A DNA stretch of 64,000 nucleotides. Source: Pavona decussata. Lineage: Eukaryota. A model generated the notes under the pieces. That model saw only the letters and a program-made list of their open reading frames with translations. It ran no database searches and was not told where the DNA came from. The number at the start of each line of letters is the position of its first letter. Positions within the stretch are counted from its first letter, which is position 1. The translations under genes and the position numbers were made by a program. Of the stretch, positions 1-64,000 are shown piece by piece. The stretch spans positions 1,240,001-1,304,000 of the forward strand of contig CDRNST010000226.1 of assembly GCA_977016875.1 (NCBI GenBank), read 5' to 3'.

Positions 1-112
1 ACAATTATCCTGTTCAATCTCGCGGAATATCCCCTGATTTTAGGCAACTCGGCCTGAGGCCTCCTCGGCTAAGTATCAGGCGATATTCCGCGCGACTTCA
101 CAGCATAATTAT
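1..112. mobile_element. Small foldback/hairpin element (possibly truncated at the window edge)
   Basis: Imperfect inverted repeat: CGCGGAATATC..CCTGAT pairs with ATCAGG..GATATTCCGCG around a central GGCC-TGA-GGCC. Confidence 0.55.
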
Positions 113-121
113 CGAATATTT

Positions 122-133
122 AACAATTATTCA

Positions 134-179
<46 letters not shown>

Positions 180-1317
180 AAGCGCCGAGTTGGCTATAAC
201 CAATCTCATATCCAACAAGCGCGAATGGAATAATTGTTTTATTAAATTCTCCCCGTTTGGATATTGATGTTGAAGTTAAAAAATTTTATTTTAAGTAAAT
301 ATTTCTTTTAAATTTAAACGACCAGATGTTGAGGCAACTTCCGAACAAAGCGCGCGAAACTTAATGATCACATGACACGCACAGCTCATTGCGAACGGAG
401 TTGAATGAAAAATCCAAAGCGAAGAAGATCGGAGACAGTCGGACATCTCAAATTCAAGAAACGTTCAAGTGTACGAGTAACAACTTTTCTGAGACAAGCA
501 TTCAAGTGCTTTTGAAGTTCCAGCTAATCGAGAAGCGTAATAGTTGTGCACATTTGAGCAAATGTTTTGTTGTGTGGTGCCGAGCGAAGGAAGGGATCAA
601 GGACGCCTTTTTTATGCTGAACTGAATTCCTCGCAGACGTTTTAAAACACTTAGGGCAAGCCGAGTCCAAGTGTCGAGGTACAACCTCACTGAGACAAGC
701 ATTCAGTGCAAGTTTTTAAACTTCAAGCTTATCAAGAAGCGTAAGAGCTGTGCACATTTGTGCAAATGTTTTACTAAGTGATGGAAACGAACATTATGGC
801 CGCCGCTCGTACAGATTTCATGGATGAACTTTTGTAACTGGAGTCCTCGTAAATGCATAGAAACAGATAGAAAGGCAGGCATTAAGCTCTTCTTGACAAA
901 AATTCTTCCATCGGTTTTAACCTCTTACCGCCAGGATTTGCAAGCCATCCTGAAATTTTTCAAGGTAACCAGTTTTTAATGTTGTTGTTGTTGTTATGTG
1001 ATCTAAATCGTAAAATCCTGCAATTTTTCTGATTTAAAAGGAAACCTCGGAGATACGTACCATTAAATAGTGTCATGCCGAACTTTGTGGCTTTTATTGT
1101 TGTCATTGTCTGGTATTTCTTTTCTTTTCTTTTTTTTCTCAATTTTTTCGAAGAAACTTTCGCTTTCCCGCCGAAAAAAGTTTTTAGCTTAGCGACACCT
1201 GGGGCAATCGTTTTCCATATAAGGTCAAACTACGGTATATGAGCTGATAACCGGGATTTAGTGAACCAATCAGAACGCTAGAAATGCAATATCCGAGGCT
1301 GAGAATTTAATAATTGT
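122..1317 (-). mobile_element. Degenerate Crypton-like (tyrosine recombinase/DUF3504-type) element in a MED24 intron
   Basis: Terminal hairpin TTGGATATGAGAT..ATAGCCAAC / GTTGGCTAT..ATCTCATATCCAA (~145-214) and inverted ends ACAATTATT/AATAATTGT. The minus-strand relic TIKATKFGMTLFN|GWL...EELNACL..FY...YKSSSMKSVRAA is split by a GT-AG intron (950-1060). Internal ~80-bp duplication at ~489-568 and ~690-772. Confidence 0.55.
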
Positions 1318-1401
1318 ATATGTTTCACACATTATTCGAACAGTACTAATTGGAGTTAGGTAATAAGCATTGTTGTCATACAGGCTATCATCGCTGAGTA
1401 C

Positions 1402-4400
1402 CTTGCAGGGAATGCTGAATTGCTGAAGAACTGATTGAGAAGTTCGTTGACTGCAGCCTGGTTTGGCGAGTGTTGGGTATCAGGAATGAAAGCGCGCCAC
1501 TTTTCAATATCTGGTATGTAACGTGAGATCCAGTTAACAACAAATGGAGTTGGTGTCTGAGTCCTAACAACATCCAGTATTACCTGAGAAAAACAACACA
1601 AAAATGACTATTGACAGCTCAGGCAGAAGACAGCAATATTAATATCCCTTTAACAACAGCATCGTTAAGTGGAGGTTGGGTGGCTGAGACATCCAGGAGC
1701 TTCCACTATTGGCAGCCAGCGCTCTTTGTTGTTAACTCAGTTAAATTTGACTGCATTTGTTAGTTTCAATATAGAGGCTACTGAACAGCTACAAACTTCC
1801 AACATAGTGCAAAACGTTAAAAACAAGACCCACCTTGCGACCGTACACCTGCGCAATATGGCATAACAGCAAAAACGACGTGTTAAATAGTTCTCCTCGG
1901 ACATTTCCTCGTTTAACTGCAACAAATTTAAAAACATTAGATCAAGCTTGAACTGGGAGGTTAAGCACGATGACCTGCAACCCACACTTTATGTTGCCAG
2001 AAGTTGTTGATTTTTCCTAAGATCCTACGCGCAAATGTGAATGTTGAATGGTTTTAATTCGCGTTTGCTTTGGTGTTGCTTTACTGCTCTCTGTGATTGG
2101 TAAACCAAAACTCGTGCCACCTTCTCAACCAATGAAAAACAAACCCAAAACCGATTGCACTCGCTCACATGCGTTTTCCCGCTTGGCACCGGTTACATGT
2201 ATTTGTTTCGAATTCTGATTGGTTTATTGTTGCTTACGTCTGTCTGTGATTGGCCAGAGTAATTACTATGGTTTTGGTTGTACGACACTCCAGTGGCGAC
2301 AATCATTTGAAAACCGCTCTAAGCCATGCAACGTAACGGTAAAAACAAGGACGGATCTGTCGCGTTCTTCTTGTTTTTCTCGCGCTACAGAGAATTAGAG
2401 GGGCAAAGAGGCTGCTGGCCGTCGAGCCGGCAGACTCCGAATCCAAAACCTGAAGACACATTTTGCCAAAGGCGAGAAAACTCAAGGACGACCAGCCCGA
2501 GACCCCAAGACAACGCAACTTTGAAAGAACGACATGGCGACACAAACTTAAGCTGGGTGATAAAACGCAAGTAAAGTTGCGCAAGAGACATTTCAGTGCA
2601 GCTGATTGAACGCAACAACGCAAATTTAGTAGAGGCATGGAAACTCCGCTGTTTTTGGACAAACATTTGCTAAATCTTAATTTAAATATTATTGAGAAGA
2701 AATGAAGTGAATTCTCAAGGAAACAAAGAACCACAATAAGTTATTTCCAATTTTAGCTAAGACGCAATGGAAGAACGTGAAAATGTCGGCCCAACAACAA
2801 TAACTATGTTCGAATTTTTCAAAAAGATATCTATTTCTATCCTCGTCGTCCGTAGCCGAAAACATCTATGAACACCTAGCCGTTTTAAACAAAGTGTGGT
2901 CATTATATTTCGGCTGCCAATGATGAAGACGTGTCCTTTGGATTTCAAAGTGTGACTAAGAATAGACAATGTTCCTTTCAAGCATATTAATGTCGACTTG
3001 CCCAACAGTGAAAAATTAGGGACCTTAAGCAGCGACAACGACAACGACAACGAGAACGTCAGAAAACAATAGTTTTAATTAGCAAAACACTGGCTCTGCA
3101 TGTGCATTATACATTTTGGTACATTTCTTTGCCGTCCTCTGCAAAACAACAACGTGAAATGACCAAATTTAAGGTTTTATGGAGAACGTGACTGACGCTT
3201 GATGATTAATTTTCCTTTCTCTTTCTGGACTTTAAAGGCGCCCCTACGACGTTAGCTCCTCGACAGTTCGGCCACATTACACAAACTGAGAGAGTATAAA
3301 TCATCGCGAATTTATTCAGAAGATGCGAAGGCGATTTTTTAAGTGCGGTTTCCGTCGGCGTCGTCGTCGTCTCTGCTTAAGGTCCCTATTATCAACACCT
3401 AGCGCCCGAAGTTGGGCTTGATTAAAATGACACAGGTCATTGCAAGCACAGAAAAAAAAAACATGCAGTGACTAAACGGAGTAGAAAATCGAAGCAAGTC
3501 AGAAACTTAAGTCTTCTTGCCAGCTTCCGTTAACGTCGTTAACTCGCAGGAGCAGGACCAATAATTATTTAAATACATAATTTCTTTGCCTACAGTGTAA
3601 ATGCACTAATCTCAATAAGATTGGCTGGTGATTAAATTAACCACTAGCAGCTACTTAATTGTGTTTGTACGTCAAACTAACCGTCTTCTTTGTCTGTGGC
3701 TGCGTGGACAGATTGATCAGACACTCTATGAGCACAAAACAAACAAAAAATAAAATCAGAGGAAATCCACCAAAATAACCCACAACTGCAGTAACAAAAT
3801 TGAATTGATTTTTGAACATCAGACTTCTTGAAGAACAACTCAAGGTAGACGATTAACAGTTGAAAATTCTTACTTAACAAGTCCTCTGATAAGGTTTGGA
3901 AGTTTTCCCACACTTGCTGCTGCAACAGTCATCCATCTAAACTTTTCCAAATTCAACAGTGGGTTCAAAAATTTCTCATCACGGCTGCTGAGATCAGATT
4001 CCTCCAGAGCCTGGGAACATGATGATGACCATAATGAGAAATTTTGGTCAAGTACACTAACTTCAGGTACTGGGGGAAGACTGTCCAGCTTAAAACAGCT
4101 GGGAAAATACGACAACCAGCAGTGTGATGATGGAAACAGTGACGAGGATGGCGATGATAATGGCGATGGAGATAGTGGCATTGCTGTTGATAATGGCGAC
4201 AATGGCAATGATGGTGATGACGATGGTGATAATGATGATGATAACAGAGACATTTAGAAATACGTTTACGCCAAACAGAAGAGGCAGAAATGACCATGTG
4301 ACCATGTTTATCTTATATTTGCTGCTCGCTGTTTTCAGCTTCTCAGTAAAATTCAGTAGTTTTGGGTTAGCATCAAAGGCCAGAATTATTTTGCACCATT

Positions 4401-7223
4401 CTCATTTAAGTACTTATTTTTTCAAGAAAACATAAACGCGAGTCTCAATTTTGCTGTTTGCCGTAAGCATAATTCTAAATCTGACTAATAACGATGATGA
4501 CAATGACGATGGCGGTCATGATAGTAAGGATAACTTTGGCAACAAGTGGAAGATGATGACAACTACCAGAAAATGTAACGCTGGCAACATGACACTGATA
4601 ATGCTGACAACAACAGCAACAACAAAGATTATTAGAACGATGATAATGCCACAGGCAACAGGTATAAGAAAAGAAAGAACAAATTTTTACTTACCTCAAC
4701 GATATCAAGAATTCTGTTCTCTGAAACCAAAATCAGAAAAGTTGTCTAAAAGTCGGTAGATAAATGAAACAGGCAAAATAACATTTTATTTACCACCAAT
4801 AATCCTTTTATTTCAGTCATCTATTTAAGAATCGCTCAATGCAATTGCCTTTAGTTAGTTACTGACACCTACCGGCATCCTGGATTTGTTGAGCAGGGAG
4901 ATGAGACATCTGACTGTTTAAAATATCTTTAACTTCAGGTGACGAGAACTCCTGTCTACAAGACAAAAGAACAACGAGATACAGTAGAGGAACCAACTTT
5001 GACATGAGAATCTTGGTAAATTTTTTTGGAAAGCTGAATCGATTAAATTCATGATGATGATGATGATGATTATTATTATTATTATTATCATTGTTACGCC
5101 CTTATTGCAGATTTTCTACATTGTCTATTTTTATCACATATTTTTTAACAAGAAACCAAAAGGCTACACTGTCAGTTAAGTTAATAAAGAAATTCAATGC
5201 AAGTATCATTCTGTAAAACAACACACTGGCTACAAGTACTGTAGATTCTTTTCAGAGAATAGAGAGATTTAATAGAATCACATTTACAGCAATTGGCAAA
5301 TGTGAGATTCACGTTTATGTTTTCTTGAAAAAAATAGTACATGGATGAGAATAATGCAAAATAATTCTGGCCTTTGATGCTAACACAAAACTACTCAATT
5401 TTACATTGAAACTGAAAATAGTGAGCAGCAGCATAAATGTTATTCTTAATCTCTCTCATATGACAATATTGGTGTCAGGTATTTTAAAATATTGGAAAAC
5501 ATGTCAAAGAAAATAACAAGAAAACACACCTCTGAGAGATGAGTTGTTCCATCCTATCTGTCACCTGTTGATTGAGACCTTTGCAATATTGTTGAACCAC
5601 ATCTTTATAACAGTTACATCTACAAGACAGAACGTATAATAAGTAAAATTAGGGGTCAACAAGCAAGAACACCTCCAAATTCACTTTTTGACTTTCTTTT
5701 CACAAACAATGTATTGCAAATTGCACAAAAAACAGCTTTCTTTAGTTGTCAAAATATTGCTAGATTAAGGTTGATATAACTACAGTATACTTTAAACAAA
5801 GCCAGCCCTGCACTAGTTTCTTTCTTCAACCTTTACAGCACAAAGATACTACACTGTACGTGTTTAGTGTAGTGAAATCCTTACACATCTAGCCCACAAT
5901 GCTGACAAAAAGTAAAACATTAATATGGATTGACATTTAGCATGCAGAGTGCACAGCGCATGCAAAAACTGTGCAACCTGGTAGTTTCAATTAGCTTGCA
6001 GTCTAAGAATGTCATTAACTTCTAAAGCAAGGGATGTACCACCCCTCCCCTTAAGTTGATCTCCTCACTGACAAATTGTGCTAAAAAAATCCAACCTGCA
6101 CTTAATGTCCGCATCATTTAGCAGAGGGGTAAACTGCAGCAGCTGTTGAAAGGCACTGAGTGCGGTGGAGTGCTCGCCAGAACCAGGCTGGAGTTGAAGA
6201 AGAAACTGAGATCTGCTCTCCAGGATGCGCATCACTGTTGGAACCTAATGACAAACAATACTGTTATTAGTTCTGTGACAGAGAGACTGATTTCGAAAGT
6301 CAAGAAAATGCCTAGATATGCAATAAATCACGGACATGACGATTAAAATGCTTTGTGAATTTTGTGATTTTGGCCTCAAAATCCACATTATTTTCTTCAA
6401 ACTGTGAAGTTCCAGAAAAAAAATCCATACCCACCCCTTGGAAGGTCATCAGAAGTCCCTAGGGGGAGGGGGTCTTAAAACTCAACATTTTAGAAGCAAA
6501 GTATGAAGCTAAACTTGAATTTCCTAGGGGGATGGGAGTGCAAAACAAAACCTTCCATGGGGGAGTACTAGGGATATTATCTGGAACTTAACATTACATG
6601 TAGCTGTTAATTATTATAAGTGTTCAAATTGGTCAAGACATGTAAGTGTGAGAAATAGTTCTGTATTGATTTGACACATCAGGCCCCGGTTGTTCAAAAA
6701 GCAGCTAACTTTATTTAGAAGATAAGTTGCTATCCAGGGGACAAACCGCTGGATAGTGTTTTATCCACTGGATAGAGTTATCCGCTCTTCGGACAACCAG
6801 AGCCAGTTTGACAAATTAGTGTATGCATGACTTTTGCAAGTACAGTGTAAGTCAGGAAACTAAAACCAACAAGAATCCAATTGCTTCTTTCTTTCTTTTC
6901 CTTACTTGTTTGTTTGTTTGTTTGTTTTTAGCTTATACATGTAAAAATAGATGTTGAAAATAAATCACTCAAGTTTCATTTGGGTTGCTTTATGAGCCTA
7001 TGATACTGTCAAAACAATAGAGGCAGAGGACAATATTGACTTGCCTTAAGAAACAAAAATCCTATCCATAATATTGATTCCAATGATCTTTCAGGAGTTT
7101 GTAATATTCCCACCATGGCAGACCTCAGAAACTCCAAGTACAACTGATGTCGAGCTACATTCTTCATAAAAGGAACAAAGGATAAATTCACTTCAGTTTT
7201 TAATTCACCAAGGATTTTTCTTC

Positions 7224-7264
<41 letters not shown>

Positions 7265-7413
7265 TCTCTTTATTAAAATATTCCAAGCAGAATAATTATT
7301 GATATTTACAAGTTAAAAGTAGAAAATTAAAAAACTATTTACAATCCAATTGCGATTAAAAAAAGAAAGTATTTTGAAGCACAACAGAGCTATTTTCAAG
7401 CACAATTTTTTTA

Positions 7414-7462
<49 letters not shown>

Positions 7463-10400
7463 GTAATAATAATCATCATCATCATCATCATCATAATATA
7501 ATAACAATCTTTATACAGGGAGCCCACATCACGAAAGTGACATTTAAGTTTGTTTTGAGTAAGGTTAAACACATTGTAAAGCAAAAAAGGTTTTTCCTTG
7601 AGCACAGTGCAAAAGATGTACCACTACAGAGACCAGAAAACAGTTGAATGTATAAAATCGGTCATATGAACTGGTCTTGGACTGCCAACAATATCTTTAT
7701 GTTACAGGGATGTTGCTAAGAACTGGTTACTGGCAAATTTCACTTTCTGAAAGAGATATCTTTTCACTAGCTGAAATTCCAACAGAAGACAAATACTTGA
7801 GGCTAAGTTTAGAGGTGTGCACACACTCCAAAAGAATAGGCTGGTTTATAAATGAGCCTCCTGAAGTTTTTCTTAGCTACATCCCTGATGTTATAATTTT
7901 CTCTTGGCATGACTATGGCAGCTTATCAAGCATTGACTGAGGCAGATACAGTGTGGATACCATCATGGACACTTTCCATTTGTCAGCATTGGGGACCTGC
8001 CAGAGATGCAAGAGGAATGGGTCATTTTGAAAGGACAATTTCACAAATTAAAGCTTCAAACTTGAACAAATTACCAAAAAATGTTGCACATCATTTTGAA
8101 GAACTTTGACAGACTTCATGTTATAGCATAAGTTGTATAATCAGACCTTTCAACTGGTGCATTCTGCTTACAAACTGACTAGTTCAGCCAGCCAGTTCTG
8201 GCAAGTGGAAAGTGCCCTCGACTAATGCTTCCAGAATGTTATACCTGAGTATGCATTATACTGTCCATAACATCAGCGACTTGCTCTGGGGTGTACGAGG
8301 GATTTATAAAGACCTGAAATTTAAGGAGGTATACACATTTCATTTAGAAATTTCCACTTACATATGATACCAGTTTGTTAACGTGGCTAAACACAGTTTA
8401 GTAATATCTATGCCTCATAGCTGTACCTGAAACTGAGTAATAATCTGGATGGCTATGTTAGGAACACGACCTGGACTGATGTCACTACTGCCAGGTGAAG
8501 AGTTCAAACTCTGCAATCTTAACAAAGAAATGCAATAATGTTTTATAAGTGGCATGGGTGTAAACAACATTAGATAGATCAAAAGAGAATCAAATGTGGC
8601 AGAAGTAATGAGTTGCAAAATAAATATATTACAATTTATTCAACATTTGAGGCCTTTCACATGAAAACAGACATTAATGGATATCCATTCGAATGGAAAA
8701 ATGCACAGCTAGTTAACGAATAACAAAATGGATCCAGGGACAAGCCATTTTAAAGGGATACTGTGAACAGATGAATAGCTTCAGGAAGAAATTTTTGAAC
8801 AGCTCACAGTGAACGGATGAATGGCTAAGGAAAAATTGTGAACAGCATTAACACAATGGCATTGAACATTATTTTGGTGCTTAACAAAATAACAAATTAT
8901 GTTGAAAAACATTGTTTTGCAGTAAGCTGTTCCAGAAAATATCCATAACCACTCCATGGAAAGCTAATGGAAATTCTACGAGTAAGCAAGGTCTTAAAAA
9001 CCAGTTGAGGGTTTTTTAAAGGAAAGTGTGAAGCTATGTTGGAATTTCTAGAGTGTGTGGTGTGGAAACAAAGAAACTTTTTTGTGAGAGGGGTATGGAT
9101 ATTTTCCAGAACAACACACTGAGGATTCAAAGTAAGATTTCGGCCATTGAGAGATGAAGAAAATAAAGAAGATTTTGAAATAAAACCACAAACTTAACCT
9201 AAATTTAATAACTGACAATAATCTTACATGTATTCTAGATCAAAACCAAACAAAATTGCCCTTTTTTTTGACAAGATGCTCTTCATTGCAAATTTAATTT
9301 GTTCTCTAGAATAATTTCACCAGGTTTTAAACTTGTGGCCTTCAACAGCAACAACTGTGCTAACAAGTATTTCTCAATAACTACACAATGACTGTACCTG
9401 TTGAAATTCACCATTAGCTCTTTGCAATGGAGCTGAACTTCAGGGATAACCACTTCAGGTTGTGTCATCACAAGGTCCTTCAGGAGAGCTTGCAGCTGAA
9501 TGTCTAATTCAGAAGCTGTAGCTAATGACAAATGAAAATAAATAATAAAAGCAATTCACACCAAGCCAAATGTTGATTTATTTCAGGAGAGGAGAGGAGA
9601 GGAGAGAGCTGGTGGGATGACTCTCCTCCTCATCCTAATTAAGTAATTTCTAACTACATGCAGGAAGCTCTTTGTTGCATGTTTTGGCTGGTAAAAATAA
9701 ACTGAATCAATACCAACAGACAAGGCTTCTTCTGGGGGGAGGGAACGGACTGTGCCTGAAAAGGGTACCTTTTTCAGTGTGGAGGTATAAAAAAGTGTAG
9801 GGATTTCATGAACTGAAGTATAGAAAAGGTACAGGAATTTAACTGTCATTTAGGTATTTAAAGGGCCCTTCAAATATCTTGCAGACCCACTGGAAAGAGA
9901 TCCAATGTTCCTACAGCTGTAGGTATGTGAAAAGGGTAACATTTTCTATGGCTCCAACACAAGACACCTTTTGTGTTGATTGAAAATAGTTATAAAAGGG
10001 TAACAGTTTGGACCTCGTGGTGGAGCCCTTGGGGGATTCTTTGCAAAGTTTACAACAGCCATCCTTGCAATATAAATTTATTTGGCACAAAACTAATTTA
10101 AAGTACATAGAACAACTAAATCACACCTTGATCCTCCTTCTTGCCAACAATAACCAAAGCTCTGTATGATACTGTACCCATCAGATGCCCAAACGCTCTG
10201 TTGCATTTTCCAACATTGGACAGGTGAAATGGAACATCAACACCTCCAGAACGACGAACAGACTGGATTGTTAGACAAGAACACAATATGTCTATAAGGC
10301 ATTATACCACTCGTATTCCCATCAACCCCACCCACTGGAGATTTACTACTTTTTGTTCCCTACTGTTGGATATGCATTTCTTATGGTTGTAGTTTGGAGA

Positions 10401-13400
10401 ATTTGTTTGAACATCAAGACATTAATTATTTTGATCTTCATTCTTTCATTCATTCTCATTACCAACATACAGTATTTGATCATTTCAAGTAGTGATAATA
10501 CTGTGCAATAAATGTGGTTATGTTTTTAAGCCCGATGAATGGATGATAGATGCATTTTGTTTCAGTCTGTAACACAGGCAATGCATACTCTGAAAAAAAA
10601 ATCAGAGTTCTTCAACAGGAAGATGGGCCTTAAGCTCCCACAAGTCTCCCGTAGCTCAGTGGTAGAGCATCCAAACTAGTAATGAGAAAGTCTTAGGTTC
10701 GACTCCTCTTGGGAGAACTGAGATTTTCTTTCCTAGTATGCCTGTGTCACTGAGAGAAAAATGTATCTCATAATAATATTGTAAGGAGAAATTACATGCT
10801 ATTGAGGTTTAAAGGGTTAATAATATTTTTATAAACTGTTATGTGAGGCACAGTGTACAAACCTCAATGCATAACTTCAGAAGCCTTGTAACAACAATTA
10901 GCAGCCAGTATACAATCTTAACCAATGAAACGGCAAACCTCAAGCATTCTTCGTCTGTATCAGGGCAACTAAAGCAAAAATTCACAAATAGAAGTAACAT
11001 CTCATATACATGGATTCTGTGACAATTATTATTGAAGGGATGCCTGGGGAAAAGCCCTAAGTGACTTCTGATAAATTGCTAGATTCACCTTTTTAAATTG
11101 CCTTGTATTCACTTGTGAAACAAAAGGAGAATTTGACCTTACATCAAAAGTCACATGGCCATATTCTGAGTACCCCTTCAATTTATAGCTTGAGTACATG
11201 GTATTGAAAGCTACGCTACTTATAAACTTTTAATAAGGCTACCATGAAAAAATAACCTTTAGTCAATTTTTGTTAAGGAAATTATAAAATAAGGAAAAGA
11301 CACCGCCACCCAATACCTTTTACAGTGTATTTCAAACATGGTCACTTTTTAGGACTAGCTACTTCATCCACAGACTCTATAGCTAGAATCACCTTGCACA
11401 GGATAATAGACAGCACCACAGAAACATGATTCAACAGCTATTATTTGCTTGAGTTGTCAATCTTTAGAATTTTAACAACAAGAGATGCTTAGTAATGCTG
11501 TACATTAGTACCCCTTTCTACTGTAGACATGTACAATAAACATACCAAAAGAAAGTACTGTTCAGTAACCAGTTGTATAAAAAAATAATGTAATTGTTTA
11601 ATACCCATGGAGCACCAAAGGGCTCATGTCTAGGAACTGGTTCAAAGGTAACTGTGCATTCCAGATCGAATTTGAATTTGGAAATGTTGGTTTTTGTGGA
11701 GAGAGTTAAACCCAAGTAACTGGAGAATACCATCAGAGCAGGGACAAGAACCAACAACAAGCACAACCCACAAATGACATCAACTCTGGGAATTTAACCG
11801 GCCCATATTAGTGGGAGGCGAGTGCTCTCAACACTGCACCACATTACTTTTGAGTCTTACATATTTCAGTTTATTGTTTTGGTCCTTACCTTATTGTTGG
11901 TGCAAAACTAAGTAGGAGATCAAGCAAAGCTGACAAACACTTGTGCTTCACAACATTTTGAAACTGTAAAAAAAATAGTGACAAGCACAAACACAGATAT
12001 AAAAGATCCTGAGCTACTATTCATGACAAATTAGCACTGTTATGAAACTGGACAACAATAAGTTAAGACACTTTTTTGTAATTAACCAAACTCATAACAT
12101 CAGTTTACAGTAAAATTCAATCTGGGTTACACCAACCCACAAGGACTTTATTAATACCTGCTGAACTGCTGTCAAGGCTGATGAACAGGGAATAACCTGG
12201 AAATTAAAAGCAACATCACATCTTAACCCTTTAAGCCCCAGTATCAACATAAATATTCTCCTTACTGTTCATGATTGGTTTTTTATAGTACTAGTTGAGA
12301 GAATTTGTTTCAACATCAGGAAGATTTATCCTTATTGATCATTTCCTTTATTTTCATGACTTGTATTGTTGATTAACTAGCGATTTTGTAAGGAGAAAAG
12401 GTCACTACTGGGAATTAAGAAGGGCCACTTGTCACGTGTCTAATGATTGGTCATAAAATAATACTATTTGTAAGCTATTTATGAAACAAAGAAATTGCAA
12501 AATAATAAAAGACAGAACATTTCAGAATTTAGGTGGTTGTTTACAGAAAATAATCACTTACAAAATACCATACCATAAAGTGTTGAATATATGTCCCTCC
12601 CCCCTGAAAATACATGAAAGTCCCCCTCCCCCTCCAAATATAATTTCCCAAATCTCTGGCAATGAAATCCTTCTCATAATACATGCAAGCCCCTGGACTG
12701 TTACGGTAAGCCGTTTTTAGGTAATACCTAAGCTTAGCATTTTACACTGTTTTCATTGTTTAAACTAGCCAATTTTGTAATAAAAAATTCCCTAGAAACT
12801 CATGCTTGCGTCAGTAGGTGCACATTCAAATATCTGCAGTTGACTACTCAAAGATCACATATCTATCGACCTAAAGTTATAACGTGATTCTAACAATACC
12901 TTGGTGGTAATTCCATGATTAAGATAAGATAATATCAAAGAGCTTGGTGTACTCCCAAACGTGGCCTGCTGTACAAGGCATCCTGCAAAGGGGGCAAAGT
13001 AATTATAATTGCAACAAGACTCAAATTTCAGAGGTCATCAGGGTCGAGTTATTCGAAACCTGATCAGCACTTAACTTAAATCCTGTGAACAAAACTAAGT
13101 TGTTATGGTTGCAGTTCACCTGCCGTGATTAGCACTAATCAAGCTTCCAATTACTTGGCTCGGAAGGTGCAGAATTTATTGTATAATAATAGGTTGACTC
13201 CTCTCTAAGGGATGACCTGCATTGTCTGCAACATCTCACGTTACTGGTTAAGTTTTAGTTGAATAGTGTTTAAGCTTAACGTAGCTAATAATTGTAATAA
13301 TTCATAAGCTTCCTGCTCGTATGAAAACATTCCAAATTTTTTCAGTAATCACCTGCTAAGTCCTGGAGGTCTCTTTTATCCTTCCCTGCTAACTTTTTTA

Positions 13401-13473
13401 CCTCTACAAGCCACTGCAAAGGAGTCCACCTTTCTCGCCAGGCTTGAAGAAGAATCTCCGTATTGACCGCCAT
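1402..13473 (-). CDS. MED24: Mediator complex subunit 24, 5' part (18 exons, ~584 codons; gene continues beyond the left edge)
   Basis: Hand-spliced exons in transcript order: 13353-13473, 12900-12982, 12158-12196, 11890-11963, 10863-10968, 10127-10262, 9398-9521, 8427-8517, 8245-8313, 7045-7161, 6096-6244, 5530-5619, 4873-4955, 4695-4720, 3874-4010, 3682-3725, 1834-1916, 1402-1583. All phases are compatible and all introns are GT-AG except one GC-AG. The translation MAVNTEILLQAWRERWTPLQW...CLVQQATFGSTPSSLILSYL...CPDTDEECL...LWIGFLFLKVP...FTPLLNDADIKC...LFNTSFLLLCHIAQVYG parallels vertebrate MED24 as recalled (ILQAWKERW, PNPLILSYL, WTAFTFLKIP, LTPLLDKADQRC, LFDISFLMLCHVAQTYG). Confidence 0.93.
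2045..2321. repeat. Interspersed MITE-like repeat rich in CCAAT/ATTGG motifs
   Basis: Multiple GATTGG/CCAAT motifs and the terminal sequence TTGAAAACCGCTCTA. Resembles an abundant coral repeat from memory. Confidence 0.5.
3018..3387. mobile_element. MITE, PIF/Harbinger-like
   Basis: TIRs AGGGACCTTAAGCAG / CTGCTTAAGGTCCCT, flanked by the 3-bp direct repeat ATT (3015-3017 and 3388-3390). Confidence 0.75.
4120..4650. repeat. Degenerate (GAT)n/(AAC)n low-complexity tracts
   Basis: Imperfect trinucleotide runs at ~4125-4245 and ~4487-4645. These produce the spurious M/I-rich and S/H-rich ORFs. Confidence 0.8.
6408..6588. mobile_element. MITE (GTTCCAGAAAA..TCTGGAAC family), copy 1
   Basis: Inverted termini GTTCCAGAAAA..ATCCATAC and GGATATTATCTGGAAC. 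A homologous copy lies at ~8928-9118. Confidence 0.65.
6680..6805. mobile_element. Short MITE (GGCCC.GTTGTTC.AA family)
   Basis: GGCCCCGGTTGTTCAAA ... TTCGGACAACCAGAGCC with internal GGATA/TATCC repeats. A related copy lies at ~60772-60891. Confidence 0.55.
7224..7500. repeat. (AAT)n and (AAT)n(CAT)n microsatellites
   Basis: Runs at ~7224-7262 and ~7414-7497. Confidence 0.95.
8928..9118. mobile_element. MITE (same family), copy 2
   Basis: GTTCCAGAAAATATCCATA ... GTATGGATATTTTCCAGAAC, with the shared internal sequence AAGT.TGAAGCTA..TTG.AATTTC. Confidence 0.65.
10547..10768 (+). mobile_element. tRNA-Thr(AGT)-derived repeat with inverted flanks (pseudo-tRNA 10645-10716)
   Basis: A box TAGCTCAGTGG, B box GGTTCGACTCC, acceptor stem TCTCCC/GGGAGA and anticodon loop CTAGTAA, but the anticodon stem is broken. 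The flanks are mutually inverted. Confidence 0.65.
11585..11845 (-). mobile_element. tRNA-derived SINE
   Basis: The reverse complement begins GTGGTGCAGTGTTGAGAGCACTCGCCTCCCAC (tRNA-like head), continues with a TGTGGGTTG..GTTGTTGGTTCT..TTCTCC..TCCACAAAAACCAACATTTCCAAATTC body, and ends in an AT-rich tail. Confidence 0.7.
12223..12424. mobile_element. MITE-like repeat (TTAACCCTTTAA..AAGGG family)
   Basis: Related degenerate copies at ~10360-10820 (interrupted by the tRNA-like element), ~23600-23820 and ~62275-62390 share GAGAATTTG..AACATC and ATATTGTAAGGAGAAA. Confidence 0.55.
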
Positions 13474-16299
13474 TTTGAAATTGGAGCTTAGTGGCCTGGC
13501 AGCCATCAATGCCGTCATCTAACAACCCGTGAAACGTCTCATTGTTTTTGTCTGACCACGCCGGAAACAGCCGGGAAACAGGCGGTCTTGGCGCGGACGG
13601 CTTGATCCACTGGCACTGATCCACAGGCATCTGAGTGGCCTATTCATGTGACTACTTGCTGTAGTTTGATTACCTTCGTTTTTTAATTGATAATAGCAAG
13701 ATAATTTTTATTCTCGAACAAGTTAAGACAGGCTAAATTTACATGCTTGGAAAAGAATAATAAATTTATAGCTGATTCAATTGCCTACAAATGTTCGAGG
13801 CGCCTATCTGAAGCAAAGGCCACCGAGACAATTCGTTCCTTTATCAAACAACCGTAATCAACATACTCAATATTTTAATGAAAAGTAATATACCTTTAGA
13901 TGATTGAAACCTAGAACTAAGCGTACACCCCTGGTCCAACTCACTGATTCAAGTCCAAAACGTTCACTGTATATATCCTTTACTTACAGTATATCCTTTG
14001 GATTTTTAAAACCAACAGAGATCTTCTACTGAATGTCGAAAGGGCTAAAAGGTGTTAAACTCCATTCGAAAACTCTTGAGTTGAGTTGAAGCACTGATCA
14101 GCATTATTCAGTAGGCCCGTTAGCACCCTCTACACGATTTAGTTTTAAGCATTGATTCTATGCCAGTTAACTTTGTTGTAAAGCAGCCACTGGAATTCAA
14201 TGCATTCGTTGCTCTACCAAAAAAAACCCTGCCGTTTTTATAACTGATTTCGGCGTGTCTCTTTCTATCGCTTCATTCTAAGGGAACCGTTTAGATCTGA
14301 TATAATCCACGAGTGAGTTTTATTTTAAAAGCCTGAGCTCAAGAGTTTTATTTTGGTAATAAAGCCATCAGTTGTGGGGAACACAAAACAAAAATTATCG
14401 ACGAGTGATCCAATAACCGGTAAATGAGAGCTCTATTAAACTTCGGCTTGATCGTAAGTGATAAATGAGAAAATTGTTTGCCTAGAGACCCCAGACTAAT
14501 CAAGTAATGTCCAGTGCAATGAGTAAGGTTTTTCCCGGTGTTGAATAGAGGCTAGGGCAATGAAATAATCTTACTCGAGTACATCGTTCAAGGATTTGAC
14601 CTTACACTCAACATGATTTCTTCTTCTTCTTCTTCTTCTTCTTTTTTTTTTTTTTTGGCTGATAAAAAAGGCAGCCCATTAGTTTATATTTTTAAAATTG
14701 AGCTGAACATTAGTGATAACTGACGCACGCAGTATTTCAACTGCAACATGTAGTGACAATTAGTTCGTCCGACTGTGATTGCGCCGTGCTCCAGTCGGGT
14801 TGACACCTCATTAGTGACTATATCCAAAACTGTTATACCAATAGGAACCCGTGGAAGCCAAAAGCTACAGACAATTAGCACCTGTTTTCTCCAAAGTTCT
14901 GGCTGAGAGGGCGATTGCGCGATCAAGGGTTGTGAAAACTCTTTAGGAACGCAGCCATGCGATAAATTGAATGTCTGTTTGAACAATACAGTACGGGTGT
15001 TTATTAGCATATAGTTTTCTGCTTGAGCACGCAACTTCGCCGAGTGCATAACTATGACAGGTATCATTCATGTATTTTGGCCCGTATTGAAAGTTTAAAA
15101 TTAAAACTTACACGATAACTCAGTAACTTTTTATTTTTGTTGAAAGGAAAACAAACCATAGCGTTCAGTATCAATAAAGGAACATTCGGTGACCAATCTC
15201 AAGCAATGCTTGAAACTTAAATCGCAGTTAAAAAATATAGTTAGAATGACAAGTTAATTGACCTTATCTCCATTTTCAAGTTGTCAATTCTTATATACTG
15301 CTCTATACTTTGTTCGGCATCATAACCCTGAGCAGATACACGGCTTAGTGGCTCTTCATTAGTACGACTAGAAAATGACACAAGTTTTCTGATATTTCTT
15401 ATCCCCGCCACCCATTTCAGTATAAGGACAATGATTCAGGTGCAGAAATGATAACAAACAAATGGACCTTACAGTGAAGCGAAATTTTTGTAATTTGCTG
15501 GCTTTTAGTATAGTCCATCTTGTCCTAAAACGTGTAAGACCAATTTTATTCTGTTATCCAGGAATGACTAACATTTCGGTTGTAATATAAAAATTGTACA
15601 TGGATATTATTAAACCGTGATGTATATCTATATATACATCAGGCTTCCTTCACAACGGATGTGTCTTTAATCAACAAAACAAGATAGTATTACTTGTATC
15701 ACCATAAAATACTTCACTAATATACAAGCTAAATCAAGTACAAATCGACAATAATAGGAAAAGTATAGCAACACTGAGACTAATACACAAATAGTATATT
15801 TTTCGGCGCCACTAAACACAGTCTGTAGACAGCCAATATTCGTGAGGTGCTTCGCTAATTATTTTCCGCGTTTACGATCCTTTTACAGAAAATAATTACA
15901 TTGGTTTATAAAAACAATTACGAGATCTTTACACGCCGTTGAAAAGCAAATAAACAAACAATAAGTTGTACAGATGAATTTAAGTCACTGATCATAAAAT
16001 TAAATCATCTTTCGTCAACGAGTTTGTGTTAAGGCAAGCAAATGAAGGAAAACAAATGCGCGTACGTGTAATTGTTGGGTTGCGTGTCCCGAAGTTTACT
16101 TTCCTTGAGGCGGTCTAATATATTACTCCGAAGTATTAGAGAAGCGTGAGAAAATGATGAAAACGCTTTTAGTATAAGTGGCCGATCAAGACATCTACAC
16201 GAATATCAAACGCTCAATTCCTGACAAGATTTCCTTTTTTTGGTAACAACACAGCAAATAAAGAAAGCTATCGGCCCAAACAAATATAAATACAAAGAA

Positions 16300-16500
16300 A
16301 CTCGTTTTCCCGCGTTCGACCACCTGTTGCCCTACGGAGCAGCACCAGCCAATGAAATCGTGTCATTGCTATTTGTAGCCAATTAAATTATCTCGCTGGG
16401 TCGAGGTCGTTTTTTCACAGATTTCGCGTGGTTGACCGCAGGCACAGCTGACAATAGTATTTGTTACTTAAAAATGCTTGTGATATAAAAAGGCGCGAAG
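16300..16500 (+). promoter_or_regulatory. Kelch-gene promoter: paired CCAAT boxes, E2F-like sites, TATA box
   Basis: AGCCAAT with the CCAAT core at 16349 and 16379; TTTTCCCGCG 16305-16314; TATAAAA 16484-16490 followed by GGCGCGAA. Confidence 0.45.
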
Positions 16501-16720
16501 CATGCGCCCGACACGAGGATAACAATTGCTGTGAAACAAAAAATTCTTTTGTCAACACACCAAAGAAAGGGCCGGTCGAAAATGAAAGTTTTGGCCTCCT
16601 GGTAACCATGAATAATGAGCCTCATTTGAATTTCATGTCCTTTGAAAGAAGATCAGCTATTATTTACATCTCGTTCTTTTGATAAAGGCTTTTATTTTGA
16701 TCTAGACCTATAACCGGTGG

Positions 16721-19700
16721 ATGTCTCGCACAATGGAAAGTACAACCAACGTGTTCTACGATTTTACTGACGACCAGGGAGCGAGCGATGCTCTGAATAA
16801 GATGAGCGATTTTCGAATGGAGAAGTGTTTTTGCGATGTGGTCCTTTCAACGGACGACGGAGAAGAATTTCACGCGCACCGCCTTGTTTTGGCCTCTGTC
16901 AGCGCGTATTTCCGTGCGATGTTTTTGACCGACATGAAAGAAAGCCACGAAACAAATATTACAATCAGAGGAGTGGATTCACAGGCGCTGAGAAGTTTAA
17001 TAGACTTCGCCTACACGTCATCGTTGAGAATTACGTTCTCAAATGTGCACTCCTTGCTATCAGCATCAAGTCTGCTTCAGTTTCTGACTGTGGAAAACGC
17101 TTGTTACGATTTTTTGCGGAACAGTATCAATGTCAACAACAGTCTGGAAATATGGAACTTGGCCGACCTCCACGGCTGCACAGAACTTTTGGATCTCGCC
17201 GAAAACTTTATTCGAGCCAACTTTGTGGCGATTTTAAAAATCGGCGATTTCAACGCGCTCTCCGTGAAGCAACTTGTGCGACTTTTTTGTCACGATAAAC
17301 TGAACGTCCCTTGTGAGAGTGTGGTTTTGTTCGGAGCGTTAGACTGGATCAAACACGATATGGCCAATCGACTCGAAAATCTAGAGGAACTTTTGGAGCA
17401 TGTCCGTTTTCCTTTAATGACGCGCAAATTTCTGATGGATACCGCGGCCAGAGAGGAGCTCATCATGAGTAGCGCGACGTGTCGGCAGTTTGTTCTTGAG
17501 GCTATCGACTATCATCTGATCCCCGAGCGAAGGACAAAGAACCGAATCCCGCGCGCGATCCCGCGTGAACGACTCAGTAGATTGCTGTACGTGGTCGGAG
17601 GTGAAGGTAAGGACGTTTTTTGAGGTTGACATTACGCACGAATAATAAACACAATTAAAAAACCATTTGCGCAACGATCCGAAGAATATCAACAAGGTCA
17701 CATCCACAAAAGACCGCATTTTTAGGAATTTACTGAAATCTGATCTATCATCAATTTGACACGACAAGTAATTTTGTCTCCCAGCGTGATTCCCATGTAA
17801 AATAGTCTTGAAGATCACGCATTTCTGCAAATTCGCCAAAAAAGAAGTCCCCGCATTATTTTTCCCTTATTGGCCCCGAAAAGAATTGAAACGGGAAGTG
17901 AGAGAAATGGACACGCGAGGAAACTCGAGAGGAAGCAGAGAGCAAAACAAGACAGCGGAAATATTCACGTGATCACGTTCTTTTTTGTTGTTGTTTCCGT
18001 ATATGCTCTCCTTGAAGGATGCCGGTGGTTTATAAGCGCAATGATAATAGTGAGAAAATATAAGCAAAGGCAGAAAAGTTATAATATCTAAAATTGTTTA
18101 ATACAAAAGGTTTGGGGAGGTAAAATAAATTACAAACATTCTCGTTTAACGTTCATGATATTATGGTAAGATAAAGCATTTATTAATTTTTATTATATAA
18201 ACAAATAATAACACTGCCAAAGACAGCAGTGTTGTCGAGACTTCCTTCGGACAGTTAAATACGACATTTTCAAGTAATTGACTCTCAAATGCTCTTATTT
18301 AAGACTTTTGCGTCAAGTGGGCACTTATCAATTGAAGGATGTTTTACATTTTTATTTATTTTATTCAATATAATTCCAAATTATATCTCAATGCACGAGA
18401 CAATCTAATAAATTTGAGGTCAGCTTAAAACAGAGTACGAGATTCTCTGGAAGTAGCCTGCGAACGCAGACGTATTTCCGAAGAGAAGTGACAGCCGGAA
18501 ATACGTCTGCGTTCGCAGGCTACTCTCAGTGGAAGAAGCCACCTAAATCGGCTTTCGCATGTTTAAGTTATCTCGTGTAGGGAAGTTTACGATATAAATA
18601 AATGTTAGCTTGGTTTTGTTAATATAACCTTGAAAAAAAATACTATTATGTCTTTTTTTTTGCGTGACCAAAAAGGTTTGTCCACCAAAATAAAATTTAC
18701 ACAAGAGAAGAACCATTTTAAGAATGTCACGTAACTGGATTCCTGTCCCATTTCTTGCCCTTCCCAGTATGCACTTCAGACGACATAGGTATCAAATGTC
18801 AGTTTTTGGACTTTTCGAGCACTTGCCTCTGTTCGCCTGAAAAACGCCAAAAATCACGCTTGGTCTGCATGCAGGCTAGTCAAGCACTTCAGTAATTTTT
18901 GGGCGGGCGTGATTTTGTTTGGTAAAACTCAAGCCCAAAATTCCAAAGATTACTTTATAAACTGCTTGTATGCAGGAAAACAATGCAATTTAGAATGGAA
19001 TTCCTTCTGCATGTCCACCGGCTGAGTCTCAGCAGCAAATTGACAGCCAGTAAGCTGATTTTTCCCTGGTTTGCCTGTCCCCAGTATACCCATTTCTGAG
19101 TTACTACTCTGGCATTCGTTGACGCCGGATGGCTTGTAAACGTCTCCTATACCTATTAGGGTAGGAGCGACAGGCTAAACTCGTAATAATTTAAGACCCA
19201 CCGTTTATGTTATAATTTGCAAGAGACAAGCCCCAAGTATGGTAGGAACTCATACCTAGAATAACTTGCCGCCAAACGTTTTTGGCCGATCGCGATGACG
19301 CGTAACTGTCAACACGTGCATGACTAAAGATAGGCTAGCAATACGTGCAAACTTCTGTCAAGAACTCAACTGCTTAACTAGAAGGCGGCTCTCCACACCC
19401 GCGTTTCAGAACTTAGGGGAAAAAGAGACTGCTCGCAGTCTAACAAAACACCGAGCTAAAAAACTCACTGCGATTAGCCTCCTCTGTTGTACTTTATTCA
19501 CGCTCCATAAAGCCGTCACTTAACCTTGACAATCATTCTTGATTGCAGAAAACCGCAAAGTTTTAAATAACGTGGAATACTTCGACTTCAATGAGAAGAA
19601 ATGGCGAGCAATTGCACCCATGATCATTCCTCGCAAGTACGCTGGTTCCGCAATCCTTGACGGTCAGCTGTATGCCGTTGGGGGAGTAAACAGGGAGTAC

Positions 19701-21258
19701 GCTGACCTCGTTACCGTGGAAAGCTATAATCCTTGTGTGGGCCAGTGGACGTCAGTTGCATCCCTCAACAAATGCAAAGGTGACTTCTATATTAGTATAC
19801 CTTGTGTGCTTGTGTTGAACAACAGAGTGCCAGGAGACAAGGCATGTAAAACTTAAAAATTAAATATTCTATAGTCCTGAAGGAAACACCGTGTCTAAAT
19901 AAAGATTTTACCTTGCCTTACCTTATGTGTTTGGTCTGGCTTGAATATCCAGTTCACCGGTCCATTGTACACCCCCTCCCCCCTTTCACATCCCCTTCAC
20001 CCCCCCGGTCCATTGTACACCCCCTTCCCCCCTTTCACATCCCCTTCACCCCCCCCCCCCCTTTCACATCCCCTTCACCCCCCCCCCCCCTCGGAGGGAC
20101 GGGGGCGCGAGTTGTGGCGGGGTATTCCCATGTAGAAATGACAGGCGTGACAGGCGTGATCGTTGTACCTTTTACACCGGAAACTTTGAAGATAAGTACT
20201 GCTTAGGGTGCTAACATGGCCACTGGAGAGGACCGTGATAGGGTCATGGCTGTTCACAGCGAGAGAGTAGATCACGGCTTCGTAAGCTCCTACGTTGAAT
20301 ATGACATAGATCATCAGTCTTGGTAAGACATTGCCGATGACCATAATGATAGCTGGCGAACCTCACTTCACACCTCCCGTAGAACTTCATGACTATAGAA
20401 TGTGAGTACCACCACAGAGAAGCAGAACGGGCGCTACAGCAAAGGCAACAACCTTCTGCCTTAAATGTAGCAGGGTATGCACCTCGCGTATAAACCTCCC
20501 AGGCTACAGCCCTTAGCGAGCATGTGGAAACTGACCCTTCCATTTAATCCTCTCAAGCAAGGACTCCACTATTGCTTCTTGTAAAAAGACATTGTACTGT
20601 ATTAGAAAATAAAGTCGTTTGTCTTCATTCTGTTTCCTTAGGTGCTCTGGCAGTATCAGTTCTAGAAGGATGGCTGTATGCTGCTGGGGGGTCTCACAAC
20701 GGCTCTGCACTGAAGAGCGTCGAACGTTACGATCCGATAAAAAATGAATGGACCCAGGTAGCCAACATGCGCTTACCCAGGAGCCACTTCGGGATGGCAT
20801 CCCTGCAGGGACGCCTGTTTGCCGTTGGGGGGTACTGTGGAATATCGGAAATCGAGCATGTCGAGTGTTACGATCCTATGACCAACAAGTGGGCCGACAT
20901 GAGCAGTATGAACAAGTCCCGGATGAACCACGCCGTGGTTACGTTCAGCGATCGCATTTACGTCATTGGCGGAAGCAACAGTGTGGGGATTCTGGACTCC
21001 ATAGAGAAGTACAATCCTGACTTGAACCTCTGGCTCATCATCCGTAACACGATGGATCCGCGGAGTGGGGCAGCTGCAGCCGTGGTGCTGGGAGGCGAGG
21101 AAGGACGACAGGAATTGTTCATCATTGGCGGTCATGATCAGCACAACAGAGACACGAACGCGGTTAAAAAGTTGAACCTGAGGTTTGCTGATTACTCCAC
21201 AGCCACTGCGCCGTGCATGAATCACCCTCGAGTGTTTGCCGCAGTGGCGTGTGCTTAG
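16721..21258 (+). CDS. Kelch-like protein (BTB-BACK-6xKelch, KLHL20/diablo-like group), ~577 aa, 3 exons
   Basis: Exons 16721-17606, 19549-19779 and 20642-21258 with GT-AG junctions, both phase 1. BTB motif FCDVVL...FHAHRLVLASVSAYFRAMF, BACK motif LLEHVRFPLM, and six Kelch repeats with the GG dipeptide and YDP..W motifs. The exact orthologue cannot be assigned by eye. Confidence 0.93.
18452..18524. mobile_element. Miniature hairpin element with perfect 29-bp arms
   Basis: AGTAGCCTGCGAACGCAGACGTATTTCCG, a 15-nt loop, then the exact reverse complement. Confidence 0.85.
19956..20092. repeat. C-rich minisatellite in Kelch intron 2
   Basis: Units CCGGTCCATTGTACACCCC (x2) and CCCCTTTCACATCCCCTTCACCCCCC (x3). 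Confidence 0.85.
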
Positions 21259-21588
21259 CCTCTAGCCAAGTTCATCTGTATGTGCGTGGAGTAAACAGAG
21301 TCGAGAATTGTTTTCATTGACCTTCGTCCCTTGGAAGAACACTGGTCCGACGAGCCATATTTCAGAACCAGAAGCGAGAAATAAGCGTAAAAAGCTGTCA
21401 AAAATTGGCTCTAGAATAAGATAGAGGTGCGTTTATGTAAGCCCTCGCATTCGTTAACGCTGTGAATTTTAGTGAACCCAAGTATTTTACACAATAACTT
21501 ACCATACGCAAAGTAGGTGAACATAGGGCCGTTTGGTGCAAGAAGCCAAGATTACCCGGCAGGAAAAAGTTCCTTTCCGGGGACCGCA

Positions 21589-21744
21589 AATAGAGGGTTT
21601 ACACGGCGGTCATGTTGGAGGACAGTTGCAGAACAATAAAAATAAATATTTGCATAAAAGTAAAGTATATTTCCCAAAACAAAATCATTAATATTTTACT
21701 GTTTTATACCTCCCGTGTTATGGGCGCCGTAAAAACTCTCTATT
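21589..21744. mobile_element. MITE with short TIRs
   Basis: AATAGAGGGTTTACACGGCG ... CGCCGTAAAAACTCTCTATT. Confidence 0.55.
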
Positions 21745-22012
21745 CCAAATCTCGACTCGTCATTGTCAAGAATTGAAATTCATTTTTTCAAAGTGTTAAA
21801 TTATAAAGTTTAATGAGCAGTTTCTTTTTTTTTTAATATATGAAATGTTTTATCTTTATTCTATTTATTGTTACAGACGCGCAACACCATTCCACAGGAA
21901 CTTTGACATTAATCTTACGTAGCCAAGTTTAATGTATTCGCACTTTAAACTTTATGGAAGGTAGCAATCAGCAAATTGTTTTCGACAGGTCTACGAGACC
22001 CGAAACCGAGCC

Positions 22013-22093
22013 AACCTTGTGCCCTGGGTCTCTCTTCTTCCCGCCCCCGCTGGGGTGGGGGTGGGAGAGAAGAGAGACCCTGGGAACGACGTT
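22013..22093. mobile_element. Miniature hairpin element
   Basis: AACCTTGTGCCCTGGGTCTCTCTTCT ... AGAAGAGAGACCCTGGGAACGACGTT form imperfect inverted arms. Confidence 0.65.
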
Positions 22094-24974
22094 GAAACCG
22101 TGCAAGAAAAGCCCCTGTCACCCAGGGTAACGAGACTCCTTCAGTCTGCTGCTGCTGTTCGTGTTTATGAACCGCTACCACTCACTTTTTATCATGTTTG
22201 AACTTAACGAGGGAATATCAATAGTAATCAATAACAAAGAGGGATACATCAGATTAGAATCAGTAATTCAGAAACAGAGTAATAGTTGGTGCACGTTAAA
22301 TTGAACGAAACAAAGTAACGAATAAGGTGCGTTACTCCAAACGTTTAGTTGAGGGGGGGGCGGGGTAGGGCGGAGGAGCAGGGGAGGCATTTGAAATCTT
22401 GGGAGTAGAAGTAAAAATTATTATCGTTGCAATTTTTTTATGGGCGGGGAGGGGGAAAATTCCCCCACCAAACTACCCCTTTCCCAGGATTTCCAACACC
22501 CTCCAAAGATCAAAACTTTGGGATTGCGGAAGTATTTATTTGATTCGTGAACTGGTGAAGCAAAATATGGGTAACATAAAATGGAAACACTTAAAAAAAA
22601 TATATGAGAGAAACCTATCTTCTGTAAATACGAGCCATACACATGTAAAAGCTATCGCAACATTTGTTACTGGTTTGGGGGCTTTAATGTTAATGTTATT
22701 AAAACACTTTACCAGAAAAACTGCAGTTTTGTTTACTTTTATTACAAATAAAAATTAATGACAAATTATTATTTTGTACGCGTCAAACATTCCTATAAGT
22801 TTTAACATGCGTTTCCTTCAATAACTTAGTATTTGAATTACATGTAGCTAAAAAAATTGGCAGGTGCAACAATAGCAATACTCCATCTTGCTCACTTTAC
22901 CACTGGCCTACAGACAAACTTCTGTGTTTGTGTCTATCACACAGCACCTCACTAATTAATTCTGAGAAGTTAAACCATTACTTTATAGTCGCTTTATGTT
23001 AGTTAATTGTCCAATCATTACACAAAAACAACAAACTCTTTGTTTCACCAGCTAATAGGCCACGGGTTGGCACTTTGATATCAATGGCTGACATCTACAA
23101 AATCTTTGTTATAACAAGAGTTGTGCTTACTTGCTTTTATGATTTCCCACAATCCTAGCCCTTAACCAGCTTATTAGTGAAGAACAAGGCACAACAAGAA
23201 TAACATTGACGAGTAGAGGGAGCTGTACATTGTTCGTGCTGCTTACTCTACTCACTGACTTTCCTTCCAATGTCCTCTTTCCCACTAAAAACCTTTTCAC
23301 AAGCTACACAAGCCAAGCAACCAAAACAAAAGAACATCTGACTGACTTTTTTTCTCTTTTTAAGGACAATAGGATTATTCTTTATAAGTAAGTCTAAAGA
23401 TGACAAAGAATCAAAGAAACCTGTTTCTTACATGACAGCTGGTCTGTAGGTGGAAATAGAAACTAGTTACCTACATGGTTTTTGTGCATACCTCCTTCTG
23501 GAAAACTAATCAATGCATGTACAAGTTTATAGCCAGATGCAAATAGCAGAATTAGTTTTGGAACACTTAAAAGTTCTTGAGAGCAAAACGTACTTTAGTG
23601 TCCCAAAACCCAAAGAAACCAGCATCCAATTTCTCCTTACACAATCACTGCTTGATCAAACACACATGTTATGAGAGTATAGAAAAACGAGCACAAAAGA
23701 TAAAATAGAGCAGTATCTTGGCATTAAAACCAGTAAATTCTCCCATCTCATACCACAAGAAATCTATGGATGGGAGTAAGAAGAAAAGGCGTGTTGATAT
23801 TGGGGCTTCAAGGGTTAAAGGACCCTAACCATTTTTGATGGTGAAGCAAAATCTCACTGCTTTACGGTAAGTTGTGTTCCTGAAAATATGTTTCATTATC
23901 TTTAGTAGTTTCACAGTGATTTCGTTCATTTCAACATCCTCTGAATAAAATATAACAGCCAAACTCTCGCATATAAACAAAAACAACGGTGTGGCAAACT
24001 AGGGCCCTTTAAGGTGGGTTTGAGACCGATAAAAATTAAAGCTTGTACTTGCTTCAAGGGCAGTTTTAAAATATGCACAAATTGGAACTTGTCCAGATGG
24101 CAGAATTTTGTTACTGATCCGGAATGCATTCTTTGCTTAGCTTCAGAAGTTACATACATGTAGAAAGATAAGGTGTTTGACATTAGCAGGAAAGGGCTAT
24201 TTATAGCGATAAATGAAACAGCCATGACTGGATCACAATCCCCGAACACAAAGCTGCAAAACAGCTGTAACTCCCAAAAGCAGTAATTGCTCAGATATTC
24301 TACAAGAAAGGTAAGTAAATAATGATATATATATTTTCTGCAGCATGTCTAGGGAAATTTCCTTATTTCAATATTCGTAAATGGCCAATGACCTGCTCAC
24401 ACACATAACTGTACTGACATAACTTGAAAATTGTTGCAGGTTTTAAAAGTTTTGTGATTCTGGGGGATTTTATAATGATCTAAACAACACAGACCCTATG
24501 GAAAAGTATTGGTCATAAGATATTTTATGCAAAACTTTGCTATCCTATGGAAAGCAATGTGTGAAAGGCTATATCAGACAAGTTCCAGACCTAATCAGTG
24601 AACAAACCTTGAAATAAAGTACTGCAGAGTTTCTGGGTTTCATCAAACAAAACACTAGACATCAACAAAAAGGAAAAATTTAAGTTTTTTCACTTTTCTG
24701 TTCCATGTGCAATTCAAGCGTTGTTGTTCTGTTTTTCAAGTTCTCTGTAACTGCCCATCCACAAAATAAAAAATCTGACATGCAAAAATCCCATGAAATT
24801 CAGAAACACATTTCCAGCATTTGATTATGAATACTTTTCTCCCAGAAAAAAGATTCTTAAACTCCCTTTCTTCCCACTTAGTCTCTTCTATCACAGATAT
24901 ATGCTCCTTCAAGTTGCCATAACAACTTCTGTTACCAATTTGTTTCAAATGTTCTATTTGTGCGGGCCGGTCTA

Positions 24975-27900
24975 TCAATGTTTCAGGTCTGCTTTCCAAT
25001 CTTCCAGCTCCCTTGTAAGGTTTGCAACTCGCTTTTTCCAGGAATTTACTTGGGCTATGAAGAAAACAAATGGAAAGACATATAACTATGGACAACAAAA
25101 GTTCAAAGTAAGTGATAATCAAGGATTAAAGGGACACTGTCACAGGTTGACATGCTCAGTATTGCTCCCCCTCAGCAATCACTGGTTAAAAGGTCCAATG
25201 ATGTTAAACAGCCCAGAAAGAAACTAGCCTTTCAATCAGTTACCGTTGGATTGCAACATGTTCAGAGGTTTCTGAGACAGTGTTAGTATTGACACAGTGA
25301 GTGATTTGCCAAACTCCCACATACATGTAAATAAATTATTTTTCTCTCACATATCTTCACAACTTGCTTAAGTTAATACCTCATTTGAAAACTAAGAGAA
25401 TGTAGATTCATCTCTACACTATGATATGGTGGTCAAAAGATGCCACATACACCAAAAAAATTAAGCCCTGTTTCACTTACTGTTGGGTTCAATGTAACAT
25501 GATCAGAACTAACTTACAGCTGTAGTAACAACTCTCAGTTCACCACCAACGTCTCGCATAAGTGAGTTTTCTTTTACATTTCTCAACAGATTGCCAAGCT
25601 TAAAATGCATTTAAAAGCTCAGAAAATGTAGATTCAACTGCAAATGACCAAACATTTTGCTGTGTTCTACTAAGTTACCACCAGGTTGAAGTGCAATTTT
25701 CAAGTCATGATGCCCACAATAGTATTTCAGTGGTAACTTTTGAGCTGCTGTCAACAGTTTAAGAGTGTATCTCTTTTGTTTTCCTGAACTGTTTATTTTC
25801 TTGACCACAATGAAGCACTTAAAGACTGGGAAGGATTGTGAAGAGGTCAAATGAGGAGGAAAGCCTCATTCACTGCATAGACATTCTTGGGAACAGTGCA
25901 TGCAGCATCAACTGGCAGCCACAAATTATCTGGTACAAGAAGTGTCATACCTCAAAGCATGACTGAAATATAATTTCATTCCTGAATATCCTCTTATGAC
26001 TGAAATCTTTCCCAGTCTTGTCCTAGCTCGATCTCTTCCCCAAACCGGCTTTTTTCCCTCGAGTTGTCCTTTGTTGGAACCATGGCTGCTTTCTTCATTG
26101 GACCCCGTTTTGAATTTGGTGAATCAAAATTTAGCCTAATGTTTTTCAAGTTTGAATGTAAAACTTATGCACGTGCTGATTATGACAGTTGCCCTTTAAC
26201 AAGAACTAGCCATTGCTAAGTGAAATGCTAATTTCAAATTGAACCAAGAAACCACTTTCACAGGAGTCAAAAGGTATAATTATGATTTTTTGGAATGCTG
26301 AAATGCAGCACATGAAAATGGTGACAGTGTACTGGCATTAAGCCATTTTCATTGATCAATCAGATTGCAGATCATGACCAATTTTACCAGATGTTTTGCT
26401 AAATAAATCTGGGTACAAGATTAACCACAGCTAAGTAGGATGATGCACTATGAATTGAGTTCACAAGGTGGGGATTTATGAGGGGTGATCTCTGCCAAAA
26501 TTATGTTTCAAATTGTGTTATGCAGAATCTCCAATTTTTCTTATTAGCAATCAAATTCTTTTCTAACGAGATTGGAGCGGTAATTGACATACCACAAAAG
26601 AAATTGAAGAAACAGAACAGAATTTAAGACACGCCAAGTGAAATAAAGACATTATAACAGAAATTGAAGCAACAGAACAGAAATTACAACACAGTTAACA
26701 ACCGATCCAATTTCTGTTCTGTTGCAACTGAGAAACCTCTGTTGTTTGTGCCCCTTTGCTTACATGACTCCGGGCTGATGTCTCATCGCCATTCATTGTT
26801 GTATTGGTCGCTGTGTTGCTCCGACCCTCGGTCATTTCTTTAACCTCCTCTAACAAGGAGATACATCGGGCTGAAAGTCCTCCCTCGCAGGTGCTTTCCT
26901 CTCGAGCGGCCATTTCAAAAAAGGAATTAATTTTCTATACGCGGCAGCGCGGCAACTTCATAATCGAATGTATTTTCATAAATTATAATGTGGAACTAGT
27001 TCTTACCCAGGTCCTCCTCGGTTCCCCGTTTGAGCCACACCCTCATCAGAACAGAAATTGAAGCAACAGAACAGAAATTGGATCGGTTGTTAATTGTGTT
27101 GTAATTTCTGTTCTGTTGCTTCAATTTCTGTTTTAATGTCTTTATTTCACTTCGCGTGTCTTAAATTCTGTTCTGTTTCTTCAATTTTTTTTGTGGTATA
27201 CCAATTACCGCTTCAATCTCGTTAGAAAAGAATTTGATTGCTAATAAGAAAAATTGGAGATTCTGCATAACACAATTTGAAACATAATTTTGGCGGAGAT
27301 CACCCTTCATAGTGATTAACATAAAAAAGTGTGTAATCCTTTGCAAGTTGTTAGGATAATTTATGGCTTTCAGGGATACAATAAGCCTGGAGGTGGAAAA
27401 TTAAGTGCCTAAGACTTGACACTTCTTTAGTTTTATAGCTGAAAACTGTATCTGGTTCACTCTTTCTCTTACATGTAGATGTGACCCAAAATTTCTCCCT
27501 GTGATCAATCAAGTTTAAATGTTGGAAATCTTGTCTTTCTACAGCTGCATTCTAACTTTGTACAAAAAACCCTTGATTAGTCCAGGAGTTCTCTCCTTTT
27601 TTCCATAACAACAACAACAACAACAACAACATTTTCCCTCAACTTATCACTGTTTTGATAGCTACATAGATCATGTACTTAAATATTTTGGATTATGACT
27701 TGTATCGTTTTGCTCTTGCAACAAGCCACTGCGAAACGTTGATCACCTAACACTTGATGTCCCTTTCAGTCGGACAGAAGCTTTTAAGTATTCCTTTTTT
27801 GTTTGGCTTTGCCACCAGTGAAATGAACTACCTCTTAATATTAGGGAGTCCAACACCTTATCAGTCTTTTGTAAGAACTTGATTGCCTTCTTTTATGATA

Positions 27901-28742
27901 AATTTAATGCAAAATTTTCACTGTCATTCAATTTCTTTTTGTGTATATATAACTAGTTGTTAGAGACTATCTATAATATATTTGGCAGCATATTCCAAAG
28001 AATCCTGTATTCTGTTTTAAGCTGAGCTCAAATTCATTAGATTGTTGCATGCAATGTGATATAATTTGGAATTTGATTAAATGAATAAACTCTTACTTTT
28101 CAGTTTGTCGCGTTGGCTTTCCAGCATCTTTGCCTCTGCCTCATTGTTAACAGCTTCAGTTTGTAGATTCCTGATCTGCTGTTCAGTTGTCTCAATCTTG
28201 TCTTCAAAATAATCCTCACGCTTAGAATACCGCCTGTGCTTCAGTTCTAAATTAATGACCCTAACTGTGTCAGCATCTGCCTCTTCGCCCAATTTGACAA
28301 TCTTGGACTCAGCTGTGTTTAATCTGGCTAAGAGCTCACTTAGTTCTGCTTTCATACTGCTGTATCTGACTTTGGCATCTCCAAGCTTCTCCTCTTGCTC
28401 ATCTGCCTGCTTTTTGGCATCTCCACACTTCATCTCAAGCATAACTAGTTGATCATCAACTTCAAATTCTTTTGATTCAAGGGCCTTTCTGATCTTCTCG
28501 CTTTCTTCAGCTTCCTCTTCTCTGATTGCATGGCCTTGTACTGTTTCTGCTGTCTCCTTTTGTATGCCTTCCAGCTCTTCCCTCTTCTCTTTGATCTTGG
28601 CTTTGAGTGCTTCTGCCTCTTCCTCAGCCAAGTCTGCCCTCTCCCTTGCAAGCCTGTGGTAGCGTAGCAAATCCTTTTGCCTGTTCTCTGCCCGCTGAAT
28701 GTCTTCCAGAGTTTCCTTAGCTTTCCGTTTAAGAGCATCCAT
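24975..28742 (-). CDS. Tropomyosin-like coiled-coil protein, ~241 aa, 2 coding exons
   Basis: Exon 28097-28742 starts MDALKRK (tropomyosin-type N-terminus), is E/K/A-rich heptad sequence, and ends at donor A|GTAAG. A phase-compatible terminal exon at 24975-25054 (ttcttcatag|CC CAA GTA...; TQVNSWKKRVANLTRELEDWKADLKH*) gives 241 aa, close to the ~242 aa of cnidarian tropomyosins. An acceptor near 28801 implies an upstream 5' UTR exon. Confidence 0.8.
26477..27311. mobile_element. Non-autonomous foldback DNA transposon, IS3EU-like, in the tropomyosin intron
   Basis: ~250-bp near-identical TIRs (26477-~26725 and ~27063-27311), TAT..ATA termini, and 6-bp flanking repeats GGGATT / GTGATT (5/6 match). 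Confidence 0.75.
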
Positions 28743-28856
28743 GTCAAAGGTGCAACCAAAAGACAACTAAGTGACACCAGCAAACACTAGATTGGCAAAC
28801 CTGTTTAAAAGAGCACAGAAATGAGATGTATGAAATAAAACTACAAAACAGCTGAA

Positions 28857-29218
28857 AGGGGCATTTTCACGACGATTTTGCTGTATTTTGATCAAAACTG
28901 CTCAAATATTTTGACAATGAAACTGTTTTATAACATGAAATTGCTCTTACAACACAGGGAAGAAAATTATTAAGGTTTTTCTTCCACGAAGAACAACCAT
29001 AATAAATTTTTAGCGACTTATCTAAAATACAAAGAATTTTTTCAAGTTCTAATCCATTTCCATCCTAGCCATCCGTAGCCAAACATAATTAATACTAGTT
29101 TCTGTGCACTAGTAGGGTTATTGTTAACAAAACTAAACCATTATCTTAACAATCCATTAAAACAAATACGTCTTTTTGGCTATTCAAAGTGACACCAAAA
29201 ATAGGTGACACTGCCCCT
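28857..29218. mobile_element. Kolobok-like MITE, copy 1
   Basis: AGGGGCATTTTCAC ... GTGACACTGCCCCT followed by TTAA. Homologous to 38657-39055. Confidence 0.6.
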
Positions 29219-29529
29219 TTAAATGGTGACAAAAAATCTTATGACCTTTGCACATGCCATAAGCATTTTCCAACAATTTACCAAGTGAGAGCATATTGCT
29301 CTTGTTGTTTTGGTGACTAGATTTCAACTTGGACACCTACATCTGAAAACATTGTTCCCAACCTATTTGAAAAGTTAATTTTGGACTCCATTTACTAAAC
29401 CACCTGTCAGCACGACCATCACCACTGAAGCTACAAGCAAGTCAGAATTCCCCACTTGACATCTCATTGTTGGACAATTATTGATTAAAAGGTGTATAAG
29501 GTGTGACAGAAGTTTGCCAGTCACAGATA

Positions 29530-29757
29530 TACAGTACCGCTCAAAAGTAAGTTACCAGTCTTGTCTCATTTCTAGCGAGAAAAAGTCGCGTCTCTCGATA
29601 CGAGATTCTTGTCTCGAGGGATAAGAGTCTCGTCTCGCGAGAATCACTGAAGCGGAAATTTTGGAATTTTACCAAGTGTCTTGCAAGAAGAAAAACAACT
29701 GACTGAATTTCTCGCGCACTTGTCTCGTGATGCTTTTATCTACACTGTGCACTGTAT
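29530..29757. repeat. TA-CAGT-initiated repeat with internal GTCTCG/CGAGA units (Tc1-like MITE fragment)
   Basis: TACAGTACCGCTCAAAAGTAAG start, repeated TCTCG/CGAGA motifs, ACTGTA end. Confidence 0.45.
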
Positions 29758-32700
29758 ACTGTTTCTTGACCTATAAGCAAGTGTCAAGAATCTGAGCATT
29801 TTTAAAAGTTCTGACAAAAAGTTGAATAAAGCCCACTGAAAATGAGATGCAGGAGATGAGACCTGGAATACAACTCAGTAGCTGGAAGTCAGACAATTGT
29901 GTGAAAGGTTACAAGACGGTGCAAGACAACGAGACAACATTTCATAAATTATGTGGTCCAAAACTGTCCTTGCCTTGGGAAGTCGGGATTCAAGGACAGC
30001 AATGAAAAAAAATTGAGACTGCAAAACCTAGGTTTATAGGGTCATGTTTTGTGTCAAAAGACCCAATTTTATGACCAGCAACTATGATAAGAATGACATT
30101 TTGTTAACATAATGTGCACGGCAATAATCCATGTCACAGCTACAGCTGTACTCTAGATCGAAACAACAAGAATTCCTTGGACAAAGCAAACAGTTAAAAT
30201 AGGACGGTGTAATTTACAGAAAAAGACCACCAACCCTTTCAAACATCACATTCAAATAGACCAACACATACAATAGAGCAAGAGAAGCAGTAAAACTCAA
30301 AAACTCCCAAATATAAGCTTACTATCTCGCACATGCACACTATAATAATTTCAAATCAAGTCCGATTGTTTGGATTACACAGGTATGAATGTTGCTTCTC
30401 ATGCAAAGCCTTTCCTGCTTGTTTAGGACGAGTTGTGAGTCGTAATAAGGTAGAAATCGGGACAAAATCCTACTATTTTAGAAGGTTTTCCTTCGCTTGT
30501 CTAGACAATAATACCAATTCATAAACAATATGGCGTCGCACGCACAACGAAAGATGAGAATTTTGCTTTGAATTTGCGCCAAACTTCGACAATAGAGGGG
30601 CACGATTTTGACATGGCATCAACGGTATCTAATTCATAAACTAGAGAAATAGAATGGTAAAAATCACCTGAAATGAAGGGAAAATATCCAAATTCGAAGA
30701 TTTACAACCACACCTCGCCTTTTCAGGGCGTGCATATAAAATTTACATCACGCAATACTACGTTGTGTATGCCTACACAAAGAATATTACAACGATGGAG
30801 GATCATTCCATTTGGAGTACTTCTGAAATTATGGGCGTCTGGTCAAAGTGATGCAATTTATTACTTCTTTTGGGTATATTACAGCTGATGTTCATACATT
30901 GTGCATGTTATCCATCTTCAGTGTTAAGACAAGCTAACTCATTTCGTATTTTAATAAATATGCCGAAAATTTCCATCCGGATGGTTTGCGTAAATGGTAA
31001 GCGCCCTAAATGTCTTCTCCGCGCGCTTTTTATCGCCGACACGCGGAAAAGCTGAAAGATTTTTTGTGGCTCCAACATTGGCTCTAACTCGGTCCGACGG
31101 AAAAAAGGTCGTTACTTCGCCATTTTTAAAGCAACAAAACCACTGAGTAACCTTTCAATGTTTCAAGAAGCTCAATATTTTACATGTAAACGGAAGGTCA
31201 CTTCACGGAAGTTTTGTTTCCCGAGGTCATGAGCCAAAAAGTGAGCAAGTATTTCGCTGAGGTGAGCTATATATCATAAGCTTAAGTTCCGAATTGAAAG
31301 GAAATTTCGTTTCTGTTAAGCTTAATCCCAAATATTACTAAACCAGATGGCATGTTTGTTTCTTTTCCAGTACTAAACCTGGTAAAATTTGAAAGGTAAA
31401 TAGGAGACCCAAAAAGGAATTTAAAATTTGTTCCATTCCAGAAGTGTAGCTAGCCAAAGGTGGCATGTGCATTTTCTTTGCTTCTCACTCGCCAACGAAC
31501 CTTTGAAATAAGCAACTGATATTTCCGCAGAGCAAAGACACTCGAATATTTCAAAAAGGGGACTTTATAAACCTCAATTTCGCATCTTAAACTTTCTTGC
31601 TTTTCTCTGACGGAGACAGGGAACTGACTGTGGACCATTGTAAGTAGGCCAAGAGGGTGTTGAAAATTTCAGTCATTGTTTTAATTACATGTGTGCTATA
31701 CTGACCAAACGTAAGAAACTTTATTTTAGTCATTTTCTTTACTGCTTTTCAATACGATGTAAATTCAAGGATTTATGAGTTAAAAACTATCACTTTATCA
31801 TGGAGCAGTTCCAGTTTTGTCGACCTAAAGGGAAGTGTCTGCTGCGATCTTGCTAACTAGTAAGACTGAACATATTTCTTTAAAGTAACTACGCTTAGCT
31901 AAGCGACTTGAAAATAATAAAAGACCTCTAGGGTCAGTCACGGATTCGCGCCAAATAACGGTTTTACTTAACAGGCAGGCCTTTACTATAACACACAGAC
32001 GTTGCTTTGACTTCTAAGGGCACCAAATTGTCTTTTGCCTGAGACAACAGGGGTAACTTAGGAAAGTGGTCATGACAAGTTTGTTCGAAGAGGAACCCAC
32101 TTGTCTGGGATAGGGGTGGGGGGGGGGGGGTTGGTTATAGAACACTCCAGCTATCTCCTGAACATTACAGACAAAATTTTAATGGCTTTAAAATTTGAGT
32201 TGACAGAGAAATATTCAGCTAGCAAGAATCAGCTTTCCAAGATCAACAAAAGAAAAAGTGAGGTTTGAATCTCATTGTAATTTTTTACTGCTGGATTGAG
32301 AGGTGACTATGCAATACTGAGACACCATCTTTTGAGGTTGAGGAAGGAGAGGGTAGGGAAGGGGGGAGGGGGGGTGCAAGCAGAGACTGCCATGTATTTT
32401 GTGGTTTGGTGGGTCCTGTTAGGAGTATAGCGGTTTTGACCACTTCCCTTTTAAGTCCTTATACAGTTAGGAAAAAAAATTAGGTATAGGTAGTTTATTT
32501 AACAGATAAGGGAATACCACTACTTAACCCCTAACTTGACCATAAACTTCTAATTCCATCCCAACTCTTTTCTGGGCTAAAGTCCTAAATTATGTTACGA
32601 AATTAAAGAGTGCCGCCCTTCTTTTCCGCTGCACTGCCCAGACGTGTCTTTGTGTAATTAAGTTCCCAACAAAGGTGCAGTTTGTTATCAGACTTAGAAC

Positions 32701-33510
32701 GTGTCTGCACTGATACCACACCGCAGCAAATTAATTTCTCACGTAGGGAACGAAGGTGCCGTTTGTTATCAGACTTTGAACTTTAATAGGATCGTAAAAA
32801 AATACCCAGTTTGTACTGATACCACACCCACAACAAATTAATTTAGTCACGTAGAGATGGGGCGTGAAGAATAGCTGAGTCATGATAGTGAAGTCGGACA
32901 CTCGAGATAAACTGAAACAAAGCAGATGATCGATGCTATTGTTGAATTCGAGATCATGAGCGCATAAAATACATTTAATTTAATGCTTCATGTTTTTAAA
33001 GATTTGGAGACGAGTCACCACAAAGCCGAGTAAACAATGTATCCAGACGGTAGTACGTTTGACAGGGGCAGAAAGGAAAAAGCATTTATTCCATTATTGA
33101 CGGTAGATTAGGGACGCCCACACTCACTGTTTTTTGTGTCCGCTACTCCACAACGACGTTTTGTCATTCGCTTTGCACGTTCTTGGTGAAAGTTCGCGAC
33201 TCTGGGAAGCAATTCAAAACAAACTCCCTTCCTTCGGAAAGAAAACCCGGAAATGTGTGAATTTAGCTACTCAAGTAAACCGGCAAATTAAACATTGCAG
33301 AGCTTTTTGTTCGCGAACGGGATATCTGTTTTAAAAAGAAAGGAAAGGAAAAATTTAAAAAAGCTAGGTTGTCATGTCAAAAGTTTTACATGTCAGTTGT
33401 CGCATACAAAAGTTGTGTGTTAAATACTGTGAGACTGGGAAGCCTTAAGGTGATAGTCAAAACCGGGGAAAACTAAAACGTATTAAACAAACAAAATTAG
33501 GATAATTGCC

Positions 33511-33669
33511 CACGGACGACAACCGGAAGTTGAAAGTTTCGCCTTGGACGGATTCTGACACATCACTGCACTATTGAATAGTGAACTCAAGACTTTCTCA
33601 GTCTTTGGCCCTTAAGCAACCGGAAACAAACCAACAAGGATTATGTTCAACTTCCGGATGTTGTCCGTG
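33511..33669. mobile_element. MITE with ~24-bp TIRs
   Basis: CACGGACGACAACCGGAAGTTGAA ... TTCAACTTCCGGATGTTGTCCGTG. Confidence 0.7.
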
Positions 33670-34438
33670 ACTAAACAAGGTCTGTGCTTAGAGAGGCATG
33701 CGCAGTGTCAGCTTTTTGTGATGTTTCTTTGAATGGCCAAAAACAGGAGCCCATCCTGCCAAAAAACATAGTGGAATCGACGGAAACGTTTGAGTAATGG
33801 TTCAGTTTTGATAACAATAACCCCATTACTACACAGAAACTAGTGTTAGTTATCTTTGGCCACGAATAGCCAAGATTAAAATGGTCTAAAATGGATTGCA
33901 ACTTGAAAAAATTCTGGTCAATTTTTCCTAGTTCTTCTAGTGTATTTTGGAAAAATCGCAAAAAACTGATTAGACTTTGTTCTTACCAGGAGAAATCACT
34001 TAATATTTTCTTCTCGGTGCTCTAACAGCAATTTGATGTTAGCGAAAAGGTACAATGTCAAAAATTTGAGAAGTTTCGGTCCAAAAACAGAGGAATCTCC
34101 GTGACTGAGGTGTCCCGTTAAGTTTCCTAATCAATAACTATTTTGAGCTCATAGCCTGTATCGAAAATTGAGAGAAAGACTTGTGCAAAGCAAATTGCGT
34201 GATGTAAATCGCAGCCAGCGTATCAGTACAATCTGTAGAGTACACTGTACGTAATTTGGCGTAGCTGTCCCGAGGAAGGAACACTACTTGGTGGTATCTT
34301 TTCAAAGATATGACTCGGAAATCAGAGATAAATTAAATAAATTAAAAGTAGTAAAACATAGAACATTTAATTTTATACAGAATGTTCATATTCAGTTTTT
34401 CAACCAGAAACTGAAATTATTTCATTTGACCCGGAAGT

Positions 34439-34493
34439 AGTCTACCTCGATGAATAGCTTTTACACTGTAAAAGCTATTCATCGAGGTAGACT
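34439..34493. repeat. Perfect palindrome with 27-bp arms and a 1-nt spacer
   Basis: AGTCTACCTCGATGAATAGCTTTTACA-C-TGTAAAAGCTATTCATCGAGGTAGACT. Confidence 0.95.
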
Positions 34494-34546
34494 GAGTCTG
34501 CAAAAATAAAATACTCCCTGGAAAAAACCGAAGATGCCCTCTTATG

Positions 34547-35344
34547 TCAAAACGTGTTATTCGCGGCTCTACTATGTTTTTGCCTTCTCGATTTGACGCA
34601 CTAGCGTGGAGTAATCTAATCCTGTCGAGTACGGAGCACTAGGCTGAGACTCATGGTTATCTGTTAATACTGTTAAAGGTCATCTACTTGGTTGCCGCTG
34701 GCTCACGTATCATCAAACGAATTTCGAAAAATAACTGAGAAATCCATACTTTCGCCATTTGACTTCTTTATTTCTTGGTAAGGCAGGCCTTTCAAACATG
34801 TCAGAGAACATCGCGCCAAGACTACACAGAGATATTGGGGAGTGGTAGAAGAGCACCAGAAAAAAACAAAAACCGGAGTTGCCTAAACACATAGTCAAAT
34901 CGTGAACTATCGTAAGTAGAAGAGGGAGAGAGAGAAGTGCTCGTACAGCCCTATTACATTTTCAGATCACCTAATCCTTATCTTATCATTCAAAACGTGT
35001 TAGTCGCAGCTCTACTGTGTTTTCACCTTCTCGCCGGATTTGACGCTCCAGATCAAAGCGAAGAGTCGAGTAATCTAATCTTGTTGAGTACGGAGTACAG
35101 AGTACGGAATCACTCATGCATGGTTATCTTCTAAAGGTCATCCCTTGGTTTGCCGCTGGCTCACGTACGTATCAACAAGCGGATTTCGAAAATAACTGCA
35201 AAATTAATACTTTCGCCATCTGACTTCTTAACTTTCTGGTAAGGCAGACCTAGCTTTCAAACATCAGTCAGAGAAGACAACTCTTGGAGAAGATCATGGT
35301 TAGAGTTCACAGAAATATTGGGGGTTGGTAGAAGAGCACCAGAA
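34547..35344. repeat. Diverged local duplication (~315 bp and ~355 bp copies)
   Basis: 34547-34861 and 34990-35344 share colinear blocks: CAAAACGTGTTA, GAGTAATCTAATC, GCCGCTGGCTCACGTA, ATTTCGAAAATAACTG, GGTAGAAGAGCACCAGAA. Confidence 0.85.
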
Positions 35345-35746
35345 TTATTTTATCCGTTGGATCGCATACTCCGGCAGTGCTCTGAACTTCTTACGTTTGT
35401 TTCCAAGTTTTCTACTCCAAAAGAAACGACACGTCACTTGACCACTCAATGATCAGTTACAACGCCTTTTGTGACACAATAGAAGCCGATTTTGTGATTT
35501 TAGGATCAACTTAAAAAGTCAGGTGTAAAATCGTCAATGTTAAAATTTGTAGCGTTCAAATATTCAGTTAGTCTATTGCATGAAGAAAATTCCCTCTGTC
35601 CTTGTCCTAGGACACAAATTGATGGGATTGTATTATATATTGTGAGCTTCCGACGGCTTAGAGTAAACACAAGGGCACTCGTTTAAAGCTGTGAATCTAA
35701 TTATGGTAATTCCAACCCGCACGCCATATAGCTTTTAATTATACAC

Positions 35747-35901
35747 AAATGGCTAACATTTTAACATTCTTTTGTCTGCATTCAAACTAGCCCTACTAGC
35801 TTCGATCAAGGTGAAATATCCTTCTGATTTTTTAACTCAAGAACGAGGTTAGTAAGGCTAATTTGAATACAAGCAAAAGAATATTAAAATGTTAGCCATT
35901 T
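35747..35901. mobile_element. Foldback MITE with ~55-bp arms
   Basis: AAATGGCTAACATTTTAACATTCTTTTG..ATTCAAACTAGCC ... GGCTAATTTGAAT..CAAAAGAATATTAAAATGTTAGCCATTT. Confidence 0.75.
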
Positions 35902-38224
35902 TTGCACGGGGTCTTTTGCCGAATATGGCTCGAAAAAAAAACCCAAGGTTGCAATTTACGGGCTTTGGTTTTTTTCTCGATACACAAGAATTTCGTGCCA
36001 CATGATTATAAACTGAGCGCAACTGCACAAACCCAATTTTTATATATTATACACCTTGTTGTGAATAATTCCCCTATCGTCGCCGCACTTTATGCATACT
36101 GATGAGCCTGAATTGTCCCCTGCGCGCAACCTAACGGAAATTCGTGATAACAGGAGACCATGGGTACCAGATGATAACGGTAAAAAAATCCTACCTTTTG
36201 CACGAAAGACAAAATATATCACCGAAAACTAACCTATCAAGAAACTATAACTTAGTATCAGTTTGCTAGTTGTTCCTTTGTACCGGCCTATTCTGACAAA
36301 AAACAGCAAAACTGATTTCATGTGTTTTACAAGAGAAGAATAACTATTTGCGAGATCACCGATTACAGGTGTCTATTTTGCCATTTGTTTACTTTCTTCC
36401 AAACTCAGGACACTTTCACAACGAGGTGCTGAAAACGTGACTTTGTCCATATATTATCATATATAATTAGGTGCGCTGAGAATGAAAACAAGTTACGTAA
36501 TCCGGGCCTTTACAAAGTTTGTCTTTTCAAAGCCTTTCACAAAAACATCTCTTCACATTTTTTGGAAAATATTAATCAAGAGTGGCTTGAGAACATAAGT
36601 TAATACGTTCTTACGATCGTGTAATCAATACACGATAGCCTTGCTAAAGTGAGTGGACAACGGTTCTGTTTGATTCATCAAGCGTGGGACCCACTGTCCG
36701 GAGGCAGGCATGATTATTAGCTTAGATGATACGTTAATCGTGTGCTTATCGATGCACTGATACGATGTACGAGCTACGTCGAGAGGTAATTTCCGTCGTT
36801 GCGTCCTCCCATTTGTGTGGGCTACGCATGCAAGGTTTCTTGTGATCCGAGAGATCTACCTCTAAAGCCAAATCTTCTTTTTTTTTTTAATACCTAAACC
36901 TAAATACCTTCCAAGCTACTTATAAACACTATCAAGTGGCGGCAGGCGCCTTAGTTTTTCTAGTTTCATAGTTTACTCGTGCGGCCACCGTCAGTCAAGC
37001 GCCCTTCCTCGCTAGTTAAAAAATGTTAGGAATACTACTACAAGGGACAATAAATTGTCCAAAACCGAGCCAGTTTGTTGATGCTAGAGGCCAAAATGTA
37101 AAATTTTAAAGCCATTCCAAGGGCATATTAAAAAAATACTAAAAACGGAACATCAAATATATCACATCGGATGAAAAAAATAAAATAAAATAAGAAGAAT
37201 ATCAAATTTGACGTCAGGACTTGGTTAGCCTCTTCTAGATCAGAAATGTGAAGTACTACTAAAACTGTAAGAATCATTTAACACAGTAGACAGCACTTGA
37301 GCCCATGAGACTTAAATATTGTATTTTTCTGAATGGTTCTGTATTTCTAATTTTTTTCCGGCGGGGAGGGAGGGGACAGTTTTATAATCCTTAACTTTTT
37401 CGAATCGTTTTCACGAAACATCAGAAATACGCATAAGTTTTTAGAGCTAAGTTTAATAAGTCAATTTAAAAATAAATGACCAAAATAACACCAGTCTCGC
37501 TAAACGCAACCTAACCACACAATTGCTTATGTCAACTCAAAATCAAATAGTCCGGAAGCGGAAATGAACGTTGATATATCACAGATCACAACAGGTGGAG
37601 AACGGACACGCGATGATTGCCGTACAAGGTATACAGAAGTGCGTTTACAATAGGGGGCAATTTTGTTTCAAAGCTCCGCATTGAATAACATGGAACTTGA
37701 GCACAAAATGTTATGTACGAACTAAAATAGAGTACAATGATCAAGCGAAGCAACGAAGTACTTTGACAAACACCACAACAATTTCAAAAAATAAGAACGT
37801 TATAATTAGCACACAACAACACAAGGTTGTTTTGTTTTACGATTTGTTTTTCATTTTTGCAAGAATGTTTGGGTTATCTCAGGCGACCTTGAGACTTTCA
37901 TCTTCTTTAGCTTTTCAATAGCAGGGCACGCACGCACCGCACACTCTTGCAAGATCTTTATAATGCGACCGGAAATTGTGAAAATGCGACTAAAGAAAAC
38001 AAAAACAGGCATCCTTGTTGGTAAATATTTTGCTGGTAAGCACTACCAACATATAAGTTGACGAGATAAACGACATTTGGCTAACGGATAAAATCAAACA
38101 AGATTGTAGGCGTACGTTTGCTCTTCAGAGAGGTACAAGCAGAATATTGCATGCTAACATTAACATTCTAAATGGGAAATCCAACCACGAAACTCCCTCG
38201 CAACGAATGCACTGAACAATAGAG

Positions 38225-41200
38225 TGCGTGGGCCGAGTGAAGATCTCAGAACATTGGTAGCTAGCTGGTGTACACAGCACATGGGACTTAATTGAATATC
38301 ATTCCTTTATTAGCATTTTATGGAAACACAGCTTTTTAAGTCTGTCCACGTTGGCCAGTTGTTTAGATGAAACAAATCTATTCGCTAACCATGCGATGCT
38401 CACAGGCCGCGTGGTCTTTACCTGGGTGTGTGGGCGACTGCTGAGGAATAGTGGACGATGATGACCTGCCTTGCATCTAAGTTTGAAAGATTTACGAATA
38501 TCCAGTGTAAAAACGCAAAGGTGTCTGTAGCCAGGTTTTCCTCGCGAAGCTTGGACCTGGATACGAAAAATAAATGAATAAAAAAATAAATAAATAAACA
38601 ATTTGTTACCAAATTGGATAAGATGACAAATAGTACTGTACATTAGCACTCATTAAAGGGGCAGTATCATGGGAGATCGATGGGAGATATCGTGATTTTT
38701 GGCCAAAATTCACTACTGAAATTTAAACTTTGAACATTGTGTTAACTAATTTCTGAATCGCTAATTTAAAGAAATGTTAATAGTGATTCTAAGACGAAAG
38801 GTTGAACCAAAATATAGTACAACCGGCGATTTTTAGTACGTTACAACAGCGAAATTTGAAAACGTCCGCCAGACGTTTTCAAAATTTGAACCCCTCTCTA
38901 TCTTGGTCATCTGCCGGCGAAAATATCCTTGGATAGTTTCTTTGCATTCTGATAGTCTTTTAATGGAATTTTGTCATTATATCTTGGCTGCTATCAACCG
39001 AATAGCGTCTTTCCGATTTTCGATGTGTTACTAAAAATAGCGTGATACTGTCCCTTTAAATGGTGTCACTTTAGGCTTACAGATCCGTAGATCAGTTGAT
39101 ATTATTGATAACAGCGCTTGTGCATTTCACAAAATGCTTTATTTTGCTCCTTATTTTCCGAGTAAAGATCGTTTTTGTAATGTCGGAAGAAATTGGAAAC
39201 AATTATCAACAGTTTTGTCGGTTGTGTTGTCAACGTTCAATTAAGCTCTAACTGCGCGCTGTCTTTGAGACAATTGCTTCCGGAAGCATCCAAATCAACT
39301 TCCGGTTTAATCTATAGCATGTGGACGCCCAGCATAGCCAAAGCTATGTTTAACCACGTGACCACCCACGCATCCGTACTCGAAGATCGAAGAAAAATTT
39401 TTGCATTGAGAAATGAATAAATAGATTGATCACTCTCCCATGAAACCGATGAAAGCTGGGAGGTCAGCATTGGTTTAGTTTATCGTTTTAAAAGTTGACT
39501 TGTCTGTCGCCGTCAGCCAAAGACGACCTGTTCTAGACGGAATCCAATACTGCGCTGAGAACGTTTACATCATTACCACCAAATAAAGTGAACCAAGCAG
39601 ATTATCGACACTTGCCGACAATGTTCGGGATTGGCTCGTATTTGTTCGGAAATGGTTGTCATGGTTTTGTTGTGGAATAATTTTGCCCTCCCACGCAAGT
39701 ATCACGCAGGTCTGTCGTTTTTCATTACGAATGTTTAACGAGCCGTAACGCCTACGATTATATGCATAATTGGTTACAACACCAAAACCGTACGCACAGG
39801 CGATCGGTAGCTCATTTCGCACAGTATTTGCCACACGAGGATACACAGCCCTGCGGTGTCAAAGCAGTTCAGAAAATATCAGGCCATTTCCAAGCGCTGA
39901 AGCCAAGATCTAACAAGAAGACCTCTCCACGCGATTCGAATTGGGCATGTTAACAATGGCAAATCCACGTTTTCCCGCTTATGAAGGTAACTATTTTCTA
40001 AACATTTTTTAATAAGTCCTACTGGACGAACGTCGTGTCATTGGTGGATCAGTATTCAATCGCAGGAGAAAAAACATAACTCCGTGGGCAGAAATTTCGA
40101 AACATTAGATATCTTGAACCATGTGAAAAAAATTCTATTTCTCTCGCGCTGTGCCGCTGTTTGGATATAATTTACACGGTTTAAACTGCCCCTTCATCGC
40201 ATGAGTGACCATCACTTCACCTACACATATAATTTGCCCTTATAGAATAAGCTCAGCTTTGTGTAAATAGAAACGTAACATAAAGTAGGGCATTCCTATA
40301 GCACCAACGTAGTAAATGACAACAGTTTCTAGAACTTGTAGGCTGTTTGAAGTGTGTGTCAGTCACATCGGAAACGCTTTCCCACACAGATCACTTGTAT
40401 ATATAACTTTTGCTCGACTAATACGTGTGTTGATTTTTTTGGAGGTTTGACTTAATCTTTTTGGCGTAATATCCTCGATTTTTAAAACTATTGTTTCAAA
40501 CCGTTAAAGCTGAAGACTGTATACTCTATAAATCTTAAAGCTCAAGAAAGTGGCAAGAGTGGATACTTGTGCGCAGTTATTTTTCAAAGAGAAGTCTGTT
40601 TTGAAGGTTCTGTTCAATAAGAAATATATGCAGCACTCGCCCACACGTTTCTGTCACATTCAGTAATCCTCGATAAACTACTGGGAAAAGAAACTCAAGC
40701 TCATTCTCCATTTAAAGTTTCGCAGTTGAAAGTGCTTTCTTCCGGGTATCAATTGGTAACATTAACGAAAGGCTGAATTCCTGTGTCCAAAACTTCAAGT
40801 CATATATGTAGTCCTCCCAACCGACGTGCGTGGGTGTTATGAAGATCTAGTGACTTCGACTTAAAGCAGGCGCTAAACATTATTTGTCATAATCTTCTTT
40901 TTTTCCCTTGAATTCCTTCGGCGAAACAGAAACTTAAAGCCAATAGAGACCTTCGCAATAACAAGGGTTGTTTAAGACGAAAAGGTGGGCACACTGTAAG
41001 CCTGAAAAACGTTACGTTGCACAGATGAACTCCCCCAGTCCCACCCTTCTGGTTCAAAGGGGTAACCTCCTTGGACGTTTATTTTTTTTTTATTGGTATT
41101 TTATTCATTGCATCTTTTCTCAAACACTGGACTCAGTCAGATGCAGCCGCCGTTTTCGTGAAGGGATTAACCTATTTCATAACATCACATTGATAAATTT

Positions 41201-41239
41201 ATGATAAATTCAAGTCGACTCCGCAGTTTGCGCCCACGA
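38225..41239. promoter_or_regulatory. Homotypic cluster of EGR-type sites (candidate distal autoregulatory enhancer)
   Basis: Seven GCGTGGGCG-like sites in 3 kb, at 38225, 38427, 39363, 39688, 40638, 40827 and 41231. Confidence 0.55.
38657..39055. mobile_element. Kolobok-like MITE, copy 2
   Basis: TTAA on both sides (38653-38656 and 39056-39059); TIRs AGGGGCAGTATCA / TGATACTGTCCCT. Confidence 0.7.
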
Positions 41240-44200
41240 GTTGCATTTGCCACGCAGCTGCTCTCACAAAGCCAACAGCGTAGCTCGACTTAATAAAAAC
41301 AAAACTTTTTTGTTTTCTTGATGACCTGAAGAGTGAAGATGACTTAAATAATAAAAAATTCATCTTAAAAAAAATTCGACCGGGGACGCAACGGTTATAT
41401 AGCGGAAACGAAGAAAACCCACAATTATATTGCAACCAGGACGAATAAAAAGAGACATCTTTTTCATTTTGGTCAATCCTCTACCTCAACATGGGTGTGT
41501 ATTACGAATAAAAGTCCTCATACAGTGAAAAAAAAAATAGAGTGTGAAACATACAAAAATTCAACATCAATTGAAATAGAAATTTAGGAGTGACCTTCGT
41601 AGGAGTGCTACCTGCCATAAACTTTTACCTTTGACGCAAATTGGAGCTCTATCACTAAGGACCGTATTCAGTTCTTTTGTTATGAACCACAGGTAACCAA
41701 AGCAATAGTCAGGCTACGTTGTAATATAGACTAGTCCGGGACACGCAACTGCTGAAATTTCGCAAGACTTCAAATTTGAAATTAATACGAGGCAGCTTCT
41801 CAGTAAGTTAAGGACACTTCACGGGGGTTTAAATACATTCACTTCACGGGTTTAGTTTGTTTGCAAGCTATTTGCCAAAAGCCCAAAACTTGACAACACC
41901 CGGGTCAAAACCAAAAAAGAGGGTCGTAAGAAACTGAAGTGTCCACTGTCTAAGCGCAGTCTCCAAATCAGAGAAGAAGGTCATATTTTTCTAACATGAA
42001 CCTCCCAAGAAATGTTTTCTAACGACCCCATGCAAACCTTACCAGTTCTAAGACGTTCATCTCTGCTTTTCCAGGTTTTCAGTGATATCCTCTACTTGAA
42101 AATTACGTTGCTATGTTTCAGTATGGTTTTTTTGAACTATCTCTGACGTAATGTGAGAGTTTCGAAAGAATAAAACAAGCCCACATGTAAAACCTGCCAT
42201 TCTTCTCAGTAATCGTAGCTCCAGGCTAAAAAAGTATAATGGATTCTATAAGCAGTGCTGCTTATGCACAGTTTCGTGGAATTCCGCGTAGACACTGTGT
42301 ACTTAACTTATTACTTATAGCTGGTGTTGAAACATTAAGACTAAATTAAGTAAGAAATATATATATAATATATCCCAGGCGCTATGGTTCTTTATGGCTC
42401 TCAGAGAGTTTAACATTGGGTGCTTCCTCCCGCCTTTTCTGCTAAACATCTTTTGTTTAATAATTAGCCCGATTCATAGGCGCAACATTTTCTCACAATA
42501 ATATAACAATAATAATTTAATATTTATATAGCGCCTATACATCGCTGTTCCAAGCGCAAGATCAACATGGTAGTGTACATCTCGTCAAAACAAAAGTACT
42601 GGCTTAACTTCAGTGAATACAAGTAAAGCTTCCACGAGCCTAGCCCCTGCGCTAAAACAAATAACGAAATTTTTCTTTGCATGTAGTTAGTGTTGCTCAG
42701 TGATGTGTGGATTAAGGCCAGCTCACGCGCTTTTAACACGAAAACACAAAATTGTAATAGCTCAGTGATGTCGAATCATTTTATGTTTGTTCAATCAATC
42801 ATATAAAACTGACCGGAAGTTAATTCTTAGTAGCATTTATAGGATATAAAACTTGGTACGTCTGTATTCTTTTCCAAAACCCTTTTACTATTTAATTAGT
42901 TCCATTCATAGGCGAAAATGTTTTCCACAAGAGACCACGCTTTTTGATGGAGACAATTACACGGTTTAACATGTTATGTAGGGTAACATTGCTTTAAAAT
43001 CACTAGTAACTCAAACCTAAATAACGACATTTAACAATGACTTTTACGGAAAAACTACCATGAAATCTACATTTCACGTTAAGGAAGTAATGAATTCTGT
43101 CAGCTTTGCCATTCATGCCTGTGGCAACTTCGTTCAAACCGCATGGATCAGAAAATGTTACAACAAAAGCACTTAAAACTTAAGTTAGAAAATGTTGAAT
43201 CATTATGGATTAAAAAAAACGAATTAAATAAACCGAGGCGCTTTATAAGGATGCAAAACAAGATGTTTTCTGTGCTGTGCTCAGCTTAACTTAAACGTCG
43301 TTTTTTTTTAATGATCCCTAACAAATCCAGACCTTGTCACGGTAATTTTAATTCAAATAGGACAGGAAAACAGAAATCTATCGACACTGCTGGACAGAGC
43401 ACTATAAAATTACTAAAAGGACAAATTTTGTGAATTACATCGTTTAAAAAGACGAACTCGATATAGCTGACTAATAAGGTGCTTTTGTATAAGGATTTCG
43501 TTACCCGGCCAAGATAACAATATAAATTGAATTTAACATGGTCTATTCAATTGTCGACAAAATTTCACAAGAGAGTCATGCTGGTTAAAGAACCAATTTC
43601 TTAAGCACTATTCTTTGTTTAATGGCGCTTAAATTAACATCAATTTAAACGCTAAAAATAAAAGGGCCGATAAACGGAATCGTAACCAGAGAGCGGGTCA
43701 CGCTATTCTGTTTAGCACGAGGTCCATTGACAGAAGCCTACAAGGAACAATCTAGGGTAGCTGTTTGCTGATCGTTGCTCGAGCTTGAACTGGCCAGCAA
43801 GTTTGATTCCAAGATTGATCGACCTTCCATCAACACCGAGGCAAAATCCATGCACGCTGTTAGGGCAAGCCGCTTACAAACGAAACCAGGTTTGCACTGT
43901 AACAATAATTCTGCTCGCAAACTATTGTAAATCTGTACAGGATACGAACCTGCCGCTGGTAATTCTTACTAATCGTTGCGTTGCTGTTTCATCTCGATTC
44001 ACTGAGTTAGAATAACGAAATATTGGTCGGTGGCGCGAAAGTTCCAAAGAAGTTTCTTTCCGTAACAGAAAGTGTGTATCAATGGCTTTACATAAGGAGT
44101 GTCTTCCTCTATAGTGACTTCAAATCTCATATGGCGTCCTTGTGTTAAAATCCTAATTTTTTTCCTTTCGAGAGTTTATTACCACATTAATGTGTCGTGC

Positions 44201-46204
44201 ATCTGCAACCACCTGCTTTGGATACACAGCTGTTTAACCCTCAGTGTTTAATCAAACACCGGCGATGCTCAACCATGACACCAGTCGCCTCATTGCCACT
44301 CCTCTCGTATATGGAAGCCACGTTGATACAACCCGTACTTCGTGGTTGTGACTGAATGCGGCTTGCACCAACGTGTTAACAGTATTTTTATGCCTTTGTA
44401 CACTTTATTTTGAGTTACGGAGTTGCTTCAAACTGCAGGAGACCAAAACCTCCAAAAACACCGATACAAGTAATTTTAACTTCATCGTAGTCGAGCGGGT
44501 TCGTGAAACGCCAGTCAAACTGAATTTAACCACTTTACTAGGATACCTATTCAAGCTGTCTTTAAACCACTATTCATTGTACGCACTCCACAGTAAAGAT
44601 GCAATATCAGGCCGGCCTTTCGAAAAAGAGAAACTGTTTGGGAACTTGTAAAAGAGGAAGGCTTACAGTTTCTTTACAGAAGCACTGTCAGTGCTGATCA
44701 GCCGGTAGAAAAGTAATAAATTAAGACCGCGATCAAAAGTACAGTGTAAATAAAATTAGTTCAAAAACTAGTGTCCTTCGCAAGACTTAAACCGTAAACT
44801 GACGTTGACTGTCCAATGAAATCTGAAAGAAGACAAATGTCCACATAGTTTTAAAAAGGCGTGTTAACTGCAGTTTTATTTAAAGAGTAAATAAGTTCTT
44901 TAGATTTATTGTAGGACTGATATTGTTCACGAGTCTCTCCGGCCGACTCTGCGGAGGCCGGTGAGATCTCGCTTATTCACTGATGCACCAAATCAATAGT
45001 CTGCCCTCCCTGTAAATAAAACCGCAACCAAAAGAAAGTTTAGTTAATCGGCAGAAGAGAACGCAAAATATTGTTTTAAAACCAAGTGAACGAAGGAAGA
45101 TTCAAAATGAAAGTGTAGTTCATTGCCGCACGAGGACTTTCCCTCTTTGACTGTACTTTCCCAAACAATGAAGCTAGTCCTCGAATCCTTTTTTTCTAGT
45201 AAAATCTTTTCTTTTAAGATTGGAGGTCGTTATTTCTCTAAGTCCATTTCAAGGGATTGTTAAACTGAGCACAAAATACCCGCGGCATATGCAATGATTA
45301 GAGCACTACCACCGATCTCTATTGAAACACAACCATGCATGTGCTCTTTGAATATTTGGCAGATTTATCAAACGTTTGTTTTGAATTTGGTACAGCATTC
45401 CCTGAATGCTTAACTTACAAGTCTTGTACACCAGATTGGCAGGAAGATAAAATAAAAAACCTGCCGTTTGGAAGAAAAAAAATTATCACTTACTGACCCA
45501 TGTAACCGTGAAGCTCCTCTTCTTTGCCAAGCCTGCCATCACTCTTTCTTGCACAATGCCATCAAGTCATAAGAAAAAGCGAATATATTCTATCATAAAT
45601 GGTGACTCGTCCCTCGTGAGAAAGTCATGTACTTCTGAACCATGTTGTTAAAGGCTTAAAAGTTTAAAACAATCGGTTTTCGATATTTTATATCGGTCTT
45701 GATCACTGTTTGTAACCGAGTTACTCAGTGAGTGTATGTCATATAAACACACTTAAACTTATTATACCACACAACCGATCGAATCATAGTATTTGCTTTT
45801 CACTCCCACTTGGACAGAAAGCATTAGTGAAGGATTTTGTTCACTTTTCTCCGATCTACGTAGGCGTAGAACTCTTCTTTCCTCTTTCGTTTGCCTTGCC
45901 CCCTATAGCACTGAATGAACGTGGCTACTACAAAAGCTGGTAGATTCGGTGGACCCATCAGTCACTTCAGTATTTTGTGTAAGGAACAATTGCTGTTTGC
46001 ATGATAGTCTGTGAGACATCACAAGGCTATTGTTAGAGGTCTATACCTCAGTTAAGTTTTTATTACAGTTGTCTAAAGTCGGCATCAATTAAGTTAGAGC
46101 CGATATGAATGACCACTGTTGTTGTGATCCGCGGGGCTAAATTGGTGCAACAGGGTGAGTGAATGACACTCGCGGCCCTGTAAAAATCATCTTACAGTGA
46201 GCGA

Positions 46205-46673
46205 CTCTTTCTTGATTGATTACCTTACCGCGTTATTGGCCAAGCTCTTTCAGTGTTAGCTCAGAGGTTAAACAGCCGGAGTTCTGCGAGACTAAAAAGA
46301 TTGATCGAGCAACTGTGCGATTTGATAATCACAAATGTTTACACACTAACTTCTTCCTACTAACTTGAATGAACATTCAACCTCCAAATCTCGCTGTTAT
46401 AACCAGGAACGTGACAAATTTTACCATCAAGTGGACGTAAGATCTCTCTTTCTCTCTTAAATTACCTTACCACGTTGTTGGCCAAGATCTTTCAGCATTA
46501 GCTTAGAATTCTGTAAACCGACTTAAAAGGTTGATTGAACAACCTGTGATTTAATCACGAGACGAATTTACACACCAGCCACTGAATTTCGGTCTTAACA
46601 ACTCGATTCAACATTCACGGAACCTCCAAACTGCACGTCTATAGCCAGAAACTTAACTGTCCAGTGGGAGTAA
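46205..46673. repeat. Diverged tandem duplication (~235-bp unit)
   Basis: 46205-46440 and 46446-46673 share ATTACCTTACC.CGTT.TTGGCCAAG.TCTTTCAG, TTTACACAC and AACATTCA..AACCTCCAAA. Confidence 0.8.
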
Positions 46674-49600
46674 AAAACCGCGTCACTAGTTCTAAAGAAG
46701 AAAAAAAAATTTTGCAACTGGTATATAGTACACGAAAGGAACACATCACATGTCACTTGTCAACAGTTACGGAGTGAATTTCAGTCAGCTCGAACGTACT
46801 ATCTCGTTCCTAGAGCAATTACGCTTTTCCTTTTCATTTAACACTGAGTCTAAATAGACCAAAAGCAGTAATAATCAAGTAGCTCTCCTCGATACTGTTA
46901 ACTTTAAGAAAGCGGCAGCGAGAGGACTAATCTTGTCCGGCGGCAGTACAGCAGACCGAAGCGAAGTTTGTCAGTTATTATTACTGTTCATGTATGAGGT
47001 GTAAACAGAACCTTTGCATTGATTCAGCAGAAAATGTTCATATCGAACTTTGGACACATTGATATATAATCTCCACCATTCATCTTAGTGATTTTACAGA
47101 ACGTTCAGCATTTTCAAGGCCTTCACCACTCTAGACTCTGATCATTCATTACTCTTATATCCATTCAATTATTTTTTGTTGTGCAGTAACTAACACTTCA
47201 CCTGTACTACTGAGGTACAGTTGTGTTTCTTAAGGCTGATCGTGCACGCCAAAAACTCGTCACTATCTAAACCCCTCAGAGACAAGCTTCGCGGAAACTG
47301 TTTCCGTTTATTTGCAGTAAAGAAATGCAGAGCTAAAATGTGTAATACCCAAAGATTCGGCTGTTCAAGCCAGCGTCCTACAACACATTAAACGACGTTT
47401 TGTGTTTCATATTTGGGCGCAAATGTATCTTCCATCGAGTATCTTCACATTAATTGTACTAAATAATCACTAACAACGTCCCATTTTAGATTAAATCGCC
47501 TTTATTAACTACATGCAAGCTTCTGTGCAATACATGTACTTGGCTTATTTATATACTCGTTAAGTGTATTATTAAAAGTCTAAAGAATAAACATACACTG
47601 AATGTGCCATGCTGCTGGTTGAGCAGCAGGAAAAACGGAAACGTTTTGACCATTTTCCCCCAAATCAAGGTTCAGTGTTTGAAACTCCAAGGCTAAATTA
47701 TCAACTGGCAACTGTTTCTGATAACCAAATGCGTCAAAAAGAGGCCTGTAGGAAGGAACGTCTGATTGTTACATAATAACTAAACGCTTTTACAACAACA
47801 TTCCGTGAATGTGTATTTCTGATTAATCGTTCAAGAGAAGGAATGATCTCTATTTCGATCAGTCATTCAACGACAATGCTCACTGTCCTCCACGAAGTTC
47901 AGTTAGTTCTGTTTTTAAAGGTGTCGTCCTGTTACCCTTCGGCGAGGACTGAATTCACTATATTTCCATACCAAATTGGCTGACTTGGAGCTTATGGCAA
48001 CGGCTTCCTGAAATGGCCAAGGGCATAACCACCAAAACTTGTCCTTTATAGCTATCTCCATGCCATTCATTCAGTGTTTCTGGCCAAGATCTAACTAGGT
48101 TACCACCGAAGAACGCCGCAACGAAATCCGTCGTGGAAACATTAAGTTATCAATCGACGACATGGAACTGAGTAAAGGAACTCAGCCCATCAAACGCAAA
48201 CTGTGAAGGGAAAGGAGGGAATTTCATAACTCGGTAGATTCTTAGTCACGTGTTGTACGAGGGCCGGTAAAAACCATGATTGACATCAATCTAAACCAGT
48301 CAAACAAAGGACACGGTTGGCGACACGTCTTAAAAAGGTGAAAGTCGAACCTGTTTGATTGGTGCGACGGCAGGTCCAAGTATCAAAAAGTATTCTGCCC
48401 TGTTCTGAAATAGTAGCACTAACCCCGACGGTGTATATCAGCATGATCTCGGTAAAGAACATATTAGCGTCATAGTCAATATGTCATCTTTAGAGCCAGT
48501 TTTAACTTACAAGTGACGCACGCTTTAGCAAAGTGTCCTGTCGCTTTTGTTGCATGACCGACGTTTTTCAGTCTTGGAACAACAGTGTATATCCGTTTCC
48601 TCTTTGCGAAACAAACAGTAATGAAATCCAAGAGAAGTCCATGAGCTTACACTGGGGGAGGGGGTGGTGATTGTTATCAGGTTTTAAGCGTCTGAGATTT
48701 GGGGGGGGGGGGGGGGTTACAGTCGGAATTTTACGGTAACAGCTTAGAAACAAATTGTTGTACCTATGATGGGCGTAAGGTGGAGGATAAATAGAGGAGT
48801 ACCCCTTTGTCTCATATTCGAGTGGTTAGAGAAGAGCTCTTAAAAAAACTCCTTAAGCTGACATAACGAATGAAGTTTTCCCGTAGTGTCGTACGTTTTA
48901 CATACAACGTTTTTCATCTAACAGAGTTCTTGTAGGAATATCTGGTAGGGCATGACGATTTCGATGAGGTCATTAAAAAGAGCATGGTACGACACAAGCA
49001 TACACTGTCAATATTCGCTTGCTCGTTTATAATATGAAACACCCAATAAACAACCACCTCGTATTTGCAAAAAAAGATACTTAAACTGTCGGTGAAAGCA
49101 TTCATTTCGTAAAAGATAAGGAAGGTTAGAGGTAATAAGCTGTACTCGAGTGAAGCGCTTAAAACTGTTTTCGTATCTTCTCATAATCTTTGGTAAATAG
49201 CTGAAGATAAACAAAAGCGCCCGACGCTTTGTTTTCCTGTTTGTAACCTACCAGCATAAGAGTTGATAACAAATATCGTGATATCAGCCTGCAGATACAC
49301 ACCCTCTCATGCCTCACGTCACATGATGAGTCAAATCACATTATATTAGCCTATCAATATTTCGCGTGAATTGATTTGTTGCGTAGAGCAGGAGACGTTT
49401 CTTTTTTTTTTTTACTGTTCAAAACAATACGGCAAGTACAGTATAGAGACATACACTAAGCTAAAAATAAATTCACCCTCAGGCTGCATGCAAACGTGTC
49501 TGCACAGACTGAGTGAATTTTCATGCCAGTAGTGATTGCCGTGTGGGTTAGACACGGTTTTTGTTTAAATGACGAGACTTGTGTGAGCTAACTATCTAGA

Positions 49601-52600
49601 AAATATCTTTTCGTTCACATAGAAGATGATCGTAAAAACCCAGATCGCTAAAAAAAGAACGAACATGGAGGTCTCCACACCTGCTTGAGCTTTGGCCCTT
49701 TGACCACGCACATTTTTCACGATCACAGGCATGTAAAACAAAGAAAGAAAATTGTCAACAATTGCAGTAAATTTATAAACACGAGGTTTTGCGGTAAGTT
49801 CTTTGAAAAGCGCTCTACCCCCGCAAAAGGGATAATGCTAAACAAAGTCATTGAGGTTTTAGCGCGCTGTTTCTGCACCAGTCGGATAAAAAGTTTCAGA
49901 GTCAGCTCAGTACGTCCGCACGTATGAAGGATGAATCATTCTAACATGGTGAAGTACTTTTTTGGTCGCAACAGCATAACTATTCAAAAGTGGGTCATCT
50001 ATAAAACTGAAAGATCTGAACTTGATTGTAGCCTATTTCCGCTGCTTATTCAAATTTGACTTGTCAGTCCTACCAGAGAAAAACCCTATTCACCAAAACG
50101 CTTTCTTCGGCTTTGTCTTCGAAGTCATTACAAACAATGATCACTGTTGGCATTCCTCAGCTCAATGCACCAAAAGGATCAACTCAGCAGTCATCTAATA
50201 CCTTGCCTGCAAATCGAACCACAGTCTGAGCGACGAGAGGCAGCAGCCGTATTCCCAAGCTTTCAGGACAGGAGAACTATGAAACAAACCTGTGCAAATT
50301 CTTTACCACGTCAGGAATTCGGTCTATCGTAATATGGTATCAAAGTTTTGTCTATCTAACAACTTTCGCAATCTGGCTAGATAAATATTGTGTAAGAAAA
50401 ACAAAACTACTGCATACTTTACAAATACACATTCAGTGGATCACCCATTGACAGCGGCATCACGTCACCTGCCGACAAAACATTATTAAAGTGGTATTTC
50501 ACCAACGCGTAAACTTAATAAGGGCATAAAGTGGTGTGCCCGAACAAGGAATTTAGTTTCCCATGAAAGCGAAGCGTATTTGATCCATGTAGCTGTGTGA
50601 GGTACAGTAGAATAAAATCTCTTCACGACGGGCCCAACGATGCGTGGAGGTGTAATCACAGCGTAGACGTACGGGATATGGACTGTTATGTTCGTGCTGT
50701 CAGCGCGACATAAACAGAACACTTCATAACCAAGTGCGTGACTTTCGCAATCGACGAAATCAATTTGGGTGTGCCCATTCCAAACGTGCCGCGTCCGGAG
50801 GTCATGTGAAGTCACTCGTGCAAGTTCGAGAGCCTTGATATGATTGAGAGCGTCGCTGAGCTGAGAGTCACGTCGGGCCTCTTGTCATTCATGTCACATA
50901 GCTGCAGACCAGATCTTTCGAGAACATGCTGGACACGCTTGAAACCTTCTCCCTTCCGCGCCCTCGCGCGCAAGCTACTTTTGTTCTTTGCGTTACTATT
51001 TCTTACAAATTTCGCCGGTTTCATTCCCCTTTATTTTGTTTTTCAAAACTTCAAAAAGAAGATCATTCCCAACTTTATCCAGTCCTCTACTATTCCAAAA
51101 GTCAATAGCTTTTTTTCCTTTACACCTATTTTTGTTTTTGTCAGGAGCCGTATCGCATTTTTCCCTTGACACAATCCTGAGTTTGTCTTTATATACCAAG
51201 GAAACACGATCAACTGGAAATAACACCATTACTGACCAAAATATCTTCGAAATCCTCACCATAATAAACGGCACAAGTAGATAAATTTTAAAAAGGAAGG
51301 TTTTCAGACCACAGTGGAAGAAACAATAAGTACAATTTGAAAAAATTACAAGTTTTCTACGTCACTAGATGTTCTTAGAATTGAAGGCTTGATAAGACTA
51401 TCTCCCTTTCCTGTAATTTTTCCCCCCACAAATATTTTTTTTGTTTTCGATATCGTTTGATGAACGGTAAAAAAATAATGCTTAAAATTACCAAAAAGTA
51501 AAGATTGAAGAATTCTACATTTGACTAAGTTTGACTTTTTCATATCATGACAGCGGGTACCCTTCCAGGAGTGAATCCTGGGATTTTTCTCCTTGAATAT
51601 TAATAAGTTCATTGAAAACGCACCTGATAAAGCAAATAAGGTGACCAGAAGACATTATATCAAGGTTATTAAATGGCAAGAAATTCCTGAAAATCGAATG
51701 TATCGCAGTAAAAAACATCGAGGCGTTTGTTGGGCTCGCGTCGAATCTTGCTTTTCGGAAAGACGACGAAATTTTCCGAACAAAGTCGGCTAGAAAGCCT
51801 TTTCCAATGGAAAAGACGATGTTGCAAATTATTCTGTGGCATCAAGTTAACCACGCAAACCTGTATTTGAAGGATACATTCAAAAGCAGTGCCTTTCGTA
51901 GTTTTTCCTTAAAACTGTAGATTTAGATAATCACAGGAGTGAGTCAGAGACTTCAAATATACGTTGTTGACATTGACGGTTGGGTGGGTGGGTGAGAAAA
52001 ATTTATTTGTACACGGTATTTCCTTTTGGCACCCCGAATACAGTTATATTTAAGGACTTGTAAACTTGACCGTTTTCATATTATTAGGTTTGCGGCAACA
52101 GTGTCGGCCCTTACAGAAAACGAGTCAAAACTGACGGAAAAATCAAATAAAGCTTCGCGTCTTTCATCAATATTCAGAAACGACAAGAATCGGTAAACTG
52201 ACTATTAAATGCATCAAAACAACCTGCCATTTCTTACTCTTTGCCAGGCTAATAATCGGCGAGAAAATGTTTCGTAGAACTTTGGTCTTCGCTCCAAGTC
52301 GGTTTAATTGTGCTCTTCTTCGATAAGAGGCCATCGTTTAACTGAGGTAGATCTGCCAAACACTGATATCGCTTAATAGAAAAACATCGTCAAATTCGCG
52401 TGGCTTGACTATTTGTAATGCAAATACACTTCTTTCTGTCGCACAAAAACGCAAAAAAGGGAGGATTTCCCGCCATATCGAATCAATGCAATTTACTTCA
52501 GCTTTTTGAAACATCCAAATCTTAACATGATCCATCTTCTGCCAGTGGTAGCAAAGCACCACCAAAATGCGGCGTGTTTCGTACATTCGATAACATCGGT

Positions 52601-52699
52601 TCCTTTTCGCTTCCAAATCCTATGAATAAGCAATGAGCACAAAGTTAATGATATCCGTTCATTTCACCTGTTTCCACAAGACAGCGATCCCCAGCAATC

Positions 52700-53810
52700 A
52701 TCTGACGTCAGACCAAGTTATTTTTATCACGATAGGCTAAGAAAAACCACTGCACCTGTCGTTCTTATTCTGCCTTTGGCAAATCCTTCTCTTTTTGTCA
52801 CGGACACCCACGAACTCGTTAATTGGTGTCCCTTTTTAGTTCTTGGTTATTTTTAACGTCAAGGTTTTTGGAGACTACCCAAATTAGAAATGGAAAAAAA
52901 TGAAGCTTCTTTGAAATACGTGATTGGAGCAGCAGAATTTCAGAAGCACACAAAAACAATGTACCGTCTATAAATTTATATATTTAAATATATATTTGGG
53001 TGGCAAGTTGTTCGATGTTAAAATTCAAATACCCCATCCTCAAAATAAAACTATTGTGTTCGTTTTTACATATTCTGTGTATTTTTGGAAAGCAGGTACC
53101 GTACTGGTGATGTTTTATTAAAACCAAAAATCTTCCCGATCTTAAGTGGTTTACTTTGTATTTTGGTTTGAGTTTAAAGTTATGAATTTTTAACGATACT
53201 ATTTTGAAGGAATAAATAATCAGTCACGTTTAAAGGAAGATCAGGACACTTCGTGTACAATTGTGCAATATTTAGAGAGCACAGCACTTAACCTCGGCGA
53301 ATTTGCATGAACATGTCTAGATTATTCCCTTTTTGTCACGGCCGACTGACTGTAGACCCAGCGGCGAACGAACGTCATAAAGTAAACAATAATTGAACAA
53401 TTGAACAATATAAACCAGAATGACAGGCGATGACGCGTATGTAAATTATACATCATGTTTCCGTAACGCCACAAAACAAACCGCTTGCGCAAATTCGCTT
53501 CTCGGTCCCGAATTTCGCTTATTTCGCTGCTTCTGAATTCACAACCGGTTAGAAAAAGTCACGTTTTGTGATTATCTACCGAAATAAGATGTGTTAAGCA
53601 TCAATTTTGATCAAAACCGCTCTGACGATACCGGTTATTGATAAACAATACCCATTTGCGCAATACCTACGATGCGTCAAACGTTGACGCAAATGGGCTA
53701 AAATTAGCAACAAGTTCATTGGCTGCCGTGAATTGTTGGAAACTTCTAGTGACGTACGCAGCAACCGAGTAACAATGAATTTTAGATTTAAGGAGTCGCC
53801 CACTCGGTTC
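52700..53810 (+). promoter_or_regulatory. EGR proximal promoter with CRE, C/EBP, Fox and EGR-like sites
   Basis: TCTGACGTCAGA 52701-52712; TTGCGCAA 53485-53492 and 53656-53663; inverted TGCGTCAA/TTGACGCA 53673-53691; TGACGTA 53750; GTAAACA ~53382; CGCCCACTC 53797-53805. Confidence 0.6.
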
Positions 53811-54014
53811 GTAAACCAGAATCGTCAAAGCTCTACGAAGCGAAGGAGTAAATCCCGACGGAAAGAAACGACCACCGAAGTCTAAGCCGAGTCGTAGTTA
53901 TTGCTGGCCAATAACTCGACCTATACCTATACTGTTGATCAGTTTAACGACACAAAAACCACATCAAGAGAACTATTTCAGCCGTTTGAAGAACCTACAG
54001 TTTATATTTTTAAC

Positions 54015-55787
<1,773 letters not shown>

Positions 55788-56640
55788 GATGGTTGCATTG
55801 TACAGTGCTGGCACTGTTGAGACATTTCAGTATTGATGAACTCTGATAAAGTGAAATATTTGTGTATATTTAACATGAAATTTTAAAGTGGGCTGGTCCC
55901 ACAGTATGTACATAATTGACCAACAGATTTCTTCAAGGTACTATGAGTACCATAATTATGCCTGACATGGACATATTTTTCATATATAGAAGTATTAATC
56001 ATAGAATGCAGCTGGTCTCTGTATTTGTTTAGGCTAGAATATTTTTCCTAAAAACGGATTTCTGTTTTAGCAAAATGGTGACGTTCAATGTTTTGAGAAG
56101 TGGTGTACATTGGTATGCCTTGTGTAAAATCTAGTTGTATTTATGTTTTAAAATATTAAGAATTAGGCTGGTCCTAATGTACATATTTTGATGTGCAGAC
56201 GTTTTAAGGCACTTAAAGTGCCAAACTGGCACTTAAAAGGGCCTATTTTTCATACATTGAACCTATGAACAAAATTATACAGCAGGTTTCTGTATTCAAT
56301 TAGTTTTAAGATATTTTATGTAAAGACATGATGTTTTGTTAAATTGTTCTCCTTGGTACAAAAGGCATAAGAATTATTATTATATATAATTTTTTTCATA
56401 AGTAGAACTCAATTTACAAAGATTCATAGCTTTTTTAAATATTCACATGTACTTGCATACGGGTAAAACCCAGATGTACAAACATTTTTAGATTTGACGC
56501 CTGCTTATCAAGGAGAATAATTTTTTCAAATGTCAAAGAATATTACAAACAAAGTAATAGTCAAGCTGGTCATTGACTATATAATCCCAGTGCTGGTCAC
56601 TAAATGATAAAAAATAAAGTTGAAACTTTGAAATACATTT
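55788..56640 (+). other. EGR 3' UTR with six CUGG-loop hairpins, two Pumilio elements and a poly(A) signal
   Basis: AU-rich sequence after the stop codon. AATAAA at 56613-56618 is followed by GT-rich sequence near 56643-56658. Hairpins and TGTACATA sites are detailed in the findings. Confidence 0.75.
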
Positions 56641-56869
56641 ACTGTTGTTTGTGTTTACTTAACTAGTGCTGAGAAAGTTGAAAGCTTGGAGCAACATTGC
56701 TAATCAGCAATGTCATTTGTTCGTTTTTTATGTCGAAGGAGCCAGGGTTCCTACTCGTAATAGCTGAGGGAAATCCCCGCCCTCCAGCCCTTATTGACAG
56801 CCCTGAAATATTATAAAGTCTCTTAGAAAATACAAAATTTGGGAAAGGAAGTGAAAAGCAAGAAAAAAC

Positions 56870-57135
56870 AAACAGAACAGCACCACAGGAAAGTACTCCT
56901 CGACAACTTTCATTCTATTAAACTGTAACGTTTCAAGAATTCACCTACAAAATGAAAAGCTAGAATCGCCTTGTATATAAAAAGCTTAAACTTATGTACT
57001 AAACAGTACAACAGGAAGCTACTGCTCAAGCAGCTCAAGAGCTTTCACCCCGGGGGCTTTCACTTGAATTTTCAAAAATAGAACCACCTTGTACAGCATA
57101 ACAGGAAGGCACCACTCAAGGGCTTTCATCTGAAC
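56870..57135. repeat. Degenerate tandem/interspersed repeat
   Basis: Recurrent ACAG.AC.ACAGGAA..TACT and TAGAA.C.CCTTGTA units. A related fragment lies at ~11380-11450. Confidence 0.5.
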
Positions 57136-57561
57136 GGTTCATGCAATGATTCAAAAGAAAGAACTGTGCTGACACACTTGCCAACTGTGAGAAAATTGTC
57201 ACATGGGCATGGCGGCCATTTATAATTTCCACAATGTTTTTTACATCACAGCCACTGTTACTAAACTCAACCACAAATGGGCAATAACAAGATAAAAAAA
57301 ACTTACCTTTACCATTAGTGCTCATTTCCCTTGTTTTCCATCACTCACTATCAAGCTGTTATTTTCTGAGGAAACTGTTTGCCGTTCAGACATGACAAAC
57401 AACTTATTTTAAAATTCACAAAGATCACCCATACTGCCTTGAGTGAGTTGATCCACTTCGACTCGTTTTCGAACGAGCCAATCACAACCGAGGATGCATC
57501 GAAAATTTGCCGCCAATTTGGCGGCTACACCTGATTGTTGTTTGTTTTGTTATTAGTCGCC

Positions 57562-59475
57562 ATGTTGGCAAGGTTTTTCGTACTGCTGTTATGCTATTTC
57601 TTCTTAATCTTTTTGGTTGCTCGAGTCTTTGAAATTTCGTCCACATGGCTGAAAGCAGGGTGCCTGGCGAGTCAGCTTTTAAATCCGTTCGCCTTGAGCG
57701 TGAGAAAGCTCAAGTCGATTTTGGAGCAACGGGGCGTGAGTTATTCAGGTTTGGTGGAGAAGAAAGAACTTGTCGAGCTAGTAGAAGCTTGTGGAGCGGT
57801 AACCGACGCTGAAAACTGCTCAGTTGTCAGCGACAGTTCCACTGACGAAAACGAGGAAAGCGAGGACTTGAAATTTGCGGGGGCGTCTCACTTCTTCGAA
57901 GAAGTCGAAGACACTAAAGCAGGGACTTGGCTGGTTGATGTCATCCCTGAGGGTCAGTCTTCTCTGCTTCGTAGCAAGCAATGGTTATCGCTGAAAAGAA
58001 AGGTATCTCGATTTGGTATTCGAATAGGAACTTTCATGTGTGAGAATGACCCACGACTGTGTATAAAATACGGCTGGTATAGGCCATCTTTGGCCATCTC
58101 TATGCCCCAGGGAGATCAACCCAAGGGTAACGTCATATTGAAAACATATGATTCGAAGCCTTCGGTGGAACTTGTTTTCCAGTGGATCAACAAAGAACTG
58201 TCTTCCAAGCTAGTTATTTTTAACACTCTGGAAGAATTTACTGACACGTTTGAGGCGAATATGAGAGAAACTCCCGTTTATGTTGTGTTATTTTCGAAAT
58301 TACCAGAACCTCCCATGTATCTTGGTTCACTGTCTGTTCATTTCACTGGGAGGGTTCGATTCGGACACGTTCGGATACTCGATTTTAAAGCAAAAACGCA
58401 GATCTTCAAAAAATACAACAGCGATCATTTTCCCAGCCTTATGATATTTACACCCGAGGGGAACTGGACTTACGGCCACAGAAAAGGAGAGTGGATAAAA
58501 TATAGCTCGATTGAACTTTTTCTAAGAACCATTCATCCAGAAGTCAATGATGTTTTCGTGACAGCGTTGCTAATAATAAACTTGAGTTGCTTTATGGAAT
58601 TGTTTTTAATGAGTGGGGGCATACTGAAAAGAGTTATTCACTTTGCCTGGCTATTGACGTTCTACAACACAAGCCTAATAATCTTGTGCCTCCCAGTTGT
58701 CACAATGTTCCAACTTCCATTCCTTAGTCCAGTCCTTGATTCTGCTCTTAAGTATTGCCGTTACATAATGACATCAGATACCGCAGCAGTGATAAGAGAT
58801 TATACAGTTCTTGGCTTGAGGTACAAAGGGTTGATATTTGGTGGTTATGTTGCCTATGGTCTACTCCTGCGATGGATTCAAAGAAGGCTTAAGGAACATT
58901 TTGGCTTTGAGGACGAAAGCAATGTCATGTCCATAAGAGATTGGTTTTCCCAAGACCTGCATTACTTAACCAATGTCGTGCAAAATTTTCCAGCCCTCAG
59001 ACAGCCACAAGTTGACTACAGTGCTTCAGGTCTTGAAGATGGATTTGAGCTCCTTATCCGACGTCTTGCTGTCCCTGAACTTTGGCTACGTCCAATAATT
59101 CCTACTGATTACATCAACAGCCTACCAGTGTGGAAATTTTGTTGTTCCCATGTAAAACAGTGCTGTGACTCTAGGCAGGGGTACTGCACTAAAAAACACA
59201 GAAAGAATAATGCATGCTGCCAACAGTCTTCCAGACCAGCTGGTATGTTAGTGGCTCAAGACTGCCCTATATGTCTGGAGGACTTCAGGAATGGTTGCTT
59301 ATTGCTTGGTCTGCCATGTGGCCATTGCTACCATCAGCAGTGCATTGAGGAATGGCTATGTGGGGGAAATAGCACTGGCCGTTATTGTTGTCCTGTTTGT
59401 CGTTGGCCAGCATACAAGCAAAAGCCATTGGGTTTGGAGGCTAATCTTGTGAGGAATCAAATTCAAGGCACTTAA
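57562..59475 (+). CDS. RNF103: E3 ubiquitin ligase RNF103 (KF-1), ~637 aa, single coding exon
   Basis: Uninterrupted ORF starting at ATG 57562 (gtcgccATG). N-terminal TM segment, LSVRKLKSILEQRGVSYSGLVEKKEL, HFFEEVEDTK..WLV, thioredoxin-like region with FTGRVRFG, further TM segments, DLHYL, LAVPELWL.P.IPTDYI..LPVW, and a C-terminal RING-H2 (CPICLEDF...LPCGHCYHQQCIEEWL...CPVCRW). These match RNF103 as recalled. Confidence 0.92.
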   Translation: MLARFFVLLLCYFFLIFLVARVFEISSTWLKAGCLASQLLNPFALSVRKLKSILEQRGVSYSGLVEKKELVELVEACGAVTDAENCSVVSDSSTDENEESEDLKFAGASHFFEEVEDTKAGTWLVDVIPEGQSSLLRSKQWLSLKRKVSRFGIRIGTFMCENDPRLCIKYGWYRPSLAISMPQGDQPKGNVILKTYDSKPSVELVFQWINKELSSKLVIFNTLEEFTDTFEANMRETPVYVVLFSKLPEPPMYLGSLSVHFTGRVRFGHVRILDFKAKTQIFKKYNSDHFPSLMIFTPEGNWTYGHRKGEWIKYSSIELFLRTIHPEVNDVFVTALLIINLSCFMELFLMSGGILKRVIHFAWLLTFYNTSLIILCLPVVTMFQLPFLSPVLDSALKYCRYIMTSDTAAVIRDYTVLGLRYKGLIFGGYVAYGLLLRWIQRRLKEHFGFEDESNVMSIRDWFSQDLHYLTNVVQNFPALRQPQVDYSASGLEDGFELLIRRLAVPELWLRPIIPTDYINSLPVWKFCCSHVKQCCDSRQGYCTKKHRKNNACCQQSSRPAGMLVAQDCPICLEDFRNGCLLLGLPCGHCYHQQCIEEWLCGGNSTGRYCCPVCRWPAYKQKPLGLEANLVRNQIQGT

Positions 59476-61584
59476 ACATCACTTGGAAAACTTTAATACA
59501 GACACCCCAATAGTACAGACAGCAGCTAAATCCCTGGCAAAAATAATTTACAGATGTTTGACTGAAATAAATTCTGCTATTATGGACTCTCGCTATTAAG
59601 GGCACTAACTCTGCTCCCAAGGGTGCCACAATAAAAGGAGTTTACTGTATTGGAATTCTACGTGAGAGTGATAGGATGGAAGAAAACACCATTTTAAATG
59701 TTTGCTTGCAATATATTTTTCTTCTCAACCAATCCATCATAAAAACATCACTACAGAGATGCTGATTATCCCTCTGCTCGTCCCTTGAGGCCACACATTT
59801 GCATGTGTGGGTGAGTGGTTTCATCCCAGGTTAAGTCTCTCACCAGACTTGGAAGATGAACTTCATCCTGGCGAAGATGAAATTATACTGTCTGATAAAG
59901 ATGAGAGTGACGCTATTGACATTTTTGGGGCTAAAAGTTTGCTTACAGCGCTGCATATAGTGAATGCAACTGAATACCAGACAACCTCTACATAGGGGTT
60001 TGACCTCAGGAAAAAAAAATCAAGTGTCGTCCAGTGGTGAAACCACCACATGTATGTGATGAACTCATCCTGGGATGAAAGCTCCCATTCAAATTGGCCT
60101 GAGTTTACAATCAATATTTTTATTGTTTGATTTGCCTTTAGCCAAAAATTTGACCAAGCATTACTTCACTTGAGTTGCATGGTAGTTGAGAGGCCTTTGA
60201 TATGTAAAAGAAAGGGCAAAACAAACAATAACAAAACCCAGTACGCAAAGTACATTTTTACACAAACAGCTATGTGAAACATTGTAGAGTAGGAGTAGCC
60301 TTCTCCTAATTTTTCTGCAGCATACAGGTACGGATACAGGGAAAAATGTGACTTTTCCAATATTGCAAGCGCTGAAGGAGCAGGGTGATAGGGGGGTCTT
60401 GTGACATGCTCTTACTGGAAAGTGTCATCCCTGAGTTTTTGAGTCATCTTGACAGGCACTTTCCATGCTAAACCTGGGAATTTTCTTTTGCTCCTAAAAC
60501 TATCTATTTATTGTCAAAAAGCTGACTGTTTTCCGTAAAACGGTGAAAACCGGTCTGGATGCGTGCATGACGTGAGGAGCAGAAAGAACTCGACAGATCA
60601 AGCTAATGCATCATTTTTGCAGTAGAATTGTATTTGTTTTATGCATTTCCACTCGCGTGTAGGATCTGAGGAAAAAGGATGCACCAGTCTTGAAATTTTG
60701 ATAATAATCAATGAATAAAAATACTAACTCATAGAACAAGAATGTAACTTGGGAATCTGCATCTCTACCATCAGGCCCCAGTTGACCATAGTGCAGATAA
60801 CTGATAACTAAACTCCAACTGATATATTTATCTGCTGGATAGCGATATATCTGTTGGATAAAGTTGTCCGCTTTTTGAACAATTTGGGACAGGTGGTGAA
60901 TTTTGATTTTAAAATTAGCTAGTTTTTACTGTGAGTGTAATCTTGTCAAAAGCTCAGTGGTGATCAAGTCACATTTGCAGAATAAAAATAAAGATGACAA
61001 GGAAAATAATGTAGTGATCTCAGAACCAGTGTTTGTATCAAATAAAGAGATTCCTGGGACCCATTCCATCAGATTTGTAAGAATTTTCAACAAATTTCAA
61101 GAGGCCGACATAAAACCCCTCTACTTTCAACCACCTTTTTTCCAGTGCCCATGCGTCTTTCTTTCTTTTTTTTAGAGATTATTATTTCCTTGAACATTCC
61201 ATCTCTTCTTTAGCATTTTATGAAGCAGCCAGATTGTACCTAAGCTTAATTTAAAAAGCCTCATTCCTTGTCTCCTGCACATGCATCTGCCCTTTTGACT
61301 GTGTATCACCACTATGTGTATACACACCCGAGTTATGCATAAAAATGGTCCCTGCTCAGAAATGAGGTACTCTGGTTCATTCGTCAGAAGTTCTTTTGTT
61401 GGGGGCCTGGGCATGACAACCCTCATTGCTTTTGCTCTGTTCGTTTTTGGTGGCTCTGTCGGCTTTCCTTTTGCCTTGTTTATGATGTGGAAAATAAATT
61501 ATTATGTCCGGAAGTGGTGGTGAATCACGGGGTGAGATTTTTGTCAAATTTTAGAAGATGAAATTTCAAGCTTCCCCCCCCCCC

Positions 61585-61893
61585 CCCAGGTGGGTTACTC
61601 AGGTATAAACGTGACGGGGGGGGGGGGGGGGGTCCGACCTATTTTTTTGGGTCTAAAATTTTCAACTCCTGTATTTTTTTGGCTTGAAGATCTAATCGTG
61701 TATCGTGTATTTGCTTGGGTCTCAAAAATCTGCGCGTATTTTTTTGGGTCTAAAATGTCTAGTCTTGTATTTTTTTTGGGTGCACAATGCACGATATAAG
61801 GTCCATGTTTTTTTTTTTGGGTGCAAAATACTAGGCTCCGTCGCCCCCCCTCAGCCACCCCCGTCACGTTTATACCCGAGTAACCCACCTGGG
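61585..61893. mobile_element. MITE with CCC..GGG termini and ~36-bp TIRs
   Basis: CCCAGGTGGGTTACTCAGGTATAAACGTGACGGGGG ... CCCCCGTCACGTTTATACCCGAGTAACCCACCTGGG, with internal TATTTTTTTGGGT units. Confidence 0.8.
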
Positions 61894-62010
61894 CTTTCCC
61901 CATGGGAATACAAGATGCCTCCGTCAATTTGAGGACTGGTGTAAGCCAGAAAGGTGTCCAGGTCTCCCCAATGTTTTAAAATAATTCGCTGGAAATTGAA
62001 ATTCACCTTT

Positions 62011-62270
62011 GAGAAAGGCATGGCCTAGTGGATGGGGCACTGGGCTTGTAATCCGGAGGCCTGGGTTCAAGCCCCGCTCTGACCACTTGGATTTGTTTCA
62101 CGATAGCTCCGTTTTCAAATCCAAGCCCATGCGTTGTAAATAGCCAACTGGTTTGCGTCCCACCAGTTGGGATTTTTAACAAATGATTTATATATAGTGT
62201 CCCCAATTAGTGCTACAGTTCTAAAAGTAAAAACTCTCAACACTTAAATAAAGTCATTTATTTTTTTATT
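62011..62270 (+). mobile_element. tRNA-derived SINE (Nin-domain type)
   Basis: A box TGGCCTAGTGG, B box GGTTCAAGCCC, core GTAAATAGCCAACTGGTTTGCGTCCCACCAGTTGGGATTTTTAAC, and an AATAAA/AT-rich tail. Confidence 0.75.
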
Positions 62271-62713
62271 TCTCCACTTACTTCTTATAGAATAAAATTG
62301 GGAGAATTTGTTTGAAATTATGTCAAAACATTTCATCTTTGGTAATGTTTCTTTTACTGTAGTGATATTGTAAGGAAAAATAAGATGCTGGTTACATTTT
62401 CTCTGGCAAGTCTGTCAGCCTATTAACTGCAATACCAGAATGCTCTTACATAAATTTTACATGCACTTCTGTATCATGGACGTACCTTACAGTACAGGTG
62501 TCTTTGTATGCTTTTTCACTTGAGTAAAATTCTTTTTATCATTTATTTAATTCTCTTTTCTCCCACTCTAAGGGGAATACTCTCAGTTACACAAAATAAT
62601 AATTCTTGGGTTGGTATAGTTACACCAATGAGTGCTTTCTCAAAGTCACTACTGCCCACACAATTTTCACTTTTTTCCCACTTTTAGGTTGTTTTTTACT
62701 TGGGTTAAAGAGT

Positions 62714-63964
62714 TCAGCTATGTGTTTTAAACATGTTCATGGCCACAGCTTTCAAGCCATGTTCGTTCTTGTAGCCATCAATGTCAAAGTTAGGGCGCTC
62801 ATCAACCGCAGCATCATCCCTGTCCAAGATGCCCTTTTGTTCAAACACGAAAATAAAGTACCTGTGGTCATTGGTCATTCCAGGTTTGGGATGAGGAGGA
62901 GAAGGAGGGTTGTACTCTGCAAAGATTTAATAACAACATCAGACAAACCTTGACTTATAATTACTTAATAGACAGTATGCGTGTGATGGTGTCCATCAAC
63001 GAAAGGTTTCTCATTAGCTTCCCTTGTTGTGGTACACCAACATGGAAACTGTCATTTGAATCTGTAAGGATTGGTTGCATATGACGCATAGTTAGCAATA
63101 AAGGGTGTTTTTAAACTTTCTGCTAACTTGAGCAAAAAGTAGTTTCCTTTCTTCATGTTGATATTTCTTCAGAGTATGTAGTACATGGATATCAGCTACA
63201 GTTGTGTACGTAATAAGGCTGTGAGAAGTCTCAGTAGACTGAAAATCCAGCATTGATAAGTTAGACTTGTTCACTGGACATAAAAAGTAGCCTTACATGC
63301 ATGCAATTTTCTTTTAACACTTCCTTGGTGTTGGTTTGTTAACTGTGTCACTGGACCTTAGCCGAAAGAGCAGCCACAGCCACAACCACACAGAAATGCA
63401 ACTTCATTATTTATTTAACTATCACAAGTGAACCCATTTCAAAGCACTCAGTCATCATCCCACCCACACACAAACACCACATTTTTTTACCTATCCTCTC
63501 ATAAGTAGAAGGCATGGGCTTACTCCCTGACTGTCAAAGGCTACTGCATCTCAGATTACAGTGTAACAGCTTTACTACAATGCAGAATGGTGGTGACACC
63601 CCATCTAAGTGGACATGCAGTCATTGTCCCAGCTACAAAAAAACACAGCATTTCTGCCTCTCATAAGTGGACACCTATCCTAAATGGACACTCATTGTCC
63701 CAGGCACATGCACACACTACACTGACCCTTACCTCTCCTAAGTGGGCTATCAGTCCTTGTTCCAGTCACATACACAATACACAAAAAGAGACACATTTTT
63801 CCTCTCATAAGTGGATACCTCTTCTCAGTACAGGCTTGCAATTATATGGCTTAAGAGTGCCCAGTTATTAAAGGACAGTACAACTCAAGATAAGCTTCCC
63901 GAGTAACACGCCTACCTGTAAAAGTCTCACCAGAGGAAATATCTCCATTGGCCAGATCGTCTCC
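62714..63964 (-). CDS. Phosphatidylethanolamine-binding protein (PEBP/RKIP family), last two exons; 5' part beyond the right edge
   Basis: Exon 63916-63964 (GDDLANGDISSGETFT) joins in phase 1 to exon 62714-62916 (EYNPPSPPHPKPGMTNDHRYFIFVFEQKG...ERPNFDIDGYKNEHGLKAVAMNMFKTHS*). The Y-x-P-P-x-PP...HRY-x-F-x-x-F-EQ...R-x-x-F...L-x-x-VA-x-N-x-F pattern is the PEBP C-terminal signature. Absent from the supplied ORF track. Confidence 0.85.
63470..63830. repeat. Imperfect tandem repeats in the PEBP intron
   Basis: CCTCTCATAAGT three times and TAAGTGG several times. Confidence 0.55.
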
Positions 63965-64000
63965 CTGAAAAAAAAAAAGGATACAAAAGTACATTTCAAA

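Follow-up and report, generated by a model that had tools for sequence, protein, structure and literature searches.

Conserved EGR-type sites flank a candidate alternative promoter and first exon of EGR in the coral Pavona decussata

The DNA analysed here, referred to below as the window, is a stretch of 64,000 nucleotides from the stony coral Pavona decussata (contig CDRNST010000226.1, positions 1,240,001 to 1,304,000) that carries an EGR gene; all coordinates are those of the window. Proximal exon 1 of this gene, placed by mRNAs of related corals, spans 53836-54225 on the plus strand, contains an ATG at 54015 and ends in phase 1. The coding part of exon 2 (54679-55787, plus strand) encodes three Zif268-type zinc fingers that match solved EGR1/Zif268 chains with an E value of 2e-45. 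The recognition helices (RSDELTR, RSDHLTT, and RSDERRR) carry at their base-contact positions the same residues as Zif268 in its solved DNA complexes, which bears out a first-pass annotation of the sequence that had taken these fingers to be of the type that reads GCG-TGG-GCG. The conserved 70-residue N-terminus of the protein matched no family in a Pfam scan. A tropomyosin-like gene lies 11 kb upstream of the motif-bearing interval described below and is syntenic in Stylophora, Pocillopora, and Exaiptasia.

The proximal promoter is rich in CRE half-sites, with seven TGACG/CGTCA motifs in 53373-53827. It also contains an EGR-like site, GAGTGGGCG (53797-53805, minus strand), approximately 35-70 nt upstream of the mRNA 5ʹ ends. 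In every hexacoral locus examined, those of Nematostella and Exaiptasia included, CGCCCACTC occurs equally far from the main ATG. A weak EGR-like site, TCGTGGGTG (52805-52813, minus strand), belongs to a conserved block that lies some 1.2 kb upstream of the proximal ATG; there, ACACCCACG is shared by Desmophyllum, a Tara contig, Acropora, Stylophora, and two Pocillopora loci.

Far upstream of these exons, the sequence at 39202-40018 aligns to Acropora digitifera L003:9246-10073 with 73% identity over 856 nt (E 1e-121). It includes a putative distal, or alternative, EGR promoter block (39202-39946, plus strand) that is conserved and alignable across four corals, namely the window species, Acropora, Stylophora, and Pocillopora, a set that covers both major scleractinian clades. 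Motifs within the block include ETS-type CTTCCGG/CCGGAAG at 39277-39305, an E-box at 39355, and several ATTGG boxes. A 29-nt element at 39754-39782 (plus strand), combining a TATA-like sequence with ATTGG, is invariant in the four corals and lies approximately 165-190 nt upstream of the distal ATG; it is a candidate core promoter.

The distal exon is a candidate alternative first exon of EGR. Its coding part (39947-39986, plus strand) consists of MLTMANPRFPAYE plus one base. It shares phase 1 with proximal exon 1, a GT donor follows at 39987, and its reading frame matches that of exon 2 at 54679. Acropora, Stylophora, and Pocillopora retain the exon together with its donor, and a start codon, a splice donor, and a compatible phase, as expected of an alternative first exon, are present in the four corals and in Exaiptasia. 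The exon is also evident in existing gene records. The recorded EGR coding range begins at the distal ATG in A. digitifera, Stylophora, P. damicornis, and Exaiptasia, and NCBI isoforms P0125, P0123, P0145, and P0144 have the N-terminus MLAMA(N/Y)PRFPAYE-GDLDLDY. NCBI isoform models with the distal N-terminus come from five coral species, Acropora, Stylophora, and Pocillopora among them. Within intron 1, ATCGGAAAC (40367-40375) and TGTATATATA (40396-40405, plus strand) are invariant in the four corals. Literature searches turned up no account of the coral distal promoter or of its sites.

Transcripts place the start of EGR at the proximal exon. Nine mRNA contigs from related corals map to proximal exon 1 and exon 2; all nine begin at the proximal start, and none joins the distal exon to exon 2. 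The shorter proteins in EGR clusters are intron read-throughs. A word search with residues 1-40 of the short isoform returned long-isoform cluster representatives only, a search by which transcript-derived short forms are not detectable. RNA-library contigs that cover 38.1-41.4 kb follow the genome colinearly and have the appearance of carried-over DNA; because they are unspliced and as deep as the flanks, they are silent on transcription. Support for expression of the short isoform thus comes from the NCBI gene models.

Around the distal exon, the interval 38226-41239 contains seven sites that deviate by at most one mismatch from the EGR consensus GCGTGGGCG. All seven had been picked out by the first-pass annotation and lie where it placed them, on the strands it gave, as do four outlying sites at 33115, 36682, 52805, and 53797; its observation that the first 30 kb of the window lack any match to GYGTGGGHG is likewise correct. 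The two outermost upstream sites, GCGTGGGCC (38226-38234) and GTGTGGGCG (38428-38436), are on the plus strand. Two sites are located in the distal promoter: site A, GCGTGGGTG (39363-39371, minus strand), 584 nt upstream of the distal ATG, and site B, GCGTGGGAG (39688-39696, minus strand). The remaining three lie in the long intron, within 1.3 kb of its start, and comprise site C, GTGTGGGCG (40638-40646, minus strand), site D, GCGTGGGTG (40828-40836, plus strand), and site E, TCGTGGGCG (41231-41239, minus strand), which are 691, 881, and 1284 nt downstream of the distal ATG, respectively. The off-consensus base is T at position 1 in site E and A at position 2 in the proximal site.

Conservation of the sites between coral genomes, which the first-pass annotation had proposed as a check, was found at 39363, 40638, 40828, and 41231 and was not found at 38226, 38428, and 39688. 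At the four conserved positions, sequence, orientation, and offset are constant in the four corals. Site A is exact in Acropora, Stylophora, and Pocillopora, where it starts a 19-nt invariant block (39363-39381). Site C is exact and in the same orientation in all four corals (offsets +677 to +691), and site D is exact in all four (offsets +851 to +891), with TGCGTGGGTGT invariant. At site E, CGCCCACG, covering eight of the nine bases, is invariant in the four corals, and the ninth base deviates only in Pocillopora. Beyond 39202-40018, further islands are conserved relative to Acropora, each centred on one site. Altogether, 37-44 kb contains 18 invariant blocks of at least 8 nt, four of which are EGR-type sites. 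Conservation to this degree is shared by 2.5% of 9-mers in 39150-41850 and by 0.6% downstream of the exon; because just 2.5% of the 9-mers in the region are so conserved, the chance that at least three of five sites would be is P = 1.4e-4. As judged from these alignments, strong purifying selection has acted on four of the seven sites in corals of both major scleractinian clades.

The three other sites are restricted in occurrence. The site at 38226 is lineage-specific: it is unchanged in near relatives, and no alignable orthologous sequence was found for it in Acropora, Stylophora, or Pocillopora. A candidate orthologue at Pocillopora L016:8794 was rejected, its flanks being unrelated. The site at 38428, the other one covered by the near-relative comparison, is specific to the window species, with its first G replaced by A in all four runs of relatives and no orthologue in the distant corals (Acropora, Stylophora, and Pocillopora). 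Site B is lineage-specific as well and is degraded in the alignment, reading ACGTGGGAA in Acropora and GCGTAGGTG in Stylophora and Pocillopora.

Parts of this organization are also seen in a sea anemone. In Exaiptasia, the distal exon is present, reading MSYVPRFPAYE and then a GT donor, with a perfect GCGTGGGCG 216 nt upstream and GCGTGGGTG on the plus strand 719 nt downstream. The sequences flanking the Exaiptasia exon are no longer alignable to those of corals, and the two groups split several hundred million years ago. Searches of the 10 kb upstream in Nematostella and in the octocoral Dendronephthya gave no distal exon, nor did 14.5 kb in a further ENA contig, and the Dendronephthya locus has no site with one mismatch or fewer from the consensus within 10 kb. 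The sequences of Desmophyllum, the Tara contig, and two Pocillopora loci end too close upstream to reach this region.

The first-pass annotation had also held that the motifs are denser than background and are not a repeat. The background on which it relied was too lenient, because the CpG observed/expected ratio is approximately 1 in 30-54 kb and 0.2-0.5 in the adjoining gene bodies. The motif itself contains CpG, and a MITE (38657-39077; approximately 420 bp long and ending in inverted repeats of about 20 nt) is located within the interval, so that a cluster produced by chance or composition in a CpG-undepleted gene desert, or spread by a repeat, had to be weighed. Across the whole window, GYGTGGGHG is seen 8 times against 1.0 expected from dinucleotide shuffles. 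In 30.0-53.8 kb, it is seen 6 times against 0.35-0.40 expected under order-1 and order-3 Markov models, and five of these six local matches fall within 2.4 kb; the densest 3 kb holds five, compared with at most two in simulations, and the observed density was reached in none of 1500. Sequences within one mismatch of GCGTGGGCG number 9 in 30.0-53.8 kb against 1.2-1.3 expected, and their densest 3 kb holds seven, compared with at most four in 1500 simulations. Moreover, the 8-mer TGCGTGGG has four copies in the 64 kb, every one inside 38225-40834, and clustering as tight as this is seen for 3 of the 2131 8-mers with exactly four separated copies. Chance or composition is thus ruled out by the local Markov backgrounds and the all-8-mer control.

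A repeat origin fares no better. The MITE is the sole repeated DNA in the interval, lies outside the regulatory module, has a contig depth 10^5-fold over its flanks, is skipped by the contigs of two related organisms (B and C), and contains no EGR-type site, whereas the sites are all at single-copy depth, outside the MITE and in unrelated flanks. In addition, Acropora, Stylophora, and Pocillopora have exact counterparts of four of the sites, save for the ninth base of site E in Pocillopora. An origin of the cluster in chance, composition, or repeat spread is accordingly extremely improbable. The motifs, with their GTGGG core, might instead be functional but read by a factor other than EGR, such as another C2H2 protein (SP/KLF- or GLI/ZIC-type) or a bHLH/bZIP partner at the adjacent CACGTG/ACGTG, in which case the interval would be a promoter and intronic enhancer of the usual kind, with no autoregulation involved. 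Consistent with such a factor, none of the coral sites is a perfect GCGTGGGCG, site A overlaps a GLI-type GACCACCCA and adjoins CACGTG in both the window and Acropora, and ACGTG directly precedes site D. However, Stylophora and Pocillopora lose the GLI-type extension and keep the EGR-type core, and the only feature that the four conserved sites share with one another and with the two Exaiptasia sites is G/T-N-G-T-G-G-G-N-G. The perfect EGR consensus in Exaiptasia, and the fact that the locus itself encodes a factor with exactly matching specificity residues, also argue for EGR, and a different reader appears unlikely. Less likely again is a classical enhancer that serves the proximal EGR promoter or the tropomyosin-like gene, with the distal exon a rarely used or mis-modelled by-product. 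Enhancers are frequently transcribed, the assembled mRNAs all start at the proximal promoter, and the tropomyosin-like neighbour keeps its place in Stylophora, Pocillopora, and Exaiptasia, all of which would fit such an enhancer. It accounts poorly for a start codon, PRFPAYE motif, GT donor, and phase 1 that are conserved from corals to an anemone despite unalignable surroundings, and for the independent NCBI models of five coral species that splice the distal exon to EGR exon 2.

The first-pass annotation had proposed a distal autoregulatory enhancer 13-16 kb upstream of EGR. What stands of this proposal is a non-random set of motifs at the EGR locus, four of them conserved. The interval is not an intergenic enhancer outside the transcription unit of its target, because it holds an EGR coding first exon and three of the sites are intronic; the cluster straddles a promoter and an exon. 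The sites are in cis, flanking EGR's own alternative first exon and present at its proximal promoter. We consider it probable (about 0.6) that the cluster represents an EGR-responsive alternative promoter, which would yield an isoform without the conserved 70-residue N-terminus. The distal promoter would drive the short exon at 39947-39986, spliced in frame to exon 2, and the predicted short isoform would retain the three zinc fingers, with 13 residues in place of the conserved N-terminus. The fixed sites would act from one position approximately 580 nt upstream of the exon and three positions 690-1290 nt downstream, with a fifth in the proximal promoter. EGR would be made first from the proximal promoter, rich in CRE half-sites, and the protein would then, most likely, bind the fixed sites and set the output of the distal promoter, the outcome being autoregulation via an isoform switch. 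The arrangement suggests that EGR may control production of a shortened form of itself. We infer EGR as the binding factor, the direction of its effect, and a different behaviour of the short isoform, and likewise autoregulation and the expression 'pulse' that had been proposed.

A more specific and rather doubtful extension of this alternative-promoter reading is a two-form feedback switch kept in corals and anemones, in which full-length EGR induces the short form, which competes and ends the response. Full-length EGR would be made quickly from the CRE-rich proximal promoter, EGR at the fixed sites would turn on the form lacking the conserved N-terminal 70 residues, and that form would compete for the same sites and terminate the response. 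Combined with the UTR hairpins that the first-pass annotation mentions, such a switch would amount to a hard-wired pulse generator.

EGR responds quickly in wound and stress programmes, and coral stress responses are the subject of intensive study. The module described here is resolved to single motifs whose exact position and orientation have persisted in both major stony-coral clades, with an echo in an anemone; to our knowledge, few cases of comparable single-motif cis-regulatory conservation are known in cnidarians. If EGR does drive its own truncated form, an immediate-early response would here be limited by an old and simple design.

Several known systems share parts of this design. At the egr locus of the acoel Hofstenia miamia, an egr-responsive accessible peak containing Egr motifs has been reported (bioRxiv 10.1101/2024.07.04.601589). 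As in the coral, the Egr motifs are found in the regulatory DNA of egr itself, in an early-branching animal with wound-induced egr. The evidence for the Hofstenia peak consists of chromatin data and egr knock-down, whereas that for the coral module is sequence and conservation only, and, unlike the Hofstenia peak, the coral module coincides with an alternative first exon.

The mammalian EGR1/NGFI-A promoter has an EGR-binding site (EBS) beside its stimulus-response elements, and this site mediates repression. The coral CGCCCACTC, just upstream of the proximal start and among CRE half-sites, resembles the EBS, although most coral sites surround a second promoter 14 kb upstream and the coral proximal promoter is dominated by CRE half-sites rather than the CArG/SRE boxes of mammalian EGR1. 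Element A of Krox20/EGR2 is a far-distal autoregulatory enhancer, without an exon, in the vertebrate hindbrain. It is similar to the coral module in having several EGR-type sites in a conserved cis-module of its own locus, with proposed feedback; the coral module differs by holding a promoter and a coding first exon, so that feedback would also alter the protein. The Drosophila EGR-family gene stripe produces A and B isoforms from alternative promoters and shows positive autoregulation, and coral EGR, with its candidate distal promoter, would likewise have two promoters that give differing N-termini with the same fingers. N-terminally truncated isoforms of EGR3 arise from internal translation starts. 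Like the predicted coral short form, they keep the fingers and lose N-terminal sequence (activation sequence in EGR3), but the route differs, being internal translation starts in EGR3 and an alternative promoter and exon in the coral.

The interval that a first-pass annotation had placed in intergenic DNA, reading the EGR motifs at 38225-41239 as a distal autoregulatory enhancer, contains an alternative EGR promoter that is conserved, together with an alternative first coding exon of the gene and the beginning of its long intron. Nine mRNA contigs of related corals, whose 5ʹ ends fall at 53771-53870, map to the main EGR exons (about 53836-54225, and 54679 onward). For comparison, EGR loci were fetched from other cnidarians. 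Positions 39202-40018 align to Acropora digitifera (73% over 856 nt, E 1e-121), followed by smaller conserved islands at 40183-40417, 40603-40672, 40824-40896, 41196-41261 and 41632-41786. The recorded coding range of A. digitifera EGR begins exactly inside the main aligned block, with the main start codon 14.6 kb further downstream. The coding part of this distal exon opens at an ATG at 39947 and comprises thirteen codons (MLTMANPRFPAYE) plus one base before a GT donor at 39987. It ends in phase 1, as does proximal exon 1 (end 54225), and when joined to exon 2 (54679) the reading frame runs on as G-DLDLDY. NCBI isoform X3 in A. digitifera, A. millepora and A. palmata has the N-terminus MLAMANPRFPAYE-GDLDLDY, and Stylophora pistillata isoform X3 and Pocillopora damicornis isoform X2 have MLAMAYPRFPAYE. 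The EGR coding ranges of Stylophora, P. damicornis and Exaiptasia also open with an exon of this kind, and 10-12 kb separate it from the main exons downstream. The exon of Exaiptasia, a sea anemone, was deduced from that coding range together with the DNA; it encodes MSYVPRFPAYE plus one base and is followed by GT. A distal exon was not found within 10 kb upstream in Nematostella, and the octocoral Dendronephthya has neither the exon nor such EGR-type sites within 10 kb. Because alignment, NCBI models and coding ranges all place an EGR first exon here, the interval is not intergenic, and these gene models and conserved DNA show EGR as a putative two-promoter gene.

No transcripts with the distal exon were found, and the assembled mRNAs of relatives all begin at the proximal promoter; putative use of the exon therefore rests on the NCBI models of five coral species together with the kept start codon, peptide, donor and phase. 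RNA-library contigs covering the distal region run colinear with the genome and appear to be carried-over DNA. A region-restricted protein search gave representatives of the long-isoform clusters (proximal exon 1 plus exon 2) only. The shorter proteins in the clusters were ruled out as the short isoform (distal exon plus exon 2), being intron read-throughs. Several database proteins of related species (e.g. P0004, P0014, P0018, P0136) start in read-through of intron 54226-54678, which suggests that RNA assemblies often contain unspliced EGR transcripts.

The EGR-type sites initially reported are all present at their coordinates and strands, and the first 30 kb indeed contain 0 matches to GYGTGGGHG. 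The whole window has 8 matches (1.0 expected from whole-window shuffles), five of them within 38428-40836. The density claimed for the cluster survived a stricter comparison; the background first used was too lenient, because CpG-containing motifs are naturally commoner in the 30-54 kb stretch, where CpG o/e is ~1. When enrichment was retested within 30.0-53.8 kb only (Markov models of orders 1 and 3; 1500 simulations), GYGTGGGHG was seen 6 times against 0.35-0.40 expected, with a maximum of 5 per 3 kb against at most 2 in the simulations. Sites with at most one mismatch from GCGTGGGCG numbered 9 against 1.2-1.3 expected, 7 of them in 3 kb (simulated maximum 4). Every one of the 4 copies of the 8-mer TGCGTGGG in the 64 kb falls inside 38225-40834, and among the 2131 8-mers present as exactly four separate copies, just 3 are clustered equally tightly. 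The local Markov simulations and this 8-mer control rule out a chance origin: the EGR-motif cluster is real.

Fixed EGR-type sites lie on either side of the distal exon. Sites A, C, D and E keep their orientation in four corals, with offsets from the distal ATG given here for the window, A. digitifera, Stylophora and P. damicornis, respectively. Site A (39363, GCGTGGGTG, minus strand) lies at -584, -604, -559 and -563; site C (40638, GTGTGGGCG, minus) at +691, +683, +682 and +677; site D (40828, GCGTGGGTG, plus) at +881, +891, +863 and +851; and site E (41231, TCGTGGGCG, minus) at +1284, +1269, +1216 and +1195, the last as CCGTGGGCG. Acropora, Stylophora and Pocillopora all carry sites A, C and D unchanged, and E matches at 8 of 9 bases. 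Of the 9-mers in 39150-41850, just 2.5% show no change in any of these genera, a share that falls to 0.6% downstream of the exon; the probability of at least three of five sites being that conserved is 1.4e-4. EGR-type sites make up 4 of the 18 invariant blocks of at least 8 nt in 37-44 kb, and 3 of the 7 in the intron. Three of the seven sites first listed lack conservation: at 39688 (site B) Acropora has ACGTGGGAA, and Stylophora and Pocillopora have GCGTAGGTG; 38428 has its first G replaced by A in all four near-relative runs; and in distant corals 38226 lacks any alignable counterpart. In Exaiptasia, alignment with coral non-coding DNA is lost; its distal ATG is still flanked by a perfect GCGTGGGCG (minus) 216 nt upstream and by GCGTGGGTG (plus) 719 nt downstream. 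A. digitifera carries one further TCGTGGGCG, at -196 relative to the distal ATG (position 9805 of its fetched locus, L003), where the window and the other corals have CGCCTACGA; this exemplifies site turnover inside a conserved promoter.

The distal promoter also contains ETS-type motifs, an E-box, ATTGG boxes and a TATA-like block of 29 nt (39754-39782, containing TATATGCATAATTGG) that is invariant in the four corals, as are 19 nt at 39646-39664 (TCGGAAATGGTTGTCATGG) and the intronic blocks ATCGGAAAC then TGTATATATA at 40367-40405. At 39355-39381, an E-box CACGTG and a GLI-type GACCACCCA adjoin or overlap site A. The overlapping GLI-type motif occurs only in the window species and Acropora; in Stylophora and Pocillopora that part is gone, the EGR-type core is retained and four extra bases separate the E-box from the site. 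On the upstream side of the conserved promoter block, at a distance of ~125 nt, sits a MITE of ~420 bp (38657-39077; imperfect terminal inverted repeats TTAAAGGGGCAGTATCATG versus TTTAAAGGGACAGTATCACG), massively repeated (summed contig depth ~10^5) and missing at the EGR locus in two related species, and therefore a recent insertion.

The surrounding 30-54 kb form a 25-kb gene-free stretch with CpG o/e near 1, as at 14-20 kb; adjoining gene bodies have 0.2-0.5 (4-12, 22-30 and 54-64 kb). This profile is consistent with methylated bodies of the neighbouring genes and an unmethylated EGR upstream region. The gene order tropomyosin-like (28077-28766, minus), EGR (plus) and RING-finger (57535-59475, plus) is kept from stony corals to Exaiptasia (fetched loci L014, L016 and L021), and a PBP-domain gene (minus) comes next in the Desmophyllum, A. 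digitifera, Stylophora and Pocillopora loci.

Two sites that the first-pass annotation had set apart as outliers turn out to be conserved. At the proximal promoter, the mRNA 5ʹ ends fall 35-70 nt downstream of CGCCCACTC (53797), which is present, with unchanged spacing to the main ATG, in each hexacoral locus fetched, Nematostella and Exaiptasia included. All stony corals examined retain ACACCCACG (52805). Alongside its one EGR-like site at 53797, the proximal promoter has seven CRE half-sites (TGACG/CGTCA), spread over the ~450 bp that precede the proximal EGR start (53373-53827). The mammalian EGR1 promoter has a CArG/SRE box; unlike it, the coral promoter has none in 53373-53827.

EGR itself is the best candidate binder of the conserved sites, as predicted from its fingers. 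The encoded recognition helices are RSDELTR, RSDHLTT and RSDERRR, with the base-contact positions of Zif268 (E 2e-45 for the domain against solved EGR1/Zif268 chains), whose contact residues read GCG-TGG-GCG, and (G/T)NGTGGGNG is common to all conserved sites. EGR from the proximal promoter would bind the sites around the distal exon and so set distal promoter output, and the distal-promoter product would be without the N-terminal 70 residues. Such feedback may be positive or negative, and the short form may act as a weaker activator or as a competitor. This N-terminus of 70 residues matched no Pfam family; its leading motif of 12 residues, or close variants, recurs N-terminally in coral, anemone and soft-coral EGRs.

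The literature searched yielded no published description of this coral module. EGR self-binding sites are known at the mammalian EGR1 promoter and at Krox20 element A, and Drosophila stripe has two promoters with differing N-termini. At the Hofstenia egr locus, an egr-responsive peak carries Egr motifs (preprint, bioRxiv 10.1101/2024.07.04.601589). The coral module, with its predicted binding, is a candidate member of this class of autoregulatory site clusters at EGR genes; it differs from the known clusters in that its sites frame an alternative promoter, and is further distinguished by conservation in fine detail across hexacorals.

Follow-up and report, generated by a model that had tools for sequence, protein, structure and literature searches.

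An array of conserved hairpins of the predicted Smaug-recognition-element class on the EGR mRNA of the coral Pavona decussata and other cnidarians

The window analysed in this work is a 64,000-nt stretch of Pavona decussata DNA (NCBI GenBank assembly GCA_977016875.1, contig CDRNST010000226.1, positions 1,240,001 to 1,304,000 of the forward strand), and all coordinates refer to it. It harbours an EGR gene of two exons on the + strand. The nearest named relatives of the encoded protein are early growth response protein 1 of Acropora digitifera (86%), Desmophyllum pertusum (94%, fragment), Nematostella and Exaiptasia. Exons and intron were placed by alignment with L001, a spliced mRNA from a relative with 93% protein identity, which aligns to the window at 53836-54218 and 54673-56640. 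The 3' UTR was delimited by the ends of RNA-like contigs. The features of the gene are as follows:

54015-55787, + strand: EGR coding region, split by the intron, three C2H2 fingers (open reading frame; Pfam zf-C2H2, three matches)
54015 (ATG) to about 54225, + strand: exon 1
about 54226-54675, + strand: intron
about 54676 to the TAA stop codon at 55785-55787, + strand: exon 2
55788-56637, + strand: 3' UTR, 850 nt
56613-56618, + strand: poly(A) signal AAUAAA, with the cleavage site at 56637

Reads were compared with 55650-57300, a region next to the zinc fingers. In three RNA-like runs, which came from three studies, the contigs ended at 56637, 20 nt past the AATAAA, and one contig carried 22 untemplated A. 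The depth of the RNA-like EGR contigs was in the hundreds to thousands, and beyond 56637 there were only short repeat matches; a DNA run (depth 21) was continuous across this position. L001 ends in a comparable way, 28 nt past its own AATAAA. As the RNA-like contigs end at 56637 and one of them is A-tailed, all seven 3' UTR hairpins described below are on the mature polyadenylated EGR mRNA. The earlier note on this DNA had considered that transcripts might end before the hairpin sites; the contigs reach downstream of every 3' UTR site. The 5' UTR hairpin lies inside the L001 5' UTR (positions 61-81) and, judged from this related transcript, would also be part of the mature mRNA.

Eight hairpins with CNGG loops were located on the EGR mRNA, seven in the 3' UTR and one in the 5' UTR. 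Six of them had been claimed in the earlier note, and their coordinates, stems and loops were all reproduced; HP5 and the 5' UTR hairpin are added here. Each is given below as stem, loop and stem:

53896-53916, + strand: 5' UTR hairpin, AGTTATTG-CUGGC-CAATAACT, perfect 8-bp stem, pentaloop, located ca. 100 nt 5' of the start codon (54015)
55802-55817, + strand: HP1, ACAGUG-CUGG-CACUGU, tetraloop
55888-55902, + strand: HP2, GUGGG-CUGGU-CCCAC, pentaloop, followed by UGUACAUA at 55907-55914
56005-56025, + strand: HP3, AAUGCAG-CUGGUCU-CUGUAUU, 7-nt loop, one G-U pair
56162-56178, + strand: HP4, AUUAGG-CUGGU-CCUAAU, pentaloop, its final base being the start of UGUACAUA (56178-56185)
56277-56295, + strand: HP5, AUACAG-CAGGUUU-CUGUAU, 7-nt loop, paralogue of HP3
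56557-56580, + strand: HP6, AUAGUCAAG-CUGGU-C(A)UUGACUAU, bulged
56589-56601, + strand: HP7, AGUG-CUGGU-CACU, pentaloop, 12 nt before the AAUAAA

The loops are CUGG, CUGGU, CUGGUCU, CAGGUUU or CUGGC, with HP6 requiring either a bulge or an 8-nt loop. Pentaloops are formed by HP2, HP4, HP7 and the 5' UTR hairpin (and by HP6 if bulged), while the remaining loops have 4 or 7 nt. CTGG occurs seven times in the 3' UTR; six of these copies open a hairpin loop and the seventh (56226) is within the stem of another hairpin.

The abundance of these elements was compared with chance. The five copies of GCTGGTC noticed earlier on the + strand were confirmed at 55892, 56011, 56167, 56565 and 56592 (span 55892-56598), and the chance rate, close to 0.02 in 700 nt on a single strand, agrees with the earlier estimate. 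In the whole window, considering both strands, there were 10 copies vs. 4.3 expected. Hairpins were then counted by a strict rule (CNGG at the start of a loop of 4-7 nt, a stem of at least 4 bp and at most one G-U pair). The bulged HP6 is outside this rule, so that the UTR has six strict hairpins, or seven with HP6. Dinucleotide shuffling, a control proposed in the earlier note, gave 0.25 ± 0.51 strict hairpins, and none of 2000 shuffles reached six. Elsewhere in the window strict hairpins were present at 0.44 per kb (Poisson P = 3e-6 for the UTR), and 5.7% of background CNGG were located in strict hairpin loops. The coding sequence has no strict CNGG-loop hairpin, in agreement with what had been observed before. 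In 441 kb of sequence of the same genome, both strands, every 850-nt window with four or more strict hairpins overlapped the EGR UTR, and all the remaining 850-nt stretches had three at most.

Part of this multiplicity is due to an old duplication. The 3' UTR contains an ancient internal duplication of approximately 271 nt, the first copy harbouring HP2, UGUACAUA and HP3, and the second HP4, UGUACAUA and HP5. HP3 and HP5 have a common stem, while HP2 and HP4 kept the loop and diverged in their stems. HP1, HP6, HP7 and the 5' UTR hairpin are outside the duplication. The earlier proposal of unrelated stems that do not derive from a repeat consequently holds in part: the stems of HP2 and HP4 have diverged and the other hairpins are outside, but the pairs HP2/HP4 and HP3/HP5 are duplication-derived and the stems are not all independent.

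We then compared the array with ten other EGR loci: six scleractinian-like loci (including A. digitifera), Exaiptasia, an anemone-like contig, the octocoral Dendronephthya and the hydrozoan Hydractinia. The comparison spanned the first 350-880 nt past the stop codon. Metagenome loci with zinc-finger matches only (L089-L132) were left out; L010 and L057-L059 are anemone-like contigs without a species label. Strict CNGG hairpins were present in the 3' UTR of all ten loci (2-5 per locus, each P ≤ 0.007 vs. shuffles). Considering the 11 UTRs together, CTGG was by far the most frequent 4-mer at the start of a loop (39 of the 60 CTGG copies lie in loops), and the strand distribution was complete (47 sense vs. 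0 antisense hairpins). Additional coral and anemone-like metagenome contigs showed the same pattern.

Three hairpins were analysed for covariation. HP1 was present in 11 of 11 taxa, with both-side changes at five of seven pairs and 86.9% of the cells paired; none of 500 shuffles reached its covariation score. Its stem is ACAGUG/CACUGU in this coral, ACGGCG/CGCUGU in Acropora, AAAAGCG/CGCUUUU in the octocoral and GCCUG/CAGGC in Hydractinia, and its N is U, A or G. HP4 was also present in 11 of 11 taxa (both-side changes at three of six pairs, 90.7% of the cells paired, 2 of 500 shuffles reaching the score). The 5' UTR hairpin showed both-side changes at four of seven pairs, all of them from Hydractinia, with 100% of the cells paired and 0 of 500 shuffles reaching the score. 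In all three cases the signal was lost on sliding the 3' partners. In these alignments the C, G and G of the loop are invariant, while U, A and G occur at N2 and U, C and A at the fifth base, a pattern identical to CNGG(N). The co-varying stems around invariant loops that the earlier note had looked to related species for are thus found there, in the form of compensatory stem changes with C/G/G fixed.

The remaining comparisons were made hairpin by hairpin. All scleractinian loci have retained the 5' UTR hairpin, as have L007, the octocoral (loop CUGGA) and Exaiptasia (loop CGGG); Hydractinia has it with a different stem. HP2 is retained in scleractinians with altered, partly bulged stems, and HP3 in five scleractinian loci. 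The HP5 loop is CUGG in L001, L006, L004 and L007; in L002 and Acropora the CNGG is gone and the stem is retained. HP6 has a perfect stem in anemones (GUCAUG-CUGGY-CAUGAC). For HP7, L004, L007 and the anemones have G.A in place of the G-C that closes the loop, giving a CAGU/ACUG stem with a GCNGGUA or GCUGGAA loop, and in L010 the N of HP7 is A.

The EGR 3' UTR as a whole (mean column identity 66%) is similar to the coding exon in its degree of conservation, so that part of the loop conservation is shared with the surroundings. The BLAST alignment with Acropora was unbroken across exon 2 and the UTR and stopped at 56664, and the intergenic DNA beyond was without alignment. Among 26 unlabelled, probably medusozoan contigs, 14 had between one and three hairpins, for the most part the first tetraloop on still other stems, and 12 had none. 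The amphioxus EGR locus, the one species checked and without defined UTR bounds, had no strict hairpin in the 1 kb after the stop codon; one strict hairpin was present just inside the end of its coding sequence. Judged from these comparisons, the array is firmly anthozoan; at least one hydrozoan has it in reduced form, and the one chordate checked gives no support for it. Deep conservation, compensatory stems, an invariant C/G/G with a variable N and the complete strand asymmetry strongly support the view that the hairpins are under strand-specific structural selection across Cnidaria.

The loop of the Smaug recognition element (SRE) is CNGGN0-3 (Chen et al. 2014, PMC4053848). The best predictors of Smaug binding in Drosophila are a loop of five bases, CUGG and a G directly before the loop, preferences that agree with those of the yeast and human Smaug homologues (PMC4053848). 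In the 11 UTRs, the base at -1 of the loop was G in 45 of 47 hairpins, vs. 31 of 193 (16%) background hairpins; N2 was U in 39 of 47. The pentaloop was the commonest loop size, with tetraloops and 7-nt loops adding up to 24 of 47. In all three features (the preceding G, CUGG and the pentaloop) the EGR hairpins match what has been published as optimal for Smaug. The elements combine the SRE loop form, a sequence-free stem, invariant C1, G3 and G4, the preferred context and a location on the mature mRNA, in a genome that encodes a Smaug/Vts1/SAMD4 protein.

Folding of the UTR, recommended in the earlier note, favoured some of the hairpins only. HP2 was robust, being the sole hairpin with a probability above 0.95 under all the folding regimes tried and the only one formed in the global fold of the 850-nt UTR. 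When pairing was limited to 40 nt, HP1, HP2, HP3 and HP5 reached 0.62-0.95, while HP4 and HP7 stayed below 0.1. For HP6 the energy model gave the stem but left the 8 nt above it (GCUGGUCA) as an open loop, and the closing pair was not predicted. The global minimum free energy fold lends no support to most hairpins because long-range pairing between look-alike hairpins wins, and we take this to reflect a limit of the energy model and not to disprove the hairpins. An Rfam covariance-model search of 53700-56800 gave only chance-level matches (E > 2).

A Pumilio-type motif, UGUANAUA, is present in the 3' UTR of the window at 55907 and 56178. One or two copies were found in 11 of 11 taxa, beside a CNGG hairpin. 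In 10 of 10 anthozoan taxa, UGUACAUA or UGUAUAUA is directly 3' of the UAGG-CUGGY-CCUA hairpin (HP4), and in Hydractinia the motif is near a hairpin. Enrichment of UGUANAUA in single UTRs is modest (P 0.005-0.2), and the case is based on the conserved position. AUUUA was not enriched in the EGR UTR (3 vs. 4.2 expected). Smaug and Pumilio families both recruit CCR4-NOT, and we know of no description of a fixed, abutting arrangement of an SRE and a Pumilio response element.

Candidate binding proteins were searched for in the same genome. A Smaug-type SAM motif, WLKSLRLHKY, used only as a probe in the form of a degenerate DNA pattern, gave no exact match, and both SAM genes described here with up to two mismatches. 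Each was one mismatch from the probe and was subsequently confirmed against PDB. In the first gene (G000:C60), whose exons were each searched separately, the SAM exon (WLKNLRLHKY...) had Drosophila Smaug 1OXJ as the best match (E = 5e-8), followed by Vts1; the next exon (GVTKGARNK...) matched only 1OXJ (E = 0.012), and an upstream exon matched Pfam Vts1 PF25479 above the cut-off; a PHAT match was weak. On these matches a Smaug/SAMD4 orthologue is encoded in the genome. A Pfam PHAT search of the genome was blank, as were its controls, which makes it uninformative. A SAM_1 family search of the genome gave 54 matches, with no Smaug type among the best 30 of the 54.

The second gene (G000:C115) has a Smaug-type SAM in two exons (WLRRLRLHKY..., best PDB match 1OXJ, E = 6e-4; GARRKL...) and a CCHC zinc knuckle about 2 kb downstream on the same strand (Pfam 21.4 bits vs. 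a cut-off of 20.8). By domain order it is a candidate, putative ZCCHC2/14-like gene, the SAM halves and the CCHC being separate matches that lie in order. A protein-atlas search with this gene gave generic SAM clusters only. ZCCHC14 has a Smaug-type SAM domain that binds CNGGN pentaloops, recruits TENT4 and protects poly(A) tails; its elements are CAGGU in HBV SL-alpha, CNGGN in HCMV RNA2.7 and CUGGA in HAV stem-loop Vb (PMC9282228, PMC11055085). ZCCHC2 also has a Smaug-type SAM domain, and both proteins recruit TENT4 and stabilise RNAs.

Considering these data together, it is strongly supported, from sequence comparison, that the EGR array consists of selected hairpins of the SRE class on the mature mRNA. 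The class is well supported, but the trans-acting factor and the sign of its effect are not, given that ZCCHC14 binding to such loops leads to TENT4 tailing and stabilisation, the reverse of silencing. Smaug-family proteins recruit the CCR4-NOT deadenylase and translational repressors. We infer, as the reading we consider rather probable, that the array is bound by Smaug/SAMD4 and silences EGR; that the hairpins are bound, that Smaug is the protein binding them and that the outcome is repression all belong to this inference. The eight SRE-type hairpins present CNGG on the 5' side of a loop of 4-7 nt, with a G almost always before it and mostly as G-CUGGU-C, and a Smaug-family protein would bring CCR4-NOT and the translational repressors to the EGR mRNA. 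EGR protein output would be kept low or rapidly shut off, and the Pumilio-type UGUANAUA abutting one hairpin would probably assist the repression.

The same hairpins might be read by a ZCCHC2/ZCCHC14-like SAM protein recruiting a TENT4-type polymerase, in which case mixed tailing would shield the tail from CCR4-NOT and stabilise the EGR mRNA. The viral pentaloops of HBV, HCMV and HAV bound by ZCCHC14 speak for this, as does the Smaug-type SAM followed by a CCHC knuckle on one strand of G000:C115. EGR contigs are also deep in RNA-like runs, depth being a poor measure; the only EGR tail observed is the one of 22 A, in a contig. However, the known ZCCHC14 elements are single viral hairpins, whereas Smaug targets, nanos and Hsp83 among them, typically carry several sites (see also PMC9893680). 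Tetraloops and 7-nt loops, 24 of the 47, suit the Smaug CNGGN0-3 code better than a strict pentaloop, a motif of Pumilio-type repressors is conserved beside a hairpin, and the ZCCHC-like protein is a putative gene model with a presumed SAM specificity. We consider stabilisation by this route unlikely. Smaug is favoured over the ZCCHC-like protein because of the multi-site array, because half of the loops are not pentaloops and because UGUANAUA abuts a hairpin while AUUUA is unenriched. Both proteins could also compete for the hairpins, producing a poly(A)-tail toggle between shortening and protection according to cell state. Both SAM genes are encoded, both families are documented on CNGG(N) loops and there are many sites per mRNA, but the toggle is purely conjectural and paper searches yielded no such antagonism on a cellular mRNA; we consider it quite improbable. 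We give equally little credence to its extended form, an ancestral toggle predating the anthozoan-hydrozoan split, in which a Pumilio site would be permanently tied to one hairpin and the 5' UTR hairpin would couple the switch to translation.

Two further explanations dispense with a SAM protein. The elements may be real RNA hairpins with another reader or with a structural role (localisation, UTR architecture or a small-RNA target). This is in line with the conservation of the whole UTR, which has other conserved hairpins and a long-range helix, with the lack of an Rfam family match and with the little-studied state of cnidarian RNA-binding proteins. Against it, the fixed C1, G3 and G4, the free N2 and loop 3' end, the sequence-free stem and the G at -1 are the published Smaug/Vts1 code, and we regard another reader as distinctly unlikely. 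The miRNA variant was rejected on account of the variation at N2 and the co-varying self-complementary flanks, since a seed site would be intolerant of the former and have no need of the latter. Finally, the elements might be palindromic protein sites acting at the DNA level, or may have arisen as a by-product when sequence was repeated or duplicated. Transcription factors can bind palindromes, and two hairpin pairs do come from the 271-nt duplication. Nevertheless, the strand bias of 47 to 0, with a non-palindromic loop that is always CNGG on the mRNA strand, led us to reject the DNA palindrome; G-U pairs are tolerated, and conservation stops at the poly(A) site. The loop of HP2 and HP4 was kept through stem divergence, and HP1, HP6, HP7 and the 5' UTR hairpin were not duplicated. 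The two together have a very small probability.

The preferred reading, binding by Smaug/SAMD4, places the EGR array beside several known systems. Like the SREs of the Drosophila nanos 3' UTR and Hsp83 ORF, of yeast Vts1p and of mammalian SAMD4 targets (Mig6), it has CNGG(N0-3) loops on any stem in several copies, with a G before the loop, CUGG preferred and the pentaloop as the best size. The nanos SRE loop is CUGGC, which is also the loop of the EGR 5' UTR hairpin. Unlike known SREs, the array is in a non-bilaterian host, has eight predicted sites (seven in the 3' UTR, one in the 5' UTR), shows conservation and compensatory stem changes from Anthozoa into Hydrozoa and has a Pumilio-type motif fused to one hairpin. 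With the ZCCHC14/TENT4 elements (HBV PRE SL-alpha, HCMV RNA2.7, HAV Vb) it shares the loop code, and the coral has a candidate ZCCHC-like gene; those elements are single viral hairpins that stabilise RNA or aid replication, whereas EGR has a cellular multi-site array with tetraloops and 7-nt loops. The predicted UGUANAUA site 3' of a CNGG hairpin resembles the joint use of Pumilio response elements and Smaug in maternal mRNA clearance. As with the AU-rich elements of vertebrate immediate-early mRNAs, a 3' UTR would limit the output of an inducible transcription factor, but the EGR code is structural and not linear, and AUUUA is unenriched.

Smaug-family proteins are conserved from yeast to humans. 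To our knowledge, well-defined natural Smaug target elements come from few species, and we know of no individual site conserved over long distances. The literature search found no paper joining a Smaug recognition element with Egr1, and the co-mentions of SAMD4A with EGR1 and of Smaug, SRE and Egr, checked or judged by title, were unrelated. In the literature on cnidarian Smaug, the protein is only a candidate maternal-clearance factor (maternal-to-zygotic transition), with no targets named. No prior description of the EGR array was found, and we regard it as a real, selected new instance of the known SRE class.

The earlier note had called EGR an immediate-early/wound gene. The Egr motif is injury-responsive in Hydra (PMC8049744), in agreement with this description, but the expression of egr in Nematostella was considered to lend no support to a role in regeneration induction (PMC12804838). 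An immediate-early role of EGR in cnidarians is consequently only partly documented. The array is a testable candidate for the first Smaug target outside bilaterians and fungi, and a candidate link between post-transcriptional silencing and a stress- or injury-associated transcription factor in reef corals. Its conservation in corals, anemones, soft corals and a hydroid corresponds to hundreds of millions of years. It also provides a candidate, in a natural cellular mRNA, for the CNGGN code, which for ZCCHC14/TENT4 has so far been described chiefly in viral RNAs. If the tail-length switch were true, viral CNGGN elements would mimic an ancient cellular code in hijacking ZCCHC14.

Pumilio-type motifs adjoin two of the Smaug-type CNGG-loop hairpins of the EGR 3' UTR, HP2 and HP4, and further structures lie in the same UTR:

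55907-55914, Pumilio-type UGUACAUA, directly 3' of HP2
56178-56185, Pumilio-type UGUACAUA, sharing the final base of HP4
55937-55951, conserved small hairpin GGUACU-AUG-AGUACC, 3-nt loop
56208-56222, conserved small hairpin GGCACU-UAA-AGUGCC, 3-nt loop
56461-56471, conserved small hairpin GGGU-AAA-ACCC, 3-nt loop
56347-56355 with 56509-56517, candidate long-range helix UUCUCCUUG / CAAGGAGAA, 9 bp, spacing 153 nt

UGUANAUA was found 3' of the orthologous hairpin in all of the anthozoan taxa (10/10), and in Hydractinia it lies close to the first hairpin. The possible long-range helix pairs two blocks that rank among the best conserved in the UTR, and in the most distant UTR aligned (L007) the changes within them produce G-U pairs, not mismatches. 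For the small hairpin at 56208-56222 there is a competing fold, an alternative hairpin in which the CUGG at 56226 takes part.

The UTR also harbours an ancient tandem duplication of approximately 271 nt, with copies at 55888-56032 and 56162-56302. Each copy contains three hairpins (G-CUGGU-C, GGYACU-NNN-AGURCC and AURCAG-CNGGUYU-CUGUAU), as well as UGUACAUA and the block UAUUUUUCAUA. The 100-nt cores of the copies (55932-56032 vs. 56203-56302) share 68 of 102 alignment columns, and two copies were present in every scleractinian UTR aligned.

Outside the UTR, the following features were located:

53626-53640, near-palindrome CGATA-CCGGT-TATTG, with the related transcript beginning approximately 200 nt further downstream
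56871-56914 and 57072-57103, short high-copy repeat pieces downstream of the EGR gene
57457-58000, candidate RNF34-like gene region downstream of EGR (6702-7086 and 21902-22352 in the EGR loci L002 and L003, respectively)
L049 6734-6749, amphioxus EGR locus, one copy of the hairpin AAGACG-CUGG-CGUCUU
G000:C115 ~603.7-607.3 kb, minus strand, putative second Smaug-type SAM gene (L042, L050)

The near-palindrome is unchanged in three other scleractinian loci, sits inside a 700-nt segment alignable to Acropora and is probably a promoter element. Downstream, the two repeat pieces were the sole matching stretches (~30 nt) for contigs that numbered in the dozens, came from all four runs and continued into unrelated sequence. 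Both in Acropora and in a contig from a related coral, the next gene 3' of EGR is a RING-finger (RNF34-like) gene; since the Acropora locus is alignable with the window at this gene's position, the EGR/RNF34-like neighbourhood appears to be conserved.

The amphioxus hairpin lies within the 3' end of the annotated CDS, approximately 90 nt upstream of the stop, and no further such hairpin was found in the 1 kb downstream. In the P. decussata genome itself, the putative gene on G000:C115 would encode a Smaug-type SAM domain (WLRRLRLHKY… / …GARRKL…) and, after it, a CCHC zinc knuckle, which corresponds to the ZCCHC2/ZCCHC14 architecture.
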